Shown here piece after piece: positions 1 through 64,000 of a stretch of DNA of 64,000 nucleotides. Location of the stretch: IMG/VR virus record IMGVR_UViG_3300020166_000012, one strand, 5' to 3'. The translations under genes were made by a program, and so were the position numbers. Numbering within the stretch: the stretch's first letter is position 1; each line of letters begins with the position of its first letter. The DNA comes from an uncultured virus (IMG/VR IMGVR_UViG_3300020166_000012) (taxonomy: Duplodnaviria > Heunggongvirae > Uroviricota > Caudoviricetes). Under the pieces are notes generated by a model, which made no database searches, was not told where the DNA came from, and saw nothing but the letters and a program-made list of their open reading frames with translations.

Positions 1-300
1 AAAGAATTAGTAAAAAAAGTAACTATAACTAAACCTGTGATATCTTCTAATGAAATAATTATAAATGTAGCCCAGCAAAAAATATCGGCAAATCTTTCAA
101 ATGATCAAACCAATTTATCACAAAGGTTACAAGAAGCCCAGGGAACTTTTGATGAAGTAAAACAGCAGGCAAATACTACTGTAATAATGCCTGCTGTTCC
201 AAATAATATTGATAATAGTTCAACTAGTGTTAGTCATACAACACTTACTGCATCAGGGTCTAGCTCAATAGATAGATCCGATAAAGTAGTGCCCATTTAA
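1..300 (+). CDS. 3' end of a late/structural gene (possibly baseplate hub or tape-measure-like), truncated by the window edge
   Basis: Frame is open from base 1 to TAA at 300; low-complexity N/S/T-rich C-terminus; converges on gp32. Confidence 0.45.
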   Translation, partial: KELVKKVTITKPVISSNEIIINVAQQKISANLSNDQTNLSQRLQEAQGTFDEVKQQANTTVIMPAVPNNIDNSSTSVSHTTLTASGSSSIDRSDKVVPI

Positions 301-1220
301 TCACTCATCAACTTTGAAAAATATGACATAGTGTCATCATCCTCTGTTGACGTTACTGTATCTAGTGAAATATCAGCTGCATTAATGGTTTCTTCTGCAG
401 CAGCTTTATAAGTTGGCGCTGTTGCTTCTTCACCAAGACTTGCTTCTTGTGCTAAGCTCGGTGTACCCATTGTTGCATTAGCTTCTCCTAATACTGATGT
501 AAGTTTAGCACTCAATTCATTATAAGTTTTATATGATGACGGATCAGTAAATTCAGCCAAGCCGTGAATCTTATTATAAATTGCCTCTAGCTCATCATCA
601 TCTTGGGACAATGGCTCTTGCCGTGAAAATTCGGATTTATCGTAATTACGATAACCTTCAACATCACGGATTTTAAGCTTGAAATTTGCGCCAGTCCAAA
701 AATCAAATGGATTAATTGGATCTTCATCATCAAATTCCGGTTGCATAGCATCCATCAATTTATCAAAGATTTTTTTACCATATTGATATAGAAATACTTT
801 GCCTTCATTGGCAGGATTGCCTGGATCACTTACAACATAGATGTTTGATACATAATGAAGCCGCCGCTTTTGTTTACGAGCAGTTTCTTTATCCGCTTCT
901 AAACCAGTATTCCACAAACGCGAATTGAGTTCACCTACCGGATCGTTTTGGCCAATTGAAGTAAGAGATTTTTCAATATACCATTTACCTGTCGGGCCCT
1001 TGAATCCATGATCCCAATAGCGAACCCACGGAAGGTCTGTACCCTCAGCCGCCGGAAGAAAGCGGATAATAGCATATCCATTATTTGCTTTATCTACTGT
1101 TGGTTTCCAAATACGATCGTCTGTATATTTGTTATTTGATTGGCCACCACCAACAGCTTCGGCTGCCGCGACTAGTTTAGTGATATTTGAGGTATTACGT
1201 TTTAGTGATGCGAATGACAT
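297..1220 (-). CDS. 32: single-stranded DNA-binding protein gp32
   Basis: MSFASLK start, DDRIWKP, GYAIIRFLP, HGFKG..GKWYIE, FKLKIR..GYRNYDKS, acidic tail. Confidence 0.97.
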   Translation of the reverse strand: MSFASLKRNTSNITKLVAAAEAVGGGQSNNKYTDDRIWKPTVDKANNGYAIIRFLPAAEGTDLPWVRYWDHGFKGPTGKWYIEKSLTSIGQNDPVGELNSRLWNTGLEADKETARKQKRRLHYVSNIYVVSDPGNPANEGKVFLYQYGKKIFDKLMDAMQPEFDDEDPINPFDFWTGANFKLKIRDVEGYRNYDKSEFSRQEPLSQDDDELEAIYNKIHGLAEFTDPSSYKTYNELSAKLTSVLGEANATMGTPSLAQEASLGEEATAPTYKAAAEETINAADISLDTVTSTEDDDTMSYFSKLMSD

Positions 1221-1257
1221 TAATATTTCTCCATATGTCTGTAGTATTAACTGTATT

Positions 1258-1287
1258 ATTATAGTATGTTTGTGTCACAATGTACAC
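1258..1287 (-). promoter_or_regulatory. early (sigma70-type) promoter upstream of gp32
   Basis: GTGTACA-N17-TATAAT on the minus strand. Confidence 0.65.
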
Positions 1288-1291
1288 GCTT

Positions 1292-1299
1292 TATTTATA
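1292..1299 (-). promoter_or_regulatory. T4-type late promoter TATAAATA
   Basis: Exact TATAAATA between gp33 and gp32. Confidence 0.55.
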
Positions 1300-1300
1300 A

Positions 1301-1546
1301 TTATTCAAAGATAAGTGCGTTTTGTTTTGGTAAAAAGTTTAAAGATTGTGCTTCAGCTTCTACTTTTTCTTTAATAACCGGTGAGATATATTTTTTTACA
1401 TCTTCTGGGTCAATGCCTGTTTCTTTACAAGCTTCTACAATAGCATCAATCCAAGTTAATTTTTTTTGAATTGCATGCTTTTCAATAATTTTAGTAAATT
1501 TAGATTTATTCATAAATTCTTTATCAATAATTGGTTTATCAATCAT
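1301..1546 (-). CDS. 33: late transcription coactivator gp33
   Basis: IDAIVEACKETGIDPEDVKKYISPVIKEKVEAEAQSLNFL; adjacent to gp32. Confidence 0.9.
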   Translation of the reverse strand: MIDKPIIDKEFMNKSKFTKIIEKHAIQKKLTWIDAIVEACKETGIDPEDVKKYISPVIKEKVEAEAQSLNFLPKQNALIFE

Positions 1547-2646
1547 TTATCTAAAGCCCTCAATATAAGTGTTGCATTATTCATACGGCCATTTGCCGCA
1601 CTATTTTTGGTAGTTAAATTAGACCATTCTTTATTAATCTGATTAATAGTTTTCTTTAAAACAATATTTAAGAATTCGGCTGGTTTACGCAATGTTGTAC
1701 AGCGTGAAAGCTCAACATCAATTCCACGGATTGTAGAACCAGATACTTCAAATCCATTAGGTCTATCTGAAACTAATTCGGTTAGTTTTTTATATTTAGT
1801 ATTAAATACATATATGCGTCTTGCCCCAACTATCATTGAAGGATCAATTGAAGATATTTTAAAGGTAGTATCTTCTTTTTGATAGGTTAGTTTTTCTACT
1901 TGTTTATATGCAGATTTTACTTTTGGCTTTCGGGCTTTACGTGTTGCTTTCTTTGAAGCTAAATACTTTTCTGCATCATCAACAAGAGTTGTAAAAAATT
2001 CTAAATATTTTTTCCGGGTTTTAACTGGCATATAAGAATAAGCCTCAACTAAATCTTCGCTTTTTTTATTAACAAGTTCAGCAATTTCTTCTTTTTGAGG
2101 AGTATAATAATCTAATATATGTTTTGCAGTAATGCCTGCAGCATCAGCAGCTTTTAATTGAGTAAATAATGAATATTCGGATTGGGTTTCCCAATCATCA
2201 ACCACTGCCTCAATATCTGCAATAAAGTCCGATGTTTTTTCTTTTAAAATCTCACTAATAGTTTTTTTAGTGATTGGTATTGAACCGCTATCTGATTCGT
2301 TAGATATAGCTTTTGTGCCGCGATTTACATAGTCTGCCAAATATTTTTCAAATAGTTTAGTGGCATTCCATTTTAAAGGAAGCTCTCTATTAGCGGATTG
2401 CCAGGCGATAGTTGCAGCTAATGCAGTATTATTAAATGACCATTCTGGCGCTTTCATTGCGAGTTTATAATCTTCTTTAGACAAATTTTCTTTCAAATAC
2501 CGTTTAACTGTATAAATGATTTCTTTTTTATCTACTTCACAGCGAAGATATTCATTAAAATTATGAAAGGTGTCTACCGGTGCGGCTGCAATTCCAGTAC
2601 TAGCTTTACGCGAATATACTTTTTTAACTTTTGCTTTTTTAGCCAT
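1543..2646 (-). CDS. T4-like phage hypothetical protein
   Basis: 367-aa ORF preceded by an early promoter motif at 2678-2707. Confidence 0.75.
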   Translation of the reverse strand: MAKKAKVKKVYSRKASTGIAAAPVDTFHNFNEYLRCEVDKKEIIYTVKRYLKENLSKEDYKLAMKAPEWSFNNTALAATIAWQSANRELPLKWNATKLFEKYLADYVNRGTKAISNESDSGSIPITKKTISEILKEKTSDFIADIEAVVDDWETQSEYSLFTQLKAADAAGITAKHILDYYTPQKEEIAELVNKKSEDLVEAYSYMPVKTRKKYLEFFTTLVDDAEKYLASKKATRKARKPKVKSAYKQVEKLTYQKEDTTFKISSIDPSMIVGARRIYVFNTKYKKLTELVSDRPNGFEVSGSTIRGIDVELSRCTTLRKPAEFLNIVLKKTINQINKEWSNLTTKNSAANGRMNNATLILRALDK

Positions 2647-2709
2647 AATAAACCCTCATTTATTTTGTTCATAATATATAATAACATAATTTAAATAAAA
2701 TGTAAACGT

Positions 2710-2952
2710 TTATTTTATTTTATTTTCATCATCATCTAACGCCATGATTTCATCAATCTCACCATAGGCATCACGGGTATATTTGATACAATTATTACTT
2801 GCTAAATAAATAATTGTGTTATTAATAATTTCTTCAATATTATCGCTCTGATCTCTTTTGGCCCAAACATATCCAGTAAATGCTGCAAGACCTATAGTAA
2901 TTAAAGCTAAGAAAAATACTGATATATCCATAGAAAAATTAATATCTAACAT
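2710..2952 (-). CDS. small membrane protein
   Basis: N-terminal hydrophobic helix. Confidence 0.65.
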   Translation of the reverse strand: MLDINFSMDISVFFLALITIGLAAFTGYVWAKRDQSDNIEEIINNTIIYLASNNCIKYTRDAYGEIDEIMALDDDENKIK

Positions 2953-3797
2953 GTAGACTCCTTATTAAAAACTGTTTCAAATTTTTTATTAATTAAATGA
3001 ATGAAGTTGCAATGGGATGGTATAGGGTTATTCATATTTCTATGATTATATGGATAATTCCATGTTTCTCCTATGAAAATAATATCTATAAAATATTTAT
3101 GTAAAAGAAAAGAAAAAATTGACTCATTATTATAGCTATAATTTATTATGATATAATCCGCATAATGTTCCATCAAATTACTATTTTTTGATATGTCAAT
3201 TAAACGTTTTGTTTCTTTTAAATTTTTCATATAATTTAGTTTTTGTATAGTTTTTTTATTTAAAAGTATAACCCCAGTATTAATTACATATTTTGGATAT
3301 TGATCATTACTTCTATGGAGAGTTTTACACAAAGTATTCATTAATGCTTTTTTAGTAGAAATACTTCTTTTATTTGGAATATATGAAAGTGTGCCAGTTT
3401 TAATTAATGATTGTACATTTGATGCTAAATCATCTTCAAATCCATGCACATAAACAGTTTCGCTATTTTCATCTATAAAATCAAAAATATTTTTCTTATT
3501 TTGTATAAAAATATCCAAATCTATGTATAAAATATAATCATAAATGGCACTAAAATCATATATTAGTTTGTGCTTATAATGCTGTAATGCTTGATATACA
3601 TCTTCGTACATTCCAAGAAGGGTTAATTCATTACAAAATTCTTTGAAATCATCCCCGGGTATTACTGAAATGTATTCTGCATCAATGCAGTTAGCGTATT
3701 CTTTATGATTATTTTGCAATAATTCGACATAATTATGCATGCGTCTATCTGGATTATTAGCATCATCATAATATATGCTAAAAATTAGTTTTTTCAT
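2946..3797 (-). CDS. GT-A fold glycosyltransferase-like protein
   Basis: YDYILYIDLD (DxD), INTGVILL, WNY...HL motifs. Confidence 0.7.
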   Translation of the reverse strand: MKKLIFSIYYDDANNPDRRMHNYVELLQNNHKEYANCIDAEYISVIPGDDFKEFCNELTLLGMYEDVYQALQHYKHKLIYDFSAIYDYILYIDLDIFIQNKKNIFDFIDENSETVYVHGFEDDLASNVQSLIKTGTLSYIPNKRSISTKKALMNTLCKTLHRSNDQYPKYVINTGVILLNKKTIQKLNYMKNLKETKRLIDISKNSNLMEHYADYIIINYSYNNESIFSFLLHKYFIDIIFIGETWNYPYNHRNMNNPIPSHCNFIHLINKKFETVFNKESTC

Positions 3798-3805
3798 ATT
3801 AATTG

Positions 3806-4633
3806 TTATTCCGCTGATACATCTATTTCAGAAATTTCTTGTCTAAGTTTTGCAAATCTATCTCGATTTTTCCAATCTCCGCCGGTTACACCGCGCACAC
3901 CATGAATACCAATTGTTGGCATAGCATAGTTCGAGGCTTGTTCTAATACGGCGGGATTGCCATGTTCATCAATAAAAGGATATTCTGTACCATTTTCAAA
4001 GCGGTTAGATTCAATATACGTATGGGTTGTAGCACCATACTCTTCAGACAATAATGCAATATCGTCAAGATGATCCTGGTTATGTTTGTGAATAACTGTT
4101 TTATGATCAATTTCAACTGCTTTACCGCCAGCCTCAGCTAATGCTTGCATATTAGCTAAAATTTTGGATAAAATTGTTTTGCGTCTATACATATTTTGCA
4201 TTTCTTGATTAACGCCCTCGATTGCAAAACTAATCCGCAATGGATGGCGACCAACATATTTTTTAGCTATAAGACCAAGTTCTTTCCACCATATAACACT
4301 TCTTAAACTGCCATTGGTATCAATTCTAATATTAGCGTCAGTCTTACATTCATAAATATATTGTATTATTTTAGCAATGTCTTTTGCCATAAAGGGATCA
4401 CCCCATGTGCCACAAATTTCCCATACATTAATCATAGAAATAATATGCGGTGGATATGCAGCTTTAAATTCATCTAGCGTCCATTGTACAAGTGGTAGCC
4501 AATCAATTTTACCTAATCCACCACTTTTATTATCAACTCTATGGCATTGCGGGCAACCCGCATTACAAAATGTAGAAATATCTAAAAATACCTGGAGTTT
4601 ATTGTTTTTTAAAATATCGCTATATGTTGGCAT
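3806..4633 (-). CDS. radical SAM protein (no C-terminal SPASM domain)
   Basis: CNAGCPQC (CX3CX2C), GTWGDP, TNGS. Confidence 0.9.
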   Translation of the reverse strand: MPTYSDILKNNKLQVFLDISTFCNAGCPQCHRVDNKSGGLGKIDWLPLVQWTLDEFKAAYPPHIISMINVWEICGTWGDPFMAKDIAKIIQYIYECKTDANIRIDTNGSLRSVIWWKELGLIAKKYVGRHPLRISFAIEGVNQEMQNMYRRKTILSKILANMQALAEAGGKAVEIDHKTVIHKHNQDHLDDIALLSEEYGATTHTYIESNRFENGTEYPFIDEHGNPAVLEQASNYAMPTIGIHGVRGVTGGDWKNRDRFAKLRQEISEIDVSAE

Positions 4634-4664
4634 AATATTATTTCCTTATAATGCATCAATACTG

Positions 4665-4910
4665 TTATTTATTAACGTTTTTAGGTGATGTTAAATACAA
4701 TCCTTCGGTATGATTCATCGAAACAAATAATTCATTAAACATATGCGGAGATATTTGGATTACTTCATGACGATTATAGATTTCATTCCATTGACGGAAA
4801 AAAACTACATCATCACTAACTATAATTTGAAAATCTTCATATTTTGCATCATTATCAACAATAGTAATAACACTTGCATCAAATTCTTCTTCAATACTAA
4901 ACATCGTCAC
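4665..4910 (-). CDS. hypothetical protein
   Basis: Tightly packed ORF. Confidence 0.65.
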   Translation of the reverse strand: MTMFSIEEEFDASVITIVDNDAKYEDFQIIVSDDVVFFRQWNEIYNRHEVIQISPHMFNELFVSMNHTEGLYLTSPKNVNK

Positions 4911-5029
4911 GTTTTTCTTTAATTAATGTTTTTATTGTATTAATTTCGGCATTAAGTAAATCGACCTCGTGCCTCAGTGAAGACACAAGATCATTTATAG
5001 CATACATTTTTATTTCAAGATGTTTTGGA

Positions 5030-5320
5030 TTAATCCCAGTCATTGTCAAACCTTGTTGTTTCATACAAAACTTCACCATAATATTCTTTTGCATATTTCG
5101 GTGCATCTGTATATTGATTAATATTAATAGTTGGTTTATTTATTTCTTTTTCAAGACTTGATTCTGTACGTACAGCCCGAGCATTTAGCATAGCACGACG
5201 AGCGGCCGCAGATTTTTTCTTAATAATTTCCATGCGAGCTGCGCGCGCAACGGCTTCTTTACGACGAGTAGCAATTTGCTTAATAAGGTCAATCCGCTCT
5301 GCTTGAGTTTTTGCGATCAT
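5030..5320 (-). CDS. hypothetical early protein
   Basis: Preceded by an early promoter at 5356-5385. Confidence 0.7.
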   Translation of the reverse strand: MIAKTQAERIDLIKQIATRRKEAVARAARMEIIKKKSAAARRAMLNARAVRTESSLEKEINKPTININQYTDAPKYAKEYYGEVLYETTRFDNDWD

Positions 5321-5355
5321 GTTATAAGTTCCTTAGTTAGTTTCATTTATACATC

Positions 5356-5385
5356 TTTATAGCATATAAGAAAGGGAATGTAAAC
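5356..5385 (-). promoter_or_regulatory. early promoter
   Basis: GTTTACA-N17-TATAAA with extended -10 TG. Confidence 0.75.
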
Positions 5386-5418
5386 CCCTAAAATGCAATT
5401 AATCGAAATTAATTTCAA

Positions 5419-5685
5419 TTAACCCCAATCTTTTTTATCTCCGAGTTCTTCATTACGTTCATAACCAGCAGTATATTGTAAGATTTCGTCATTTGACATA
5501 TTATGCCACGTAATACATTCACCATTATTAGTACCATATGGCCACCAATGTGGATTATATGCGCGATGATAATAACTATCAGCGCCACCCCGATCAAATG
5601 GGCCACCATGACGAATCATCTCATTACTATCCGACCACGTAAGATCAAATTCAACACCATTATAAGTGTATAATTCTTTCTTCAT
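5419..5685 (-). CDS. hypothetical protein
   Basis: HGGPFDRGGADSYY motif; 88-aa ORF. Confidence 0.7.
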   Translation of the reverse strand: MKKELYTYNGVEFDLTWSDSNEMIRHGGPFDRGGADSYYHRAYNPHWWPYGTNNGECITWHNMSNDEILQYTAGYERNEELGDKKDWG

Positions 5686-5729
5686 AATATATACCCTTTA
5701 ACTATTTTCATTTATTGTAAAAAAGTTTT

Positions 5730-5951
5730 TCAAAAATTGCGCGCATAGACCTCCGTTTTGACCGCAATTGCATTCGCAGCAAAGCTTTTTTCTTCCATAC
5801 GTATTACATTAATCATTGAAAACTTTTCATTTGGGTTTTGCAACCTATTATAATAATGTTGAACTGAAGTGGCAGAAATTCCAGTTGCCCATTCAATCAT
5901 TTCATAATTACCGTTTTCTTTGGCATAAGCTTTAACTTCATACTTGGTCAT
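5730..5951 (-). CDS. hypothetical protein
   Basis: Packed ORF. Confidence 0.6.
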   Translation of the reverse strand: MTKYEVKAYAKENGNYEMIEWATGISATSVQHYYNRLQNPNEKFSMINVIRMEEKSFAANAIAVKTEVYARNF

Positions 5952-5953
5952 AA

Positions 5954-6292
5954 TTATATTCCTTCAATTTTTTTAAATCCCATACCGGCACATAAGAAAA
6001 ATTCTCCATTTAATTCAAAAATATCACCAACCGAAGAAGATGTTCCGTTATCACCTAAAACATCAACATACCGCTGATTGTTCCAAAGATTAGTCCATTC
6101 AAATGCTTCTTCAAGATTTTCTGTTTCAACTTCATATGCCGCAGTATAAAACTCTGAGAAATAATTAGCTTGAACCCGTTCGGCATCACCAAATTGCAAC
6201 TGCATTTTGGCATCAAACTTTGGAACAGTCTCGTTGCGATTTATTGCATCAATTTCTGTTGGAGTGAGCTGTATTTGGTGAATAGTAATCAT
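5954..6292 (-). CDS. YodL-like domain protein
   Basis: SSSVGDIF...GMGFKKI; start reassigned to the ATG after the GAGG RBS and early promoter at 6318-6347. Confidence 0.5.
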   Translation of the reverse strand: MITIHQIQLTPTEIDAINRNETVPKFDAKMQLQFGDAERVQANYFSEFYTAAYEVETENLEEAFEWTNLWNNQRYVDVLGDNGTSSSVGDIFELNGEFFLCAGMGFKKIEGI

Positions 6293-6396
6293 AGTAATTC
6301 CTCTATATGTTACATAGAATATAACATGCAAAAACAGGAATGTAAACACTAAAATACATTTTATTTGTATTTTATTTTAACTGAGACATTTTTGTA

Positions 6397-6693
6397 TCAG
6401 TAATATGTTTTATATAATTTTTTAATTTTATCTAGCTCGGGATGTTTATGAATCCATTGACCGGTACTAGCATTAAATTCTTTTTTAAAAAATGTATCTA
6501 ATTTTTTATTAGTAGTTTTTATTGAAGTATCTACTTGTAAACATTTTTTATCAAATTCTGCATCTGACATAATTTCAGAATTTTTAAATTCATAAGCATA
6601 TGCAGCAATGCTTAATTTAATACGCAACCAAGTTTGAAATTCAATTTCAGTTTTTTGTTTGGGAGTATTGTGCATAAATTGTTCAAGAGACAT
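6397..6693 (-). CDS. stand-alone NAD-dependent DNA ligase domain-Ia-like protein
   Basis: AYAYEF...IMSDAEFD resembles the LigA N-terminal Y..P.ISD.EYD motif. Confidence 0.6.
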   Translation of the reverse strand: MSLEQFMHNTPKQKTEIEFQTWLRIKLSIAAYAYEFKNSEIMSDAEFDKKCLQVDTSIKTTNKKLDTFFKKEFNASTGQWIHKHPELDKIKKLYKTYY

Positions 6694-6694
6694 A

Positions 6695-7168
6695 TTACTT
6701 TTTTGCCCATTTGGTAATTGTTCCGAATGGTGTAATACTGATTTTTCGAGGTTCAAATAATTTAAAAATTTCTGCTTTTGGTAAATGAACATCACAATTA
6801 TAATTTTTGCCAACATTATTTAGCCATAACTCATCAATAATATCTAATGAACTATTTACTAGTTGTGATCCACCAATAATCCAAACATCTTCATATTGAG
6901 ATATTGTATTCATTCTTGATTTGTAAATATCCGGGCGTATAATTTCTACACCGTACTGTATTTTCATTTTAGAGGACACTACTATGTTATGTCTATTAGA
7001 TAGCGGTTTAAATGGTAAACTTTCCCAAGTAGACCTACCCATAACAACAGTAGAACCATTAGTGGATTCTTTAAACCATTTTAAATCTTCACTATTTTTA
7101 GGCCACGGCAAATCATTATTTTTGCCAATTCCCCAATGTTTATCGTGGGCTAGAATTGCTCTAATCAT
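6695..7168 (-). CDS. frd: dihydrofolate reductase
   Basis: GIGKNNDLPW, VVMGRSTWESL, PLSNRHNIV, WIIGG. Confidence 0.96.
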   Translation of the reverse strand: MIRAILAHDKHWGIGKNNDLPWPKNSEDLKWFKESTNGSTVVMGRSTWESLPFKPLSNRHNIVVSSKMKIQYGVEIIRPDIYKSRMNTISQYEDVWIIGGSQLVNSSLDIIDELWLNNVGKNYNCDVHLPKAEIFKLFEPRKISITPFGTITKWAKK

Positions 7169-7170
7169 AA

Positions 7171-7371
7171 TTAAGTTAATCCATTAAGTAATTTTACTAC
7201 TAATTCTTGGCTTTCGGCTATATGATATGTTGATCCATTTGAGGTAAAAATTCTGGTACATGACATATTTTCAACATTATCAGTATAAATTGCCATAATA
7301 TGGTCAGAATTAAGATATATCTTATCTCCAACTCTACCTTCGGCCATATTTTCAAAACATATAAAACTCAT
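7171..7371 (-). CDS. FlbD/SwrD-like small protein
   Basis: IYLNSDHI...TRIFTSNG..Y.I.ES.E.V pattern. Confidence 0.45.
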   Translation of the reverse strand: MSFICFENMAEGRVGDKIYLNSDHIMAIYTDNVENMSCTRIFTSNGSTYHIAESQELVVKLLNGLT

Positions 7372-7372
7372 A

Positions 7373-7738
7373 TTATTTTTCTTCGTCAAAAAGACAAAAG
7401 CGAATACATTGCTCAGCAACGTTTTCACCATTTTTCCATGATTCTGGAAGTGTTTTAGTAAACCACTCATGTTCAACAATTTCTTCGAGTGGTTTGTTTT
7501 TAATATTTAAATCATGAGCATTTTTTTTATACTCATTCATAAGATGCCCGACTTGCCAATCCGCAAATTGGGTACGGTATTCACTATTACCAAGATAACA
7601 ACATGGCAATACTCCACCATCCGGATTAACTAAAATACGGTTATTTTCCATCCATTGGCATTTTACTTTAATTTCGCCACTTTCAAGCCGAGCACAGTTC
7701 TCATCGCTTATAATATAATCTCTATTATATTTTTTCAT
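7373..7738 (-). CDS. stand-alone SPASM/twitch Fe-S domain protein
   Basis: C...ILVNPDGGVLPCC...CIRFC. Confidence 0.75.
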   Translation of the reverse strand: MKKYNRDYIISDENCARLESGEIKVKCQWMENNRILVNPDGGVLPCCYLGNSEYRTQFADWQVGHLMNEYKKNAHDLNIKNKPLEEIVEHEWFTKTLPESWKNGENVAEQCIRFCLFDEEK

Positions 7739-8013
7739 GCTTTATAAATTCCGGTTAATTTTGTTTCAAATGCTTCAACTTTTGCCAATCTATTAGGCCA
7801 AAGAATATATTCTTTTTCGGGATTTGCTTTTAAATTATTTAAAAGCGGAATAATTGCATTATATAATGCGTCTAATTTTTCTTGTGTACTTTGTGCGTTA
7901 GCTGATACTGATTGGGTGGTCGCCTGCAATTCTTGTACTGCCTGCAATTCGTCTTCGTCAACAGCAGTAAATCCGAAATCAAATAAATCATTCATTATTT
8001 TTAGCCTTTTCAT
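7735..8013 (-). CDS. hypothetical protein
   Basis: FDFGFTAVDE...ILWPNR. Confidence 0.7.
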   Translation of the reverse strand: MKRLKIMNDLFDFGFTAVDEDELQAVQELQATTQSVSANAQSTQEKLDALYNAIIPLLNNLKANPEKEYILWPNRLAKVEAFETKLTGIYKA

Positions 8014-8066
8014 CTTCTTCTCTGTATTTACGCATTATATACGCGTAATAAGATTCTCTGGGTTCT

Positions 8067-8564
8067 TTATTGACCATATGGAACGTCCACATAGACAGTA
8101 TCACCAACAGAATAAAAAGAATCTGAATAAATATAGCCACGCAAATTCTGGCGCTTCCAATGAATAATATATGTATATGATTGAGTTTCTACCGGAACAT
8201 TAACTGTAGTACATACAGTTTCTGAACGATATCCAGATACAACCCGTTTATTACTGGTTTTATCTGCAGCAATAACAGCGCCAAAAATTGCTCCGGCCGC
8301 GGCACCTTTATCATTTCCGCTAACACCTTTACCAAGCAATCCACCAAGAATCATTCCAGCAAGAACATCTCCGCTATTAGATCCAGACTCAATATTGCGA
8401 TAAACTGGAACATTTTGTAATGAGCATTGTTTTTGGTTTTGATATGATGTTTGCACTTGAGTAATTTTTTCAACATGCCAGACTTTAGCTGAACGTGTTA
8501 CTGCAAATGCCGCAGTACTTGCAAGACTGGCTATAACAGCCAATGGTATAAGTGATTTTTTCAT
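8067..8564 (-). CDS. secreted glycine-zipper 2TM protein
   Basis: Signal peptide; GMILGGLLG...GAAAGAIFG. Confidence 0.8.
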   Translation of the reverse strand: MKKSLIPLAVIASLASTAAFAVTRSAKVWHVEKITQVQTSYQNQKQCSLQNVPVYRNIESGSNSGDVLAGMILGGLLGKGVSGNDKGAAAGAIFGAVIAADKTSNKRVVSGYRSETVCTTVNVPVETQSYTYIIHWKRQNLRGYIYSDSFYSVGDTVYVDVPYGQ

Positions 8565-8679
8565 AGCAATTTCCTCATATGATTTAATTTATTATAACAA
8601 ATAAAATACAGGATGTAAACAGTTAATTTCACTTTTATGAAAATAAAGTGACCCACAATTTCTGCAGGCCACTTTACTA

Positions 8680-9549
8680 TTATAAGAGTACTGCTAAAGT
8701 GGCTGGACCAGCAATACCATCAGCAGTTAAGCCATTTGCGGCTTGCCATTCTTTTAATGCGCGCTCAGTGCCTGGACCAAATACGCCATCCGCACTAATA
8801 CCCAAAGCTTCTTGCATCATTCCAACACCTGCGCCCTTGCAACCTTTACGTAGCACACCGATATCATCTACATCAAAATCATCATCACCAGCATCTTCGC
8901 TAAGTGAAACCGGATTACCAAACACTTCCATTGCTTTTGAATATCTGCTTTGACGATCCGCAAGACCAATATTTCCGCCGTTAATTTTTTTTGTCATTTT
9001 CACAACGTCATCAGTATCTGCAATAGCATTGAGGTTATTGGCATCCCAGAACCAGCACGCTGACTCTACAGCGCCCTTAGGTGTTGCTACATAGATTGCA
9101 GCTTCTTCTGCACTAATGCCAATGCTACGGCCAAATTTGGTATAATTTTCGCGACCAGTTAATTGCTTAAGCCCACGACCCCGAAATAACCAACCATCAC
9201 CTTCATTAACATTGCCCATTTTATATTTGCGGAATTCATCCATATAAACATAATTAGCAATTTTTTCGGGATTACGAGCATAATCAGCAGCATTGCGTTT
9301 ATGTGGAGCTGAGCCAAAATAACGTCCAAACACTGCGTTGAGCGCTTTTTCACTATAGTTTAAATTTTCTGATAATGAGCGGAAATTATTAGATTCATGT
9401 GCACACTGAGAAATAAAATGCGCAGCCCGTCGTTCAGTAGTAATATCATATTTGGGCATTATAGCAACTAACGCTTCATACCAAGAATCAATATCTTTAT
9501 TACCGGGAATTAGCTGTGCAAGTTGTTCTTTTTGTAATTCAAAACTCAT
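8680..9549 (-). CDS. glycoside hydrolase 19 endolysin with C-terminal peptidoglycan-binding domain
   Basis: QCAHES, ENLNYS, FRGRGLKQLTGRENY, TKKINGG, DGVFGPGT/DGIAGPAT. Confidence 0.93.
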   Translation of the reverse strand: MSFELQKEQLAQLIPGNKDIDSWYEALVAIMPKYDITTERRAAHFISQCAHESNNFRSLSENLNYSEKALNAVFGRYFGSAPHKRNAADYARNPEKIANYVYMDEFRKYKMGNVNEGDGWLFRGRGLKQLTGRENYTKFGRSIGISAEEAAIYVATPKGAVESACWFWDANNLNAIADTDDVVKMTKKINGGNIGLADRQSRYSKAMEVFGNPVSLSEDAGDDDFDVDDIGVLRKGCKGAGVGMMQEALGISADGVFGPGTERALKEWQAANGLTADGIAGPATLAVLL

Positions 9550-9569
9550 GGTTTATATCCTTTTCAATT

Positions 9570-10328
9570 TTATAAATTGTTTTTCAAGTTAGCTTCTATA
9601 TTACTTATATATCCATCAATTGAATGATCAGTTAGTGGATCGGCTGCTCCGGATGTCCAAATACCATCCAAAAATTCTTTTAATTTAAATAAAAGATTGC
9701 TTTTACGTTCAACGCCTTCGGCGTCAAAATAACATTCTGTGCCATGGTGCTTATATCCCATAATTGCTAATGGAACCCGGCAAACAATATCATTATTATT
9801 TACCCATCTCATATGTGGGGTTTGCAAATTTTTAGTATAGCCCTTTAATCCAACTCGTGGGGAGCCAAAGGTAAAAATTGCCATAGGATCGGATAAGTGT
9901 GCTGCATTAAAACATCTTGAAGCCATAATGGTAGTCATGCCAGCCCCTAAGCTATGCCCAGTAAACCAAAGATCTCTATTTTTAACCGCGCCCACTCTAA
10001 GTTTAGATTCTAGTAATGGCCATAAATCATCTGCTTCCGATTTAAATCCAGCATGAACTCTACTTTTAGATTCCGATTTTACTGGCCATGCATTTAAATC
10101 TGCTTTTAAATCATTTAATTCAGTTGGTTCTGTGCCACGACAAGCAATAACAGTATCATCAGCACTTTGAAAACGATAAGCTTGTGCTCCATCAGCATTA
10201 TAAAATTCAGCAAAATAAAAGCCCAATTTTTTACTTTCAATCTTAGCTTTAGTGGGCTTCATATATGCAATTTTTGAAAGCTTTGCAAATAATAATGCTT
10301 GTTCATATTTTGACATATTTCTTATCAT
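9570..10328 (-). CDS. class 3 lipase
   Basis: RGTE, VHAGF, TGHSLGAG (GxSxG), FGSPRVG, DIVCRVP. Confidence 0.92.
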   Translation of the reverse strand: MIRNMSKYEQALLFAKLSKIAYMKPTKAKIESKKLGFYFAEFYNADGAQAYRFQSADDTVIACRGTEPTELNDLKADLNAWPVKSESKSRVHAGFKSEADDLWPLLESKLRVGAVKNRDLWFTGHSLGAGMTTIMASRCFNAAHLSDPMAIFTFGSPRVGLKGYTKNLQTPHMRWVNNNDIVCRVPLAIMGYKHHGTECYFDAEGVERKSNLLFKLKEFLDGIWTSGAADPLTDHSIDGYISNIEANLKNNL

Positions 10329-10338
10329 TTTTCTGTCC

Positions 10339-12123
10339 TTATAAAGTAAGTATTCTACTCTTATCTATTGTAACTTCATCAGCATTTTCATAATAAACAG
10401 TTTCTTCTTTTTTTACAGTTTTTGGTTTAGTGGAATTTTTATATTTTTTGAATCCCATATTTGCAGCAATTAATAGTAAAACTGCAAGTGGATCAAATAC
10501 AGAAATAATAATAATTATTACCCATCTGACAGCTTCTTCTAATAAATCTTCGGTTGCATCTTCTCTATAAATGAATTCTGCAATATATTTTACTGGTCCA
10601 ACTTCAGTTTCGTATTTACGGTATTCAGATTCTAAATTAAATTTTTCCACATATAAAGATTCTATTTCGGAATTTTTTGCGATAATAGCAGCTTCTTCAA
10701 TTGTAATTGCATTAGTATTATCAGTAGTAATTCCAATTGATAAACTATTTCTTAAGCTAACAATTAAATTTTGACTTGCTAATATTTGGGCATTTACAGT
10801 CTCTCGTATTTGGTCTATTTTAACACGGGCTTCATTAATTTTAGCACTTTCTGTGTTTTGTAATTCTTTAATTGTATTTTGGGCTATAACTCTTTTATCC
10901 CTATTCTGAATAACAAGCGTATTTTCAATATTATCAATTTTTGCTTGTATATCATTTTGAATATTATTTAATTCTTTACTAGAATCTTTTCTGATATTGC
11001 TAATAATATCTAATGCTTCTTGTTTTGAGTTATTTATTGATATCGACTGATTTCCTCTCAAGTCATTAATCAAATTGGCTAGCCGCTGTTTTTCATTATC
11101 TAACGCTGTTTGTGCAATTGATCTTAAATCTAAAATTTGATTTTGTAATTCAATAATTCTTTCTCGCTGAGATTCTATCCAAATATTATAAGCATTTCTA
11201 GTATTATTACCAAATAGCCCATCAGAGGTAACACCAATCACTGCTTGGCCTTGCTGTATTTTATCTTTATCTTTACTCTGTAGATTATTTGTTACTATAA
11301 TAATTTGATCTTCAATTTTTGCTATTTGAATTGCAATAAGTTCTGCTGAACTATTATCAATTTTTAATGTTGATAGTTTTTCTTCGTATCCAGCAGCAGT
11401 TTCGTTTATTGTTTTTAATTCATTATTAAGCAATTCTATTTGGCTTAAATATGGCGCAGTTTTTTCTTCAATGCTAGAAACATCAGCATTATTTAATTCT
11501 TTTCTATACTGATTAGTTAATGCAACCAATCGAATTAATTCATTATCAAGACTTTCAATATCCGCTTCAAAAGATGCAATTCTCTTCTGGCGATTAGAAT
11601 TTTCGGTTTCAATAATTGCTAATTGTTCATTAATTTGTGGTTCAACTCTGGCATATGCATTGTTGATACGAAGTTGTTCTTTATCTAGTTGTTCTTGTAT
11701 AGCATCATTATTAGCAAAAGCATTTTCTCCTATAGTTATAATCTTTTCTTCGGATCGTGCTATAGCAGTTTTTAATCTAGCAATATCTTCATCAATTCTT
11801 TCAATTTTAGCCAATCCATCTTTAGCGCCGGCAGTTTGCTCAATATGAGCTTTAGACAAGAAGCCAAAAATACCCATGCTTGTAATAAACATAAGCAGCA
11901 CTACCGAAAGTGTTAAATAAGATTTTAAAAGAAATGGGGTATTTTTCCAATTATCATATAACCAAGTAGCAGTTATAAGTTTACCAGCCTCTAATACGCC
12001 ACCCATAATAGCAACAGGAATAATAGCCGCTGCAAATATTGAGGTTAACCCAATTATTGAATAATACGCTGCAACTGCAGCAATTGCTAATGAGCAAATA
12101 AATGCTAAAATATTAATAAACAT
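10339..12123 (-). CDS. membrane-anchored coiled-coil protein
   Basis: Three N-terminal TM helices, long coiled coil, C-terminal TM (VFDPLAV). Confidence 0.8.
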   Translation of the reverse strand: MFINILAFICSLAIAAVAAYYSIIGLTSIFAAAIIPVAIMGGVLEAGKLITATWLYDNWKNTPFLLKSYLTLSVVLLMFITSMGIFGFLSKAHIEQTAGAKDGLAKIERIDEDIARLKTAIARSEEKIITIGENAFANNDAIQEQLDKEQLRINNAYARVEPQINEQLAIIETENSNRQKRIASFEADIESLDNELIRLVALTNQYRKELNNADVSSIEEKTAPYLSQIELLNNELKTINETAAGYEEKLSTLKIDNSSAELIAIQIAKIEDQIIIVTNNLQSKDKDKIQQGQAVIGVTSDGLFGNNTRNAYNIWIESQRERIIELQNQILDLRSIAQTALDNEKQRLANLINDLRGNQSISINNSKQEALDIISNIRKDSSKELNNIQNDIQAKIDNIENTLVIQNRDKRVIAQNTIKELQNTESAKINEARVKIDQIRETVNAQILASQNLIVSLRNSLSIGITTDNTNAITIEEAAIIAKNSEIESLYVEKFNLESEYRKYETEVGPVKYIAEFIYREDATEDLLEEAVRWVIIIIISVFDPLAVLLLIAANMGFKKYKNSTKPKTVKKEETVYYENADEVTIDKSRILTL

Positions 12124-12179
12124 TAATGACTTTCGTATATAAGTAATGTATACTTATTTATATATTAAAAGCTGTTAAA

Positions 12180-12368
12180 TTATGCTTTTTCGCCCAAAAC
12201 AAATACGCAACCAGCTTCGTAATTGGGCGGAAAAAATTTACCATCTCCGCCTAGCATTAAAGATAATACTGATCTATTGTATATACATTCATCAGGAGTA
12301 GCATATAGACCAATAGTCGATGCGTCTAATTTACCGCTAACAAATACCACATAAACTAATGCCCACAT
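12180..12368 (-). CDS. small secreted/hypothetical protein
   Basis: Hydrophobic N-terminus, two Cys. Confidence 0.55.
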   Translation of the reverse strand: MWALVYVVFVSGKLDASTIGLYATPDECIYNRSVLSLMLGGDGKFFPPNYEAGCVFVLGEKA

Positions 12369-12380
12369 TTATTTAATCCT

Positions 12381-12911
12381 TTAATCCCATAGATTTTCAT
12401 AGAAACGACCAAATAATTTAAATCCATCAGTCATTCTACCTTGATGCGCTATAGCATCTTCATTATCCCATTTATAGTCATATTCAGATATCCAACAATC
12501 TTTGCATTTTTGTTCAAACGCCCAAATCATTTCGTCTAAAATATTGTCCCATTCTTCTTCACTTAATTCATGTGGATAACTATGCTTTGTTTCTTTTAGC
12601 TGTTTAAGCATCGGTAATATAATCAAAGCAAGCGTATTATCCATACTCCATGTATCCCATGGATCTATACGAACCTTAACTTTTTGTACTCTTTTGTCTA
12701 GCCACAATCGATTAATTACATCGTATACTGACTGTACAGCATTTTCAATTTTTTCAAGAATCATTTCTTTAAACGGTTCTTGAACTGGTAGTAGTCCCTT
12801 TTGTTTATAATCAGGCCGTAACTTTTTCAGAGCATCATATTTTTTATCCATATAATTTGTATGAATATCACAAATCAATCTATTTGGATATTTTTTAATC
12901 CGTACTTTCAT
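12381..12911 (-). CDS. hypothetical phage protein
   Basis: DPWDTWSMD.TLA.IILPML motif. Confidence 0.75.
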   Translation of the reverse strand: MKVRIKKYPNRLICDIHTNYMDKKYDALKKLRPDYKQKGLLPVQEPFKEMILEKIENAVQSVYDVINRLWLDKRVQKVKVRIDPWDTWSMDNTLALIILPMLKQLKETKHSYPHELSEEEWDNILDEMIWAFEQKCKDCWISEYDYKWDNEDAIAHQGRMTDGFKLFGRFYENLWD

Positions 12912-12929
12912 AGCATATTCCTTAAATAT

Positions 12930-13421
12930 TTATATATTATTGAGTTCAGGCCAGCCGCGGCCATTTGCAATTTTATCTGCCCCGACAGAAGCGGCCCAAC
13001 TATCGGGCTTAAGCTTAGGTTCAATACCGGTCATTCCTAGTACGTATCCAGCGGCTTCATTTGCAGCACAATTTGATCCGTGTTTTGGATCAGTATTAAC
13101 ATCAAGATGAATTTCAATTTCAAACTCATCTATAAGAGGACCAATTTGATAATAAAGTTCACATACTTTTTGAACCTCTTTCATCATTCGCATTTTTGGT
13201 CTATTTGGTTTCATATCATAATTTGGCTCTTTACTGATATGAGAAAATATTTTGCAACCGTTATTTCCATTTTTATGTACAATTAAAACTGTTGCATATC
13301 GAGCCATAGAAATATTATTTTTTGAATATCTAATAGAATCGCAGCCCAAATACACTTTTGTATCCGGGCTGCACTCCAGAAGGAGTTCTATAATATTATT
13401 AATTTGTATATCCGTAAACAT
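12930..13421 (-). CDS. RNase H-like YkuK/DUF458 family protein
   Basis: VYLGCDS, EIHLDVN, AS..ADK. Confidence 0.8.
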   Translation of the reverse strand: MFTDIQINNIIELLLECSPDTKVYLGCDSIRYSKNNISMARYATVLIVHKNGNNGCKIFSHISKEPNYDMKPNRPKMRMMKEVQKVCELYYQIGPLIDEFEIEIHLDVNTDPKHGSNCAANEAAGYVLGMTGIEPKLKPDSWAASVGADKIANGRGWPELNNI

Positions 13422-13422
13422 C

Positions 13423-13719
13423 TTACATGATTAGCTTACCCGCAACAGGATCTGTAATAATTCCTGATGTGGCTTCTTGATATGGCGCTGTTAACTGTTC
13501 AGATGTTTTTGTCATGAGACAATAATTATAAATTGTAATTTCTGCAGGATTTTCTTCGCCGGACATAGCCATAGTTTGAGCAAAGCCAATTCCCTGTTCA
13601 GTCGGCATAACCATAAATGGCTTACCAAGTTTTACAAATCTGTCATCGAAATCTAAAAGCTTACCCAAATATTCTCGGCCATTATCTACAACAACAGTCA
13701 CAACGTCATTCACATTCAT
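13423..13719 (-). CDS. Sm-like/SH3-fold small protein
   Basis: VVTV...GREYLGKL...L.KP...Y...TSGI. Confidence 0.55.
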   Translation of the reverse strand: MNVNDVVTVVVDNGREYLGKLLDFDDRFVKLGKPFMVMPTEQGIGFAQTMAMSGEENPAEITIYNYCLMTKTSEQLTAPYQEATSGIITDPVAGKLIM

Positions 13720-13832
13720 TTTATTTACCTATCCATAACTTATTTTATATAATAAGCAGTTTAGTGTCTTGCTTAGGACATTCTGGGCACCATTCATTTA
13801 ATTATTTTAAAAGAGAAATGAAACTCTAAATA

Positions 13833-13909
13833 TGGTACTCCCCGAGGGACTCGAACCCCCAACCTAAGCGTTATGAGCACTCAGCTCTAACCAATTGAGC
13901 TAGAGGAGT
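13833..13909 (-). tRNA. tRNA-CAT (Ile2 or elongator Met)
   Basis: Cloverleaf, CT-CAT-AA loop, TTCGA, encoded CCA; lacks the initiator G-C triplet. Confidence 0.9.
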
Positions 13910-13914
13910 ATATT

Positions 13915-13998
13915 TGGTGGGGGGTAATGGAATCGAACCATTCGTGAGTCACCTCGGCGGAGTTACAGTCCGCTGCCACACCTTGTAGCATACCCCCC
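13915..13998 (-). tRNA. tRNA-Tyr(GTA)
   Basis: CT-GTA-AC loop, long variable arm, TTCGA, CCA. Confidence 0.9.
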
Positions 13999-14079
13999 GA
14001 TTATATAATTGGACCCTTATTCATTATCCGATTACCGGCAGTCTATATCAGGTCTCACCCGCTGGAGGGTGTAGTGTTT

Positions 14080-14110
14080 TGGTATGGGTGGTGTGATTCG
14101 ACCCCACATT
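14080..14110 (-). pseudogene. 3' tRNA fragment (degenerate T-arm plus CCA)
   Basis: GTGGGGTCGAATCACACCACCCATACCA with no 5' half. Confidence 0.45.
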
Positions 14111-14275
14111 ATTCTTTTTAGCGATCTTTAATTTCATAAACTTCTTTATAGATATTACCAATATCTTTTGCCCCTTGATTATAACCAACAAGCCATCCAA
14201 TTGCGCCGCCACAAATAACTAAACAACCAGCAATTAAAACCATTTCCATAGTAAACCCCATTATATATTTTTAAT

Positions 14276-14350
14276 TGGCTCCCCAACTTGGATTCGAACC
14301 AAGGACACACGGATTAACAGTCCGATGCTCTACCGCTGAGCTATTGGGGA
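14276..14350 (-). tRNA. tRNA-Asn(GTT)
   Basis: CT-GTT-AA loop, G discriminator, CCA. Confidence 0.93.
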
Positions 14351-14376
14351 ATATTATAATATTATATATCTTTTAA

Positions 14377-14997
14377 TTAAGATGATGTTTCGAGAGAATT
14401 GCCATTTTTATCACATTCAGTAATAACTGGATTACAACGCATTTCAAAATAATTTTCTACAAAAGTCCAACCCAATGCTTCAATACCTTCTTGATAGTCT
14501 TCATCGTACGTCGCTTCAATTTCGTCTATCATTTTATCAACATCTGAAAGCTTAGGTCCACTTGTTCTAATGTCCCAAATGTCTTCCCAAAAACAATCAT
14601 CTACACAAATCATTTCGGCATCTGGATAGTCTTCAGTAATATCAACATATTCCTCATCTATAGATGGTACTAACATTTTATGCATAATTTGAAATGGGGC
14701 CATATCCGGATCTACAATAATATTATTGGATTCATCAATAATATGAAACCCATGTTGATCAGCAACATCTTCAATATTATTATAATATTCAGATGCATTA
14801 ATCCATTCAGCAATTTCGGCATCAGTTTCCGGCACTTCAATTAACCACTCACCCCAACGCCATCCCATTTCTTTTGAAAGATAGGCCCATTTACCAATAT
14901 CTTTTTCATCGTTAGTTAATTCGTTAAGCGGGCGTTTAAAAGTATAAATTTCAGTAATAGCTTTTTTATAAGAAGATTCTAATTTATAATATTTCAT
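14377..14997 (-). CDS. acidic hypothetical protein
   Basis: 206-aa ORF with GWRWG motif. Confidence 0.75.
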   Translation of the reverse strand: MKYYKLESSYKKAITEIYTFKRPLNELTNDEKDIGKWAYLSKEMGWRWGEWLIEVPETDAEIAEWINASEYYNNIEDVADQHGFHIIDESNNIIVDPDMAPFQIMHKMLVPSIDEEYVDITEDYPDAEMICVDDCFWEDIWDIRTSGPKLSDVDKMIDEIEATYDEDYQEGIEALGWTFVENYFEMRCNPVITECDKNGNSLETSS

Positions 14998-15022
14998 ACT
15001 GTTAATCCTATAATTAATTTGG

Positions 15023-15096
15023 TGGAGCGGGTAAGGAGAATCGAACTCCTATCATCAGATTGGAAATCTGAGGTCTTACCATTACACAATACCCGC
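15023..15096 (-). tRNA. tRNA-Gly(TCC)
   Basis: GCGGGTA acceptor, TT-TCC-AA loop, U discriminator, CCA. Confidence 0.93.
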
Positions 15097-15143
15097 TTAA
15101 TATTATTCTTCCATCAACGATTTGAGTTTTTTAGCTTCTTGAG

Positions 15144-15495
15144 CTTGTTTTTCAATAGCTCTATTTACAATCCCAATATTCTACGAACAGCCACAGGATC
15201 ATCGGTCATAATGCTGCCACCGTCATTCATCTGCTTCCCAATACCTACAATAAAAGTGTTTGCCACACGCATCAATCTCTGCTTGTGGATAACCTTGTTC
15301 CAACAGCCAAGGAATAATACTCTCATCTTCGAGGAAGTCTGCTGGCAAGGGCTTAGGAAACCCATACTTCCATCCGCTGGGCGGATCACACATCAATAGT
15401 TTCGACATCTTGTTTTTCAATAGCTCTATTTACAATCCCAATATTCTACGAACAGCCACAGGATCATCAGTCATAATGCTGCCACCGTCATTCAT
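15144..15495. repeat. 87-bp direct repeat (15144-15230 and 15409-15495) flanking a small ORF
   Basis: Copies are identical except for one base (atcgg/atcag). Confidence 0.9.
15223..15408 (-). CDS. small hypothetical protein (DPPSGWKYGFPK)
   Basis: ORF fills the interval between the direct repeats. Confidence 0.7.
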   Translation of the reverse strand: MSKLLMCDPPSGWKYGFPKPLPADFLEDESIIPWLLEQGYPQAEIDACGKHFYCRYWEADE

Positions 15496-15636
15496 ATGCT
15501 CTACAATTTGTTCAAAATAAAAGCGAGCATCCGCATCTTCATCCAAAAGGCTAGCTGCAGTTCGAAAGAAGTTACGTAACTTCATATCACTTGTGCCATC
15601 ATTGGCCGCCGCTTTATATGTTTTACCTCGTCTCAT
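15430..15636 (-). CDS. hypothetical protein
   Basis: Probable start MRRGKTYK. Confidence 0.6.
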   Translation of the reverse strand: MRRGKTYKAAANDGTSDMKLRNFFRTAASLLDEDADARFYFEQIVEHMNDGGSIMTDDPVAVRRILGL

Positions 15637-15783
15637 CTTTAATAAAGCATCCTCATACAAGTAAAGAAGCTGTTTTCTTCTAAACAGTCGCTCCAGATGT
15701 GTGTTGAGTACCATCCAATCAATACAAGACCAAGTGTAATTGCAATTCCATAAATTAACTTTTCCATTGTTATTTCCTCTTAT

Positions 15784-15867
15784 TGGTACCCGCGGCCGGA
15801 CTCGAACCGGCACGCCTTACGGCCACAGATTTTAAGTCTGTTATGTCTACCATTCCATCACGCGGGC
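15784..15867 (-). tRNA. tRNA-Leu(TAA)
   Basis: CT-TAA-AA loop, long variable arm, CCA. Confidence 0.93.
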
Positions 15868-15873
15868 TAACTC

Positions 15874-16101
15874 TTATTTGTCCATCAATTCAGCTTTACG
15901 CTTTTCAACAGCTGCAAGTCGCTGTGCTTCTAATTCGATACCAGCTTCTTTATCACGACCCATAACCAGCAAAATGATTGCCGAAATAAGAGGCGAAATC
16001 AATAGTGCGACTACAAACCAAAGCCATCCATTTCGGCCCCAATTGTTAGCCCAATAGCCAACTAGTGCTGAAAACACTACTGCAATTAAAATAATATCCA
16101 T
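15874..16101 (-). CDS. small two-TM membrane protein
   Basis: GRNGWLWFVVALLISPL. Confidence 0.75.
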   Translation of the reverse strand: MDIILIAVVFSALVGYWANNWGRNGWLWFVVALLISPLISAIILLVMGRDKEAGIELEAQRLAAVEKRKAELMDK

Positions 16102-16130
16102 TTACTCTTCCTTAAACTTTTTTCGATGTT

Positions 16131-16164
16131 TGGAGTCAAGCCAGGGAATCGAACCCACTTACCC
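16131..16164 (-). pseudogene. 3' tRNA fragment (T-arm, acceptor strand, CCA)
   Basis: GGGTTCGATTCCCTGGCTTGACTCCA with no D or anticodon arm. Confidence 0.5.
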
Positions 16165-16190
16165 ATTTTTATCTCTTACACAATACTTTA

Positions 16191-16269
16191 TGGTGATCTC
16201 TGTAGGACTCGAACCTACGACCTAGTGCTTAGAAGGCACTTGCTCTAAATCCTGCTGAGCTAAGAGACC
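16191..16269 (-). tRNA. tRNA-Arg(TCT)
   Basis: CT-TCT-AA loop, TTCGA, CCA. Confidence 0.93.
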
Positions 16270-16297
16270 ATCAAAAAATATTTTATCTTATAATAAT

Positions 16298-16327
16298 ATA
16301 ATAACACATTTAAAATGGAAAGTAAAC
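16298..16327 (-). promoter_or_regulatory. early promoter for the tRNA cluster
   Basis: GTTTACT-N17-TATTAT just upstream of tRNA-Arg. Confidence 0.65.
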
Positions 16328-16438
16328 TGTTATTTGCAATTTATTTAAATAAAAATTTTATAATATACACCCACAAATTAAACAATTTTGCGCTAGATTA
16401 ATTTGCGGATGTACTCTATTATTTTAATATAGATGAAA

Positions 16439-16711
16439 TTATGCAATTGCTTCTTTATAAGAAACAAGATTTTCCCAGCGAAATGAACGCCATCCTTCAG
16501 CTTTAACATCATAAACAGCCAAAATATCTGGATTAGATTTTTTAGATTTCTTTTCAATATGCTCTTCAACATCAATTTGTTGTGGAAGCAAATCTTCTTT
16601 GAGCGTACAGGTCATTATACGCGTATCACCATTTACTTTAGTAAATGTAATTTCAAACAAACCGCTGTGGAGCGCTTGTTTTAATTCATCTCTATTGATA
16701 GTGTCAATCAT
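16439..16711 (-). CDS. WYL-like SH3 beta-barrel protein
   Basis: FTKVNGDTRIMTCTL...VYDVKAEGWRSFR. Confidence 0.8.
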   Translation of the reverse strand: MIDTINRDELKQALHSGLFEITFTKVNGDTRIMTCTLKEDLLPQQIDVEEHIEKKSKKSNPDILAVYDVKAEGWRSFRWENLVSYKEAIA

Positions 16712-16903
16712 AATATAGTTCTCTCCTTAATTATCATGCATTTGTTCTAAAACAGAATCAATATTTTTATCTAAGTCTTCAACAAAGAAAACTAATTCAT
16801 TTAAAAGATCTTCACGCGATTTACCGAATGTTTCGGCTCTGCGCATAATAGATGTTATGCGCTCTTTTACCATCATGCTTGTCACGACGTCCATAATATA
16901 CTC

Positions 16904-17305
16904 CTAATTATATACAATTGGCTTTAAATGTGTAACAAATAAAGCTTCAGCAGTCAATCGATCATGTTTTGTATTAATACCTAAATCTTCTGCAGATATA
17001 TATTTTAACATAAAACAATGATCTTGTAAACTATGTTTAGTAAATTTTATTCCAGATCTTTCTGCAATGTTTTCGGGATTATTCATTGACATTTTATGAC
17101 GAGCAATGCGCGCCTTAATGCAATCGCCAGTTTCTCCAACATATGCCAATGTGCCATCTTCAAGATATATAAAATAAATACCAGCAATTTTGCTGCATAT
17201 ATTGTATCGAACATACTTTTCAAATCTAGAAAAGGTTGTTGGCATAGTTTTCATTTTGTGTATATTGGCATTGGTATATAATTCTGCAATTTCATTAATA
17301 TGCAT
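16904..17305 (-). CDS. GIY-YIG nuclease
   Basis: GIYFIY...YVGET...RIARH...E...N; own early promoter at 17349-17378. Confidence 0.75.
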   Translation of the reverse strand: MHINEIAELYTNANIHKMKTMPTTFSRFEKYVRYNICSKIAGIYFIYLEDGTLAYVGETGDCIKARIARHKMSMNNPENIAERSGIKFTKHSLQDHCFMLKYISAEDLGINTKHDRLTAEALFVTHLKPIVYN

Positions 17306-17543
17306 GATGATAGTCCCTCAATTACGTAAACATTTTTACCATTACACCTTTATAACATATAAGAAAAGGAATGTACACAGTTAATTTACAAATAACTGTA
17401 TTTTTTTAGCATTTATTTGTAATTGAGACATTTTTGTATCGGTAATATTTGGATCTTTTTTTACTGTAGTCCATCCAGTAAGTGCTGACATATCAGCGGC
17501 GGTACAATCATCACACGGGTCATCTAATGGCATAGTATCATCT

Positions 17544-17936
17544 TTATTTTCTAAAGTATTCATCTGCAAGTTTTTCCTGTAAATAGAATGCTTCTATTTC
17601 CCAAGGTAATTCATTATAATTACAATCATATACTATATTATTCCAAGTTTTTTTATCAACATTATATTGTTTAAAAGCAATTTGTTTAACATGTACCAAT
17701 TCATGAAATAGTGTTTCAATCATATCATTTATAGTTAAATCTTTATTTATCTCTATAACAAATTCTAAATTATTTGGTTCTTCTTGATCGCACGATCCCC
17801 AAAGATTGCTCTCACTATCGATATATTGTATATCTATTGAAATATTTTCGGGCAAGCCCAAATTATCTGAAGCAAAGCATATGGCGCTATCTAATTCAGA
17901 AATACTCAATACGCCTTCTTCGGCATAATAAATCAC
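17544..17936 (-). CDS. zinc metallopeptidase (HExxH)
   Basis: TLFHELVHVKQ...PWEIEA. Confidence 0.85.
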   Translation of the reverse strand: MIYYAEEGVLSISELDSAICFASDNLGLPENISIDIQYIDSESNLWGSCDQEEPNNLEFVIEINKDLTINDMIETLFHELVHVKQIAFKQYNVDKKTWNNIVYDCNYNELPWEIEAFYLQEKLADEYFRK

Positions 17937-18538
17937 TTTTTAGTGCTTCTTACAATTTCAATATTTTTGGGCTGTTTAATAAAAAGCTCACCCTTCGGAT
18001 GATAAAGTACAAATTTAGTTTGCTCTTTAAATTCGTCAAAAATGCCTTTAAAAATAGGGCGCCATTTAGCAGTTAGTCGTTGGGTGTTCATATTTTCACG
18101 ATCCGATGGTAAAAACATATCAGATGTACTAGTAATATCAAATCCAAAAAGAGAATCAAATCCATACATATGCACTTCAGTAGCTTTTAATTCATTGCAG
18201 ATCCAATGCAAACCCATATGACCACAATTAAAATCAGTGTGATTTGCGGCGTATTTTGGAAGATGCGTATAAAATTGTTTAATTTGGCCGCTTCTTTTCA
18301 TATAAAAATTTGGTTTCATTTCCATAAATTTCTTTGGGCGCGCCCCAAGAACCCAATCACCAGGCACATCAATCTCGCCTTGATAAATGGAATTCATCAT
18401 TTTAAAATCTACAATAACACTAGTATATACATTTTCTACCGCAAAGGGTGGAATATTACATACTACTTTTAATCCAGTAGCAGGCACGTACATTGCGGAC
18501 GATCTACCATTGCCAATTAAGTGAACTACTTTAGCCAT
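17933..18538 (-). CDS. sugar-modification protein (GT29/DUF115-like Rossmann fold)
   Basis: HLIGNGRS, VCN, MYGFD. Confidence 0.55.
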   Translation of the reverse strand: MAKVVHLIGNGRSSAMYVPATGLKVVCNIPPFAVENVYTSVIVDFKMMNSIYQGEIDVPGDWVLGARPKKFMEMKPNFYMKRSGQIKQFYTHLPKYAANHTDFNCGHMGLHWICNELKATEVHMYGFDSLFGFDITSTSDMFLPSDRENMNTQRLTAKWRPIFKGIFDEFKEQTKFVLYHPKGELFIKQPKNIEIVRSTKK

Positions 18539-19202
18539 TTGTTTTTTCCATTTGTCGCATTATCTCTTTTTTTCCTTTTGGTCCAGTCCAATGGATAGCT
18601 CGTTTTTTATTGCTATCATGTCCATCAACAAGTTGTAATCTAAGCCAATTATATTCATTTGGTAATGTATTAATATATATTATGCGATCTAAAGGAGATT
18701 TTAACATAGAATGCAATACCTCCTGATCCCCAACAATTGGCGAAGTCTTTACGGTTTCTACCCATTTGTTTAAAATTTTAGGATTACCGGATACGCCAAC
18801 TAAACCAGAATTATGCCATGTTTCTCCGCGTCGTTTAGACCAAGGCAAATCTTCTACCATATTTAATTTACTTGGTTCAAAATAATTAAATACATCACCC
18901 ATATCTTGCAAAATTTCAAAGTCAGTATCAATCCAACAAGCAGAATTGGCCAATTTTGCCGCTGTGGCGATTGTAGCAGGTTTTTTAAACCAACCAGCTT
19001 CAGATAAATGCGTCATATCTAAAATAGTATCAACATTATTATTAGCATAGGTAAGAATATTGGAACTACATCCAAAGTCCGCAAAAACTAATGGTATGCT
19101 TATATGAGCGGTATAGTTTTTAATAAACCATGGAAGCATCCATTCAGTTTTTGAATCGCATCCAGTAATAAAGCATTTATCAAATAAGTTCATATTGTCC
19201 AT
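18531..19202 (-). CDS. GT-A glycosyltransferase-like protein
   Basis: GWFKKP, WIDTD, NSG, GDQE, HWTG. Confidence 0.7.
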   Translation of the reverse strand: MDNMNLFDKCFITGCDSKTEWMLPWFIKNYTAHISIPLVFADFGCSSNILTYANNNVDTILDMTHLSEAGWFKKPATIATAAKLANSACWIDTDFEILQDMGDVFNYFEPSKLNMVEDLPWSKRRGETWHNSGLVGVSGNPKILNKWVETVKTSPIVGDQEVLHSMLKSPLDRIIYINTLPNEYNWLRLQLVDGHDSNKKRAIHWTGPKGKKEIMRQMEKTNG

Positions 19203-19827
19203 CCTTATACTGGTGTTTAGCCAAACAGCCAGGTGTTAGTTGAATAGTTGAAAATGAATCCTGAGCTTCTACCGGCCATGGATAAAATTCTTCTATCCAC
19301 GGAAACCAACTGTTATTAATAAAAACATCAGTTGGCTTGGCACTAATTTTAGCTTGTTTAATTAATGCTTCTGCACCCTTTGGTTTAATCTTATAGGCAT
19401 GCGCGCCCGGTAAATAGTTTTTAGAAACTAGGGGATTTACACCAATTTTCATTGGTATATTAAATTTCCCATATGAAGGGTGTCCATATGAAAGTAATTT
19501 ATTATATGGTTGAAATTCATTAATAGGTGAATGTACTACAGCATCATGCTCAAAAATTAATATTTCTTCATTGTGTTCTACTGAATATTCCCATAGCGAA
19601 TGATGCGAAAGAAATGCTGCTACACATCGGTCGAGTCTAGAATACACTTCTTGAAATCCGCTAATTGGTATATCTTTTGATTTTAAGATTTCAATTGGAT
19701 TATCTGCTGGAGTAATAGCTTTCCAATTTTTTACTTCAATACCATATGAATTTGCAGAGTCAATACAATTTTGCGCTGCTTTCACCGATTGTGGTATATC
19801 CATTATAGTTATAACATATGATTTCAT
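19180..19827 (-). CDS. glycosyltransferase family 25-like protein
   Basis: FLSHHSLW, ILIFEHDA, GAHAY. Confidence 0.8.
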   Translation of the reverse strand: MKSYVITIMDIPQSVKAAQNCIDSANSYGIEVKNWKAITPADNPIEILKSKDIPISGFQEVYSRLDRCVAAFLSHHSLWEYSVEHNEEILIFEHDAVVHSPINEFQPYNKLLSYGHPSYGKFNIPMKIGVNPLVSKNYLPGAHAYKIKPKGAEALIKQAKISAKPTDVFINNSWFPWIEEFYPWPVEAQDSFSTIQLTPGCLAKHQYKDGQYELI

Positions 19828-19862
19828 TATTTAATTATACCCTATATTCAATAAAAAGTAAA

Positions 19863-20564
19863 CTATAAAGTTGTAGTTGATGGGAGTCCTTGCACTTTAG
19901 TATAATGTTCTTTTGTCACCCCAAGAAAGTAAAAAAGTTGTCTACACATCAAAGCATCATTTGGCCATAGACCAATTTGTGGATTATGGACGGCATCAAT
20001 AAGTTCACTTGCAGCCGTTGGTGTAATTATATATGCAGAATTTCCGGCCAACCCCTGCGGAATTTTTTGATCATTATCAATCCAAGGGACGATTTGATAT
20101 TTCGAACTATTAGCATTTATTGCATCGCGATATACTGATGCCCGTCTTGTTGCACCGATTGGATTATTAATACCTAATACCTGATAAATAGTAAAATTGA
20201 TATCAAAGTCTATTTTTTTTGTAAATACTGCATCATGTTCAAGAATTAAAATATTTTCATTAGTTTCTTTGCATTTTTTCCATAGTAAATAATGGCTCAT
20301 TGAACAGGCCATTCTTTTATTTTTATTTGCAGTTGGATATGCTTTTTTTAATAATCCAGTACCAAAGTCAATGGTTTCACCAGACCAGGGATAATTCCAT
20401 ATAACATTATGATCTCTCATTTCTTTATGTACCGTTTCAGGCGTTACGGCATTAAATTGCTCAAGTTGAAACTCATTGTATACCCGATATGAACTTTCAA
20501 CAAGTGTTGCATAGCCCTTTTCAGAAATTGCGTCTCCTTCAATTACAATAGCATATGCTTTCAT
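19863..20564 (-). CDS. glycosyltransferase family 25-like protein
   Basis: CSMSHYLLW, ILILEHDA, GNSAYII. Confidence 0.8.
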   Translation of the reverse strand: MKAYAIVIEGDAISEKGYATLVESSYRVYNEFQLEQFNAVTPETVHKEMRDHNVIWNYPWSGETIDFGTGLLKKAYPTANKNKRMACSMSHYLLWKKCKETNENILILEHDAVFTKKIDFDINFTIYQVLGINNPIGATRRASVYRDAINANSSKYQIVPWIDNDQKIPQGLAGNSAYIITPTAASELIDAVHNPQIGLWPNDALMCRQLFYFLGVTKEHYTKVQGLPSTTTL

Positions 20565-21079
20565 TTGTTCAACTTATTTTTGTGTGGAAATATTGGGTCA
20601 ATTGGATTTACATCAAGGAAGTCTGTCAATAGCTTTGTACTATCTCCACCAATAATATCAAGCACAAGCAAATCATTTGGTCGTTTCCAAAAATATTCGA
20701 GCACATCCTTATTATGAGAGTCATATGCTAAAGAAGCCTGTTCTCGATTAGGAAATGGTGAACCATAGACTCGAGTCCGAATGTCTACCTGACGTTGAGC
20801 CATGTTCCATCCACGCTTTCTTTCAAGGTATGGTACAATTGAATCCAACCAGTCTTTCTTATTACGAATAGTAATGATAAACTTAGAGTTTGGAAACTTC
20901 TGGTCGAGCTCTTTATACACCGGAATCACTGGAATGTCAGTGGCACCGTCTTTATGAAATCCCCAAAGTTCTTTTTCACTCGGATAGTGTACAACATCGT
21001 ATCCAAGTTCAATTAACGTTTCATTAAGTGTGGTTGTACCTGTACGTGATAGTCCAAGTCCAAAAATTTTAGATCTCAT
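20561..21079 (-). CDS. sulfotransferase-family P-loop protein
   Basis: GLGLSRTGTTTL, FIITIR...W..S. Confidence 0.8.
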   Translation of the reverse strand: MRSKIFGLGLSRTGTTTLNETLIELGYDVVHYPSEKELWGFHKDGATDIPVIPVYKELDQKFPNSKFIITIRNKKDWLDSIVPYLERKRGWNMAQRQVDIRTRVYGSPFPNREQASLAYDSHNKDVLEYFWKRPNDLLVLDIIGGDSTKLLTDFLDVNPIDPIFPHKNKLNK

Positions 21080-21878
21080 AATTCCATTCTTCTCTTGGTA
21101 AATTTACAACTCTTAGCAATTGCTCTTCGGTCATATTATCAGCACCAGGAAATTGGCAATGTACAAATCGGGTGCTTTCATCTCGGTGATCTATAATTCG
21201 CCGCTTTGGATTTATTTTGTCTTTTGTTCCGTGCACATAGCTATTCCAACCATTATGCATTTCAAGCATATTCATATTAGTAGCAAATATCATAGCATGT
21301 AGATATGGTTGGTCACACGTATAAAATGAATTAAGACCGGATTTATTTATTAGCTTAACGTAATCATCAAACGCAACCCATTTTTCTCGGGCATGTTGCA
21401 TTCCTTTATTAGAATACATTACAACACCGGTATTATAAACTTGTACTAGCCCATCTTCGGTACGCGGAACTTCTATACCATATTGCGCTTTTACTATCTG
21501 CGCCCATTTTTCATCTGTTTGACTTGTTATACGGCCAAGAGTAATTGTTCTTTGTTGCGGTTGAAACGGTTCAGTACAAATACCAATGTCCGCATCAAAG
21601 CCTTCGAAAATATTTTCTTTTAATCCATTAACCGGAAAAACATCAGTATCAGCAAATAAGACATTATCATATTCATTATATGGCGATTCAAACACGGGTT
21701 TAAAGGCACCGTAGTGTGGAGAATAGTTACCGAATCGCCGATCGTGAATATATTTAGGATTATCTTCAAATATATAATCAGCGCCAATGCGACTAGCATA
21801 AGCTTTCATTGCGTTCACACCGGCATGCACTGATTCTCTTACTGGCCCGTCCCAATATTGATAGATTAAATTTTTCAT
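21069..21878 (-). CDS. GT-A glycosyltransferase-like protein
   Basis: VLFADTDV, YNTGVV, DQPYL, WN. Confidence 0.75.
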   Translation of the reverse strand: MKNLIYQYWDGPVRESVHAGVNAMKAYASRIGADYIFEDNPKYIHDRRFGNYSPHYGAFKPVFESPYNEYDNVLFADTDVFPVNGLKENIFEGFDADIGICTEPFQPQQRTITLGRITSQTDEKWAQIVKAQYGIEVPRTEDGLVQVYNTGVVMYSNKGMQHAREKWVAFDDYVKLINKSGLNSFYTCDQPYLHAMIFATNMNMLEMHNGWNSYVHGTKDKINPKRRIIDHRDESTRFVHCQFPGADNMTEEQLLRVVNLPREEWNYEI

Positions 21879-21879
21879 T

Positions 21880-22548
21880 TTATGCCTTATAATAAAACCA
21901 ATCCTGTGGTTTATTTCTCGTTTGATAATAGTGTATGTATCCAAGATCTGTTAGAATTTTATTTGATTGAGTCATAACACCTGGATTTTCTGGATGATTT
22001 TCAATTTGTATAATAGGCGAATTGTTTTTTAGTGTTTCGATCATTCCATTTAGAACGGGAATATTGTATCCTTCAACATCAATCTTAATCAAGTCTACAT
22101 CTGTAAGATTAAGACTATCAATTGTAATTCCTTTTACCTTAATAGGAGTGGCGATGTCTTCAAATCGAGCGTTTTCTTTAAAATAACGGCTATTTAATAA
22201 TCTTTCCATGTCAGAATAGTTTACCATTCCACACCCACTATTATGCGGATTCGTAAACATCTCTAGTTCTTGTTCTTTATCAGTAACAGCATTGAAATAT
22301 AGTGTAACATTATTGAACTGTTTTGTGTTTTCCTGAAGATAATCGCCAAGGATAGGTTCAAAGGAATGTACGTGTTCAAAGTGTTCAGCAAAACGCAGAG
22401 TGGTCAAACCAATATGGGCGCCGATGTCGAGACAAGTGCGTTTATTTTTTAACTGGCGTTTAATTATTTCCCAATCGCTTTCACCCCAGTTTTTGAGTTC
22501 TTCTTGAGTTCTGCGTTGAAATACAACGTCATTTGGCGTCTTAATCAT
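21880..22548 (-). CDS. FkbM-family methyltransferase
   Basis: LDIGAHIG, FEP, IKIDVEG. Confidence 0.9.
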   Translation of the reverse strand: MIKTPNDVVFQRRTQEELKNWGESDWEIIKRQLKNKRTCLDIGAHIGLTTLRFAEHFEHVHSFEPILGDYLQENTKQFNNVTLYFNAVTDKEQELEMFTNPHNSGCGMVNYSDMERLLNSRYFKENARFEDIATPIKVKGITIDSLNLTDVDLIKIDVEGYNIPVLNGMIETLKNNSPIIQIENHPENPGVMTQSNKILTDLGYIHYYQTRNKPQDWFYYKA

Positions 22549-23213
22549 ATGATTCCTCTTTCTACTAAAGAGCGGTAGTTATCAATCTTTGGCGCTTTTT
22601 TACCACCAGGTTTTATTTTTGATCGAATATGAATAATTTCAGCTTGGTCAACCCCTTCATCAAAGCTTGAATGATTCCATTGCTGCCGATCTAAATAGGC
22701 TTCTTGAGTATTTTTTATACCAGCTAAAAATGCCAATCTATGCATTATACCTTCGTCATTAAAGTTATTATTAAATTTCATTGCATCGTCAAGATTATAA
22801 TGCCTGCGCAATTTTTTTCTTATCTTTTTTTCCAAGCGATAAATAGATCCGCCCCAATATGCATAATTAGGATCACCTAATGTAGGAAACCGTTTATGTA
22901 AATTTTTAGCCAACATTGGTTGAATACCAAAATTACGACCAATGCCTTTTTCATCGGTAAAAATATTTTTTGTAGCACCCTTACGCCGAAACATATCAAT
23001 ATCCATCATGACAACAGTGTCATAATCATCGAGGTCCGAACTTAACATAGCAAGCTTTTGGCTTTGGAGGCTTAGCGCGGGGTTAAATACATGGCCACGA
23101 AGTAGTTGGTAATCTGCGCCACAGTACTCAGCATATTCTCGGATACTCTCTTGTGAACGTTTTTCTAATTCACGCAGATCACCAGCCCAGTGCTGTAATA
23201 TAATATTTTTCAT
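22545..23213 (-). CDS. glycosyltransferase-like protein
   Basis: VMMDIDM (DxD), NDEG. Confidence 0.65.
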   Translation of the reverse strand: MKNIILQHWAGDLRELEKRSQESIREYAEYCGADYQLLRGHVFNPALSLQSQKLAMLSSDLDDYDTVVMMDIDMFRRKGATKNIFTDEKGIGRNFGIQPMLAKNLHKRFPTLGDPNYAYWGGSIYRLEKKIRKKLRRHYNLDDAMKFNNNFNDEGIMHRLAFLAGIKNTQEAYLDRQQWNHSSFDEGVDQAEIIHIRSKIKPGGKKAPKIDNYRSLVERGII

Positions 23214-23320
23214 TCTAATGGTTCCTTTGAAAAGAAATAATCATGTTGAATTAGTATTTTTTTATTTCTTAGATGGTCTTTAATTTTTTTCTTTTACGTA
23301 AGTGTCAAGGCGAGAGGTTG

Positions 23321-24043
23321 CTATAAGAATTGCGGCCAGTTTTTTCCTATAGCAGGAGCCATATTAATACACCCTCCTTTATATGTGGTATGGTTATTTT
23401 TCCCATTGCTACACAAAATTTGATACCATCCCCATTCGGCCGGCAATAATTCTTTTTTTTCATGTAAGCTATTAACCATATCTACATTCCATATTTCGGG
23501 TGTATGCATGATAAGACTATCCGGACTAATCATTTTCCACCATCTAGGATTATTTTTTGTCATGTTGTGTTTTACAGGAAAGTCTAACAATTTAGTATCC
23601 ATCACTCCCCAGCCCAGTCCAACGGGGCCCTCATCTTTAGCCTTTTCTAAAAAGCATGCATAATTCAATGCGTCAGAAAAATATAAATCCCATCTAACTC
23701 TTACTATAACATCATATTTTTTATTCAATTTTGCCACAAGAGAATTATGAGCTAAAATTTGTTTTGTGCCGTAATCTAACTTTTGAGTTTTTTTATACTT
23801 TTTTCTTTTTGAATCAAAATATTCTCCAGCATATACAGTAGTATCTTTTATTGGACTATAGTCTATTATAGGTTCTGGTTCAATGACCATATTTTCATAT
23901 TTTTTTAAAAGACAATTATCCCACGTGTGGTAAAAATAATCTGCAGTAAAATTTTTAAATGCAGCTTTCATTCTAGCATTTAATGTTTCAAACTGAATAT
24001 TAGTTTTTCTTTGTTGACCGCTTACACAGACTGCTATTTTCAT
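23321..24043 (-). CDS. putative glycosyltransferase-like protein
   Basis: KIAVCVSGQ.R, HTW, YDVIVRVRWD. Confidence 0.6.
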   Translation of the reverse strand: MKIAVCVSGQQRKTNIQFETLNARMKAAFKNFTADYFYHTWDNCLLKKYENMVIEPEPIIDYSPIKDTTVYAGEYFDSKRKKYKKTQKLDYGTKQILAHNSLVAKLNKKYDVIVRVRWDLYFSDALNYACFLEKAKDEGPVGLGWGVMDTKLLDFPVKHNMTKNNPRWWKMISPDSLIMHTPEIWNVDMVNSLHEKKELLPAEWGWYQILCSNGKNNHTTYKGGCINMAPAIGKNWPQFL

Positions 24044-24483
24044 TTTTTCATTTTTGTTTGATCTACAATTTTTTGTTTAATAATTGTAGAGCTAACACCT
24101 TTTGTATAAGGTATATATACCATGACTATATCCCTCAAGTCTAACCATTCTTGACTAAATCCCATTTGATTGTAATAGTCTCTAGATGCCCAATCAGTAC
24201 CAATTGCAATAATATGCGGTTGAACCTTTTCAATAGCTTGTGTACTATCGGTATCTCCAATATTGCGAACAACCTTATCACAATAAATACACGAATCAAG
24301 TATAAGTTTTCGTTCTTCAAATGAATGAAACGGATTAAATCCCTTATAATCTCGTATGAACTTGTCACTATTTAAAGATACCACCACAATATCAGCAATC
24401 AATTTACAACGTGATAAAAAATTCACGTGGCCGGCATGAAATAAATCAAATGTTCCACCAGTATATAATATCCTTTCGGTCAT
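24040..24483 (-). CDS. cytidylyltransferase (TagD/RfaE-like)
   Basis: GTFDLFHAGH, GTDW, GVSST. Confidence 0.9.
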   Translation of the reverse strand: MTERILYTGGTFDLFHAGHVNFLSRCKLIADIVVVSLNSDKFIRDYKGFNPFHSFEERKLILDSCIYCDKVVRNIGDTDSTQAIEKVQPHIIAIGTDWASRDYYNQMGFSQEWLDLRDIVMVYIPYTKGVSSTIIKQKIVDQTKMKK

Positions 24484-25271
24484 TATTCTACCGCTTTCAT
24501 TAATTCTTCTATATTTTCACCCTTGTACGGAAGCTTATCTTTTAAGAAAAAGTGCACAAAATGTGCTTCCTTAACTTTATTTTCAGGTATTGCATTAAAC
24601 AATGCGTTCCATTTAAAATTCATATGAGCAACATTCATTTTTTCTTCTTTAACCCAAACATTAAGAAGGGTTTGATCGGTTGACCATTTCCAATTACCCA
24701 TGCCATCAATAAAAGGTTTAAAATCAGGTCTTCTTAAAAACTGATTTGGGGTTTCGCCTTTAAGATATTTAAGAATAGCTTTTGAATTTAATACCATCAT
24801 ACCCATATTAAAAAACTCCCCGCCAGAAGCATTCCATTTCCAATCAATGCTACGAAGAGTTCCGTATTGCATTTTAGAATATCCAATAATTTTGCGTTTG
24901 TATTCTTCGGTAATAGGCATTTCTCTTTCGCAAACAAAACCAGCATCAACATCATCTGGCAAATCATCAAAAATGTTTGGTGCACCTGGTCGAATCCAGA
25001 TGTCAGCATCAATAATTGCTACTTGATCATATTTTGGTAAGTAGGTAAAGGCGTTTTCTTTTTCAAAGATAGGCAGATATCCACCATGCTTTTCATAAGA
25101 TTCTTTACTTCTATTTGTTGCAAAGACATCTGGCTTAATCATTAAGATAGGAGACTTTTGAACGATATGTTCAATATTATGGGCTTTGCAGTATTGCGCC
25201 ACCGATTCAACACAATGGTTATACAATGTTGAGCGTTTGCCCACACATACTTGATATATCATTCGTTTCAT
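24483..25271 (-). CDS. GT-A (GT8-like) glycosyltransferase
   Basis: IIDADI, FNMG, DQTLLN, HFVHF; start reassigned to MKRMIY. Confidence 0.75.
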   Translation of the reverse strand: MKRMIYQVCVGKRSTLYNHCVESVAQYCKAHNIEHIVQKSPILMIKPDVFATNRSKESYEKHGGYLPIFEKENAFTYLPKYDQVAIIDADIWIRPGAPNIFDDLPDDVDAGFVCEREMPITEEYKRKIIGYSKMQYGTLRSIDWKWNASGGEFFNMGMMVLNSKAILKYLKGETPNQFLRRPDFKPFIDGMGNWKWSTDQTLLNVWVKEEKMNVAHMNFKWNALFNAIPENKVKEAHFVHFFLKDKLPYKGENIEELMKAVE

Positions 25272-25281
25272 TATTTTATTC

Positions 25282-25716
25282 CTATCCGGTTTTTGGTTGA
25301 GCTTCTTTTGCCGAGAACTCTTCAACAATTTCGCCCTCCATAAACTCTTTAACAATTTCCGGTTGGGTTTCGGCTTCTTTAACAATTTCTGGTTTTGGTT
25401 GAGCTTCTTTAACAATTTCTGGTTTTGGTTGAGCTTCTTTAACAATTTCTGGTTTTGGTTGAGCTTCTTTAACAATTTCTGGTTTTGGTTGAGCTTCTGC
25501 TGCTAAAAACTTTTCAACAATGGTATTTATTTTATCATAAACTGCACCAACAATAGAAAGATTTTGTGCAGTAAATACGCCAGCTTTAGTAGACGCGTCA
25601 ATTACTTGCCGTACAACTACCAGATCATTAATATCTAAATTTGTTGATTGTGACGCTGGTGGGCTAGATTTAACAGCAGCTTTACTTTTGGGCGCTGATT
25701 TTGTTTTTTTGGTCAT
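25282..25716 (-). CDS. hypothetical protein with EAQPKPEIVK repeats
   Basis: Globular N-terminal half plus repetitive tail. Confidence 0.7.
   Translation of the reverse strand: MTKKTKSAPKSKAAVKSSPPASQSTNLDINDLVVVRQVIDASTKAGVFTAQNLSIVGAVYDKINTIVEKFLAAEAQPKPEIVKEAQPKPEIVKEAQPKPEIVKEAQPKPEIVKEAETQPEIVKEFMEGEIVEEFSAKEAQPKTG
25346..25498. repeat. 30-bp tandem repeat, about 5 copies
   Basis: aacaatttctggttttggttgagcttcttt x4 plus one degenerate copy. Confidence 0.95.
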
Positions 25717-25915
25717 GTGTAATTTCCTTTAGCATAATTTTACATAATTTTTTAGTTTCATCAAAAGTAGATTTAAATCTATTTTGCCGATATCCATTCT
25801 TCAAAAACCATTTAATATTATCTATTGTACCAGTTTTTCTATCGGTTGGCAAATTTAGATCATTAAATAATTTTTCGACGCTAGATCTTAATACTAGAAT
25901 TTGAAATATATTCAT
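25682..25915 (-). CDS. hypothetical protein
   Basis: NIKWFLKNG motif. Confidence 0.55.
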   Translation of the reverse strand: MNIFQILVLRSSVEKLFNDLNLPTDRKTGTIDNIKWFLKNGYRQNRFKSTFDETKKLCKIMLKEITHDQKNKISAQK

Positions 25916-25918
25916 TAC

Positions 25919-26512
25919 TTATCCTACAATATAGTTATAAATTTCTTTCCAGTTTTTCATAACTGGCAATTGTTCATATAGCATATTATGAGAATGCTCC
26001 ATAATAATCGATTCAAGACCTAAACGATCCCCTAATTCGGCATTTTCAATTTTATCTTCTACCCATATATATCCGCTATTTTCATAAGGGGCAAGAACTT
26101 CATCTTTATCAGCGCCAGTATCGGTAAAGATAAACTGTTCAAATGCCGTTTTACCAAAAAGTTTCTTAGTATTTTTAATCCGTAAGGCTTGAGCTGTTGG
26201 ATCTAGCGACAAAGAAGTAATCATATGGAAAACATACCCGTGCTTGCGATGTAATAGATCAATATAATGCATAGCGTCGCGTAATGGCGGTAAAAATCCA
26301 ATAGTTGAAGATTCATTAAAAAAGCGGACAAGCTCTTCTTTTTTATCAGACGTAAGATTGTATCGTGTGCCAATATCATATGCGTCTGGATCACCAGTTT
26401 TTTCATAACCATGATGTTCCATCCAAACAGTAAAGGCGTACTCCCAATTAAGTAGCACACCATCGCAGTCCGTTAGAATGACTTTATCTAGGTTGTTCAA
26501 TTTTTTCATCAT
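25919..26512 (-). CDS. HAD-superfamily hydrolase (T4 30.2-like)
   Basis: LTDCDGVL, ITS, WVEDK; early promoter at 26537-26566. Confidence 0.85.
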   Translation of the reverse strand: MMKKLNNLDKVILTDCDGVLLNWEYAFTVWMEHHGYEKTGDPDAYDIGTRYNLTSDKKEELVRFFNESSTIGFLPPLRDAMHYIDLLHRKHGYVFHMITSLSLDPTAQALRIKNTKKLFGKTAFEQFIFTDTGADKDEVLAPYENSGYIWVEDKIENAELGDRLGLESIIMEHSHNMLYEQLPVMKNWKEIYNYIVG

Positions 26513-26761
26513 GTAGTTCTCCATTAATATAATATTATTATAGCGTTTGATTAATGGATTGTACACCCTTATTTTTAATTTAATAGATTATTTTTTTATC
26601 ATAGTGTCATTATCATCACTAAAATATAATAATTCTATAGGTTTAATTTTTTTTTCTTTTTCAATAGATTTTATTTTAAAATCTTTTTCAATTGATCGAA
26701 TTTTTTGCTGCCCTCTTTTTTTATTACGAGGGTCGTATCTTCCAAATTTTGCCATAATATA

Positions 26762-27019
26762 TTAAAAATCACTTTCCCCATGACCACCAGCGGTATTTTC
26801 TATTTCTACTGCAAATTCTTGATATCCACCAATGTGTTTATCATGCCAAAAAATTTGTGGTACAGTTTTTGCATTTGGTACTAATTTAAACATTTCATCT
26901 CTTTTGCCTGGTTCATTAATATCTATATAGTTATAATCAAGCTGCCATTCAGTTGCTAATCGCACAGCTCTTTTGCAATATACACAGCCTTCTTTTCCGT
27001 AAATTTTTATTACACCCAT
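26762..27019 (-). CDS. nrdC: glutaredoxin
   Basis: CVYC, TVPQIF, IGGY. Confidence 0.9.
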   Translation of the reverse strand: MGVIKIYGKEGCVYCKRAVRLATEWQLDYNYIDINEPGKRDEMFKLVPNAKTVPQIFWHDKHIGGYQEFAVEIENTAGGHGESDF

Positions 27020-27627
27020 GTTAATACTTCCGCTAAATTTGGTCTATCTTCAGTTGAATTTTTATATTTTAATACATCTGCATAGCCAGCAGACATTAAA
27101 AATTGTACATCGTCTTCTATAAAATCAAGTTTATTATCTAGCCATATTTCTTTTTTAACATTAAAATCTGCAAAGCATAATGTATAAGAAACATCTAGGC
27201 CAGCTTCAATTAATAAACCACTTAAAATGGTAGCATGCATTCCTATTTCAATATTTGTATTTTTTAAAGTATAATGAGTTTTATAAATTGCTGGATCCAT
27301 TGGTGGCTGCTTATGACCACCTGATAAATCGCTTTGTACTTTTGCATTTCCGGTAGCAAGTCTTACAGTATAAATGAATTGATAAGGCGCAGTTAATAAA
27401 TTATAATTTGATCTTACCCTACTATACGCCGAAACATTATATAACCCCTGATTTATATTTTTATTAAATGGGCCAACCGCATAAACTTTATACGGTATTA
27501 AATTTTGTTTTGATGCCACAATATCATGCGTGCTTGTCAAAGCATCTGATATAATTGTTTTATCGGGGGCGCGGGTTTCATCATACCATCTAATTTGATT
27601 GCGTTTTGCAAAGGTATTATAAATCAT
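27010..27627 (-). CDS. nitroreductase-like protein
   Basis: R..IR, ASKQNLIPY, GLDVSY...GY. Confidence 0.6.
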   Translation of the reverse strand: MIYNTFAKRNQIRWYDETRAPDKTIISDALTSTHDIVASKQNLIPYKVYAVGPFNKNINQGLYNVSAYSRVRSNYNLLTAPYQFIYTVRLATGNAKVQSDLSGGHKQPPMDPAIYKTHYTLKNTNIEIGMHATILSGLLIEAGLDVSYTLCFADFNVKKEIWLDNKLDFIEDDVQFLMSAGYADVLKYKNSTEDRPNLAEVLTWV

Positions 27628-27636
27628 AATAAATCC

Positions 27637-28320
27637 TTATAAATTAAGCATATCTTTTGTCATAATATAATCTCGAACAAAATCTGAGCGAACAATATCT
27701 GCCCATTCAAAATTAACTATTTTGAAAAACCGCATTTGTTCAATAATAGATACAAATTGTAAAATGCCGTCTTTTTCATCTTTATATTTAAAATCGGTTT
27801 GTTTCGAATCACCGCTAAAAATTATTCGGCAATCATTGCCAACTCGAGTAATAACAGAATCCAATTCATGAAAATTAAGATTTTGCATTTCATCAACTAC
27901 AATAATAGTATTATCAAAAGTTGCACCCCTAATATAAGAAGTGGTTTCAAATTCTAATTTCTTTTGAGTAACAAGCTTATTATATGCGCCGCCATATCCA
28001 AAGATTACGTCACAAATATGTTTATACGGCACTTTATATGGTTCTTCTTTTTCCTCTTTAGTTCCGGGTAAATGGCCAGCATCTCGGGTTGCAACCATAG
28101 ATCTTAATATCATTACTTTACGATATTTATCTGGATTATTAAGCATTTCATAAAATGCAAAATATAGAGCTATAAAAGTTTTACCAGTGCCAGCTGATCC
28201 AGATAAGACTAGATTATACCCATCTTCCCAATGTTCAAAGGCTTTTGATTGCCGTTCGGTAATAGGGTTAAATGGTTCAAGTTCTGCAGCATGGACTTGT
28301 AGACTATTGCTTTTTTTCAT
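27637..28320 (-). CDS. phoH: PhoH-family ATPase
   Basis: GSAGTGKT, RGATF, VDEMQN, GDSKQTD, IVRS. Confidence 0.95.
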   Translation of the reverse strand: MKKSNSLQVHAAELEPFNPITERQSKAFEHWEDGYNLVLSGSAGTGKTFIALYFAFYEMLNNPDKYRKVMILRSMVATRDAGHLPGTKEEKEEPYKVPYKHICDVIFGYGGAYNKLVTQKKLEFETTSYIRGATFDNTIIVVDEMQNLNFHELDSVITRVGNDCRIIFSGDSKQTDFKYKDEKDGILQFVSIIEQMRFFKIVNFEWADIVRSDFVRDYIMTKDMLNL

Positions 28321-28322
28321 AA

Positions 28323-28556
28323 TTAAATTCTTACGTTGTTATTACGGCCCGAACCAGATTTTACTCGGCCCAAAACGTCTTTGAATCCATCTGGCGTTTT
28401 GTTTATAATATTACCAACACCGCTTACAATTTTTGGTGCAGATAATTTTTGAATTACATCAGGCATTTCATTCAAAATAAGTTGCAATTCTTCATATGAA
28501 CATACTACATCCCATTCGTAGGCTGTGGCAGTGTCTCTCAGGGTGTACATAGGCAT
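28323..28556 (-). CDS. FmdB-like small protein
   Basis: MPMYT start; DGFKDVL; sits upstream of phoH. Confidence 0.55.
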   Translation of the reverse strand: MPMYTLRDTATAYEWDVVCSYEELQLILNEMPDVIQKLSAPKIVSGVGNIINKTPDGFKDVLGRVKSGSGRNNNVRI

Positions 28557-28996
28557 TAATCATCTATCTCTTTATCGCCCTCAATTCCAAATAAAACATT
28601 TTGATAAAATTCGTATATATCATCAAAAAGCTTATTGGAATTGAGGTATTGGGCTACATTATTTTTGTTATACAAATTATACTTATAATCTTCTGAAAGC
28701 GTTATATTTAATCCATCAGCATCCCAGATCATGGCTTGTAATAAAGATATTTTGTAATCTTTCATCATTCCAACTAATCTATCAATAAACAGCCTATGAT
28801 TTTTATTACTAGCAATATTTATTTCGTCTATTTGATATTGCAATAAATTAATTAAATCTTCATAATAAGAATCTAGCTCAGTCTCTGGCATTTCTTTCAG
28901 AATTTTTCTTAGTCCACCTTTAAGCGGATAGCCGTGGATATCCTTATATAATTCTGAAACTTTAGTGAACAAATGTTTCGTCATTTTATACAACAC
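28556..28996 (-). CDS. hypothetical protein
   Basis: SELYKDIHGY motif. Confidence 0.65.
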   Translation of the reverse strand: MLYKMTKHLFTKVSELYKDIHGYPLKGGLRKILKEMPETELDSYYEDLINLLQYQIDEINIASNKNHRLFIDRLVGMMKDYKISLLQAMIWDADGLNITLSEDYKYNLYNKNNVAQYLNSNKLFDDIYEFYQNVLFGIEGDKEIDD

Positions 28997-29201
28997 CCCT
29001 TATTAATAATTGGTAATACTTCAGAATTATTTATAAGGAAGATAATAATAATTTAATTATTGATTTTTTTTGTCTTTACATTTTTACGGCGAATTCTTCG
29101 GAATTTAGAATAAAGGCGCACAGTTCGGTCAGTTATTATACGTTTTACATTTTTTCTTCTATGCCGTGCTGCTTCTGATTTTGCAATTCTTTCAGCTTTA
29201 G

Positions 29202-29765
29202 TCATGCTGCAATCTCCTTAAACCAATTTGGTGTTTTACGTTTAGACCAAGACATTTTAAATCTTGCTTGCTTAGTTTGATAGAATGCCCGATATGCCTC
29301 AACCGGATCGTTGAGAGCAATGCATTCTGGATTAGACGCCATAGCCAATTTAAATGGTGTACGTCCAATATCTGGTATTTTAGTAGGAGGTTTTACTAAA
29401 ATATCTTTTAGCTTTGTTATACTGAGATGTTGTTTATTATAGCGATATTCAAATTCTTCGCCAAGCGCAATAAAGTGCTCATAATGCCAATTGTAATTAT
29501 CTTTGGATTCTGCTGTCCATACTGTGCATGGATGATGATAATGAACTGCTTTATATAGCACATTATCCATATTATTGTTGGGGTGAAGGTAATGCCAAAC
29601 CATGCGTTTGCCGGATTTTGATGGCCGTTTTTCAGCGTGACCATCTAGCATACGGTGCACGGTCGAAAGCATTTGTGCTGATTCTAAAATCATTTTAACA
29701 ACATGCTTATCACATTGTTGTTGAGCAGCCTCAATTGGGCATTCAGATAATACAAATAAATTCAT
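29202..29765 (-). CDS. pyrimidine-dimer DNA glycosylase-like protein
   Basis: MNLFVL...CDKHVVKMILESAQMLST...HPCTVW. Confidence 0.7.
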   Translation of the reverse strand: MNLFVLSECPIEAAQQQCDKHVVKMILESAQMLSTVHRMLDGHAEKRPSKSGKRMVWHYLHPNNNMDNVLYKAVHYHHPCTVWTAESKDNYNWHYEHFIALGEEFEYRYNKQHLSITKLKDILVKPPTKIPDIGRTPFKLAMASNPECIALNDPVEAYRAFYQTKQARFKMSWSKRKTPNWFKEIAA

Positions 29766-29822
29766 AATAATATCTCCAAGTTATATACTATATTACCACA
29801 TTTAAAGTGGATTGTAAATAGC

Positions 29823-30065
29823 TTATTTCTTTTTTGCGATATTTTTTGTTTTTGTTTTAACCACAATTTTTTCTTTTTTTTGTAATTTTATTCTCATATT
29901 AAAATGGTTAGCGCATGCAAATTCGGTTTGTTTATCGGTCCAATTAAATTTTTTTGATATTCGAGATAACATTTTAATCCGAGTATCTGCAGCGCCATCC
30001 CACTTAGAAATAGCTTCCCAAAGAATTTTATCTATTTCTATCCAATTCATGTAATCTATAGCCAT
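29823..30065 (-). CDS. hypothetical protein
   Basis: Packed ORF. Confidence 0.55.
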   Translation of the reverse strand: MAIDYMNWIEIDKILWEAISKWDGAADTRIKMLSRISKKFNWTDKQTEFACANHFNMRIKLQKKEKIVVKTKTKNIAKKK

Positions 30066-30085
30066 AATCTAATATTTTATACTTT

Positions 30086-30259
30086 CTAATGCGTTGTCAC
30101 TAATTCGGTTTTCTTTGATGATATATAGGATTCAATATATTGTTTTTTCACTATGACCTTTTTAGCTAGGTCTTGCTTTCCTTCTTTTCTGAGTTCGTTT
30201 GCAAAAATTTCGAGTTGAGCTGAATCTTCTTGTAATCTCTTCAGTTGTTGCTCTAGCAT
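30086..30259 (-). CDS. small coiled-coil protein
   Basis: AAGGAAG RBS before MLEQQL. Confidence 0.6.
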   Translation of the reverse strand: MLEQQLKRLQEDSAQLEIFANELRKEGKQDLAKKVIVKKQYIESYISSKKTELVTTH

Positions 30260-30277
30260 CAGACTTCCTTTAAAGTG

Positions 30278-30310
30278 AAAAAACTGGCTCGTGCAAAGCA
30301 CGGCCAGTTC
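30278..30310 (-). terminator. intrinsic terminator
   Basis: AACTGGCCGTGC-TTT-GCACGAGCCAGTT hairpin followed by a T-run. Confidence 0.7.
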
Positions 30311-30348
30311 AGTATTAATTAGTTGTTAATGTGAATAACATATGCATT

Positions 30349-30765
30349 TTATGAATCAGACAATAACCCTGGGAAGGCCTCCATTACTGTGTTGCGGGTA
30401 ATACCTTTAATAGCTTTTTTTTGAATCATGTTTAATACAATCTCTGCATCTGCTGGGTGGATAGATTCCAATAATTGCACATATAGCTTTTCGCGTTTAG
30501 CTTTAAGCATGCTGTCGCCAGGACCGCCTTTTACAAAATATCGGAATTTACTATTTTGTCTGCTCAGAGACGATGGAATAGAGTCAATTTTATTTGCTTC
30601 ATATGGCGGTATGCCAGATGGAATATTCCAAACAATATTTGAATCGTAAGATCCACGTAAAATATCTTTCAACGCCCACGATTCATGATTTTGTAAAATT
30701 TGAATCGTGTCGGCCTTTTTCTTTTCACGGGCCGCCGCGTGAATAATTTCATGAACTAATAGCAT
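30349..30765 (-). CDS. T4-like hypothetical protein downstream of rnh
   Basis: REKLYVQLLESIHPADAE motif. Confidence 0.75.
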   Translation of the reverse strand: MLLVHEIIHAAAREKKKADTIQILQNHESWALKDILRGSYDSNIVWNIPSGIPPYEANKIDSIPSSLSRQNSKFRYFVKGGPGDSMLKAKREKLYVQLLESIHPADAEIVLNMIQKKAIKGITRNTVMEAFPGLLSDS

Positions 30766-30768
30766 TTA

Positions 30769-31620
30769 TTATATAAACTCCTGTACACTTTCTAATAACA
30801 ATTTACATCGCTTCTGAATCAAATATGGGAAAACCTTTCCCCTATTACTTGAAGGGTTTTGGCTTTCATAATTATTTATAATTTCTTTAACGACAGAAAT
30901 GGGCGTTTCAGTCAAATCTATAAGTTTTTTATTTCGCATGTAGTTTCTATATGCATCTGCACCCATCGCTGCTTCCAGATTATCTGCAGCAAGCCAAGTC
31001 TCAATTTTCTTTTTAGTTAGCGGGGTTTGCCTACGGCCTTCAACAAATACATTATCATCAGATAATACATTAGGGATGCCATCACTAGCGTCACCCTTAA
31101 AAATATGTTGAGCAAAATACAACCGCGGATTATCTTCTTTTACAAACTTTTTAGTCATTGGAGAATACTGACGAATATTCTCATATTTGTGCAATTGAAT
31201 AAAATCTTTATCAGCAGAAATAATCATTACTGGCTCATGCTGACCAAACTCTTGTGTTCCTAAAGCAATATGAGCAATAGCGTCATCGGCTTCACAGCCT
31301 TCTTGATGAATTACTTTATATGGAAAATGATCACGAATTTCATCACGAATTAAATTAATAATCCGAAACGCTTCATTCCAATCAATTGTAGATTCTTCAC
31401 GCGCATTTTTGCGTTTGAATTTATATTGTGGAAATGCATCTTTACGCCAATTACCTTTACCATCCGCCACAATAACAATTTCGCCATATTCTTTACCGAA
31501 TTTTTGACGATACATTCTTATTGAATTAAGAATCATATGGCGAATAAGATTTTCATCTAAAGCTAACCGTTGCACAATAACATTACCAATAGCAACACCA
31601 TTGAAATCAATTAAAATCAT
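30769..31620 (-). CDS. rnh: T4-type RNase H / 5'-3' exonuclease
   Basis: ILIDF, EADDAI, ISADKDF.QL, GDASDGIPN. Confidence 0.95.
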   Translation of the reverse strand: MILIDFNGVAIGNVIVQRLALDENLIRHMILNSIRMYRQKFGKEYGEIVIVADGKGNWRKDAFPQYKFKRKNAREESTIDWNEAFRIINLIRDEIRDHFPYKVIHQEGCEADDAIAHIALGTQEFGQHEPVMIISADKDFIQLHKYENIRQYSPMTKKFVKEDNPRLYFAQHIFKGDASDGIPNVLSDDNVFVEGRRQTPLTKKKIETWLAADNLEAAMGADAYRNYMRNKKLIDLTETPISVVKEIINNYESQNPSSNRGKVFPYLIQKRCKLLLESVQEFI

Positions 31621-31687
31621 TATATACTCCCTATCGTTATATACTATTTTACACTATATTGATCGATAAGTAAACCCCCTAAAGGAT

Positions 31688-32146
31688 TTATTTCATTTTT
31701 GCAGCAGCTTCTTGAACTTCGGCTACATCTATAATATTTTCACTTAATAAAATTTCTCTATTTCCAAGGTGATCGCGCTCAATATCAGCTTTATTTTGCC
31801 CAAAGTATTTTACTGCATGATGTTCATCAATTAAAATAGCTGCAGCCGTTGTATCACCAATAATAAAGTCACCAAGGATTCTCCCAAATTTGCCTTTCAT
31901 ATCTTCGCCATCTTTTGCGGCAAACGTTTTAAGGATACATTCTTTTTCAAGTAATTGTTTTAACCGATTTTTTGCGGCTATACCAAAAATTTTTTCAACT
32001 TTATCACTGGTTCGGGATTCCGGAGTGTCAATTCCCATAACACGGACGCGTTCGTTTTTTAACCAGATTCCGAATCCAAGATCAATATCAACGTCTACGG
32101 TATCTCCATCAACAACCTTTACTAGGTTTGCTTTATATTCATACAT
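31688..32146 (-). CDS. staphylococcal nuclease-like (thermonuclease)
   Basis: VVDGDTVD, RVMGIDTPE, KFGRIL. Confidence 0.92.
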   Translation of the reverse strand: MYEYKANLVKVVDGDTVDVDIDLGFGIWLKNERVRVMGIDTPESRTSDKVEKIFGIAAKNRLKQLLEKECILKTFAAKDGEDMKGKFGRILGDFIIGDTTAAAILIDEHHAVKYFGQNKADIERDHLGNREILLSENIIDVAEVQEAAAKMK

Positions 32147-32149
32147 TTT

Positions 32150-32575
32150 TTAATCCTTTTTTTCTTTTAATACATGTTTGCGATGGATTTTGCCACCCAC
32201 AAAGGCATTATAGTATTCATCGGGCTTTAATAACACATCCCGCACCATTTGTTCTCTCATTTCATAATACGAGCATTCACCCTTTGATATACATAATCGC
32301 AGTATTTCTCGTTTAAATCTATCTCTTCCCGAATTTTCAACAAGCAATTTAACTTCTTCACTTGAACCATAATAGTTTTGCCAATCAGATTGTGTTACTT
32401 TAACACGCTTTCTTTTATATCCTTTTAATGGCGCCAATCTTCGAGTAGACCATAGATTTTTTTTACCAACATATTTTTTATTATTTGTTAAATCAGTAAT
32501 TAAATATACAAACCCGACGAAAGGCTTTATTTCCTCTTCCGTCGGGTTATATTCAATATCATTATAAAACCACAT
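32150..32575 (-). CDS. GIY-YIG (Seg-like) endonuclease
   Basis: GFVYLIT...KYVGKK...YYGSS...YYN; late promoter at 32607-32614. Confidence 0.85.
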   Translation of the reverse strand: MWFYNDIEYNPTEEEIKPFVGFVYLITDLTNNKKYVGKKNLWSTRRLAPLKGYKRKRVKVTQSDWQNYYGSSEEVKLLVENSGRDRFKREILRLCISKGECSYYEMREQMVRDVLLKPDEYYNAFVGGKIHRKHVLKEKKD

Positions 32576-32628
32576 GTATTATCCTTTATTCGCATCGCGA
32601 TAAATTTATTTATAATACATGTTAAGAG

Positions 32629-32781
32629 TTAATCTTCGGAGTCGTTTAGTTCATCAATCATTTCTGCTCGTATTTCGGTTCCACACATCGGGCAATGGTA
32701 TGGATCATCATCGATATCGGTTGATATTACTACTTGTGTTTCAGTTTCACAAACATCACAGTCTAAATAAAAATATTTCAT
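32629..32781 (-). CDS. 50-aa zinc-ribbon protein (not in the ORF track)
   Basis: MKYFYLDCDVC...HCPMCG. Confidence 0.75.
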   Translation of the reverse strand: MKYFYLDCDVCETETQVVISTDIDDDPYHCPMCGTEIRAEMIDELNDSED

Positions 32782-32782
32782 A

Positions 32783-34480
32783 TTAGGCCTCACATGCTGC
32801 GCATTCAGTTGATATTACTCTTTTGCGGGTCAAAGATTGTGCTGCAGACATAGAAAAACTATAATATAAACTCTTAATACCCAATTCATGAGCATACAAA
32901 TATAGCTGATTAATTTCCTTTACAGTCATATCTGGATCAAGCATTAGATTCAAGCTTTGACTTTGATCAATATATTCTTGACGGATTGCCGCTTGATCAA
33001 TAATAGTATTTGGACTAATTTCAGAAAATGTTTTAAATACTGCTTTTTCATCATCAGTTAAAATATCGAGATGCTGAACAGATCCATCTGCATTACGGAT
33101 TGCTTCCCATACTTCGGGTTTATCTTCATCTTTTTCTTGCAATAATTTTTCAAGATATGGATTCTTAATTGTTACTTTCATTTTAGCCAAATCTTTAACA
33201 TAGCAATTACTAAATTCTGGCTCTATAGATTGAGATACTTGACCCAAAATAAAACTTGATGATTTAGTTGGAGCAACAGCCATTGTAGTAGTATTGCGCA
33301 TACCATAGCCTTCAAGAAGTGGTGGTTCGCCTAAAACAATAGCCAATTCTTTTGAAGCTTCATAACTTCTTGTTCGCAATGTTTTTGCAATTTCAAGATT
33401 TAATTTGGCCGCGGCTGTGCCCTCAAAAGCAATCATATTAGACTGTAAATATGAATGCCAGCCAAGAATACCAGCGCCTAGCGCCCGGTGATTTTTTGCA
33501 AATTCCCTCGCACGAAGCAAATATGTCTGGCCTTCGGTCTTGCGAATAAATTCCTCACAGACAGTATCAAGGAACATAGTTAATGTTTCAATAGCATCTG
33601 TTTCTTTAATCTCATCCCAATGTAAAAGATTAAGTGATGATAATACACAAGTAAACGTTTCTTCATGTGAAGATGGCAAGGCAATTTCAGCACACATATT
33701 AGAAGCATATACGCGCAGATCTTTATCTTTATAAACTTGGGGCCGGCCATCATTTACATTATCGCTAAATAAAATATATGGGAAGCCAATTTCAGCTCGA
33801 CGCTGCAAAACTTTTGCCCATAATCTGCGCTTTTCTGCATCACCGGCTTTCATTTCGCGAATAAACGCATCACTTACCGTAATACCTGTTGTAAGCCCTT
33901 GGATAGGATTACCTTCTGTACCAATGTCCAGAAACTCGTCAGCATCTGGGTGTTCAATGTCTTGGTATGCCGCAAAGAAACCACGGCGAACTGAACCTTG
34001 CGATACAACTGATGCCAAAGTATCATACATCTGCATAAAGTGTACCGAACCCGAGGATTCTCCCGAATCACGAATTGGAGCACCGCGATGACGAACGGCG
34101 CCAAAGTAACCCGACGTACCACCGCCGTTTTTCATTAGCATACCGTTTTCAGCATGACCAAATAAAATAGCTTCCATATTATCGTCAATATAAGAACCAA
34201 AACAAGAAACTGGTAAGCCCCGGTTTTTGCCATAATTTGCCCATACTGGCGATGCTAATGAATAATAGCCGCGGCTCATATAATCATAAAACTTATCAGC
34301 AAAACCATCAAATTTTGATTGGTCTGATTTAGTCTTTGCCATATCTTTTAAATACCATTCTGCTTTATCCGCAATATTGCGAATACGGCTTTCTGGCTTT
34401 TCTTTTCCTTCTAAATAGCCACGTGACAAAAATGTTCGGGAATCTTCGTTTAACCAATAAAACTTTTTATATTTTTTCAT
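32783..34480 (-). CDS. nrdA: ribonucleotide reductase class I alpha subunit (no ATP-cone)
   Basis: SCF, GGGTS, SNMCAEI, APTKSSS, YY, C-terminal CAAC. Confidence 0.97.
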   Translation of the reverse strand: MKKYKKFYWLNEDSRTFLSRGYLEGKEKPESRIRNIADKAEWYLKDMAKTKSDQSKFDGFADKFYDYMSRGYYSLASPVWANYGKNRGLPVSCFGSYIDDNMEAILFGHAENGMLMKNGGGTSGYFGAVRHRGAPIRDSGESSGSVHFMQMYDTLASVVSQGSVRRGFFAAYQDIEHPDADEFLDIGTEGNPIQGLTTGITVSDAFIREMKAGDAEKRRLWAKVLQRRAEIGFPYILFSDNVNDGRPQVYKDKDLRVYASNMCAEIALPSSHEETFTCVLSSLNLLHWDEIKETDAIETLTMFLDTVCEEFIRKTEGQTYLLRAREFAKNHRALGAGILGWHSYLQSNMIAFEGTAAAKLNLEIAKTLRTRSYEASKELAIVLGEPPLLEGYGMRNTTTMAVAPTKSSSFILGQVSQSIEPEFSNCYVKDLAKMKVTIKNPYLEKLLQEKDEDKPEVWEAIRNADGSVQHLDILTDDEKAVFKTFSEISPNTIIDQAAIRQEYIDQSQSLNLMLDPDMTVKEINQLYLYAHELGIKSLYYSFSMSAAQSLTRKRVISTECAACEA

Positions 34481-34491
34481 TCTATAATTTC

Positions 34492-35775
34492 CTAAAATAA
34501 ATCATCGCAAGTAAACGCTTTTGTTTTCTTTGAATACGCGGTACTGCGCTTAACAAAAAAGTCTACATTTTTTGTACTCAAAATTTCTTCCATAAACCAG
34601 TCAGTAGTTTTGACTGCATCCATATCTACATCATATAATGGCTTCATATCAATTGCTTGGAGCGATTGATTAAACCGATATTTTAAAAATTCTTTTACTG
34701 TTTCTTTTGGCAAGAAATCTAAATCATATTCGCCATAAATCCAATCAACAATTGCAGATTCTGCTTTATATGCATCACGGCAAAGGCGATTAACTTCGCT
34801 AATACTATCTTTATCAAACCAATCTGGATTTTCTGCCCGAATAATATTTACCAGTTCAAACCCAAATCGAGCATGAATATCTTCTTCTTTTGAAGTAGCT
34901 TCTACTGCATTTGAAATACCCTTAAGCACATTTTTATGCTTGTTAAATGACATCATAATTAAAAACTGGCTAAACAAAGATACATTTTCAACAAACATTG
35001 AAAATAGAATAATTTTATGAAAATAATCTTTATTATCAACAGGAGAACCAATTGATTGTTCGAGATACGCAATACGTTTTTTCATAGCAGGCACTTCAAC
35101 AAGCTTTTCAAATTCTTCGTTAAGCCCCATTATTTCAATAAGATTTGAATAAGCATCGGCATGCCGCACTTCAGATTCGCCAAAAGTCATACCTACTGCA
35201 GACACTTCTGGTTTTGGGAATCGATCACCGATTTTAGACCAAAATGTTTTAACCGCAACTTCAATTTGAGAAATGGCTAACATAGCCTTCTTAACAATTT
35301 CAACCTCTTCGGGTTTCATATTAACTTTCATATCTTGAATATCAGATGAATAATTAAATTCAGTATGAACCCAATATGAATGACGAATAGCATCTGTGTA
35401 TTCATTAAGCTGAGGATATTCATACGGCTTTAGGTTTGTTCTTTTGCGAAAAATATCTGGTTGGTTATTAAAACGAAAACGAATATATTCACGGGCTAAA
35501 TCATGTAAGCCCATATCCATAATAACATTCTCTACAGTTGTATGAATATTATCAACCCCCACTTGAACATCAGCAGCATCATCCTCATTCAATAAATTTG
35601 TTACATCATTGGCTACTTCACCTGGGAGCAACCTGCTCCGCATTCCAACAGTTTTCATAGCTTTAGAAACCGCAAGACTAATTTTATTTTCGTCGTAGCT
35701 TTCAGTAGTGCCATCACGTTTAGTAACGTAATTAACTTTTCTTAAAAATTCTTGGGGAGTTGTTTGCAGCATCAT
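34492..35775 (-). CDS. nrdB: ribonucleotide reductase beta subunit with N-terminal ATP-cone (class Id-like)
   Basis: VTKRDG ATP-cone; QIEVAVK, ESEVRH, ENVSLFSQF, EEDIH. Confidence 0.95.
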   Translation of the reverse strand: MMLQTTPQEFLRKVNYVTKRDGTTESYDENKISLAVSKAMKTVGMRSRLLPGEVANDVTNLLNEDDAADVQVGVDNIHTTVENVIMDMGLHDLAREYIRFRFNNQPDIFRKRTNLKPYEYPQLNEYTDAIRHSYWVHTEFNYSSDIQDMKVNMKPEEVEIVKKAMLAISQIEVAVKTFWSKIGDRFPKPEVSAVGMTFGESEVRHADAYSNLIEIMGLNEEFEKLVEVPAMKKRIAYLEQSIGSPVDNKDYFHKIILFSMFVENVSLFSQFLIMMSFNKHKNVLKGISNAVEATSKEEDIHARFGFELVNIIRAENPDWFDKDSISEVNRLCRDAYKAESAIVDWIYGEYDLDFLPKETVKEFLKYRFNQSLQAIDMKPLYDVDMDAVKTTDWFMEEILSTKNVDFFVKRSTAYSKKTKAFTCDDLF

Positions 35776-35903
35776 GGCTATTCCTTCATTGGAGGTCTAA
35801 AAATAAGATAGCTATATTAACCCTTAAAATAAGAGCAAATGCTATATACTCAGTCGGATGATTTATTATATACTATTATATATCATAAGTAAATCTTTAA
35901 AAT

Positions 35904-35919
35904 TAACAATATGTAGTCT
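35904..35919. promoter_or_regulatory. possible NrdR box
   Basis: agaCTACATATTGtta resembles acaCwAtATaTwGtgt; upstream of nrdB-nrdA. Confidence 0.45.
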
Positions 35920-35959
35920 TTTAACGATTTTTTTATCAATATATGGAAAATAAATTAAT

Positions 35960-36238
35960 TTATTTTTTCTCTAGTTCTAAAATTCTATTTTCGAGTTCGT
36001 CAATTTTTTTAGTTACATGCGGATATTTTTTGCGCCAAGCATCGGTTGGTTGTTCAAACCAAGTAAACCCGTATCTATTAACTAAAAAATCTAAAAATTG
36101 ATCTAGCTTAGCATAACACCATAGGCCAACTCGGGTGTCTTTAAAATATGCTAAAAATGCAGCACCTAAGATTGCCCCCAATATACTAGTATATATCCAA
36201 AGTGTATCGTTCATAAGATCTGATATTAAAGTTGACAT
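35960..36238 (-). CDS. small membrane protein (holin candidate)
   Basis: One TM helix, basic C-terminus, directly after the spanins. Confidence 0.5.
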   Translation of the reverse strand: MSTLISDLMNDTLWIYTSILGAILGAAFLAYFKDTRVGLWCYAKLDQFLDFLVNRYGFTWFEQPTDAWRKKYPHVTKKIDELENRILELEKK

Positions 36239-36241
36239 TTA

Positions 36242-36637
36242 TTATTCTTCCAGTATTACAGCACTATCTAAAGCTTCTTCAGCCTTTTCATAGTAGTTTC
36301 TATATGCCGCAATAATAGTTTTTTGTTGTTCAACTAACTTGCGTATTTCACTAAGATTTAATCCTAAATTACTATACCCATCACCGGTTAATGCATAAAG
36401 CGCAAAGGCTTGACCATCGTTACTTAGATCTTCGATAACCTGGTCAAGATTGTTTTCATTAATAACAATCCATTCAAGAGTTTTCATATTTAATTCATCA
36501 ACTTCAGGTAAAGTCAATACGGGTTTATTAATCGGCTTCGACGATATCTGTATTTGCTGAGGTAGCGGTTTCGAGCAGGCCATCAGACTTGTAAGTATCA
36601 TAAAGCCAAGGGCATTCCTTATTAAAAGCTTCGCCAT
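36242..36637 (-). CDS. outer-membrane spanin (Rz1-like lipoprotein)
   Basis: Lipobox LMAC; overlaps the 3' end of the i-spanin. Confidence 0.7.
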   Translation of the reverse strand: MAKLLIRNALGFMILTSLMACSKPLPQQIQISSKPINKPVLTLPEVDELNMKTLEWIVINENNLDQVIEDLSNDGQAFALYALTGDGYSNLGLNLSEIRKLVEQQKTIIAAYRNYYEKAEEALDSAVILEE

Positions 36638-37043
36638 TTACAGCGGTCCTTTCTTTTTCATTTAGTTCGGCACCCGATAACAATTCAAAACATCGACCGG
36701 CGTTATATGAGCCACGATTAACCGCGCGCTCAATTCCAGCCGGATTATTAAGTGCAGCAACTGTTAAATCTATTCTTTCTAATTTATCAGCTAATAATTG
36801 GCTTTGTCTTCTTATTTTTGCATATTCGGCATTTATAGTGGTCAATTCTGCTTGTGCATCATTATAACTGTTTTGAAGAGACGCCATAGCATCTTCTTGA
36901 GTTTCTATAGCACTATTTAATTTAGCATTATTGGTTTCTAATATAATTATTGTTTGTTGCAATCTTAGGTATTCTTGGTATCCGAAATAGCCCGATACAC
37001 CTATTATAGCAAATAATGAAAGGAAAAGATACACTTTAATCAT
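36528..37043 (-). CDS. inner-membrane spanin (Rz-like)
   Basis: N-terminal TM plus coiled coil. Confidence 0.7.
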   Translation of the reverse strand: MIKVYLFLSLFAIIGVSGYFGYQEYLRLQQTIIILETNNAKLNSAIETQEDAMASLQNSYNDAQAELTTINAEYAKIRRQSQLLADKLERIDLTVAALNNPAGIERAVNRGSYNAGRCFELLSGAELNEKERTAVNGEAFNKECPWLYDTYKSDGLLETATSANTDIVEAD

Positions 37044-37055
37044 ATTTTTTAAACT

Positions 37056-37253
37056 TTATTCAATAAATTTGCGGAATCTTTTTAAGATTCTTGGTGGTTT
37101 ATCTTTACGACGGCGTTTATCAACAATAACAGTGCCAGTCGGATTATCACCGGCACCAACAACTGATTGAGTAGTAGTTCCGGCCGCAATATCTTCAGTT
37201 TTTGACAATACGGGCGCTATGGCTTGACCGTAAAGGGGCTTGATTTTTTTCAT
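37056..37253 (-). CDS. small basic hypothetical protein
   Basis: Packed ORF. Confidence 0.6.
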   Translation of the reverse strand: MKKIKPLYGQAIAPVLSKTEDIAAGTTTQSVVGAGDNPTGTVIVDKRRRKDKPPRILKRFRKFIE

Positions 37254-37261
37254 AGTATTTC

Positions 37262-37846
37262 CTATAGCAATTCTGTAGATGATATATAGATTTTTTGATT
37301 TGTTCTAATATGTACAGCCTCATATATATTTAAGCCAAATATATCTCCAATTGGATATCCATCATTAATAATACGAATTTGATCTTTAGCCCGTACTAAT
37401 TCTTCATTAGTGCTATTAACCATTTTAGGATATTTTACCTTATACATACCCGGAGATACCCGATTACCTTCTAACATAAACCATTCGCTATGTTCGTTTA
37501 AAAAATCTACGGGGTGATGACCAGTTGTTTCAATAATTTTTTGTAATCCTCTATCATCAATTTTGTATTTTTCTTTAATAAGATATAAAGCTGCAGCATA
37601 AGACCCAATAATAGAACCACCACCGGGCGCTTTAGCCATTAATCGTTTAATATTAAATACCAATTTAATAAACGGAGTATATGCAGATTTTTTTTCCGGA
37701 GAATCTATAGCTTCGCTTTTAATTCGTTTACCAGCTTTATCAATAAGACCAATTTTAAATGCTTCGGTTTTTTCAAACGGTGTTACTAATAGCTTTAAAA
37801 ATCTAATAGTATATACTAAATCTGCTGCTGATTTAAAAATTCCCAT
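37262..37846 (-). CDS. T4-like hypothetical protein
   Basis: RFLKLLVTPF..T.AF..G.ID...LVFNIKRL. Confidence 0.75.
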   Translation of the reverse strand: MGIFKSAADLVYTIRFLKLLVTPFEKTEAFKIGLIDKAGKRIKSEAIDSPEKKSAYTPFIKLVFNIKRLMAKAPGGGSIIGSYAAALYLIKEKYKIDDRGLQKIIETTGHHPVDFLNEHSEWFMLEGNRVSPGMYKVKYPKMVNSTNEELVRAKDQIRIINDGYPIGDIFGLNIYEAVHIRTNQKIYISSTELL

Positions 37847-38214
37847 TATATTGCTCTCAGTCTTTCTACAATTTCCTTATCCATTTCTATACCAAGATAT
37901 TGGTTAGGTCCAATATAATTAAGGAACAATAAAAATGGTTTTAAAACGGGCCAGTGGGCAGAAGTCATTTTATACTCTAAAATCTTAAGAGTGGCTTCTG
38001 GTCCAAAAGAGTTAAAGACTACTACCAAATGATTTAGTATTAATCTTTCACTACACCGGCCCGATTCTATATATTTATTAATCAATCTTTTTATATATTT
38101 AAATCTATTCAAATCTTCATGAAATTCATCAACATCAATACACTTAGGATTATAATAATGCTTCGCTACATATATAAGGAAATTCTTTTCATTCAACTCA
38201 TTAAATAATGTCAA
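37846..38214 (-). CDS. T4-like hypothetical protein
   Basis: YYNP...EFHEDLNRFKYIKRL...ERLILNH. Confidence 0.75.
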   Translation of the reverse strand: MTLFNELNEKNFLIYVAKHYYNPKCIDVDEFHEDLNRFKYIKRLINKYIESGRCSERLILNHLVVVFNSFGPEATLKILEYKMTSAHWPVLKPFLLFLNYIGPNQYLGIEMDKEIVERLRAI

Positions 38215-38232
38215 AGTGTTAGCCTTTATTTT

Positions 38233-39096
38233 TTAGGCGCGGTAAATCACCGTTTTATCGCCAGTAGAATTATCACCGGGTCTCGTAGTTGGACTTTTAA
38301 CGCCGTTCAAAAATGATTGAAAAGTTTTTGTGTTAACGGTTGGGCCATCAGCATATTCTGGTGTTTCAATTGTATGTTTATTAATAAAATCTGCTTCGCC
38401 CTTGCGTGTTTGCAATTGCTTTTGCCAACTATCACGTGTGATATCATTGGACTCCGGTTGCGCAGCTTCTTGAACAGATTCATCAGTATTTGATTTAGTA
38501 ATCCAATTAGAACCGTCTTTGTCGCTGGAATCATATGAGCAGTCTTCGTTTTTCGGTTTGTTAAATTCATCGCCGCACTCTTTGCATACTAAAGTTGCAT
38601 TATCAGTATCTTCATTTTTAGTTTCTGATACTTCATGATAACCGTTATTATCACAATGCTTGCAACCTTTGCCTTTGCATTCAGGGCAAACTTGACGCTC
38701 TTCATCCATAGCCTTTGCAATTGCTTTGCGGCGTTTATGAAGATATTCATCAGAAGAATCGATGTCGCCATCGTTATCAATGTCTTTGTCTTTACGGTCA
38801 TCGAATTTCTTCTTGACTGCTTTAGGCTGGACTTTATCCATACCTTCACCGTCATCAGACTTATCGTTAGTATTATCTTCGGTCTTACTCTTTTTATCCC
38901 ATGGGGCTTTTGGTAGAGTAACCTTTTCTATACCCTTTTTAGAAGCAGCACTTACTTTAGCTAACGCTTTACGCGTCGCAGCAACTGAACTTTCATCTAC
39001 GGTTTCTTCAGCAGGATTAGCCGCCGCTTCTTCCATTTGTTTTTGTTTTACTTGACCATATGTTGCGGCCAAATTTCGGATCCATTGATTATCCAT
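38233..39096 (-). CDS. charged low-complexity late protein with Zn-ribbon segments (possible head core protein)
   Basis: DIDNDGD..SSDEYLHKRRKAI, CPEC..CKHC, CKEC; several xxE-A/S sites. Confidence 0.65.
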   Translation of the reverse strand: MDNQWIRNLAATYGQVKQKQMEEAAANPAEETVDESSVAATRKALAKVSAASKKGIEKVTLPKAPWDKKSKTEDNTNDKSDDGEGMDKVQPKAVKKKFDDRKDKDIDNDGDIDSSDEYLHKRRKAIAKAMDEERQVCPECKGKGCKHCDNNGYHEVSETKNEDTDNATLVCKECGDEFNKPKNEDCSYDSSDKDGSNWITKSNTDESVQEAAQPESNDITRDSWQKQLQTRKGEADFINKHTIETPEYADGPTVNTKTFQSFLNGVKSPTTRPGDNSTGDKTVIYRA

Positions 39097-39108
39097 GATT
39101 GTATTCCT

Positions 39109-39396
39109 TTACATCCATATATTGGCGGCAACAGCCGCAATAACAGCAGTACAAACTGCCCAAAATATTTTATTAATAATAGAAATAGTTCTACTATTAT
39201 TTTCTGCTGTTTGCCCTAAATTATCTAGTTTTTCATCCATTTTATTTAATCGCTTATACATCATTGAATTATCTTTTTGGATGTTTAGAATTTTCTCTTC
39301 GGCGCGTGCCAAAGATACCATTGCTTCTGCTAGCAAATCTAATTTAACTTCTATTCGTTCTAGGCGCGATCTTTGTGACTCGTTATTATCGGACAT
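39109..39396 (-). CDS. coiled-coil protein with C-terminal TM
   Basis: RLERIE...LARAEEKI; late promoter at 39431-39438. Confidence 0.7.
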   Translation of the reverse strand: MSDNNESQRSRLERIEVKLDLLAEAMVSLARAEEKILNIQKDNSMMYKRLNKMDEKLDNLGQTAENNSRTISIINKIFWAVCTAVIAAVAANIWM

Positions 39397-39472
39397 ATAT
39401 TTAATTTCCCATGCGATAAATTATTATTGTTATTTATAATATAATATATTCAATACATATATTTTGTAATAA

Positions 39473-39712
39473 TTATTGACTACCAAATTCATGGCCGGCC
39501 ACTCGCTTCATTTGTTTATTAAATTCTTCTTGGTCCGGTTTTTTCTTGTATAGCTTAATAGAGATATTATCTTTATCTTTACCTTTAATACGCCATTTCA
39601 TACCATCCGCTTTATGTTCAGCATCAGTTGTTTTTACAACACGACGTTTATAGCCATCTTCCCAGGTTTCGGATCTTCCACCTTCGGCAATAAAAAGCTT
39701 AAATGGTTTCAT
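39473..39712 (-). CDS. putative internal head protein
   Basis: MKPFKLFIAE CTS-like N-terminus. Confidence 0.65.
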   Translation of the reverse strand: MKPFKLFIAEGGRSETWEDGYKRRVVKTTDAEHKADGMKWRIKGKDKDNISIKLYKKKPDQEEFNKQMKRVAGHEFGSQ

Positions 39713-39879
39713 TGGGATAACTCCGTCGTAGTTTCGGTTAATAAAGAAGTCTTAATTTGTAATTCTATTGGATTTGCTTCATTTAATTTAGTAGCGGATT
39801 CATTTGTAGGCTTACACTCACCACAGCAATTATCGGTACCACAATCCGGATGCTCATTCAATTGAGGATTAATTAACAT
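39709..39879 (-). CDS. small Cys-rich protein
   Basis: HPDCGTDNCCGEC. Confidence 0.55.
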   Translation of the reverse strand: MLINPQLNEHPDCGTDNCCGECKPTNESATKLNEANPIELQIKTSLLTETTTELSQ

Positions 39880-40156
39880 TTTTTTTACCCCTATTATCAT
39901 ATTCGCCCATTTTCATAACTTGTTCTTTAGCATACCATTGTGGGCTATATGTTTCATGCCAATCCCACTCGCGTGTTTTTGAATTCCACTCCAATACTTT
40001 CCACTCACCTTTATGACGAATATTTTCATCATATTGTTTTTCAATTTTAAATCTTCTACCGGTAGGAAAAGTAATTTCCTTTTCGCCGTTGGGTCCAGCC
40101 TTTTTCCATTTAGGCAATTTAACAGCTTCTGTTAAATGAGTTTTGAAACTTTTCAT
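39869..40156 (-). CDS. putative internal head protein
   Basis: MKSFKTHLTE CTS-like N-terminus. Confidence 0.65.
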   Translation of the reverse strand: MKSFKTHLTEAVKLPKWKKAGPNGEKEITFPTGRRFKIEKQYDENIRHKGEWKVLEWNSKTREWDWHETYSPQWYAKEQVMKMGEYDNRGKKNVN

Positions 40157-40446
40157 TTCATTAATTCTTTTATAATAGCTAAGGCTTTCTTACCATCAGG
40201 ATGGTTTGGATTTATACTTACTTCATCACCGTTCATAAAATCAGATATATTTGCTGATTTACCTAATGCTGTAATTGCTTTATGTAATGGATCTCTTTTA
40301 TCATATTTAGTTTCAAAATTAGGTTTACCCCGCAATTCAACCCAACTTTTTTCTTTAGTGTCTCTCATTTTTAAAGTATCCTGGCCTATGCCACGAATCA
40401 ATTTAACCATAACACCTTCAGAAATATATGTTTTAAATTTTAGCAT
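40153..40446 (-). CDS. putative internal head protein
   Basis: Reassigned start MLKFKTYISE. Confidence 0.65.
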   Translation of the reverse strand: MLKFKTYISEGVMVKLIRGIGQDTLKMRDTKEKSWVELRGKPNFETKYDKRDPLHKAITALGKSANISDFMNGDEVSINPNHPDGKKALAIIKELMK

Positions 40447-40448
40447 TG

Positions 40449-40754
40449 CTAAATACCCGGTTCTATTATTTTTAAAATTAAAGTGCCGTCGCTGGGACAA
40501 CCCGTAGGAGGTTTGCCCTTTATTAACCTATGATATTCCATTTTTTTTATTTGAAATGTTGTACCTTCTTCCATCATATGAGGAAGAGTATTTTCCATTT
40601 GGAATAACCAACCAGCACTATTATGTACAACAAGAACTAATCTATCTTTTTTATCCCTATGCCAATGTAAATCGCCGCCTTCACAATCATATGCAAAAGT
40701 TCTAAACCATACATTTTCTTCAACAGTTGGGATATCGAAATAAGGAGCTACCAA
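40449..40754 (-). CDS. cupin-like protein
   Basis: LHWHRD...W.FQ...EYHRLIKG; probable TTG start. Confidence 0.6.
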   Translation of the reverse strand: MVAPYFDIPTVEENVWFRTFAYDCEGGDLHWHRDKKDRLVLVVHNSAGWLFQMENTLPHMMEEGTTFQIKKMEYHRLIKGKPPTGCPSDGTLILKIIEPGI

Positions 40755-41284
40755 AAGAAATTTCCACCCCCGCTTAATCCCAGCTGATCGGCATAATATG
40801 GTAATCGACATGCCCAATAACCAGCAGTCATTTTATCGGTTTTTGTATCACATTGATGTCTAGCAGCAAAAGACTTACGAGCTGCCGGATCATCAATTTT
40901 TGCTTTCAATCCTGTGGTATCACCCCATGAAATTTTTTTAATCTTATCAGTTTTAGGATCTTTAACATAAACATAATATTTTTTTGGGCCGCCACGCTTT
41001 GGTTTATTTAATGGCATATCCTGCTCTTTTTCTTCGAGCATTGGTGAATCTAAGGGCACATGCTGATGATTATAAAAAGCAAATTCCCCAATATCGGTTT
41101 GTTCAATCATAAATAAATCGCGGCCAGATAACTCAATATTACCTTCAGCATATTGCTTTCGGGCATCTCTGAAAACTTTATAATAAGATTCTGAGCCAAC
41201 TCTATATAACTCACCAAGAGAAATATTATTTTCTACAACATACGTTAAATTAGTGTCATTTACAAAGTTTTTAAATTTAATCAT
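40748..41284 (-). CDS. putative internal head protein
   Basis: MIKFKNFV start; KKYYVYVK...ARKSFAARHQC...GYWAC. Confidence 0.7.
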   Translation of the reverse strand: MIKFKNFVNDTNLTYVVENNISLGELYRVGSESYYKVFRDARKQYAEGNIELSGRDLFMIEQTDIGEFAFYNHQHVPLDSPMLEEKEQDMPLNKPKRGGPKKYYVYVKDPKTDKIKKISWGDTTGLKAKIDDPAARKSFAARHQCDTKTDKMTAGYWACRLPYYADQLGLSGGGNFFW

Positions 41285-41285
41285 T

Positions 41286-41768
41286 TTATATTAATCCCTT
41301 TGAATCCATAACTAAATATCCTATACCGCCAAATACTCCGATACAAGCAAACATTAATATTAATATAGCTAAAGTATTTAATAAATTTTTACGCATTTCG
41401 GCCTGGCGATATACAGTTTCTTGCCTTTGTTTTGCTATCTTACGACGCATGCGAATTAATTCATCCCAGGCATTTGCTCCATATCTAAACATTAGCATTG
41501 TTCTTAATTCTTTTTCTTGTTCAATTATTTTCTTTTCTTGAATAAGCAATGCTAAAGCTTCTTCTTCAATAGATCCGCTAGCAAATAGCCGTTTAAAAAT
41601 TGGCGGATTTTTTGCTTGTTCTTTTGCAAATCTAAAATCATTTACTGCGCTATACCACTTACCTAATTGCTGAGCAGTATCTTCAAATTCCCTACCAGCC
41701 GCAACCATTCGAGTTACTACATTATATGCAGAGGTAGCCATAGTTATTGCTGATATTGGATCTATCAT
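41286..41768 (-). CDS. membrane-anchored hypothetical protein
   Basis: MIDPISA start, C-terminal TM. Confidence 0.75.
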   Translation of the reverse strand: MIDPISAITMATSAYNVVTRMVAAGREFEDTAQQLGKWYSAVNDFRFAKEQAKNPPIFKRLFASGSIEEEALALLIQEKKIIEQEKELRTMLMFRYGANAWDELIRMRRKIAKQRQETVYRQAEMRKNLLNTLAILILMFACIGVFGGIGYLVMDSKGLI

Positions 41769-42019
41769 TATTCGGTTTCTTTTTTATCTAAAACTGCATA
41801 CATGTCTTTAGCTTTTTCATGAAACCCGCTTAATTTATTTTGCATCCATTCCGGAAATTTTTTATTATTTTGAATATGTTCAGCTACTTCTTTGCCTACA
41901 TATTGAATAAATTCTGCTTGTTGCATAGCCATACCGGCTTCATCTGGGGAAGCCGGTTTATCATCTTCTGGCGCTTCTGTAATAATGCGGAATTCTCTTA
42001 ATTGGGTAAAGGATTTCAT
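41768..42019 (-). CDS. putative internal head protein
   Basis: MKSFTQLRE; PEWMQNKL. Confidence 0.65.
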   Translation of the reverse strand: MKSFTQLREFRIITEAPEDDKPASPDEAGMAMQQAEFIQYVGKEVAEHIQNNKKFPEWMQNKLSGFHEKAKDMYAVLDKKETE

Positions 42020-42020
42020 T

Positions 42021-44879
42021 TTATTTTACCTTACTCATTGCAAAATCCATCATTTTCATAAACCTGGTTTCGTCTTTGTTAATTGCGTCAGCAAACTTTT
42101 TCTTGTTTGCATCGTTCAACGAGTCATGCACCTTTACCATTGCAGATGCAGTGAACATATCAACTTTTGTCTTTGAACCAGAAGCAAATTTAACAGCTCC
42201 GGCCGACTTTGTGTTTACGATTTTACGAAGATCATCGATAACGCCTTCTGATACAACTTCTACATAATCTTTATTACTAGGTAATTTGCCTTTATTAAGA
42301 CCATTTTTAGCTTTATGTTTATCAAATGTGGGTTTAATACCACGCTTTTTAGCATTCTTTTCAGCTTTATCGATATCAACCATATGCTTAGCATAACCCT
42401 TCTTAAACATTTTAGGGTCAGATTTTTTATGTTCATCGTCATTTTTTGATTGCTTTTTATTACGCCAATCAATAAATTTTTTGCCGGACATTGCTGCGGC
42501 CCGATCACTGGAGGTATATTTACCGCCAAATAGACCTTTATTATCTTTGTATTTAGCACTGGTACCAGCAGCCTCTTCTAGCGGATTAGTAAAGCTATCG
42601 GCCTTTAAGCGGCCAATAATACGTCCACCCCCATCTGTAACAATAAAATCGCCGTTATCAGCAATACGAGAAGTTGTTCCGGCTTTTGCTCTTTTACCAC
42701 CAAGAGCCTTTGTCATTAGGGCCTTTACTGCTCTTTCTTTTACGCCTTCATCAAGTTCAATTTCTTCATTACGTATATTTTTCTGAAATGCTTTGTATTC
42801 TTTGCGGCGGTCTGCGTCTTTATCTAATAAAGAAAGAATTTTTTCACGTGGCTCTGTGTCTAAGTCATCGACAAACTTCTTCAGTTGTGCTGTTTGACCT
42901 TTCTTCATCATCATAGCAGCTTTTATAAAGTCCATCTTATCAATGCCGCCATGTTTACGGGCATAATCTTCAAGTTCTTTTGCAACACGTGACATTGTAG
43001 CTTCATCAAGATTCGATTCTCTTATTGAGGCTTTGTACAATTCTAAACCTTTAGAATATGCTGGGTTTTTCATCATTCGCTTTGACTCAGCATCATCTGG
43101 ATTTTGATGAGCCATGCGAACTGTTGGTTCGTCTAATTTATTGGCTTTCATATGCTTTTTATATGCATCAAACTTTTTAGAATCTACTGCTGGACCAAAT
43201 CTGTTTCTCATCGGCGTGGTTGTTTCATTAACAGATTCAGCAAGCTTCCAACCCTTTGCAAGATATTCTTTTTGTTTAGTCTTATCAATAACAATAGTTT
43301 TGCCGGCTTTATCTACAACCATGACTTCGGTTTTAGGATTTTTTAACTGCCGAGCCTCCTCAACAGATTCGGTAAATTCAACTGGAACAAGGATGGATCC
43401 TTTAGACCCACCATTAACCATCATCATTTCATCACCTTTACGAGCAATTTTAAAATCTTTGTGAATTTTTTTAAAGTTAGCTTTTGAAATATAAACTTTA
43501 TTATTTTTTACTTCATAATCGCGATCCCGTAAAACGGCTTCGTCAAGCGATTCAAATTGCATAGTATGTTGGCCACTGCCACGAACCTTTTCGGCTGCGG
43601 CTTTAGATGAATATGGGGCACCTTGATTAACAAATTTGCCACCAGAAAACTTTTGAACCTGAAACCCGGATTTTGCTTTAGCGCCGGCTCTGTTATCAGG
43701 GTGGGCATTCGACAAATCTATAATACGGATTTGACCGGTTTTAGCTTCAGAAATAGCCTCATCGCCCTTATCGGTTTCGCTGTTTATATTTTGTTTAAAT
43801 TTATTCCAATTATAATCGCGGATAATTTTTAAGATTGCATCTCTATTACTAGAACGCTTGTCAATATATTTACCAACAATGACATCAATAGACATTTTGG
43901 CTTCAAGATCTTTAATAATCTTTTTAGCTGGTAATTTAGCTTCATCTACATATTCAATACCTTCTTTCATATCGATAAGACTTGCACCTAAATCGCCAAT
44001 AGCAAAGGTAATTTTACCGTCCTTTTTTCTACGTAAGAAAGATTTAACACCACCAGATTTTGCTTGAAGAGTAATTTTTTCTTGTTCGGAAGGCTTACCT
44101 TTTAAAACGGTTGTTTTTGATAAAACTTTATATTCGACAAAATCTCCACCTTTAGATAACGTTGAATCAAATTTAATTTTTACATTATCATTTTTCTTTA
44201 ACTTATCGAAAATAGCAGAATGTTTGTCGGTCATTTCAGTTAATCCTTTAATTTGTGTAATTTCTGTGGTAGCTTCTGCCATTGCAGGCTTTTCAATCAT
44301 ATACATTTGTACAGATTCCGTTGGAACAATTCCACCACTTTTCCATACTTTTGGGGCAATAAGAACTCGCGGTCCTCTTAATTCTTTTACAATATAATCC
44401 ATTTTAGCTTCGGCTGGTCCGTCAGCGTATTTCTTTTTTAAACGAACAGTATCACCTTTTTTAATTTCGGTTTTTGCTTCATAAGCTGGGCCACGCTTTG
44501 GTGATCCTGGATTTGGCTGTTTTAAATTTTTACGAAGTGCTGCAAGATCATTTTTAAGCTTGCTTATCTTAAAAGATTTCATAACATTTGAATTGCCAGA
44601 TTTTGTTATAGCATTTTTTGTTAATTGCATAGACTCTTCGGTATTTTCTTTACGTGACATAGATTTATCCATTTTATCGGCCGCGGAATTGAATAGTTTA
44701 GTATAAGTTTTTTCATTTTCGGCGGCCGAAGGCATTGCCATCATAACATCATCATTAACAAGATCCCAATTAATTGAACCATCTTTATTATAATTAGCCT
44801 TATCTTTTAAAGACTTTTTTATGTGTTTTTCAATATTAGATTTATTAAGAGAAGCCTCTTGCAAATTACGATTTTCCAT
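42021..44879 (-). CDS. 952-aa modular polyprotein-like late protein
   Basis: GAGG RBS before MENRNLQE; basic modules separated by acidic xxE linkers. Confidence 0.8.
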   Translation of the reverse strand: MENRNLQEASLNKSNIEKHIKKSLKDKANYNKDGSINWDLVNDDVMMAMPSAAENEKTYTKLFNSAADKMDKSMSRKENTEESMQLTKNAITKSGNSNVMKSFKISKLKNDLAALRKNLKQPNPGSPKRGPAYEAKTEIKKGDTVRLKKKYADGPAEAKMDYIVKELRGPRVLIAPKVWKSGGIVPTESVQMYMIEKPAMAEATTEITQIKGLTEMTDKHSAIFDKLKKNDNVKIKFDSTLSKGGDFVEYKVLSKTTVLKGKPSEQEKITLQAKSGGVKSFLRRKKDGKITFAIGDLGASLIDMKEGIEYVDEAKLPAKKIIKDLEAKMSIDVIVGKYIDKRSSNRDAILKIIRDYNWNKFKQNINSETDKGDEAISEAKTGQIRIIDLSNAHPDNRAGAKAKSGFQVQKFSGGKFVNQGAPYSSKAAAEKVRGSGQHTMQFESLDEAVLRDRDYEVKNNKVYISKANFKKIHKDFKIARKGDEMMMVNGGSKGSILVPVEFTESVEEARQLKNPKTEVMVVDKAGKTIVIDKTKQKEYLAKGWKLAESVNETTTPMRNRFGPAVDSKKFDAYKKHMKANKLDEPTVRMAHQNPDDAESKRMMKNPAYSKGLELYKASIRESNLDEATMSRVAKELEDYARKHGGIDKMDFIKAAMMMKKGQTAQLKKFVDDLDTEPREKILSLLDKDADRRKEYKAFQKNIRNEEIELDEGVKERAVKALMTKALGGKRAKAGTTSRIADNGDFIVTDGGGRIIGRLKADSFTNPLEEAAGTSAKYKDNKGLFGGKYTSSDRAAAMSGKKFIDWRNKKQSKNDDEHKKSDPKMFKKGYAKHMVDIDKAEKNAKKRGIKPTFDKHKAKNGLNKGKLPSNKDYVEVVSEGVIDDLRKIVNTKSAGAVKFASGSKTKVDMFTASAMVKVHDSLNDANKKKFADAINKDETRFMKMMDFAMSKVK

Positions 44880-45357
44880 TGTAACCTCTACCGATTGATT
44901 TACGGAATTGTTTAACACCAACTCTATCAGACATGTCTTGGCCCTTTTCACGCTTACGAATAGTTTCTTTTTCTTTTGAAATTTCAGGATTGCCGCGAAG
45001 AAGTTTAGCTGTTGCAGTATTACGAGCCTTATCACTTTTCATTTTAGCTTTTTTTCTATAGCTATCCAATGCGCCTGGACGATCTAGAACTTCATCAATA
45101 GTCTCTTCATTCTTGCCTCTTACTTTATCCGCTAAATCTTTATCGGCTTTGCCCCATGTGCCCGGAGATTTTGTAGTAAACGAATTAACCCTAGCAAATC
45201 CCCATTGTTCAGGAGTGGTTCCAGGTCTATGACCGGTTTTCCAAGCCGCTACACCGCGGTTATATACACTACGTAAAACACTTAATGGCATTCCAGATTT
45301 TTCCGCTTTATTTTTAAGTGCTTTAGTATTTTCATTAAATTGTTTAAAAGTTTTCAT
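44866..45357 (-). CDS. putative internal head protein
   Basis: MKTFKQFNE; VYNRG.AAW.TGHRPG...W..ARVNSF. Confidence 0.7.
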   Translation of the reverse strand: MKTFKQFNENTKALKNKAEKSGMPLSVLRSVYNRGVAAWKTGHRPGTTPEQWGFARVNSFTTKSPGTWGKADKDLADKVRGKNEETIDEVLDRPGALDSYRKKAKMKSDKARNTATAKLLRGNPEISKEKETIRKREKGQDMSDRVGVKQFRKSIGRGYNGKS

Positions 45358-46556
45358 GGCTTTGTCGATCTATTTGTTGAACGTGTTTGTAAAGTTCGCG
45401 CGCGATCTCGCATTGCATCAAATTTGATTTTATCTGCTCTTTTTTCTCTATTAATTCTATCATTTACTTTATCAATATAATCAATTTCTTCGTCGGTATC
45501 GCCAAACATTTGTGCAAATCGTTTAGTGTGCTTACTTGGCTTAGTTTTTGCAGTGGCATCGCCTGGTGCTTTTTTATAAGCATCGGGATTATTATCAGCC
45601 TTTTTAGCATTCTTTTTAAAATGTTGGTCTCTAGCAATTTTTGTAGACTTGTTCTTTATTCCAGCAAAATACTTTTTAGGCTGCGCTCCATCACGGTCCG
45701 CAATATCGGGATCTTGGGTAGTAGTTGTTTTTTCTTCAATTTTTTCAATTCTATCAAGCCATTGTCTAGATTTTCCGGATGAAGTTTCAACAATTACATA
45801 ATTTGGGCCAAGTGTTGCAATAATACCAACCTCGCTTGTTTCAGTAATAATAATTTCTTCGCCTATAGAATACAAATCACCCTTTACATATTGCTCTCTA
45901 ATATCAGAAATAGATTCTAATTGAATGTGACGTTTAAATTCGGTTTCTTCTTTTAATCCCATGCCTTTACGCACATCATTAAAAAGTTTTTTTGCATCAG
46001 AATTACTCATTGAAGTAGGAAGACCTTCATAAAATTTTGTGAAATTATTCTCTGCGGCAAATTTACGCTGCTTAGTTCCAGACGCACCGTCTGGCCCATC
46101 GCTATCAGCATCTCGCATACCGGCCGATATTACCTGAACCCCACCATTAAAATTATAAAATCCGTGAGTAGAATCAACTCCATTATATTTATTTAATCTA
46201 ATTTTATATTCATCCACTCTATCACTACCAGCTACCATAATAACTTTACGGAAACCCTGATCATAAAGATAAGCTAATGCAAAAAAAGGATTAATAATTT
46301 TTTTATTAATTAAAATATTGCGGGCATGTTTTGGAAACATTTTTCGCACATGCTTTACCTTGTCCGCATATTTCAAAGGATTATCTTTTTTATCCTGAGA
46401 TTGAGATAAAAAGATTTTATACGGCAAACGGCCAGCGGTTTGCGCTAGTTTATTTAATAATTTACCATGACCAACAGTAGGCGGATTTAATCTACCAAAA
46501 GTAAAATATACTATTTGGTCTTCTTCAATAATATATTGTTTAAAAGAATTAACCAT
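45354..46556 (-). CDS. HxGH-type nucleotidyltransferase (phage 'cytidyltransferase') with C-terminal extension
   Basis: FGRLNPPTVGH, VAGSDR, SGTKQR; CTS-like start. Confidence 0.85.
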   Translation of the reverse strand: MVNSFKQYIIEEDQIVYFTFGRLNPPTVGHGKLLNKLAQTAGRLPYKIFLSQSQDKKDNPLKYADKVKHVRKMFPKHARNILINKKIINPFFALAYLYDQGFRKVIMVAGSDRVDEYKIRLNKYNGVDSTHGFYNFNGGVQVISAGMRDADSDGPDGASGTKQRKFAAENNFTKFYEGLPTSMSNSDAKKLFNDVRKGMGLKEETEFKRHIQLESISDIREQYVKGDLYSIGEEIIITETSEVGIIATLGPNYVIVETSSGKSRQWLDRIEKIEEKTTTTQDPDIADRDGAQPKKYFAGIKNKSTKIARDQHFKKNAKKADNNPDAYKKAPGDATAKTKPSKHTKRFAQMFGDTDEEIDYIDKVNDRINREKRADKIKFDAMRDRARTLQTRSTNRSTKP

Positions 46557-46995
46557 TTTTAGATTGTGCCTTATGCTGTTTTCTATCTTTTTCAGCTTGA
46601 CGCATTTTTGGAAGCAATTTTACAGCAATGCGATCTATTCTTGAGCCCATTTTCTCAAGCCGTTTTTCTAATTCCATTTTACGAGCAACTGACATATCAC
46701 TTTTCGGAATATCTTTTGTAAGTTTTTTAAGAATAATATTACGGGCTGCTTTACGTGCACGTTTTTTTAACACATCTTTATTGGCAGTACGACGTGCGGC
46801 GCGGTTGCGCCCCATTTTTAATTTAGCTTTATTACGTTTCATACTACGGCCGCGAGCTAATCGCTGTTGAATATTGAGAGCCTCATCTGGGCCACCACTA
46901 CCGCCGGTTCTTTTTGTTCTATGTGCTTGATGTTGAACTTCGTCTGGTTCTCCATCACGCATATCTACAACTCTTAGATCTTTAAATCTAATCAT
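46549..46995 (-). CDS. basic hypothetical protein
   Basis: R/K-rich; DE-ALNIQQR. Confidence 0.7.
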   Translation of the reverse strand: MIRFKDLRVVDMRDGEPDEVQHQAHRTKRTGGSGGPDEALNIQQRLARGRSMKRNKAKLKMGRNRAARRTANKDVLKKRARKAARNIILKKLTKDIPKSDMSVARKMELEKRLEKMGSRIDRIAVKLLPKMRQAEKDRKQHKAQSKNG

Positions 46996-48224
46996 TAACT
47001 TCTCCCTGGCTTATCCCATCCTTTAATAATATCTGGCGAAAAGTTGTTGTATGAAAATTCTAATCTATCAACAATCTTTACAGCGTCACTACCCAGTCTA
47101 TCAATTGCTACATAACCTTCTTGACCCGTTGTTTTAAAACCATTTTTAGTTTTTACAAAAGTCTTTACTTTATTTATCCTATCAAGTATATTTATAAGTT
47201 TTAATTTCGCTAAGACAATAACTTTCTGCAATTCGAACATAGTTATCAAATTATTTTTATTATTAGCCGAAAAAAATGATAAAATATCATTCAGTTTATC
47301 TTGTTTGCGCCCCTTACCTTTTTCAGTTTTAAGCTTATCCATTTCTTTTTGGAATTTTGCTTCAATAAATTTAATAAGTGCCGTTACTCTTTTGGCTGGA
47401 TCCGGGGGCATTTGGCCTGCCCGTACATAAGAATTTGAATGTTGCTCTATTAATTGTGTTAAATCAGTATTAGCTTCTAAGGTGCGTAAAACGCCCCCCG
47501 AAATTTTATTAAATAATTTTCCAGCTTGAGTTAAATAGTCATTTACTATATCGGAATCAGACTTATTCATAGTAAGATTTGTCATATCACGAAGCATAGC
47601 ATCTTGCGACCAAACATTTTTTGATTTTTTAAGACGAGAAACATTAACACCATATGAAGCTTTCATAGTTTCAAATGTATTACCTTTATATGTAGTATGC
47701 CAAACAATACCAATTTTAGATGCTAAAATTTCTTTTGATGATACTGTATTAGCTGGTACAGCATAAACAATAGTATTTGGATGGAAGGTGATATATTTTT
47801 CACCAGCAATAGTTTCATTACTAAGATCGCCTGGGCCGTATAAAAAATCGCCCTGAATAACTTCAGTAATTCCCAATTCGGGTAAATATTGTAAGGCTTG
47901 CTTAAGCTTTATAGCTAAATCGCCTGAAGTATCTGCATCTACCTCACCTGGAGTTTTATATACTTTTGGATTTTTATTAAAAATACCCTTTTTAGCAACA
48001 AAAAATTTGCCATCAGCTGGATCAATGCCAGCAAATACTGCTGGTGCTCCATCCCATTTAACAGATATTTTCCCGTCATGTTCGCCCTTTAACATATTAC
48101 GCAATTCGCGCAAAGCCATAATAGCTTGACGAGTACCATTAACACCACCATAAATCACCTTATCTTCAAGGTGTGTCATGTGAGTATTTTTGTTTTCAGC
48201 AATGAAAGATTTAAAGTTTTCCAT
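46995..48224 (-). CDS. ligase-like nucleotidyltransferase-fold protein
   Basis: SVKWDGAP (KxDG), QGD, EGYV, KIVDRLEFS; MENFKSFIAE start. Confidence 0.7.
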   Translation of the reverse strand: MENFKSFIAENKNTHMTHLEDKVIYGGVNGTRQAIMALRELRNMLKGEHDGKISVKWDGAPAVFAGIDPADGKFFVAKKGIFNKNPKVYKTPGEVDADTSGDLAIKLKQALQYLPELGITEVIQGDFLYGPGDLSNETIAGEKYITFHPNTIVYAVPANTVSSKEILASKIGIVWHTTYKGNTFETMKASYGVNVSRLKKSKNVWSQDAMLRDMTNLTMNKSDSDIVNDYLTQAGKLFNKISGGVLRTLEANTDLTQLIEQHSNSYVRAGQMPPDPAKRVTALIKFIEAKFQKEMDKLKTEKGKGRKQDKLNDILSFFSANNKNNLITMFELQKVIVLAKLKLINILDRINKVKTFVKTKNGFKTTGQEGYVAIDRLGSDAVKIVDRLEFSYNNFSPDIIKGWDKPGRS

Positions 48225-48256
48225 ATTTTAAATATTATCCGTATTATAATGTATGT

Positions 48257-49045
48257 TTAATTGTTTATTAGTATAAGATCAAAAGAAGCATTTACTTCTG
48301 TTTGTTGAGCAGCAACAGCATCTACACGAATATCACTTTTTTCTGCAAATACTAATGGTATTGGGTATTCAATAAATGTGTTTTGCCCGCCGGCTGCGAA
48401 ATATGTTCCTTTATTTCGGAAAATTCCGCCATCTTGAAAAGTTCTTTGTCTTAGTGTGTATTTCATAGCCGAATTAGTACTAGCCTTTGATGAACCAAAT
48501 CTTAATGAAAGCATATAAGCAGTTTTACCAGCGGGTACTGTATAAATAGCCATTAAGGTTTGAGCTTCATTTGCAGTAATCTGCGCGGCGGTTGTGGCTC
48601 CAATACTAATAATAACGTTAGCATCATTATTAATATCAACCATATATGCTCTATAAACTCTAAGAAAAGTTTTTACCCCAGTTGAACCAATAGGAATAGT
48701 TTCACTTTGATCATTATAATTTTCATCTAATCCTTGAATAAAAACACTCGCACCAGAATTTTGTGTTGAAACAACAGAAATTACAGATGGAACAGTCGGA
48801 AATACATAAGTACTGCTTCCAGTATTACCGTCCCAAATACTGCCTGCTGTTATATCGCCCGGAGTAGCACCAAATTTATTAATATGATTATAATTAGCAA
48901 TTAAACCGGCTGCAAGTGGAATATTACCAACATTTCCATTGCCGTTAAGTATATTACCATTTTTATCAGCCATCATAATCACTTCATGAATATCATTATT
49001 TCCAGCATGAAGTGGATTTTGTCTACTAACGCTATACTGTGCCAT
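48257..49045 (-). CDS. beta-rich putative virion protein
   Basis: INKFG, IQGLDENY, YTVPAGKTAY. Confidence 0.6.
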   Translation of the reverse strand: MAQYSVSRQNPLHAGNNDIHEVIMMADKNGNILNGNGNVGNIPLAAGLIANYNHINKFGATPGDITAGSIWDGNTGSSTYVFPTVPSVISVVSTQNSGASVFIQGLDENYNDQSETIPIGSTGVKTFLRVYRAYMVDINNDANVIISIGATTAAQITANEAQTLMAIYTVPAGKTAYMLSLRFGSSKASTNSAMKYTLRQRTFQDGGIFRNKGTYFAAGGQNTFIEYPIPLVFAEKSDIRVDAVAAQQTEVNASFDLILINN

Positions 49046-49059
49046 TTATAATTCCCTCT

Positions 49060-49812
49060 TTACATTTTTACCCTAGGTTTAATTGTGCCAGAAGTTATTC
49101 TTTCTAAGATAATATCTTTCTTTTGAACCAGTTTAATTTCAATAAGGTCCCCAAGAGAAAATCCGGCGCCAGTTTTATTAGCTAAAAAAATAATTTTATG
49201 ATTTTTAAAATAATTTTTATAACTTAGATCTACAAATTCATCTTCAAGGTCTTTAAGCTGCGCCGGAAATTGTTTTCTTATTATATCAAGTTGTCCGCTA
49301 TTAACTTCGGATCCACTTCCTAATCCAGCATCTTTTTTTAAATCTTGAATCCCGCGAATAATTTCAGCAATAGAAAATGTTCCCCCAATTTTAAAATTAT
49401 TAACATATTTACCATTAGCCGAATAATCAACAGCTTTAACTTCAAAGCTTCCTGCTGCATCCACAATATCAACTCCGGCCGAAGAGCCTCCACCCAAATG
49501 TCCATTATTCAAAATAAAATATAGCATAACTTCACCGGGTCCTACCCCTTTAATATTATACTTATATAATGCTTCGAAGTTACGGATATCTATATTCCGT
49601 GCAGTTTTAATTGCTTTTTTAAGAGCTGACGCAGTAATTCGATCTATATGAACATCATTGCTATTATTAAATTTTGGAAAAAAATGTAAATGAAAAAGAT
49701 GTTGAATTTCTTTTTTATAAGTCAAAGATTCAAAATCTTTTGCAATTAAATTAAATGAGGTCCGTACCATAGCTCTATTAAGAAACTCGGAATTTAATTG
49801 ACTAGTATCCAT
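49060..49812 (-). CDS. putative PD-(D/E)XK-like protein
   Basis: GPGE...GVDI...FEVK. Confidence 0.5.
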   Translation of the reverse strand: MDTSQLNSEFLNRAMVRTSFNLIAKDFESLTYKKEIQHLFHLHFFPKFNNSNDVHIDRITASALKKAIKTARNIDIRNFEALYKYNIKGVGPGEVMLYFILNNGHLGGGSSAGVDIVDAAGSFEVKAVDYSANGKYVNNFKIGGTFSIAEIIRGIQDLKKDAGLGSGSEVNSGQLDIIRKQFPAQLKDLEDEFVDLSYKNYFKNHKIIFLANKTGAGFSLGDLIEIKLVQKKDIILERITSGTIKPRVKM

Positions 49813-49843
49813 TATTTTTTTCCACTAATAAACTTATTAGTAT

Positions 49844-49851
49844 TATTTATA
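49844..49851 (-). promoter_or_regulatory. late promoter TATAAATA heading the internal-protein operon
   Basis: Exact motif about 30 nt upstream of the 49812 start. Confidence 0.7.
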
Positions 49852-49863
49852 TAAAAAAATATT

Positions 49864-49903
49864 ATAAAGCCCCCAATACTTAATGTGTTGGGGGCTTTTA
49901 TTT
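49864..49903 (-). terminator. intrinsic terminator (possibly bidirectional)
   Basis: AAAGCCCCCAA...TTGGGGGCTTT. Confidence 0.75.
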
Positions 49904-50230
49904 TTAGGTTTTTTCATAAATATAAAGATCAAGTCTTTCTGCAAACTCAAGCGGTATTGAGCAACGCACTCGAGATTTTACAAATCGTACAAGATCAGAT
50001 TCGCTAATATATGGATGTTTATTTGCATAATAGTCTTTAACTTTTTCATAGCGATTTTTTGTGCGGCCTTGCAATTTTACATAAAAACGCTGTGTAGCAC
50101 CATGACGAGCTAAATCTTTATTCATAGTAATTACCATGTTACGAATATCTGCAATTCTTTTTGAATCTTCGGCGGTTTTTTCAAAAGTTCCAATATAAGA
50201 ATCCGAATATCTTTTATTTACTACTTGCAT
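49904..50230 (-). CDS. hypothetical early protein
   Basis: YVKLQGR...DLYIY. Confidence 0.7.
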   Translation of the reverse strand: MQVVNKRYSDSYIGTFEKTAEDSKRIADIRNMVITMNKDLARHGATQRFYVKLQGRTKNRYEKVKDYYANKHPYISESDLVRFVKSRVRCSIPLEFAERLDLYIYEKT

Positions 50231-50397
50231 GATTTCATTACTCCGCTTTTAACTGATGGTACAAACATGTCATAGTATTTTAAGTGAAGCTCTTTTGCAC
50301 ATTCTTCACTAATATATTCCCAACGCTCAGTTTCCTGAGTTTGCCAATTCATTATTGCTTCTACATACCACATTGCGCTATCCTTATTTGCTTTCAT
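50221..50397 (-). CDS. small early protein
   Basis: GAGG RBS and early promoter at 50408-50437. Confidence 0.55.
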   Translation of the reverse strand: MKANKDSAMWYVEAIMNWQTQETERWEYISEECAKELHLKYYDMFVPSVKSGVMKSCK

Positions 50398-50502
50398 TTT
50401 ATACCTCTTTATAGCATAGTTTAAAACGAATGTAAACCCCCTAAACACAATTAATTAATTAATTTTTAAAAAAACTTATAAAATGCGTTATTTTAGTGGC
50501 AT

Positions 50503-50691
50503 TTATTGAAATACACCCAATATTCTTAGTTTAACATTCTGAATATGGGTGCACTGTTTGCGAGGGTTCTTTTTACATGAACACGAAAAGCCATTATCAT
50601 GCATAGTAACAATACCTTTGGCATATTGCCATTTAGTACCGACCATCCAATGATTTACAGTATTAATTGAACCTGTTGAAAAAATTGTCAT
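50503..50691 (-). CDS. SWIM-like Zn-finger small protein
   Basis: FSCSC...CTHI. Confidence 0.6.
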   Translation of the reverse strand: MTIFSTGSINTVNHWMVGTKWQYAKGIVTMHDNGFSCSCKKNPRKQCTHIQNVKLRILGVFQ

Positions 50692-50693
50692 TC

Positions 50694-50864
50694 TTATGCT
50701 ACACCACTTACTACATCTACTGCATATTGAACTTCTTGTTGAAATTCAGTTTCGGTAGCTTCAGAAAAATCAAAACCGGAATACTCCATTTCATCTTGAA
50801 TGAGCCGCGCAAAAGCTTGATTACAATCAAGGATAGACATGATTTGTTTTGTATAATAATTCAT
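50694..50864 (-). CDS. 56-aa early protein (not in the ORF track)
   Basis: MNYYTKQIMSIL...FDFSEAT; early promoter at 50903-50932. Confidence 0.65.
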   Translation of the reverse strand: MNYYTKQIMSILDCNQAFARLIQDEMEYSGFDFSEATETEFQQEVQYAVDVVSGVA

Positions 50865-50960
50865 AATGATTCTTCCCTTTGCTTCATTTCATTGTATATA
50901 CATTTATAACATAAAAGAAAGAAAATGTACACACTTTTTTTACTTTTTTATCTTCGTTTG

Positions 50961-51116
50961 AAACTATTTTATACATACGCCCGAGCTAGTATCTCCAATC
51001 TCCCCGCACGGCCTTATTGACATTGCCGCTCTGGTTCGATCGAAACTAACATCCCTTTCGAGATAGTGCTTTTAGCTGATCAACGCCTCTACACAGACGT
51101 ATGTATGAAATAGTTT
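50961..51116 (-). ncRNA. structured ncRNA candidate 1
   Basis: 19-bp closing stem with one mismatch; internal ATCTC-GAAA-GGGAT and GCGGC/GCCGT helices. Confidence 0.6.
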
Positions 51117-51127
51117 TCCTTGTCTTA

Positions 51128-51249
51128 GACTCTTTGCTGATTATATAGTGGTCTTAACTTAGTCCCTTACCAGGATTTTACGGGTTCTGCTCCATGGGCA
51201 TACCTACCTTTACGGTTCTTCGCTCGTACTATATAATCAGAAAAGAGTC
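51128..51249 (-). ncRNA. structured ncRNA candidate 2
   Basis: About 22-bp closing stem GACTCTTT.CTGATTATATAGT / ACTATATAATCAG.AAAGAGTC with internal hairpins. Confidence 0.6.
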
Positions 51250-51265
51250 CTTTGTTTTAGTTTCC

Positions 51266-51472
51266 TTATGCGAAGTGGTTATCAACAAGCACACTAATGC
51301 AATCATTCAGATACTCAGTATCATAGAAGACTCCAAGTGGAATAAAGATATCAGACTCAACAAAGTTCCAATTGATACCGCCACCTTCGTGGATATTTTC
51401 TGGATTAACCACCGCAGCATTGAAAGCTTCGATAATGTCATTCTTAATCATTGCGCCATAAGTAGTAAGCAT
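51266..51472 (-). CDS. early protein, INW-motif family (paralog of 63689-63979)
   Basis: IKND..EAFN.A...EN....INW.FVE.D. Confidence 0.75.
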   Translation of the reverse strand: MLTTYGAMIKNDIIEAFNAAVVNPENIHEGGGINWNFVESDIFIPLGVFYDTEYLNDCISVLVDNHFA

Positions 51473-51552
51473 AGTGTTTCCCCTTTTGATATATTAGTTA
51501 TATCATATTAAGATCTGATTGTAAACCCCTAAAATGCATTTTTTTTATTTTT

Positions 51553-51717
51553 TTATACCAAACCAAATTGGCTAAAAAGTACTACCATTGCAATAACACC
51601 AACGAGGGCCCAGGCAAGAATAGTAAGTTCCCCTTCTGGAGATTTAGGAGTCTCAACAAACATACTACTAACTCCACTGAAAAGTACAGCGCCAATTATA
51701 CTAGCAACTAATGTCAT
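51553..51717 (-). CDS. 54-aa two-TM protein (not in the ORF track)
   Basis: MTLVASIIGAVLF...LAWALVGVIAMVVLF. Confidence 0.6.
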   Translation of the reverse strand: MTLVASIIGAVLFSGVSSMFVETPKSPEGELTILAWALVGVIAMVVLFSQFGLV

Positions 51718-51718
51718 A

Positions 51719-51901
51719 TTAAGCTCCATCATCCATTTCTAATTCATATTCAATAAACTCTGCTTCTACCTTGCAGTCAGGATATTCCCGGTCAAGATAC
51801 CGAAGCTCTTCAGAAGTTGCATAACCAGAGTATTCTTCTCCTGTATGAACAATTTCCCCAGCTTTGTTAGTAACTGTGAGTTTATAAAATCTTTTCCACA
51901 T
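51719..51901 (-). CDS. small early protein
   Basis: AGGAG RBS and early promoter. Confidence 0.65.
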   Translation of the reverse strand: MWKRFYKLTVTNKAGEIVHTGEEYSGYATSEELRYLDREYPDCKVEAEFIEYELEMDDGA

Positions 51902-51993
51902 TGTGTATCTCCTTTTGATATATTAGTTATACCATGTAGAGATCTGATTGTAAACCCCTAAAGTGCATTTTTTTATTTAATGTGATATATTTG

Positions 51994-52251
51994 TTATGCC
52001 ACCTCATAGCCTATTACAGTTTCTACATATCCATTACCATACTCTTCAGCAATCGCCAATAGGATCTGCTCACGTGGTTCTGTATCCATATTACCGATTT
52101 TTGCTAAAGCGCCGTCAATGTCATTCGAATTCATCAGCCACTGCACCTGCTTAAAATCAGCCGTATCGGCCAGATATAGATCAGCAAGGCCTGCATCTTG
52201 TGCTTCTAAGCTATAGCTGAATGTTTGATCGATAAGTTTTTGAATAGTCAT
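51994..52251 (-). CDS. early protein, DTEPRE-motif family
   Basis: AGGAG RBS; promoter at 52281-52310. Confidence 0.75.
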   Translation of the reverse strand: MTIQKLIDQTFSYSLEAQDAGLADLYLADTADFKQVQWLMNSNDIDGALAKIGNMDTEPREQILLAIAEEYGNGYVETVIGYEVA

Positions 52252-52358
52252 GATAGGCTCCTTTGTTTCATTCTATATTAGTTATACCATATAATAAAGA
52301 GAATGTAAATAAAAAAGATGCCCCAAAGGACATCTTTTTCTTTAATGTGATATATTTG

Positions 52359-53336
52359 TTATGCTGCTGTTGCCATTTGAACGGCCAAATTTGCAGCCTT
52401 TATTTTGCGCAACCGATTATTACCGAACCATTGATTGTGTAACCGATTTTCAGCTCCTCGTCCTTGAAGATGGTCAGTGACATATGTTACTGAATTAAAT
52501 GCCTGCCACCATGTTCCAGCACCAAATTCTGCGCCAGGTTGAATTTCAAGCATATCATATGCGGTTTGCGCATTGCGGCTTAAATCTTCTTTTTTTGTCA
52601 CCGTTGTTTCAATATCTTTGCGCGAAGTAGATGGAAATACTTGGCTATAGTACTGAATAAGTGAATCAGCAGTAAAACGACGGCCGCCTAAAAATTGAGC
52701 CATATCTTTATACTGAGTAAATTTTTCAGAAGCAAGCCCCAATGTTGTTTTCACATCATCAGCATTAAACACTGTGCGATGGCCAACTTTAACAGAACGC
52801 TCAGCGTGGCTGTTCAAGCTAAATGTAAGAGTATTATTACAAACAACACGAATAGGAGTAAATCGAATATCAATTGATTTACCATATTGATGAGGATTTG
52901 AAAACAACAAATATGATTCAACGGTATCTTCTTTACCAAATACATCAAACGACTCTTTAATTTTTGCAAGAGCCCACACTTGTTGACCGCCTTTTAGCGA
53001 ACCGGCAGTGTGCATTTCCATATCACCGGCCGCAACATATTCAGCAAAGAAATTAAAGGCTTCTTCATTTTGGACTGGATTCCAATTTTCGCCAACATTA
53101 GTAAGAACTTTTCCATCAGTTGAGCGAATAAGGGCTTGTTGACCAGTGGCAACATTATCGCCCTTCCAACGGACAAAAGCATCTACCTTTTCAACTTCCC
53201 AATCAAGACCAGCTTTTTGCATCATTTGCATAGGTGTAAGATCATTTGATACCGAAACACCTAAACCATGCCATGGCAATTCGCCTGCATAAGCCATCTG
53301 TGCTACACCGTTTACAATTTCTACCTCATGTGCCAT
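52359..53336 (-). CDS. DUF932-family protein
   Basis: PWHGLG, AGLDWEV, QNEEAF, TPIRVVCNNT, WWQAFNSVT. Confidence 0.9.
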   Translation of the reverse strand: MAHEVEIVNGVAQMAYAGELPWHGLGVSVSNDLTPMQMMQKAGLDWEVEKVDAFVRWKGDNVATGQQALIRSTDGKVLTNVGENWNPVQNEEAFNFFAEYVAAGDMEMHTAGSLKGGQQVWALAKIKESFDVFGKEDTVESYLLFSNPHQYGKSIDIRFTPIRVVCNNTLTFSLNSHAERSVKVGHRTVFNADDVKTTLGLASEKFTQYKDMAQFLGGRRFTADSLIQYYSQVFPSTSRKDIETTVTKKEDLSRNAQTAYDMLEIQPGAEFGAGTWWQAFNSVTYVTDHLQGRGAENRLHNQWFGNNRLRKIKAANLAVQMATAA

Positions 53337-53437
53337 TTTATTCTCCAATATATCTAATAATACTATAATAGCATATTACAAACAGATTGTAAACAGTTAA
53401 TTTAAACTATTTGAATAAAAATTTTTATGTGATAATA

Positions 53438-53668
53438 TTATCGTTTACCGCTTCCAAATCGGTTTTTTGGTCTATAAAATGTTTTTTGATTATGAATACG
53501 TCCTAATAAATCACGAATTAATGTAATTTCTTTTTGCATCTCTTTCGCATAAATATTTGTAGGATCCATAGTTATACTCATAGATCTTCGATGTATTCGA
53601 CCATTTAATGCAGATTCGATCATCTCAATATCATCTACAGTTAATTCGAAGGTTTTATTGGGTTTCAT
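53438..53668 (-). CDS. hypothetical protein
   Basis: LLGRIHNQK.FYRPK. Confidence 0.7.
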   Translation of the reverse strand: MKPNKTFELTVDDIEMIESALNGRIHRRSMSITMDPTNIYAKEMQKEITLIRDLLGRIHNQKTFYRPKNRFGSGKR

Positions 53669-53700
53669 TATCGCCTCTATGTTTCAAAATATAACTAAAT

Positions 53701-54444
53701 TTATCCTAAGTTTAACTTTTGCATTTCATTTAATGCATCTTGTCTTATACCACGAAAAATTATCCCGCGGCGGATTTGATTAGTTTTATTTGGCATAATA
53801 CTATGCAGCACATTACCATAAAAACAACTGAACCCACCCAAAGAAACCGGTGGTTGGACATAATTATTTTCAAAGAAAGCTTTATAAAAAGGTTTTTCTT
53901 CATTCCAATTAGTGGTATTGTATATATATCTATGCGTTCCAGGTACATATGCAGTAGCACCGTTTTCTATTGTAAAATCAACTAAAGGAATCATAAAGGT
54001 AACACTTAAAGGACCTTTATCTAAATATTTAGACATTTCGCATTCAAGTTTTTGTGGCCACAAATATGGCGCATCTAAGTGGGGCTGAATAGAATAATCA
54101 TGCTTGTAATTAGACATAATATAACGGTTAGTTAATTGCCAGTCCCAATCTTTATTCCCAAATAAAACATCACAAATACTTTTTAATAACGGAAGCATGG
54201 TTGTGTTAATAAATAAATTATTTTTTGGAGTTTGTGCCCAATGATAAGCCCAATCAATATTTTTAATTTTAGCTTCTGATAACACATCTTGATCATTTAA
54301 CCACCGTCCATTACCATGACCCACAAAAGGCGGGAGTTTACTTGCAACTTTATTAAATGCAATTAAATCTTCGGTATTAAATACATTATCAACAATAGCA
54401 ATACCATCTTTATCTAAATCTGATAAAAAATTTTCTGTTAACAT
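53701..54444 (-). CDS. phytanoyl-CoA dioxygenase-like 2OG-Fe(II) oxygenase
   Basis: PHLD, ENGATAYVPGTH, LH...R. Confidence 0.88.
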   Translation of the reverse strand: MLTENFLSDLDKDGIAIVDNVFNTEDLIAFNKVASKLPPFVGHGNGRWLNDQDVLSEAKIKNIDWAYHWAQTPKNNLFINTTMLPLLKSICDVLFGNKDWDWQLTNRYIMSNYKHDYSIQPHLDAPYLWPQKLECEMSKYLDKGPLSVTFMIPLVDFTIENGATAYVPGTHRYIYNTTNWNEEKPFYKAFFENNYVQPPVSLGGFSCFYGNVLHSIMPNKTNQIRRGIIFRGIRQDALNEMQKLNLG

Positions 54445-54449
54445 TTATA

Positions 54450-54800
54450 TTATCGCCTCATTTGAGCCGCATCTTTTGCGGCTTGCATATTATCTTTGCG
54501 AATAGGCATAAGATTTGATTTATGAGTTACAACAATACCAGCAATTTCATTACCAGTATATTGAACAGTGTCTTTTTTAAGTCCATTACTACAGATTGTA
54601 TCTGACGTTTTTATCATAGAAGTGCTTTTATAATCGGGTATTTCATAACGGTGATCTTTAAGACCATCACCCTTTATACCCATCTTTTTTAAAAAAGCTT
54701 CATGTTCTAATTGAGCTTTCTGCCAACCAGGCGATTTTTTTTGTTTTCTTTTTTTAAAATTATTACTAGACATTCCGCGAATTAAATGCATACCTGACAT
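54450..54800 (-). CDS. hypothetical phage protein
   Basis: YTG..I.GI...HKSNL.P. Confidence 0.75.
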   Translation of the reverse strand: MSGMHLIRGMSSNNFKKRKQKKSPGWQKAQLEHEAFLKKMGIKGDGLKDHRYEIPDYKSTSMIKTSDTICSNGLKKDTVQYTGNEIAGIVVTHKSNLMPIRKDNMQAAKDAAQMRR

Positions 54801-54883
54801 AGTATACCTTCCCCTTTAATAAAGATTACTCTATTATTATATCATATTTTGACGGAAAGTAAACAGCTAATTTTAAATTTATG

Positions 54884-55081
54884 TTATTTTTTTATAGCTG
54901 TTTTTTTCTTAAGTGCTTTTCGTTTTGCAAGAGCTTCTTTCATTTCCTCGAGCGGATTTGCTTTTGCTGCTTTAATTGCACTAAATTTGCCTGTTCCGGC
55001 TTCTGTGGACTTTGCTTGTTGTTTATTATAAAATCCAGCATTTTTAATTCTTTGACTCATATCACCTTTAGGTTTTGGCAT
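54884..55081 (-). CDS. small basic protein
   Basis: GGAG RBS, K-rich. Confidence 0.6.
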   Translation of the reverse strand: MPKPKGDMSQRIKNAGFYNKQQAKSTEAGTGKFSAIKAAKANPLEEMKEALAKRKALKKKTAIKK

Positions 55082-55128
55082 TTATATTCTCCATTTTATT
55101 AGCCTATATTTTATATATAAATATTTTT

Positions 55129-55644
55129 ATGAAGCATATATTTTTTATTATAATTTTCTTATTCAGTACAGGCTGTTCCATATTTAATACATTGGGGCAA
55201 CAGCCAAAACATACTATAAATCTTACTGAAGCGATTTATTATGTTGGTCTTAATGAAAATATAGATCGTGTTCAATTAAAAAGATTTTTAAATGTTGACC
55301 CGGTTACAACTGAGTGGTGCGCAGCATTTATCAATGCGGTTTTAGCTAGAAATAATATATCAAACCTACACGATTTTAATTCTAAACGACCATTATTAGC
55401 ACAAGAATTTTTAAATTACGGAGAAATAATTCTTGAAGAAGAATTGCGGTATGGCGATATTATAATAATAGAGCGCGACGGCGCAAAATGGCAAGGTCAT
55501 GTTGGATTTTTTATGGGAATTCGGCATTCTCGAGGGCAAAAATATTATTTACTTTTGGGTGGTAATCAAAATAATAAAGTTAGTATTACCCCATATTCAT
55601 CAAAGAAATTAATTGGAATGCGAAGATATTCTAATTATAAATAA
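55129..55644 (+). CDS. TIGR02594/NlpC-P60-like lipoprotein peptidoglycan hydrolase
   Basis: Lipobox STGC, WCAAFIN, GHVGF, LGGNQ; TATAAATA at 55116-55123. Confidence 0.85.
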   Translation: MKHIFFIIIFLFSTGCSIFNTLGQQPKHTINLTEAIYYVGLNENIDRVQLKRFLNVDPVTTEWCAAFINAVLARNNISNLHDFNSKRPLLAQEFLNYGEIILEEELRYGDIIIIERDGAKWQGHVGFFMGIRHSRGQKYYLLLGGNQNNKVSITPYSSKKLIGMRRYSNYK

Positions 55645-55672
55645 AACTATATAAGCAATTAATGAGAATCTA

Positions 55673-56440
55673 ATGTATACTTTTAAATCATTTATAAGCG
55701 AAAGCGCTAAATCAGATAAGTATGAAAATGATATGGCTAAACACATTGCCGATATGGGTTTAGACGCATCTCGTCCAGCCGTTGATCCAACATATTCAGA
55801 TATTCTTATTAAATATAAAGGCGATCGCATATGGTTAGAAGTTAAAATGAATCACTCTGACCAACTTGGCAATACTCGCGCTAGTTTTGACGGTAAAAAA
55901 TGGATTGCCGCAATTGATAAAAAAGGCCCTAGTAAGGGTAAATTATCTCCTCTTAAAGCATATATTACTAAAACCTTAAATAACGATAAAGATACTCAAG
56001 CATGGTTAAAAGATCTTGAAAAGTTTTCCGGAATAAAGGGTATGAAAGTACCCACATTAATTTCTGGATTGAGTGATCCAAAATCCGTTCCACGTGATGT
56101 AATGATTGCATATTTAAAAGGTAAAAAACAATATATTTTAAATAAACCTGAAGTAGATTTGGGCGAGTTAATTACTCAGCATTATCTTAAAGGGAAATCC
56201 GAGCCAGCATATTATATGCAAGCCGGCGATGATTTCTATAGAATTGGTTCTGCAAATCCAATGGGCGTTCCTAATGATGTTCCATTACTCTCTGGCACTG
56301 GCCCATTCAAAATGCGCATTGGTATGCGGTCAAAGTATTATGAGGTGCAGCCCGAGGTTAAAATTACTAAAATGCCGAGCAGTAAGTATTCCTTAAAGCC
56401 CGGCACTAGTAAATTAAACCCATTTGAAAATATCAAATAA
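55673..56440 (+). CDS. PD-(D/E)XK-like nuclease with CTS-like N-terminus
   Basis: MYTFKSFISE; YE...SDI...WLEVK; TATAAATA at 55636-55643. Confidence 0.65.
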   Translation: MYTFKSFISESAKSDKYENDMAKHIADMGLDASRPAVDPTYSDILIKYKGDRIWLEVKMNHSDQLGNTRASFDGKKWIAAIDKKGPSKGKLSPLKAYITKTLNNDKDTQAWLKDLEKFSGIKGMKVPTLISGLSDPKSVPRDVMIAYLKGKKQYILNKPEVDLGELITQHYLKGKSEPAYYMQAGDDFYRIGSANPMGVPNDVPLLSGTGPFKMRIGMRSKYYEVQPEVKITKMPSSKYSLKPGTSKLNPFENIK

Positions 56441-56442
56441 TT

Positions 56443-56796
56443 TTATTTCTTTTTCAAAGCATCAGCACCAAAAAATGCTGAAACCAATGCTGCAATAGCA
56501 ACAAAATATGTTGGTGCAATATCGCCAACAATTTTAGCAGCAGTGTCTAGTCCTAATAATGAAGTCAATACAATTGCAAATGGATATAATAGCATACCCA
56601 TTAAAGCAAACCATGTCATTTTCCGCATAGCATCTCTTTGTGCGTCTTGATCTTCTAACGCTTTACGCTTGAATTCAAGGTGCATTTCCATTTCATCAGC
56701 AGAAATGTGCCCATCGCCATTTATATCAACACCTGCTACTGCAGATGCATCAATTGTTTTTGTATTAGCCGTTGTATCAGCTATTGTATCAGCCAT
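56443..56796 (-). CDS. EF-hand-containing two-TM protein
   Basis: DINGDGHISADE plus two TM helices. Confidence 0.75.
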   Translation of the reverse strand: MADTIADTTANTKTIDASAVAGVDINGDGHISADEMEMHLEFKRKALEDQDAQRDAMRKMTWFALMGMLLYPFAIVLTSLLGLDTAAKIVGDIAPTYFVAIAALVSAFFGADALKKK

Positions 56797-56813
56797 ATTT
56801 TTCTCCTATGATT

Positions 56814-57509
56814 TTAGTCTGAAAGTGGATTATCAAAAGCCTCTTGAATCCGCTGTCTAATATCATCATCTAATTTATTCATTTTGGCTTCTATTTCAGC
56901 AACAATAGTTTTCATAAAATCACGAGTATCTTTTTCTGATGCTCTTGTTGTACCTTCAACTTCACGGATACTAGCTGTAGTATCTTTTTGTAGTTGGTTC
57001 ATTTCATTCCGAATTCCTTCAAGCGTGTCGCCAATACTATTTTGTGTTGCCTTAATTCTTGCTTCGCTAATCTCGAGATTTGTACTAATTTTATCCCGCA
57101 CATTAGCTATCGTATTTTGATTATCTTTTAATGTTATTCGTAAACGTTCTTCAAATGTATCTAATTTTGCAAGAACATCGCTGCGAACTTCCCTTACAGC
57201 ATTTTCTGCAGTAATAACATTATCTTCAAGTGTATCGATTAAATTCTCAAGCCTAGTAATATCTGCTTTTAAATCGTCTTTAATAACAGTAGTGTAGCCA
57301 ATAGCATCTTCTAGTTTTTGGAGTTGTAGTTCATTAGCAGAGCTAATTGCATCAATATCAATATTCTGAACAATTTCTTTCATATCCATATAATCGGAAT
57401 AAAATTCAAATCCCGCCCACGCTGCGCCGCCAAGCGTTGATAACGCGGTAAGAATAGCAAACATTTTGCCACCTTTAAATGTCATTCCTGCAAATTCAAC
57501 TTCTGCCAT
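56814..57509 (-). CDS. membrane-anchored coiled-coil protein
   Basis: N-terminal TM, long coiled coil, ends DNPL. Confidence 0.75.
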   Translation of the reverse strand: MAEVEFAGMTFKGGKMFAILTALSTLGGAAWAGFEFYSDYMDMKEIVQNIDIDAISSANELQLQKLEDAIGYTTVIKDDLKADITRLENLIDTLEDNVITAENAVREVRSDVLAKLDTFEERLRITLKDNQNTIANVRDKISTNLEISEARIKATQNSIGDTLEGIRNEMNQLQKDTTASIREVEGTTRASEKDTRDFMKTIVAEIEAKMNKLDDDIRQRIQEAFDNPLSD

Positions 57510-57510
57510 G

Positions 57511-57855
57511 TTATTCCCCTAAAAAATATTCTATTCCGAGCGTAAGTGCAATATCGTTATCTTCATTCAGAGTCGGAGTCACAAAATAATATCCATAATT
57601 GAATTTTAAAAAAGGAATTATACCCCTTTCTGTTAATCCATAATATCCGTTTACAATACCATATTCTATATTTAAATCTTTATATAATGCATGTTCAAAT
57701 CCTGCATATATGCTGGGAATTTCAAAGCTATTTAAATATACCCCAGATATATAATTTCCACATTCTAATCTTCCATGCGGGTGTATTTCATTAAATTCTA
57801 TGCTTGTATTTAAATGAGCAGATACAGCCAATCCTATTAAATAATTACAAATCAA
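57511..57855 (-). CDS. small beta-barrel outer-membrane-like protein
   Basis: FNE.HP...YLNSF...YAG...GY; aromatic C-terminal strand. Confidence 0.5.
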   Translation of the reverse strand: MICNYLIGLAVSAHLNTSIEFNEIHPHGRLECGNYISGVYLNSFEIPSIYAGFEHALYKDLNIEYGIVNGYYGLTERGIIPFLKFNYGYYFVTPTLNEDNDIALTLGIEYFLGE

Positions 57856-57867
57856 ATTATAATTTTC

Positions 57868-58065
57868 CTATTTACTTGCACCCACATAACCAGCCACAAG
57901 TCCAATTATGCCAGTAATGCTCATTTGCAATAACTCAACAATATTTTGATCAAGTTCTGCATTATGTTCAGCAGCAACCATAAACTCATCAACAACAATA
58001 AGACCTAAAAGACCCATTAAACCTACTGCCATAACTAATACTATTACATCTTTTATATACATCAT
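57868..58065 (-). CDS. small two-TM protein
   Basis: Two hydrophobic segments. Confidence 0.7.
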   Translation of the reverse strand: MMYIKDVIVLVMAVGLMGLLGLIVVDEFMVAAEHNAELDQNIVELLQMSITGIIGLVAGYVGASK

Positions 58066-58265
58066 TTTTTAAATCCCTTTAATTTTGCCTTCATATCACT
58101 CAACTCTTTAAGTTTGGCATTTTTATCTGTTTTTTCTATTTCAACAGAAGATTTTTCTTGCCCAATTTTAATTCTTGGTATTGTATTAATATCTAATGCT
58201 TTACGTGCCTCAGCAATACGTAATCGTAAACTTGTTACTTCGGCCCGCATTTGTTTATAATCCAA
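58062..58265 (-). CDS. hypothetical protein
   Basis: Packed ORF. Confidence 0.6.
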   Translation of the reverse strand: MDYKQMRAEVTSLRLRIAEARKALDINTIPRIKIGQEKSSVEIEKTDKNAKLKELSDMKAKLKGFKK

Positions 58266-58270
58266 TAGAA

Positions 58271-58684
58271 TTATTCCTCAAATTGTAATTCTCGCAATTG
58301 CCTTACTTCTTGTTCTAATTTCATTATTTCTAACCGCTTACGCTTTAATTCTAATTCGAATAATTGATTACAATCAATCCGAGATTTAGTAGTTTTGCCA
58401 AGTGGTATTGTTATTCTTGCATATACACCAATATCAGTATTATCAGAATTATAATAATCCCTATCAGATAGATTATCGGGTTCAGTAATAAATCCAGTAA
58501 CACCAAATTCTAAATTAGTAGCAGAACCAATTGCGTTTGAACAATCTAATTCACCAGCTTTAAATTTATCAGATTGATAACTAGCAGGACCATTTGGTAT
58601 TTGTAAATTTAAAGAGCTCGATTCAGCAATTGCTTTTTGTCCCAATAAAAATATTAATAATATACATAATATAACTTTTTTCAT
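58271..58684 (-). CDS. secreted protein
   Basis: Signal peptide; EFGVTG...GVYARITIPLG...IDC. Confidence 0.75.
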   Translation of the reverse strand: MKKVILCILLIFLLGQKAIAESSSLNLQIPNGPASYQSDKFKAGELDCSNAIGSATNLEFGVTGFITEPDNLSDRDYYNSDNTDIGVYARITIPLGKTTKSRIDCNQLFELELKRKRLEIMKLEQEVRQLRELQFEE

Positions 58685-58692
58685 ATTTCATC

Positions 58693-59067
58693 TCACTTTA
58701 TTTTCGAACATATTCGCGATGAGACACCGGTTGTTATAACATCTTTTTTTAGTAATTTCGATGTTGAACAAATATATGTTATTCGTGGTTTATCTATTTC
58801 TCGTATATAAATTTCAATTTCTTTATAAGCAAGATAATTTATACTTATAATTTTATTAGAAGCTGCAAATGGAATAGTATTCCATTCTTCATCATGTACA
58901 GAGATAGTATAATATTGTATTTCTTTTCTTTTATTAAATAGTTGCATTTTAGTATAAAGAAGGCCATCCATATATGACCGCTTTAATGTTGGATAGGTTG
59001 GTGTCCATTCATGGGCCGTAGCTGAAGTAGACACCAACACTAAAAATAATATTATTTTGCTATACAT
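58693..59067 (-). CDS. secreted Ig-like protein (pilus-chaperone-like)
   Basis: Signal peptide, beta-rich, LFN...Y.I.V...PF pattern, Cys pair. Confidence 0.55.
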   Translation of the reverse strand: MYSKIILFLVLVSTSATAHEWTPTYPTLKRSYMDGLLYTKMQLFNKRKEIQYYTISVHDEEWNTIPFAASNKIISINYLAYKEIEIYIREIDKPRITYICSTSKLLKKDVITTGVSSRICSKIK

Positions 59068-59549
59068 TCTGCGTTAACTAAAGCCTTATATTCGCCACCC
59101 GGAAATGATTTATCAAATCCATATGTTACAGTTGATGATACATTAAACCATGTTGAGCCAGCTATAGTAAGATCATATTCGGTTGTATTATCATAGATAA
59201 CTTTTGCTGTTTCATAACCGGACATAGTAGTTTCTGACATAGTGCCAACTGTTACTTCGCCCGTCCAGTTTACAGCATCTGTTAAAGTAGGGCTGGTTGA
59301 AAAAGTATTTGGTGTAGAAATTTTTGCAAGATATGAATCAGCAATCGCTACGTCAAACCGAATAACTGGTAAAACCCCACCGTCTGCCGGAGCAGTGCTT
59401 AGTTTATTTGGGGTAGGGTTACCATATACACCCGGAGTATCTGAATATATTGTGCATTTTGATGTGACATTTCCTGTAATGGGAAAGTCCTCAGCAATTG
59501 CTGTTGAAGCAAAAGCAATGGTGAATAATATAGAAATAGATCTAAACAT
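59052..59549 (-). CDS. secreted fimbrial/pilin-like protein
   Basis: Signal peptide, ITGNVTSKCTI N-terminus, PGGEYKALV.AEC C-terminus. Confidence 0.55.
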   Translation of the reverse strand: MFRSISILFTIAFASTAIAEDFPITGNVTSKCTIYSDTPGVYGNPTPNKLSTAPADGGVLPVIRFDVAIADSYLAKISTPNTFSTSPTLTDAVNWTGEVTVGTMSETTMSGYETAKVIYDNTTEYDLTIAGSTWFNVSSTVTYGFDKSFPGGEYKALVNAECIAK

Positions 59550-59563
59550 TTATTTCTCCTATG

Positions 59564-60463
59564 TTATCTATTGTATTGCGAGCGTACCATTGTATTATGT
59601 TGTGTGTCTGTAGATAGTGATCGCAGTGCTCTATTATTATCAGGTAATACTGAATCTTTAATTTGTAAGTTTTCTTTGTATTCGCCGCCTGGGATGAGTA
59701 CAGTATAATATGATTCAAGTATCGGAAGATTTGCTAATGCTTCAAAAGCAGCATTTTGTTGAGTTTTGTCAATAAGGCTATTGCTAGCTCCTTCGACCCT
59801 CATTCGACTTTGCATTTCTTCATTTTCCATTTCTTCCAGATCTTCTTCTGGATCTTCTTCTTCTTCTTTTATTTCAGCTTCAGTCTGGGATTCTAACCAT
59901 GTTGTATAATATGGATCGTCTTCTGATAGTTCTGTTAATCCCATATCTTGTAAATATTTATATAATGCATCTAAAAAACCGGGACAAGATGGATCATTTA
60001 ATGGACTTATACAGCTAATAGCATTTTCACCAATATCCATTTTATATGAATAAATTAATGTTGAATTGCTAATAGATCCATCACCTTCTATTTCCATAGA
60101 CCCATCACCCCATAATTCTGCATTTGAGCCAGGAAAGGTATATAACTTTCGAATATTTCCGCCATTTCCACCAGACCAATCATCTGTTTTTTCAAAAATA
60201 TATCCATCGCCAGTAGAATTTTCATTTCGAATATGTACTTTGGCGTCAGCGTCCGGATCTTTGTTCATTGTATATTGATATATCACTCCATTAATTTGAA
60301 GAGAAATATTTGGAGCAGAATGATCTGGTAAAATACCAGTCATATTCCAAGATAATCCATTGGACGTTACATTATTGGTAGTTCCGTATATTGTTTCAGA
60401 GAAGGAGTAAGAGGAGCAAACCGCCCACCACACCAACGCCACCAAGAGTGCTCTTAGTGTCAT
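59564..60463 (-). CDS. secreted protein with acidic linker
   Basis: Signal peptide, C..PL.DPSCPG. Confidence 0.7.
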   Translation of the reverse strand: MTLRALLVALVWWAVCSSYSFSETIYGTTNNVTSNGLSWNMTGILPDHSAPNISLQINGVIYQYTMNKDPDADAKVHIRNENSTGDGYIFEKTDDWSGGNGGNIRKLYTFPGSNAELWGDGSMEIEGDGSISNSTLIYSYKMDIGENAISCISPLNDPSCPGFLDALYKYLQDMGLTELSEDDPYYTTWLESQTEAEIKEEEEDPEEDLEEMENEEMQSRMRVEGASNSLIDKTQQNAAFEALANLPILESYYTVLIPGGEYKENLQIKDSVLPDNNRALRSLSTDTQHNTMVRSQYNR

Positions 60464-60977
60464 CAGACATCACCTTTCTTTTTTTATCAGAATCTGGTCG
60501 TAAATGCTTATTATCAGGCGAATTCCACGCGTCTTTTGCTTCTGAACCAATCAAACCGTCAAATGGACATGGTGTACCAGCATTCATCATTGCAGTAAAC
60601 ACACGATTATCTTCACACATAACTGATACTGCTGCAACTTTCATACCCATATCATACAAAGTTTTAGCATTTTTTAATTTCTCACAATTCATATCACGGA
60701 CTGTTTTACCGGCCGAAATACCTAATATCTGAGTTTGTACAGCACCAGCTACACCTATTGTGCATAAATCAGAATTACTCCCATTAATAGAGGGAGAAAT
60801 TGCGGAAGGTGGCGGAGATTTAATTGTAGCATTAGAATTGCTATCAGATTTTACTGTGCTATTATTAGTATTATCTGTATATATTGTATCATCTGTAACA
60901 GTATCTGTGGTGTCTTGTGCAAATACCGCAGTCGATAAACTCAATACTACTAATGTAAAAAACATTTTTTTAATCAT
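60396..60977 (-). CDS. secreted Cys-rich protein with C-terminal anchor
   Basis: PPSAISP...DLC...NCE.LK...AGTPCP; late promoter at 61035-61042. Confidence 0.75.
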   Translation of the reverse strand: MIKKMFFTLVVLSLSTAVFAQDTTDTVTDDTIYTDNTNNSTVKSDSNSNATIKSPPPSAISPSINGSNSDLCTIGVAGAVQTQILGISAGKTVRDMNCEKLKNAKTLYDMGMKVAAVSVMCEDNRVFTAMMNAGTPCPFDGLIGSEAKDAWNSPDNKHLRPDSDKKRKVMSDDTKSTLGGVGVVGGLLLLLLL

Positions 60978-61059
60978 ACGAAATAATCCTCTAATAATTA
61001 TATGCATTCGATTTTTAATTTTCATTCATATTGTTATTTATACATATAAAAAATTATAC

Positions 61060-61087
61060 AAAAAAAAGAGGAGCCAAAGCTCCTCTT
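61060..61087 (-). terminator. intrinsic terminator after the porin gene
   Basis: AAGAGGAGC-TTTG-GCTCCTCTT followed by a T-run. Confidence 0.75.
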
Positions 61088-61109
61088 AATTTCCAATTAA
61101 TTGGTTAGT

Positions 61110-61904
61110 TTAGAATGCAAAGCTTAATTCAATTGAAGGAGAAAAATCTTCACTATTTAAATTATAATTTGCGCCTGTGGTAAGCTCAGCGCCCGCAATA
61201 CCATATACAAATTCGCCACCAATATTTTGTAGCATATCAGTGTCGTCACCATTAATATATGTTGTAATTACAGATTGCTTTGCTACAAGCTCATAACCTA
61301 TTGCTGTAGTGTCTACATCATAAGATACTGCACCGCCAACTGCGGCAACACCAAGATCAACACCAGTAACGCCGGCGCCAAATACAGTATTTTCAGTATT
61401 TAAGTTATAATCAGCAGCGGCAGTAATTTCAATTCCAGCTACGGATGGGAGTACAATTGCGCCCTGTACATTGCTAATATCTGTAATATCGGCAGCAATA
61501 TCAGTAAATCCGATAGCCGCAGAAATTGCACCCATATTTACTTGTACAGATTCAGCCATTGCTGGAGCAGTAAGTGTTTGCTCGCCTTCGGCACCTGGCA
61601 TTACACCATTGTCATCGCCAATTGCAATATCGATACCGGCTACTTGTGTGCCAATTGTCCAATTATCAAGAGTAACACCATTTCCGTCTGTTGCAGAAAA
61701 GTCAAGGTTTACAGTTGAAATACCAGCAACATCAATACCAAGATCGAATGTTGGAGTTGCGGCCCATTTATCTGCAGCGGTTTCTGCAAATGTTAAAACA
61801 GCTTTACCAGATAATGTTGGGCCATATGGCAGTACTGTAGTTTCAGCATATGCTGCACCAGCAAATCCTGTTACAAGTGCAGATGTGATAAGTAAATTAC
61901 GCAT
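61110..61904 (-). CDS. porin-like outer-membrane beta-barrel protein
   Basis: Signal peptide, amphipathic strands, C-terminal SFAF. Confidence 0.75.
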   Translation of the reverse strand: MRNLLITSALVTGFAGAAYAETTVLPYGPTLSGKAVLTFAETAADKWAATPTFDLGIDVAGISTVNLDFSATDGNGVTLDNWTIGTQVAGIDIAIGDDNGVMPGAEGEQTLTAPAMAESVQVNMGAISAAIGFTDIAADITDISNVQGAIVLPSVAGIEITAAADYNLNTENTVFGAGVTGVDLGVAAVGGAVSYDVDTTAIGYELVAKQSVITTYINGDDTDMLQNIGGEFVYGIAGAELTTGANYNLNSEDFSPSIELSFAF

Positions 61905-61949
61905 TTCGTATATTCTTTCTGATTTTATAAAAATTTTAAATATTAAATA

Positions 61950-62267
61950 TGCCACTTTTCTGTTGCTAAGCAAGTGGCCAGCTCCCTGTGTTTATGCAGC
62001 TAGTGCATAACCAGATGGTGCAAAGTTATTATTTGCAGTTATAGTGTTTGATCTATACGCGATCATCCGGTTAACTCCACTTCCACTTTCACACCTGTCG
62101 ATCCTAAATGTCAGCCCCATCAAAAACACTTGAAACTTCTCCATAGCATCAGGTAGCTAAATCCTTATCTACTTCATCGAATATAGGTCGTCACCTATCA
62201 AGTGCTTATGGTGGAGCTGTCGGGATTCGCACCCGAGTCCAGTATGTGTCCACGTCGCTTCAACGTT
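61950..62267 (-). ncRNA. ssrA: two-piece (circularly permuted) tmRNA, tag ANNNFAPSGYALAA
   Basis: Acceptor piece ending CAGCTCCACCA (62210) precedes the coding piece starting GGGGCTG (62118); tag ORF at 62036-61992. Confidence 0.92.
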
Positions 62268-62415
62268 AACAAAGATACTTATAAAAATTTAATGCAAGTT
62301 GTAACTTATAATTTTATAATAATCAATTATGTGTTAATTATGTGACAATATAATGTATAAAGGGGGATTATCTCCCCCCTTATGTTTTCAAGCTATTTTA
62401 ATAGTAAGTATCGAA

Positions 62416-62793
62416 TTACTTAAACATGTATTTAGCTGTTGATGTAGATGCTTTATACATTTTACCATCTGCACCACATTGATAAACATATGGGTATTTT
62501 GGCGAACGAGGTTTAAATGCAAGTAGCTTATCGCCATTAGAATTTACAAATTTAGTGATACCATCAAGACGCGCAAACATTTCGAGGTTTTTTTGATCGT
62601 GTGATTTAGCCCCTTTAATTTTTGCATTAACTTTGATTTTAACATCATCTACATCAAAAGACATATGTCCTACTTCAATATCAAGATTTGCTTTTGATGC
62701 ATACTTATTCATTACTTCTTGCAGTTCAGCACGAAGAGCCCGACAAGTTGCACGATCAAATTTTGTGAATTTTGTTTTAGTCATAGTAGTCAT
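62416..62793 (-). CDS. hypothetical early protein
   Basis: Early promoter at 62827-62856; PRSPKYPY. Confidence 0.75.
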   Translation of the reverse strand: MTTMTKTKFTKFDRATCRALRAELQEVMNKYASKANLDIEVGHMSFDVDDVKIKVNAKIKGAKSHDQKNLEMFARLDGITKFVNSNGDKLLAFKPRSPKYPYVYQCGADGKMYKASTSTAKYMFK

Positions 62794-62913
62794 GATATAT
62801 TCCTCTTTGTTTTCATCTTATACACCTTTATAGCATATAAGAAAAGGAATGTAAACAGTTAATTTGCAATTTTATAATTTTTTTTAAAAATTCACGATAA
62901 TGTGTTATTTTAG

Positions 62914-63207
62914 TTACAACTCATTATCGTGAATATAAAGTTGAATAAGAGCATAGTGCAATACTTTCATTAGATCCTTACGAGCATCATCTCGTGATCC
63001 TTTTTTGCCATATCTATTAGAATACTTATCTACATTGCCCATGCAAAAACCGGTTCCATGCCCACGTTCAATAATAACTTCGGTTGATTGAAATTTGCTT
63101 TGTGAATAATGTCCGGAATATGTTTTATCAATATACTCTCGGAACTCATTAATAAGTTCACCTTCTTTAAATTTATAATCAATTTTTTCCTGGATCTTAT
63201 TCATCAA
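62914..63207 (-). CDS. DUF3310-like protein
   Basis: TYSGHY...GFCMGN..KY..RYGKK...DLMK..HY. Confidence 0.75.
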   Translation of the reverse strand: MMNKIQEKIDYKFKEGELINEFREYIDKTYSGHYSQSKFQSTEVIIERGHGTGFCMGNVDKYSNRYGKKGSRDDARKDLMKVLHYALIQLYIHDNEL

Positions 63208-63233
63208 AACACCTTTACGTTTTCTATTCTATA

Positions 63234-63437
63234 TTATACCATATTCTGACGCGCGCGTAAATCAAAATAATACGGATTAAGATTTAATGCTTTGGACTGT
63301 TCTTTTGCTTTTTCTTCGGATCTGCATGTTGTAATACAATAACCCGTTGAGCCACCAAGTTTAATTTCCCATCGAGATTCCCCATTAGGAGTTAATGTTT
63401 TAAAGACACGAAAATCGTTTCGTAGAGATGCTTTCAT
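63234..63437 (-). CDS. hypothetical protein
   Basis: Packed ORF. Confidence 0.6.
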   Translation of the reverse strand: MKASLRNDFRVFKTLTPNGESRWEIKLGGSTGYCITTCRSEEKAKEQSKALNLNPYYFDLRARQNMV

Positions 63438-63449
63438 AATATATTCTTT

Positions 63450-63686
63450 CTATAAGATTTCCATGCCAGTAAAATATTCTTGCTTCCACCCGCAAGCTTT
63501 AGCATAAGCTTCAACAATTTCACTATATTCTGCGGTTGCCCACATGCCAGCTTTAAGAGCCCATTGTTTCATATCCATTTGAATTGCACTTGATTGTTCC
63601 CCTTGAACCGGTTGTGCTTGATGAATACGAATCAATTCATCAGTGATCGCCGCGGCATAAAGGTTATGATAGATTGGTTGTTTCAT
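63450..63686 (-). CDS. hypothetical protein
   Basis: GGAG RBS. Confidence 0.6.
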   Translation of the reverse strand: MKQPIYHNLYAAAITDELIRIHQAQPVQGEQSSAIQMDMKQWALKAGMWATAEYSEIVEAYAKACGWKQEYFTGMEIL

Positions 63687-63688
63687 TA

Positions 63689-63979
63689 TTATACTCCCAA
63701 ATAATCGGTTTTTAGAATTTCGAGTTGCCCAATAGCGTTTGGATAACGAGTGAGTAAATTTTCAGTATTGTCTAGCAAGTCGTCACGTAAAACATCTAAG
63801 CAGTCTATGATATATGATCGGGTATATACAAAACATTCATTGTACATATCAGCTTCAACAAAAGCCCAATTGATTTTGTTATTATAATCAAAATTCTCGC
63901 GAAGAAAAATCGCGGTATTAAAAGCTTCGACTACATCATTTTTGATGGCCGAACCATTTGCTAGATGATAGATTGTCAT
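63689..63979 (-). CDS. INW-motif family protein (paralog of 51266-51472)
   Basis: IKNDVVEAFN.A...EN....INWAFVEAD. Confidence 0.75.
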   Translation of the reverse strand: MTIYHLANGSAIKNDVVEAFNTAIFLRENFDYNNKINWAFVEADMYNECFVYTRSYIIDCLDVLRDDLLDNTENLLTRYPNAIGQLEILKTDYLGV

Positions 63980-64000
63980 ACTGATTCCTTTATTTAGTAT

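What the first reader, a model, noticed from the sequence alone, without database searches (positions are those of the whole stretch)
42021..44879. Candidate capsid-packaged polyprotein: about 13 small modules separated by prohead-protease-like sites
Seen: the 952-aa protein is a string of unrelated, Lys-rich segments of about 40-110 aa. They are joined by recurring acidic linkers of the form hydrophobic-x-E followed by a small residue: NLQE|A, PAYE|A, AMAE|A, GLTE|M, YVDE|A, AISE|A, FESLDE|A, TESVEE|A, AESVNE|T, ESNLDE|A, IELDE|G, PLEE|A, VVSE|G. Known: the T4 prohead protease gp21 cleaves after Glu in (I/L)-X-E-like contexts and matures the internal proteins. Inference: this gene is a magazine of small effectors. 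It would be packaged as one precursor, cut during head maturation and injected with the DNA, and modules could be added or swapped freely.
Basis: partly seen in the sequence, partly recalled or inferred. Interest (0 to 1): 0.88.

Follow-up and report, generated by a model that had tools for sequence, protein, structure and literature searches.

The report
Phage head-cargo polyprotein with swappable modules
One gene of an uncultured marine relative of phage T4 strings about 13 small, separately evolving proteins together with a short peptide that fits the cutting rule of the phage's head-maturation protease, so it is probably loaded into the virus head and cut into a swappable set of mini-proteins, although no cutting, packaging or function has been measured.

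Summary
The minus-strand 952-aa ORF is real and carries the 13 listed Glu sites (11 fit [ILV]-x-E). Relatives match it piecewise: 233 of 307 distinct homology breakpoints lie within 10 aa of those sites (shifted sites: mean 83, max 166). A near-identical allele gains one module and loses another exactly at linkers. Modules recur in other orders, are under purifying selection and, where modelled, fold separately. They also occur alone behind T4-type capsid-targeting leaders and in the gene slot between portal and prohead protease. The same phage encodes a T4 gp21-type protease, and its capsid protein has a matching site. Proteins of the orthologous locus were detected in virions of two cyanophages. 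Against: this protein lacks a canonical targeting leader, the cleavage rule is loose, no module has a known function, and no cut is shown. Best reading: a head-packaged, protease-cut magazine of injected mini-proteins (0.55); the main rival is expendable core or DNA-packing filler (0.22). Nine literature searches found no description. This scan noted the same architecture on other DNA (91 notes, at least 86 genomes).

The parts
42021..44879 (-). 952-aa polyprotein gene (P0001)
   Evidence: (no Pfam or PHROG hit for the whole protein)
44856..44879 (-). 8-aa leader ending LQE|A; not a canonical T4 capsid-targeting sequence
44634..44855 (-). module aa 9-82 (neutral, rare)
   Evidence: 3 hits
   Evidence: P0048 shares it behind a different N-terminus
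44274..44477 (-). module aa 135-202; elsewhere a stand-alone 71-74 aa protein behind a targeting-type leader, or the tail of a cytidylyltransferase fusion
44235..44273 (-). 13-aa spacer between two Glu sites (aa 203-215)
43941..44234 (-). module aa 216-313; also in cultured phages Melnitz (57%) and C48C1 (36%)
43746..43940 (-). module aa 314-378; allele P0003 has a 76-aa extra module inserted right after it
43539..43745 (-). module aa 379-447
   Evidence: 22 hits
43356..43538 (-). module aa 448-508; first module of a gene between gp20 and gp21 in L103
43224..43355 (-). module aa 509-552, small beta-hairpin plus helix in the model
43002..43223 (-). module aa 553-626, helical in the model
   Evidence: 68 hits
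42747..43001 (-). module aa 627-711, helical, commonest module; cleanly absent from allele P0003
   Evidence: 101 hits
42573..42746 (-). module aa 712-769
   Evidence: 21 hits
42246..42572 (-). module aa 770-878, most basic
   Evidence: 32 hits
42024..42245 (-). C-terminal module aa 879-952; compact fold; C-terminal domain of phrog_696/phrog_4187; often ends the gene just before gp21
49844..49851 (-). TATAAATA, T4-type late promoter consensus (recalled), 32 nt before the first gene of the tightly packed gene run
46995..48224 (-). DUF6267 gene with targeting-type leader
46549..46995 (-). basic 148-aa ORF with targeting-type leader; fused to cytidylyltransferase in relatives
45354..46556 (-). 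cytidylyltransferase-like gene (phrog_395/3041) with targeting-type leader; ortholog detected in S-SM1 and S-CREM2 virions
44866..45357 (-). leader + DUF5824 + second module; in this allele a 379-bp deletion at 45111/45112 has fused two genes next to a linker
41768..42019 (-). leader + one module that is embedded between linkers in other polyproteins; replaced by 12 bp in other alleles
39473..41284 (-). four further small ORFs with targeting-type leaders (40748, 40153, 39869, 39473)
38233..39096 (-). second, 287-aa linker-bearing mosaic ORF; shares a module with S-SM1 virion protein SSM1_191 (weak direct match, E 0.003)

Best explanation
The gene is a late-expressed precursor of small internal head proteins. 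SHOWN: 13 autonomous modules are joined by one family of acidic linkers (consensus E-[ES]-[EV]-E-[LVI]-[DE]-E | [AG]) and are exchanged between phages by in-frame recombination within the linker DNA. INFERRED: the precursor joins the prohead core; the phage's gp21-type protease cuts after the linker Glu as it does after an N-terminal targeting leader; the 5-12 kDa products stay in the head and leave with the DNA; at least some act at once on the host, most plausibly as inhibitors of DNA-directed defences, as T4 IPI-III do. The linker is at once cut site and crossover site, so one loading event carries a freely edited set of cargoes.
For: Breakpoints: 233 of 307 distinct junctions within 10 aa of the 13 a-priori sites, 0 of 921 shifted site sets reach that (raw 332 of 440). 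[ILV(MF)]-x-E at the projected boundary in 176 of 216 upstream contexts against 16% background. Linker once per 131 aa in 150 homologs against 650 in this phage's other ORFs and 660 in shuffles. Allele P0003: +76 aa at Glu378, -85 aa from Glu626 to Glu711. DNA crossovers fall in the linker codons; a 3-module block is 91% identical in DNA between phages whose gp20, gp22 and gp23 are 40, 37 and 57% identical in protein. Where a module is first in its ORF, 24 of 27 N-termini have hydrophobic-x-E at the boundary and 13 of 27 a targeting-type leader. 9 of 18 locus ORFs have such a leader against 14 of 197 others. 27 of 69 module-bearing ORFs sit after gp20 and/or before gp21 (counted; many are close relatives). 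G002, 99.3-99.9% identical to the window, has gp21 with T4's catalytic positions conserved and gp23 ITE|D aligned with T4's LTE65|A; scaffold gp22 and P0001 have the most linker-profile hits, 6 each, of 215 ORFs. dN/dS 0.03-0.5 for modules. Models: last module pLDDT 90; three-module piece pLDDT 70-89 inside, 34-60 at linkers, pTM 0.43. Virions: S-SM1 SSM1_188, 190, 191, 192, 195, 197; S-CREM2 gp154, 155, 156, 160, 176. T4 IPs are equally Lys-rich, 13-15%, and each blocks one GmrSD nuclease (PMC12373910).
Against: No cleavage, packaging or injection is measured for this protein or any close homolog. P0001 starts with no canonical targeting leader, and only 25 of 182 homologs that begin with Met match the leader pattern. 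The gp21 rule is loose: five more [ILV]-x-E sites lie off the boundaries, two inside modules (166, 584), and 32 of 215 ORFs have at least one profile hit; gp22 is Glu-rich anyway. No module matches a known function; 58 of 64 long homologs have no Pfam hit. Strong purifying selection is not what a fast arms race predicts. The virion-detected cyanophage proteins share locus, architecture and a few modules with neighbours or homologs of P0001, but none of P0001's own 13 modules was found in them. Multiple sites in head proteins usually mark parts to be destroyed (gp22, gp67, gp68; SPN3US propeptides). Low pLDDT at linkers is partly built in by the block alignment, and the linker at Glu626 is modelled as helix.
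Confidence: 0.55

Rival explanations
1. Packaged and cut by gp21, but structural: an expanded, expendable prohead-core or DNA-packing component in the manner of T4 gp67/gp68. The products are cleared from the head or stay as basic counter-ions and do nothing in the host.
For: 27 of 69 module-bearing ORFs occupy the gp67/gp68 slot; gp21 degrades gp22, gp67 and gp68 into peptides (PMC9958956); 11 of 13 modules are basic; the linker resembles gp22's C-terminal acidic tract; no enzyme domain in P0001.
Against: No sequence similarity to T4 gp67 or gp68. Modules have distinct folds and sequence-specific purifying selection, exist as stand-alone leader-tagged genes, travel with enzymes such as cytidylyltransferase and a zeta-like P-loop kinase, and can be gained or lost without compensation.
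Confidence: 0.22
2. The linkers are only flexible spacers and recombination joints; the protein works uncut as a multi-domain polyvalent protein.
For: Crossovers lie in linker DNA; linker codons are more uniform than background (GAA 23 of 23 at one Glu against 71%; 23 linkers, not independent); N4 virion RNA polymerase is packaged unprocessed (PMC5512222).
Against: Linkers vary at synonymous positions and form no DNA repeat family in this gene; the same P3-P1-P1' pattern ends N-terminal leaders, where no crossover is needed, and marks the gp23 maturation site.
Confidence: 0.1
3. The family is head cargo, but this gene has lost its loading signal; it is an unpackaged or weakly packaged late protein, or a store of modules.
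For: Leader is not of the T4 type; neighbouring genes show fresh deletions and a truncation that coexist in populations.
Against: The frame is intact in all full copies seen; other leader types head many homologs; an 8-aa leader ending LQE|A is kept, like the 6-aa ITE leader of Alt (PMC5694885).
Confidence: 0.1

Closest known systems
Phage T4 internal proteins IPI, IPII, IPIII and Alt (capsid-targeting sequence plus gp21 processing)
   Same: Small Lys-rich proteins, leader removed after L/I-x-E, variable between phages; neighbours in this locus and stand-alone modules carry leaders like T4's.
   Different: T4 IPs are one protein per gene and are cut near the ends only; here 13 modules share one chain with internal sites. 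No sequence similarity to IPI-III. P0001 lacks the canonical leader.
T4 prohead core proteins gp22, gp67, gp68
   Same: Many Glu sites; same gene slot between portal and protease in relatives.
   Different: Core proteins are conserved and destroyed; these chains are reshuffled strings of folded modules with no similarity to gp67 or gp68.
Cyanomyovirus 'cytidyltransferase' locus virion proteins (S-SM1 T4-GC 190, 425, 426, 1453-1455; S-CREM2 gp154-160; phrog_696)
   Same: Same gene neighbourhood, Lys-rich mosaics with the same linkers, detected in virions.
   Different: Listed only as hypothetical or structural proteins; modularity and cleavage are not discussed in the passages read; chains are shorter (160-600 aa).
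Polyvalent proteins of phages and conjugative elements (PMC5512222)
   Same: Many unrelated domains in one chain, predicted to be packaged and delivered.
   Different: Those are large enzymatic domains released by embedded peptidases; here tiny unknown modules, no embedded peptidase found, and a shared prohead-protease-type linker.
Jumbo-phage (phiKZ, SPN3US) head proteins cut by the prohead protease
   Same: Multiple Glu sites per protein.
   Different: Sites lie in propeptides that are removed, leaving one mature protein; motif is S/A-x-E.

Membership tests
T4 internal proteins (IP) | N-terminal capsid-targeting sequence of the IPII/IPIII type | tested here: not met
   P0001 does not match the leader pattern; 9 of 18 locus ORFs do
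T4 internal proteins (IP) | gp21-type site (L/I-x-E) ending the leader | tested here: met
   LQE8|A; sequence fit only
T4 internal proteins (IP) | Cognate gp21 protease in the genome | tested here: met
   PF03420 at E 1.8e-42 in G002, the same phage; 45% identity to T4 gp21 over 148 aa
T4 internal proteins (IP) | Sequence homology to IPI, IPII or IPIII | tested here: not met
   No BLASTP hit to the locus proteins or to 188 homologs
T4 internal proteins (IP) | One mature protein per gene | tested here: not met
   13 separately inherited modules
T4 internal proteins (IP) | Present in virion, cleaved, ejected into host | not testable with these tools
   Only indirect: orthologous-locus proteins in S-SM1 and S-CREM2 virions
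T4 internal proteins (IP) | Inhibition of host restriction (GmrSD) | not testable with these tools
   No fold match to a known inhibitor for the four modules modelled; absence is inconclusive
T4 core proteins gp67/gp68 | Gene between portal gp20 and protease gp21 | tested here: not met
   This gene lies about 60 kb from gp21 in G002; relatives with the same modules do sit there
T4 core proteins gp67/gp68 | Homology to gp67 or gp68 | tested here: not met
   modules hit no head-scaffold PHROG
Polyvalent proteins (Iyer et al. 2017) | Recognised effector or peptidase domains (MPTase, ART, GNAT and others) | tested here: not met
   No Pfam, PHROG or NCBIfam family for P0001
Polyvalent proteins (Iyer et al. 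2017) | Shuffled multi-domain architecture in a mobile element | tested here: met

The most novel reading that the evidence does not exclude
Marine T4-like phages keep a communal library of dozens to hundreds of unknown mini-proteins, each flanked by a linker that is both a prohead-protease site and a recombination joint. Any module can be slotted into a capsid-loaded chain and is released as a pre-formed effector at the moment of infection, which makes these genes a directly readable catalogue of injected anti-defence and host-takeover proteins.
Probability: 0.4. Interest if true: 0.92.

Novelty: new variant of a known kind. Interest (0 to 1): 0.8.

Why it matters
If true, it extends the T4 internal-protein principle from one cargo per gene to an editable polyprotein and explains the long-unannotated Lys-rich 'structural' genes near the cytidylyltransferase of marine myophages. 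The linker gives a rule for cutting more than a thousand uncharacterised proteins (1241 representatives at E up to 0.001) into their real units for screening. It is testable now in cultured, harmless marine phages (Melnitz, C48C1, S-SM1, S-CREM2), partly by re-searching existing virion spectra.

Tried and rejected
No family for the whole protein or most modules in Pfam, PHROGs or NCBIfam; PDB sequence search gave only a 29-aa uteroglobin-fusion match, treated as chance. Fold searches: last module best Z 4.2, rmsd 2.9, 62 aligned (anti-CRISPR AcrIIA26, 3% identity), not above background; three-module model no Foldseek hit at E 0.001 in PDB or BFVD and best Z 7.2, rmsd 4.2, 86 aligned, generic helical bundles; nine modules were not modelled. 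ESM Atlas: no usable feature hit; its whole-protein model has pTM 0.19. Complex prediction of the last module with scaffold gp22: no answer, score 0.00. A suspected likeness of module 9-82 to ORF 63689-63979 gave no alignment. No DNA repeat family at the linkers. No close relative of modules 509-711 in cellular genomes. TATAAATA is not more frequent than chance overall (14 against 18); only its placement is suggestive (7 of 11 minus-strand copies within 70 nt of a start, about 12% expected). RNA-run contigs were not taken as proof of transcription. L007/L060 (head-operon gene whose second half is 97.5% identical to this gene) may be an assembly chimera and is not relied on. The upstream GTG start (1004 aa) was set aside because homologs and the ribosome-binding site favour the ATG. 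Literature: searches found no paper on prohead-protease-cut polyproteins of T4-like phages; the library lacks most subscription journals and bioRxiv supplements.
Full report
Setting. The window is part of a marine T4-like myophage. The gene run carries nrdA/B, phoH, RNase H, spanins, DUF7207, DUF5824, a cytidylyltransferase-like gene and DUF6267. No genome is held for the window, but contig G002 is 99.3-99.9% identical to it over 21 kb and carries the head genes. Its capsid protein is closest to C48C1 (66%), Melnitz (61%) and HTVC008M (60%) among 2601 phage records hit. The host is unknown.

Observation. The ORF is on the minus strand, 952 aa, 16% Lys, and has all 13 sites quoted. The linker pattern is far above shuffles (8 against 0.27). 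Seven sites are strict L/I-x-E, four V-x-E, two neither; five further [ILV]-x-E sites are not boundaries. One interval is a 13-aa spacer and one boundary (Glu82) was missed, leaving 13 modules of 44-109 aa, 11 of them basic.

Modules are real units. The first search gave 46 proteins, the profile library 1241 representatives of which 150 were listed, a search of shorter proteins 24. Almost all match only pieces. Allele P0003 is 97-100% identical per module, yet has a 76-aa module inserted at Glu378 and lacks aa 627-711 exactly; the inserted module occurs in 5 other chains. In DNA, shared blocks begin and end inside the linker codons, and the block aa 506-712 is 91% identical between this phage and G004, whose portal, scaffold and capsid proteins are only 40, 37 and 57% identical: recent transfer. 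An automatic cut of 150 homologs of 300 aa or more gave 778 fragments in 272 clusters (49 with three or more members; rough, since missed cuts merge modules); the cluster of the commonest module has 36 left and 40 right neighbour types. Modules are under purifying selection, dN/dS 0.03-0.5 in the nine modules that could be compared, many pairs saturated. The last module folds with pLDDT 90 and recurs in viral proteins of 77-913 aa. A three-module piece shows high confidence inside modules, dips at the three linkers and pTM 0.43; the block alignment favours such dips.

The linker behaves like a protease site. Upstream of homologous modules the consensus is E-[ES]-[EV]-E-[LVI]-[DE]-E followed by Ala or Gly, and a hydrophobic-x-E lies within 3 residues of the projected boundary in 176 of 216 contexts (16% background). 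T4 gp21 cuts after L/I-x-E (PMC9026906, passages and section 10), removes 65 residues from gp23 and destroys gp22, gp67 and gp68 (PMC9958956, passages). This phage's gp21 is 45% identical to T4's over 148 aa with His85, Ser140 and Asp168 aligned (residue roles recalled), and its gp23 has ITE|D where T4 has LTE|A. A linker profile built from homologs scores most hits in gp22 and P0001 (6 each), with 32 of 215 ORFs having at least one. The most telling point is equivalence: module 135-202 occurs as a 71-74 aa gene behind a leader like T4's capsid-targeting sequence, as the tail of a cytidylyltransferase fusion, and inside P0001. Of 27 N-termini in which a P0001 module comes first, 24 have the site and 13 the leader. 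Conversely, two modules that stand alone behind leaders in this window are embedded between linkers elsewhere. The linker DNA also serves as crossover point: it varies synonymously but is more uniform than background, and it forms no repeat family within this gene.

Link to the head. Nine of 18 ORFs of the locus start with a targeting-type leader, against 14 of 197 elsewhere (pattern set after inspection). The run is tightly packed behind a TATAAATA at 49844-49851. Of 69 other module-bearing ORFs in fetched loci, 27 lie after gp20 and/or before gp21, 39 in the cytidylyltransferase locus and 3 have no marker (hand count; close relatives included). In S-SM1 virions the products of SSM1_188, 190, 191, 192, 195 and 197 were detected (PMC3037559, passages and supplement file 1 parts 3-4; column headers were lost in the text, so the S-SM1 column was identified from gene sizes). 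SSM1_191 has the linker and shares a module with 13 of 208 homologs. In S-CREM2 virions gp154, 155, 156, 160 and 176 were detected, and the authors caution that co-purification is possible (PMC10665884, passages and section 18). gp160 matches the N-terminal part of phrog_696, whose C-terminal part is P0001's last module, but gp160 and SSM1_197 lack that module.

Against. P0001 has no canonical leader. None of its own modules was found in a virion-detected protein. No function can be assigned: 58 of 64 long homologs tested have no Pfam hit, the rest DUF5824, a zeta-like P-loop kinase or a marginal helix-turn-helix. In SPN3US multiple sites mark propeptides that are removed (PMC10052503, passages; PMC5694885, passages).

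Mechanism. Shown: modular architecture, exchange at linkers, fit to the T4 rule, cognate protease, head-linked contexts. Inferred: late synthesis, loading into the prohead core, cutting, retention, ejection and action on the host. I put packaging plus cutting near 0.77, split between injected effectors (0.55) and core or DNA-packing filler (0.22); uncut protein 0.10; unpackaged copy 0.10. The analogy for function is T4 IPI-III, each a specific GmrSD inhibitor (PMC12373910, passages).

Novelty. It works like the T4 internal-protein system but is not a member: no canonical leader, no homology, many products per gene. It differs from polyvalent proteins (PMC5512222, passages). PMC9503650, PMC12379486 and PMC10684548 (passages) added nothing; the Melnitz paper was seen only as a listing. 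Nine searches found no description, within a library lacking most subscription journals. This scan has noted the same architecture on other DNA: 91 notes in at least 86 genomes, 8 shown; searches by this sequence and place found none. My reading was recorded before seeing them. Verdict: real, a new variant of a known kind, interest 0.8.

Noticed in passing
window 45111/45112: This allele lacks 379 bp present in G002, L003 and L004; the deletion removes a stop, a start and two modules and fuses the DUF5824 gene in frame to a linker-led module. Both forms occur in public runs.
   Followed up: partly
window 41797-41997: The leader-plus-module ORF 41768-42019 is reduced to a 20-aa stub (201 bp replaced by 12 bp) in L003, L004, L006, L010; both alleles coexist in runs X14 and X15.
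   Followed up: partly
window 37056-37253; L001 22687-23205; L053 8398-9225: A module that begins after TE| and resembles the mature N-terminus of the major capsid protein; this likely explains the 'major head protein' label of phrog_696.
   Followed up: partly
window 46549-46995: Arg/Lys-rich ORF reminiscent of the basic tail of T4 gp68, but no BLAST hit to gp68; fused to cytidylyltransferase in relatives.
   Followed up: partly
L044 3005-5037 (G002): The large terminase gene region is interrupted by a GIY-YIG ORF, and the downstream ORF starts with an intein-like stretch (my impression) before Terminase_6C.
   Followed up: no
window 61110-61904: 264-aa ORF that looks like an alphaproteobacterial porin-type outer-membrane protein; no Pfam hit. 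Possible host hint, unverified.
   Followed up: no
window 55129-56440: Two plus-strand ORFs in a minus-strand region; the 255-aa one starts with a targeting-type leader and has a TATAAATA at 55636-55643 just upstream.
   Followed up: no
L014 1962-5447; L019 3069-6542: 1160-aa chains in which DUF5824, the commonest P0001 module and a zeta-toxin-like P-loop kinase are modules between linkers.
   Followed up: partly
L044 17040-17462 (G002): 140-aa ORF after uvsW with three linker-profile hits, the highest density in the genome scan.
   Followed up: no

Follow-up and report, generated by a model that had tools for sequence, protein, structure and literature searches.

Results

A polyprotein gene in a T4-like phage

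The window, that is, the whole stretch of 64,000 nucleotides analyzed here, is part of an uncultured T4-like phage genome as judged from its gene content; a single-strand binding protein, a late-promoter regulator, ribonucleotide reductase, PhoH, and a cytidyltransferase are its T4-like marks. The portal, head protease, scaffold, and major capsid genes were supplied by another record, G010, which is 99.3 to 99.9% identical to the window over the 20 kb compared and was counted as the same phage. The capsid protein of G010 shares 66% identity with that of phage C48C1, 61% with that of Melnitz, and 60% with that of HTVC008M, and has L/I-x-E sites near its N-terminus. Furthermore, G010 encodes a T4 gp21-type protease (PF03420, E 2e-42). 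The gene of interest and its likely promoter lie as follows:

42021..44879, minus strand: polyprotein of 952 aa, in which acidic (L/I/V)-x-E linkers connect about 13 small modules; a putative prohead-core cargo
49844..49851, minus strand: late-promoter-type site TATAAATA, which precedes a series of closely spaced genes (49812-42021), the polyprotein gene among them

A second TATAAATA site is present at 47196, and we take this element to be a T4-type late promoter. The polyprotein as a whole is basic (net charge +59), and its modules carry net charges of +2 to +15, the DTEPRE module described below having a net charge of 0 when its acidic linker is counted. The linker pattern, defined post hoc from the sequence itself, occurs 8 times in the protein versus 0.94 times in shuffles (maximum 7 in 2000). 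The most probable start codon is the ATG at 44879, which gives 952 aa (compare database protein P0111), and not the GTG of a 1004-aa frame. The protein then begins with MENRNLQE, eight residues ending in L-Q-E, and lacks aromatic residues at positions 4 and 7, unlike neighboring genes, several of which have 10-residue starts that end in (I/L)-x-E and carry F at position 4. The capsid-targeting sequence of T4, as outlined in PMC9026906, is N-terminal and 10 residues long, with positions 4, 7, 8, and 10 being important. The typical shape of such a sequence is seen in several related carriers and in neighbors of the polyprotein gene.

The polyprotein gave no Pfam match above the cut-off and no PHROG match, and none of the conflict-enzyme or marker domains looked for in Pfam and PHROGs (ART, MPTase, MuF, SWI2/SNF2, and others) was found in the 952-aa protein. 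The region 42500-52400 was partly present in 10 metatranscriptome runs, four of which, all from one study, contained 0.83 to 0.84 of its words.

The DTEPRE module and its early-type counterpart

The initial annotation had claimed that one module of the polyprotein matches a stand-alone early gene located elsewhere in the window. The elements concerned are:

42747..43001, minus strand: DTEPRE module, polyprotein residues 627-711, downstream linker included
42816..43001, minus strand: helices 1-4 of the module, the portion with homology to the stand-alone family
42765..42815, minus strand: basic RRKEY tail in place of helix 5, a separate mobile piece
43002..43019, minus strand: upstream linker ESNLDE, a predicted head-protease site (L/I-X-E rule, PMC9026906)
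42747..42767, minus strand: downstream linker EEIELDE, a predicted head-protease site
51994..52251, minus strand: stand-alone gene of the DTEPRE family, encoding 85 aa with a pI of 4.05 and five predicted helices
52281..52309, minus strand: TTTACA-17-TATAAC, the early-type promoter ahead of the stand-alone gene; it belongs to a 36-nt repeat found four times
52311..52340, minus strand: intrinsic-terminator-like hairpin of 13 pairs, just upstream of that promoter

Both peptides quoted in that annotation lie where it had placed them, on the minus strand, and align without gaps; the LDE linkers that it had described are found on both sides of the module, within ESNLDE upstream and EEIELDE downstream. 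The module in the window lacks helix 5, which carries a conserved glycine.

Upstream of the stand-alone gene, the terminator-like hairpin is followed by TTTACA-17-TATAAC, a promoter repeated four times in the cassette region. With a relaxed pattern, adopted after a strict one had matched 1 of 27, an early-type promoter lies at most 90 nt from 25 of the 27 distinct stand-alone genes, as against 2% of shuffles; the same relaxed pattern was found at none of 22 polyprotein genes. A generic promoter scan, which misses TTTACA-17-TATAAC because it requires T at the sixth position of the -10 element, gave no clear regional excess (14 sites versus 9.6 expected, sd 3.3). The stand-alone DTEPRE gene is thus early-type as judged by its promoter sequence, in agreement with what had been proposed for it.

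Homology of the two forms

In a single pairwise BLASTP comparison, the module and ORF 51994-52251 shared 12 identities over 36 ungapped positions (E 3e-5). The match goes beyond the shared hexapeptide: with DTEPRE masked, the score of the module was reached by only 4 of 2000 shuffles on the close-family profile and by 1 of 2000 on the broad profile. Unmasked, the module scored 29.5 bits versus 14.2 for the best shuffle. Profile-profile alignment of the two families covered 74 columns with a probability of 99.0% and E 3e-18, a figure that is partly circular, the module rows having been picked by the motif. An unbiased test was provided by a profile built from 68 stand-alone proteins alone, which was run over 1.84 billion representative proteins and retrieved 98 of them (E<=1e-3). 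Twenty-two of these hits exceed 135 aa: 16 are polyproteins of the linker type, which match profile positions ~23-84, and the others are P0247 and P0257, each with two copies and other joints, three extended single-domain proteins, and P0232, which was dropped as a repetitive false positive. The shortened module of the window scores ~26 bits on this profile, which is insignificant at database scale by itself; it is therefore joined to the stand-alone family via its full-length relatives, which also have the downstream glycine and the C-terminal pattern of that family.

The stand-alone protein had 107 relatives (stand-alone clusters) among 109 candidates, of 47 to 91 aa, and the module had 66 among 156 candidates, in proteins of 253 to 1172 aa. 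Independent AlphaFold2 models place helices at residues 3-16, 20-41, 45-53, 57-71, and 73-80 of the stand-alone protein (pLDDT 94) and at residues 5-17, 19-33, 37-46, and 50-83 of the module (pLDDT 76). Compared by helix positions, without coordinate superposition, the helix ends of the two predicted folds coincide at an offset of 8 residues. Residues D29, D32, F33, M/L55, D56, T57, P59, R60, E61, and G72 are conserved in both groups, the figures for the motif itself being partly circular since the rows were anchored on it. Because D56 marks the start of helix 4 in the stand-alone model, the conserved cluster may be purely structural. Outside the motif, conservation shows no significant correlation between the groups (Spearman 0.21, p=0.13).

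One might suppose that the resemblance arose by chance or by convergence on a helix-capping motif, given that the pairwise match is short and that the module of the window is weak alone at database scale. However, the profile searches, the masked shuffles, the helix register, and the common glycine and C-terminal pattern have largely refuted this idea, which we consider hardly credible. The comparisons confirm module 42747-43001 and ORF 51994-52251 as true homologues at the level of sequence.

A cassette shuffled among putative head-cargo polyproteins

Long proteins containing DTEPRE numbered 290. In 100 dereplicated contexts, taken from 170 long proteins, the motif is preceded by an (L/I/V)-x-E site at a distance of 44 to 56 residues in 85 of 95 cases (background 0.21) and followed by one at 14 to 44 residues in 85 of 97 (background 0.43). 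The flanks themselves are diverse: the 88 upstream ones form 50 clusters, and the 90 downstream ones form 49. The DTEPRE module is, as its joints and flanks indicate, a real cassette shuffled among polyproteins. The module boundaries drawn in the initial annotation therefore hold at the level of the family by virtue of these sites. The last 23 residues of 42747-43001 are not homologous to the stand-alone protein. The RRKEY tail is present in 27 of the 100 contexts; three proteins have RRKEY away from the domain, and in locus L071 the RRKEY piece lies upstream of a full module.

In 4 of 44 module loci, the carrier gene comes directly after the gene for the portal; at L055, it sits between the portal and head protease genes. 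With these neighbors in relatives, and with the gene run behind TATAAATA in the window, the late head-cargo context assumed at the outset is borne out. In 13 of the 44 loci (not dereplicated), the carrier shares an open frame with a cytidyltransferase-like protein, and a putative cytidylyltransferase has been detected in S-SM1 virions, as reported in PMC3037559. In locus L258, a divergent module comes directly after a short propeptide-like start, and the cargo-type gene L255 (104 aa) consists of a single module. The T4 protease cuts after L/I-X-E according to PMC9026906. The modules are of the size of folded domains, contain no internal protease sites, and are freely exchanged.

The polyprotein might also be a scaffold-like component of the core, the fragments of which are degraded or gone before DNA packaging, such that nothing is injected. 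The T4 core proteins gp22 and gp67 are processed to numerous fragments, most of which leave the head (as described for these proteins in PMC9026906), and the L055 carrier occupies the place of core genes. However, this phage has a separate small core gene of the T4 type, the product of which is highly acidic (L112:6159-6422), whereas the modules are basic, and their size, their lack of internal sites, and their free exchange speak against such a role. We regard it as quite unlikely.

A second, probably captured family, INWNFV

When the polyprotein was split at its linkers, the module formed by residues 9-79 matched short proteins of a second family, which has two stand-alone copies in the window:

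44643..44855, minus strand: first polyprotein module, residues 9-79, homologous to the INWNFV family
51266..51472, minus strand: stand-alone INWNFV gene, 68 aa, net charge -9, with its own early-type promoter (51497-51525)
63689..63979, minus strand: second stand-alone INWNFV gene, 96 aa, net charge -8

A profile of 12 stand-alone INWNFV members found the module at E 8e-6 among 3584 proteins, the next unrelated hit being at 0.56. None of the 12 members came from the locus scan with the module as query, and two had first been met when the polyprotein was split. The module scored 29.8 bits on this profile versus 10.7 for the best shuffle. Pairwise BLASTP of the first module against ORF 51266 gave no match, and the homology is established via the profile and intermediates only. 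In viral contigs, 212 stretches of the family were found, of which 80 were kept, representing 50 distinct proteins; all 50 have an acidic core, and 38 have an early-type promoter. The fused form was found in this phage only. On these profile scores, the first module of the polyprotein is derived from the acidic early INWNFV family. The net charge goes from -9 and -8 in the stand-alone proteins to +2 in the module, the same direction as in DTEPRE. Thirteen INWNFV members searched against PHROG and Pfam reached the cut-off of no family, with one weak match in each, and the remaining 11 of the 13 modules had no short homologue in the local set of 3584 proteins, which is a weak negative.

Descent of the two forms

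The two DTEPRE copies of the window are, by their placement in sequence trees, ancient paralogues. In a 112-row tree, a quick and unrooted version, a single group (SH-aLRT 93) unites 25 marine modules and excludes the early gene of the window. A recent duplication within this genome was rejected, since the AU test (28 hand-picked rows, LG+G4) excluded a clade of the two copies (p=1.4e-5). The stand-alone forms are far more diverse, with 84 rows at 62% dereplication. The opposite direction of transfer, in which the domain was at first virion cargo and later gave rise to the early genes, is compatible with an unrooted tree and with the existence of single-module cargo-type genes such as L255 (104 aa). 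Against this stand the far greater diversity of the stand-alone forms compared with the single group of 25 modules, and the distribution of INWNFV, with 50 distinct stand-alone relatives and a module found in this phage only. We consider this direction very unlikely.

Charge, constraint, and co-occurrence

The stand-alone protein has a net charge of -11, and the module of the window a net charge of 0. The median charge of a 60-residue core is -10 for the stand-alone proteins (168 sequences) and +2 for the modules (64 sequences); over 43 shared columns, it shifts from -4.1 to +0.6. Thus, the initial proposal that the same domain is used twice stands insofar as both copies belong to one family; it does not extend to equivalence, as they are old paralogues that differ in charge and the module has lost helix 5.

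The median dN/dS of the modules is 0.05 (30 pairs), and 0.14 in comparisons with the module of the window (21 pairs), values that mark the DTEPRE modules as being under strong purifying selection at the codon level. The dN/dS of the stand-alone genes (median 0.35) was not used, as it is inflated by ungapped anchoring. The module is ~90% identical in loci where a neighboring module is 45 to 54% identical, and several of its acidic residues are nearly invariant. Both forms occur together in 3 of 20 records, one of them being this phage and most of the records being fragments; of three records that are at least 90% complete, one has both forms and two have the module only. Co-occurrence of the two DTEPRE forms is not obligatory.

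The main rival to the reading developed below holds that the module, packaged and cut, has lost its early job and is now a small, stable, basic internal protein that neutralizes DNA, fills the core, or aids ejection. Acidity was lost in both captured families, the remaining modules are all basic, modules can do without helix 5, and non-motif conservation is uncorrelated between the groups. T4 internal proteins are likewise basic and bind DNA at low salt, as described in PMC9026906, and this parallel adds to the case. However, the module outconserves its neighbors, and several acidic residues are near-invariant, which would be needless in a filler. We regard this alternative as less likely than the reading below, but as likelier than the other rivals.

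Family, fold, and literature searches

The DTEPRE domain has no known family or fold. Neither the module nor the stand-alone protein reached the cut-off for any PHROG or Pfam family, and none of 79 DTEPRE-family members did so in Pfam. PF03448 (MgtE_N) was weakly matched by 3 of the 79 (best E 0.002); the module of the window scored 15.7 bits on the MgtE_N profile (cut-off 25.9), a FliG match had E 1.1, and an MgtE_N/FliG-like repeat was not among the top fold matches of either model. The best fold match of the stand-alone model was a designed protein (Z 7.2, rmsd 2.4, 71 aligned), and that of the module model had Z 6.7, rmsd 3.4, and 76 aligned residues; judged on these models, both are within the generic helical-bundle range. 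Foldseek against BFVD and PDB returned nothing at E<=0.001, the best E in the PDB sequence search was 0.1, and ESM Atlas gave one unnamed cluster at 0.76 and no usable match. Seven queries against cultured phages gave a best E of 0.3 to 0.9 or no match, and one narrow peptide pattern had no match in 185,579 prokaryote genomes. Homology to IPI, IPII, IPIII, or Alt gave no match in PHROGs, Pfam, PDB sequences, or fold searches, an absence that does not exclude it. A functional link to DUF932 was not adopted: of 43 stand-alone loci, 8 have DUF932 at a distance of at most 3 kb, and three of the 8 belong to this phage.

Ocr and Arn are acidic DNA-mimic inhibitors, in which acidic groups on the surface follow the spacing of DNA phosphates and a DNA-binding enzyme is bound. 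The stand-alone forms are acidic and the module is not, and no fold match was found. The literature searched, which included few subscription journals, described neither family, nor head-protease-jointed polyproteins with early twins.

Discussion

Two small protein families are each present in this phage as an acidic early gene and as a neutral-to-basic polyprotein module, a pattern in their sequences which suggests that versions of early proteins are pre-loaded into the virion. The reading that we favor, and to which we give an evenly balanced chance of being right, is that small acidic early proteins were captured as head cargo, are released by the protease, are injected with the DNA, and hit the same kind of host target by way of the conserved cluster. 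DTEPRE would then be an old and diverse family of small acidic helical early proteins in T4-like phages, one copy of which would have been captured long ago by linker-joined head-cargo polyproteins and would have moved among them as a cassette. The early gene would be read from its own promoter by host RNA polymerase. The late polyprotein, as we infer, would be incorporated in the prohead core and cleaved by the gp21-type protease after its (L/I/V)-x-E linkers, and the ~9-kDa module would be retained in the head and enter the cell with the DNA. The lysines gained by the module may suit it to life beside packaged DNA, and D29, D32, F33, and the (M/L)-D-T-x-P-R-E cluster are kept. Since the conserved cluster is kept despite the gain of lysines, a shared kind of host protein is most likely for both forms; both would bind it in host takeover or counter-defense, one at time zero and the other after early transcription. 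The INWNFV family would have taken the same route of capture a second time.

Several observations weigh against this reading. No fold, family, or cultured relative points to a target, and the charge shift in the core would abolish an acidic-mimic function. The module of the window has no helix 5, and the start of the polyprotein is less typical of a targeting sequence than the starts of neighboring genes. Furthermore, the two forms were found together in only 3 of 20 records, most of them fragments, and in one of three near-complete ones.

Our study names two widespread and unannotated phage families, DTEPRE and INWNFV, and provides an origin for some modules of head-cargo polyproteins. If both forms hit the same target, injected modules that are otherwise out of reach could be approached through the early twin, which is easy to express, and the change from acidic to basic would be a testable rule for adapting proteins to capsid delivery. 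More generally, we tentatively suggest that marine T4-like phages may possess a conveyor from early genes to head polyproteins, with repeated capture, lysine re-surfacing, and injection as working copies. If so, these polyproteins would supply the early arsenal at time zero, and the possession of an early twin would identify a module as belonging to a new host-takeover or counter-defense family; two such modules would lie in this gene. The general logic is already precedented by Alt/Mod and by polyvalent proteins, which limits the surprise.

Comparison with known systems

ModA and ModB of T4 are expressed early. Their paralogue Alt is injected, whereas they are not, as stated in PMC5512222. 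The arrangement described here resembles that of Alt and ModA/ModB in that, of paralogous domains, one is packaged and injected and others are made in the cell (PMC5512222), packaging being our inference in the present case. Alt, however, is a whole ADP-ribosyltransferase with terminal propeptides, while the domains here are helical, of 70 to 85 aa, with no sequence or fold link to Alt found, and embedded among about a dozen unrelated modules.

IPI, IPII, and IPIII of T4 are small basic proteins released by cutting after L/I-X-E, as outlined in PMC9026906. Here, too, L/I-X-E sites bound the predicted mature unit, a gp21-type protease is encoded, and the protein is basic. Unlike the T4 internal proteins, which are single genes each with its own propeptide, many modules are carried on one chain, and its start is less typical of a targeting sequence. 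The same linker style occurs in a cultured phage, in the 462-aa hypothetical protein QZI94753.1 of Methylophilales phage Melnitz, which has two other stretches in common with this polyprotein (41% and 29% identity); the DTEPRE module had no match in the cultured-phage collection.

Polyvalent proteins, as characterized by Iyer et al. 2017 (PMC5512222), are multi-domain virion proteins for invasion, built from domains that are also found solo. Solo relatives likewise exist for two modules of this polyprotein, DTEPRE and INWNFV. Polyvalent proteins have recognizable enzymatic domains, with release by embedded peptidases proposed in that account (PMC5512222), whereas this polyprotein has no known enzyme domain and its joints fit a separate head protease. 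The system would by analogy work like Alt versus ModA/ModB and like polyvalent proteins, with processing of the T4 type.

Early-gene cassettes of the window

Two shared elements recur among the early genes.

51956-51999 and 52321-52364: 44-nt tail, 89% identical, that closes the DUF932 gene as well as the DTEPRE gene
51470-51545 and 51899-51974: 76-nt block of promoter and ribosome site, common to two adjacent early genes

Judged by sequence, the shared tail together with the shared promoter/ribosome-site block makes this region an array of interchangeable early-gene cassettes. At the compared loci L025-L030, the major capsid gene is followed ~140-200 nt downstream by a stand-alone DTEPRE gene with its own early-type promoter.

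The window is read from the minus strand except for two genes at 55075-56440 (+). Positions 55116 and 55636, within this stretch, carry TATAAATA sites, and one gene of the pair is similar to a family of tail-lysozyme domains.

A probable head-cargo cluster

Several genes of the late run (39473-48224) start with a ten-residue peptide having F at position 4 and ending in (I/L)-x-E.

Starts with the ten-residue peptide (window positions)
Position-4 F and (I/L)-x-E end: 46995, 39869, 39473
Similar: 45354, 41768, 55673 (+)

The late-run genes with such starts probably constitute a whole head-cargo cluster.

DTEPRE modules in other carriers

The database proteins P0247 and P0257 each carry two DTEPRE copies, joined by a K-x-GG-like sequence in the former and by M-E-S-x-E in the latter, and both branch separately from the marine modules in the tree. 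These joints and branching hint at independent captures of DTEPRE into other cargo systems. Further DTEPRE-module polyproteins (P0119, P0129-P0133, P0141, P0144, P0146, P0147, P0149, and P0150) contain a P-loop kinase domain (PF06414/PF13671), frequently with DUF5824.

Comparison with known systems

The INWNFV family (44643-44855, 51266-51472, and 63689-63979, all minus strand) has the motif N-x-N-x-D-G-S-I-N, which we take to be a candidate likeness to the EF-hand-type calcium-binding loop pattern; position 12 of this loop lacks the usual acidic residue. Melnitz, a cultured OM43 phage, encodes an unannotated 462-aa linker-joined polyprotein (QZI94753.1, L349:3647-5035) that has two stretches in common with the window polyprotein and offers a ready test case for proteomics.

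Follow-up and report, generated by a model that had tools for sequence, protein, structure and literature searches.

An INW domain of early-type small phage proteins is embedded in a late polyprotein of a marine T4-like phage and may be delivered as head-protease-processed cargo

The window, that is, the whole stretch of 64,000 nucleotides analysed here, makes up the initial 64 kb of a contig of 129 kb from a marine T4-like phage. Variants of the polyprotein on which this analysis centers (Table 1) occur on contigs of about 200 kb, so the 129-kb contig is an incomplete genome. Its DUF1127 and cytochrome c genes hint at an alphaproteobacterial host. The start of the polyprotein gene is most likely the ATG at 44879 rather than the GTG at 45035, since 952 residues is the length of most database-cluster members among the matches listed. 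No Pfam or PHROG family was found for the polyprotein below E 0.01. Its net charge is +59, and among its 13 pieces only two, the INW domain (module 1) and the DTEPRE-like module, have a net charge of 0, compared to +2 to +15 for the other 11; these two are also the pieces with free, acidic relatives elsewhere in the genome. For other modules, matches were found in Methylophilales phage Melnitz, whose protein QZI94753.1 has modules in common with the polyprotein, and in phage C48C1; a module shared with Melnitz begins at LTE/M here and at IDE/M in Melnitz (the slash marks the putative cut). Five genes of the surrounding cluster begin with the leader M-x(0-2)-[KNS]-x-F-[KST]-x-[FYHL]-x(1-3)-E, a pattern modelled on a leader of a T4 internal protein. 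The polyprotein does not show this pattern, and its own leader departs from the canonical capsid-targeting sequence of T4. The cytidyltransferase-like gene of the cluster adjoins the polyprotein gene, and NMNAT/cytidylyltransferase-like proteins have been reported in virion proteomes of cyanophages (PMC9602691).

Table 1. Genes, modules and promoters of the window considered in this analysis (positions are those of the window).
Feature	Position	Strand	Description
Cargo-like cluster around the polyprotein	38233..48224	-	DUF6267, cytidyltransferase-like, DUF5824, small genes
Polyprotein	42021..44879	-	952 aa, lysine-rich, about 13 pieces (cuts placed in this analysis)
DTEPRE-like module	42747..43001	-	aa 627-711, neutral; resembles the free DTEPRE gene; i-E 0.18 genome-wide, weaker than INW
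Module 1 (embedded INW domain)	44634..44855	-	polyprotein aa 9-82; three predicted helices, net charge about 0, no internal [LIV]-x-E site
Leader	44856..44879	-	eight residues ending L-Q-E before Ala9; predicted gp21-type cut
T4-type late promoter TATAAATA	49844..49851	-	heads a run of abutting genes including the polyprotein; second copy at 47196
Free 51k INW paralog	51266..51472	-	68 aa, pI 4.05, acidic; three-helix model pLDDT 95.7
Sigma70-type (early-type) promoter of the 51k gene	51495..51525	-	TTTACA box and TATAAC box
Free DTEPRE-family gene	51994..52251	-	own promoter (52309); adjoins free INW genes in several relatives
Free 63k INW paralog	63689..63979	-	96 aa, pI 4.29, acidic; C-terminal tail

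The two free INW genes are both preceded by early-type promoters, that of the 63k gene being a sigma70-type promoter just beyond the window at genome position 64035. With a strict pattern, such a promoter was found before 27 of 57 free INW genes, compared to 105 of 912 other ORFs, and with a looser pattern and a second set of loci before 73 of 102, compared to 45 of 165. A T4 late box was found before none of the 57 and none of the 102. The description of the free paralogs as early genes in the earlier note agrees with these results, so far as timing can be read from promoter type, and it is in this sense that we call them early. The late promoter upstream of the polyprotein was identified with the T4 late-promoter consensus. 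Ten RNA-labelled sequencing runs contain part of the stretch, four of them, from one study, at 0.83-0.84.

The similarity between module 1 and the two free paralogs had been noticed from a short motif. The motif peptide of module 1 corresponds to residues 27-44 of the polyprotein (44801-44748); this peptide and its two counterparts lie at the positions reported for them, all on the minus strand, and the spacing N-x6-INW-x2-V-x2-D is true for all three. The pattern N-x5,6-INW-x2-V-x2-D, composed after the sequences had already been seen, occurs in exactly three of the 1,841 stop-to-stop ORFs of the 129-kb genome, which are module 1, 51k, and 63k. In pairwise BLOSUM62 comparisons with the whole polyprotein, the 51k paralog gave a score of 54, equalled by none of 2000 shuffles, and the 63k paralog a score of 44, equalled by 28 of 2000 and thus weak alone. 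An independent profile HMM, made of the 51k protein and 89 homologs (90 sequences) with the polyprotein excluded, matches module 1 at 17.7 bits (i-E 2.2e-4 over the 1,841 genome ORFs). Its top three matches in the genome are 51k, 63k, and module 1, and the next has an E value of 0.21. A broader free-only HMM of 143 sequences, which is partly dependent because four seed sequences were originally found via module 1, gave 46 bits (E 5e-13) over all three helices. Furthermore, hhalign aligned the embedded with the free sequences at 99.6% (E 8e-24, 63 columns), compared to 0.2% for a control alignment of the DTEPRE family with the free INW family. Likeness by chance or in the motif only was rejected on the basis of the independent profile match and of the difference between hhalign result and control; as judged from these alignments, the homology covers the three helices and goes beyond the motif alone.

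The predicted folds were compared by using models built from disjoint alignments. The AlphaFold2 model of the free protein (128 free rows, pLDDT 95.7) has helices at residues 11-21, 35-46, and 52-67, and that of the module (3 embedded rows only, pLDDT 84.9, with one of five models above pLDDT 80) at residues 5-16, 30-40, and 45-71. Judged by helix positions, a three-helix layout is common to both models. The same two unnamed viral structures rank first and second for both (Foldseek probability 0.90-1.00, E 0.05-0.08). The claim of the earlier note that the window holds three copies of one small domain, two free and one embedded, is confirmed by the HMM, hhalign, and the helix layout; neither of the outcomes that the earlier note named as refuting, an HMM that fails to match the module and disagreeing folds, was observed. 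Module 1 thus truly belongs to a large family of small phage proteins with three helices, a family that has no name as yet.

No fold match suggesting a function was found in the PDB, where the best matches, with Z 5.7 (rmsd 3.4, 63 aligned) and Z 6.1 (rmsd 3.5, 63 aligned), are generic three-helix bundles. In the comparison with known anti-defence or host-takeover proteins, the best sequence match had an E value of 0.25, an Atlas search yielded no usable feature match, and no host partner or target for INW was found in the fold searches, which peak at Z 6.1. The complex prediction for the free INW and free DTEPRE proteins gave a score of 0.00, which is evidence neither way. The PNPase alpha-helical domain appears in both fold lists (Z 4.7-5.7), together with winged-helix, homeodomain, and RecX bundles, and could be taken as a weak lead.

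The free INW family is large. A search of 1.84 billion representatives returned 422 at E ≤ 0.001; the best 150 of these include 144 proteins of 50-137 aa, one polyprotein, three false matches to repeat proteins, and two long-tailed proteins. Before the counts given here, five proteins were excluded. P0097, P0110, and P0239 are long repeat proteins whose matches, in 10-13 short stretches each, were judged false, and P0138 and P0219 have the domain at the N-terminus and long unrelated tails. P0132 was moved from the free to the embedded set. Six more rows, with the motif missing or the core short, were removed before the K+R and cut-site counts. No match below E 0.001 was found in Pfam, PHROG, or NCBIfam for any of 128 family members. 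Searches of cultured phages with one free member or one embedded copy as the query gave no match. In prokaryote genomes, four of 23 motif loci match the INW family, and all four are in metagenome bins, probably on phage contigs. The net core charge of free members has a median of -8 and is 0 or higher in two of 145. An N, W, and D are invariant in the family and a G and V near-invariant, and all are retained in module 1. Module 1 does not share the traits of the free form, which is acidic, stand-alone, and behind its own early-type promoter, whereas module 1 is neutral, embedded, and part of a late-type run; it is thus a variant within the INW family. The family itself is large and unannotated, and thereby a candidate for host-target screening.

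The earlier note had also proposed an exchange between the pool of early genes and the polyprotein. The domain does occur in both contexts, but an exchange with the resident 51k and 63k genes is not supported by the data. The identity of module 1 to the two other embedded copies is 44% and 40%, and to any free member at most 36%. Its identity to its own paralogs is 16% and 14%, with ranks of 137 and 146 of 147 (141 and 144 with K/R/E masked). In an unrooted tree of 50 of 148 rows and 65 columns, the embedded copies form one clade with support 100/97. When K, R, and E are masked, the clade support is 93/88, no starred set contains module 1, and the other embedded copies are still nearest by path. 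No significant DNA likeness of module 1 to the paralogs was found, the best piece being 28 nt near 63.8 kb (E 1.1). These sequence comparisons are best explained by a single, older capture from a different branch of the family, after which the domain was shuffled between polyproteins, and module 1 probably has not been exchanged with the genome's own paralogs. That it derives from, or exchanges with, those two genes would be suggested by the presence of all three copies in a single genome, and the AU test does not reject a grouping of module 1 with its own paralogs (p 0.087) or with 51k (p 0.198). Against this stand the low identities and ranks, masked or not, the lack of significant DNA likeness, and a log-likelihood lower by 22-28 when module 1 is forced to join its own paralogs, and we regard such an origin as very improbable. 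The direction from early gene to cargo is based on parsimony, because the free forms greatly exceed the embedded ones in number and diversity. The opposite direction, in which capsid cargo came first and the free early family was derived from it, is permitted by the unrooted tree. It is also highly unlikely, given the single polyprotein found in the best 150 of the 422 representatives, the absence of embedded forms among 120 loci of a motif scan, and the confinement of the embedded copies to a single small clade.

New here is the observation that two polyproteins of other phages, each of a different build, also contain INW. In P0132 (L103, 338 aa), the domain is flanked by VIE/A and LNE/G, and the C-terminal end is a weakly DTEPRE-like module (6.3 bits). 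In L133, it is flanked by VNE/A and LDE/A and preceded by a module that resembles, by eye, the free gene at 41768-42019 of the window. The gene cluster of L133 is the same as that of the window polyprotein, nine neighbouring ORFs matching window genes. In all three embedded architectures, INW begins directly after [LIV]-x-E/A while the neighbouring modules differ, which implies that INW moves as a unit beginning after a gp21-type site. More embedded copies were sought in longer proteins, with two of 27 candidates containing the domain, both of them this phage's own polyproteins, and in a wider search of such proteins, with three of 1,399, which are its own polyproteins and P0132. A motif scan that covered 29 of the 64 parts of a viral contig collection, with a pattern that would miss the window module's own variant, placed 120 of 120 loci in the family and none in an embedded form. 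Embedded INW forms are therefore rare or under-sampled.

The embedded copies have net core charges of +2, +4, and 0. They contain 9, 11, and 9 K+R in the core, compared to 8 or fewer in free members, with the same Asp count. At least one internal [LIV]-x-E is present in 94 of 139 free members and in none of the three embedded copies, although 45 of the 139 free members are also without one. Because the three embedded copies are one clade, the charge shift and the loss of sites count as a single event. Residues N21, G26, W30, and D36 and the F and D of helix 3 are retained in all three embedded architectures, at 40-60% identity. L103 retains WNFVDAD and L133 has WNFIDAD; the window copy is changed at F32, D34, and A35 (WDLVNDD versus WNFVDAD), and its branch, at 0.64, is the longest among the embedded copies, so that its changed residues and long branch could reflect a relaxed function.

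The genome encodes a gp21-type protease, gp22, and gp23 (PF03420, PF25623, and PF07068; PHROG 207, 237, and 138), with the protease gene at genome positions 103801-104454. The T4 gp21 protease cleaves after L/I-x-E, as stated in the portion of the source cited (PMC9026906). The extended motif [LIV]-x-E-[AGSD], whose V and [AGSD] tail were added after the polyprotein had been seen, occurs 11 times in the polyprotein, where 3.0 are expected, and 11 times in the gp22 scaffold, where 3.3 are expected. Among 170 ORFs, these two lead in enrichment, followed by a non-head ORF (21069-21878) in third place and gp21 in fourth. Plain L/I-x-E is enriched in gp22 and gp21 but not in the polyprotein (10 versus 6.8, p 0.12), whereas [LIV]-x-E-A occurs seven times in the polyprotein, compared to 0.9 expected. 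At module 1, the upstream flank L-Q-E8 is canonical and the downstream flank T-E-E82/S is non-canonical, unlike the downstream flanks of the other two architectures, which are canonical; the next L/I-x-E occurs only at residue 215, so the released piece could extend beyond module 1.

On balance, we consider it fairly probable that module 1 goes back to an early protein that was captured long ago into capsid cargo processed by a protease, for which we infer packaging, cleavage, injection, and a host target. The late polyprotein, with module 1 inside, would be built into the prohead core, where a gp21-type protease would cut at Glu8 and downstream, freeing module 1. The freed INW domain would then be ejected with the DNA into the host and would supply its activity at entry, while the free genes could supply the same activity only after transcription. 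This activity may be, as a guess, the binding and inhibition of a host protein of defence or transcription, possibly through the conserved N-x3-D-G-S-[IV]-N-W-[ND]-F-V-D-[AS]-D loop and helix 2. The guess of inhibition by binding is made because INW is small, without an enzyme fold, widely varying, and paralogous, with one short conserved patch.

The main rival to this proposal holds that the captured domain is packaged and cut as passive filler, a mere basic counter-charge for DNA or a scaffold spacer in the manner of T4 gp67, gp68, and gp22, and that its early host-directed function has been lost. The gain of lysine in all three embedded copies and the change of three conserved helix-2 residues in the window copy would fit such a role, as would the enrichment of sites in the polyprotein, which equals that in the gp22 scaffold, a protein degraded in T4 (PMC9958956). 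It is less easily reconciled with the conserved residues retained in the three architectures, with the near-perfect motif in L103 and L133, with cut sites that flank the domain while none is internal, and with an INW piece that is neutral where 11 of the 13 pieces are basic. We therefore regard the filler role as unlikely. Still less likely, in our estimation, is a polyprotein that remains uncut and acts as a whole multivalent late or virion protein with INW as one binding domain. Plain L/I-x-E is indeed not enriched, the downstream site of module 1 is non-canonical, and the canonical targeting leader is absent, but the domain begins directly after [LIV]-x-E/A in every architecture, shared modules of unrelated proteins also begin at such sites, and [LIV]-x-E-A exceeds its expected count. 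If the capture into processed cargo reflects a wider habit, marine T4-like phages might practise modular pre-loading, in which early takeover or anti-defence mini-proteins are captured in late polyproteins, re-tuned there (by neutralising the acid surface and purging internal sites while the binding motif is retained), and freed by the head protease for injection; we offer this extension tentatively, as a possibility somewhat short of even. If true, the polyproteins would be a catalogue of the effectors that count during the first seconds of an infection, and INW would be a widespread, undescribed inhibitor family of more than 400 divergent members.

The principle behind this proposal is already known from T4 Alt versus ModA/ModB and from the internal proteins. 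Alt, ModA, and ModB are one family in which a virion-packaged, protease-trimmed, injected copy has non-packaged paralogs, in the relevant passages of one source (PMC5512222), and Alt is trimmed by gp21 at both ends, at ITE-6 and LTE-619, in those of another (PMC5694885). INW is likewise one family with a proposed packaged copy, whose packaging we infer, and free paralogs. However, Alt is a large ADP-ribosyltransferase with its own gene, whereas INW is a 70-residue domain without a recognisable enzyme fold, is one of about 13 pieces, and is exchanged among architectures. Pfam, PHROG, and the fold searches gave no link of INW to Alt/Mod in sequence or in fold. A comparison with polyvalent proteins of phages and conjugative elements is also instructive. 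These carry unrelated domains on one chain and are thought to be delivered at entry and proteolytically released, as far as the cited section goes (PMC5512222), and the window polyprotein also chains many domains. They differ in having embedded zincin-like peptidases and large enzymatic domains (same section of PMC5512222), while the window polyprotein has no recognisable peptidase or hallmark enzyme domain (no Pfam or PHROG match below E 0.01), consists of pieces of 40-110 residues, and would rely on a gp21-type head protease in trans. The prohead core proteins gp22, gp67, and gp68 of T4 resemble it in the many gp21-type sites along one chain. They are broken down into peptides, which then exit the head, whereas the sites of the polyprotein lie between folded, reusable domains; moreover, gp22 in this genome is strongly acidic (net -46), in contrast to the basic polyprotein.

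The T4 internal proteins IPI, IPII, and IPIII are small proteins that enter the prohead, where gp21 trims them after L/I-x-E, and that are later injected (PMC9026906, PMC9958956); each acts as an inhibitor of a different GmrSD type IV restriction enzyme (PMC12373910). They are encoded by single genes with their own leader each, unlike the polyprotein, which chains many modules without a canonical leader; INW differs from them in its large free acidic family, and no profile or fold match between the two was found in the libraries searched. In the literature searched, which covered few subscription journals, no description was found of head-protease-cut polyproteins built from early-gene domains. 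By analogy, module 1 may work like Alt versus ModA/ModB and the T4 internal proteins. The embedded INW domain would then exemplify a concrete route from early gene to virion-delivered cargo, with a readable signature of flanking cut sites, loss of internal sites, and a charge shift. Since the injected small proteins of T4 are specific restriction inhibitors, pairs of free and embedded domains are a rational place to seek new inhibitors.

The first module of P0132, a 338-aa polyprotein of another phage with an embedded copy of the small three-helix INW domain, was found in 33 viral loci (L068-L100), and in all 18 of those inspected it is embedded in widely differing long proteins of 286-1139 aa. 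From its sequence contexts, it is best regarded as a highly mobile predicted cargo module. Short stretches similar to the leaders of neighbouring cargo genes lie inside two polyproteins, M-K-S-F-K being located C-terminal to module 1 in the window polyprotein and F-M-K-F ahead of the INW module in P0132; these are possibly relics of formerly separate, now fused genes. In the cargo cluster, one window gene stands alone and has a leader of targeting-like type; judged by eye, it is similar to a module fused in the L133 polyprotein and likewise in L068, which could be read as fusion and fission.

Free INW genes lie adjoining, or within about 3 kb of, free genes of the DTEPRE family in several relatives. 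INW paralog pairs recur across loci, in tandem in L025 and within one locus in L263. An acidic 171-aa protein of four loci carries INW as its C-terminal domain after an unrelated N-terminal part, and appears from its sequence to be a second kind of INW fusion that is not cargo-like. The C-terminal tail of the free 63k protein, ending in L-K-T-D-Y-L-G, recurs on several free INW proteins, so that it may form a small motif in its own right. The PNPase alpha-helical domain was recurrent among the top fold matches of both the free and embedded INW models at Z 4.7-5.7, which is under the level signifying kinship.

Because of DUF1127, cytochrome c, and porin-like genes, an alphaproteobacterial host is hinted at; the porin-like ORF was recognized by eye and has no Pfam match.

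Locations of the features discussed
Feature	Location
Stand-alone gene with leader	window 41768-42019
Similar fused module	L133:30-200
M-K-S-F-K stretch	window 44560-44600
F-M-K-F stretch	P0132 aa 55-70
Tandem free INW genes	L025:1933-2385
Free INW near free DTEPRE	L153:4099-4663; L016; L144-L146
171-aa protein	L125, L126, L138, L221
63k protein	window 63689-63979 (-)
DUF1127, cytochrome c, porin-like ORF	G000:C1:87507-88402 (L303) and window 61110-61973
Melnitz genes sharing window-polyprotein modules	L139:6647-8035 and L139:12203-12721

The cultured Methylophilales phage Melnitz also contains the first module of P0132, and it carries both the aa 216-305 module and the last module (aa 869-952; 44% identity) of the window polyprotein in two separate genes. 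Being cultured, Melnitz offers an experimental handle on polyprotein processing.
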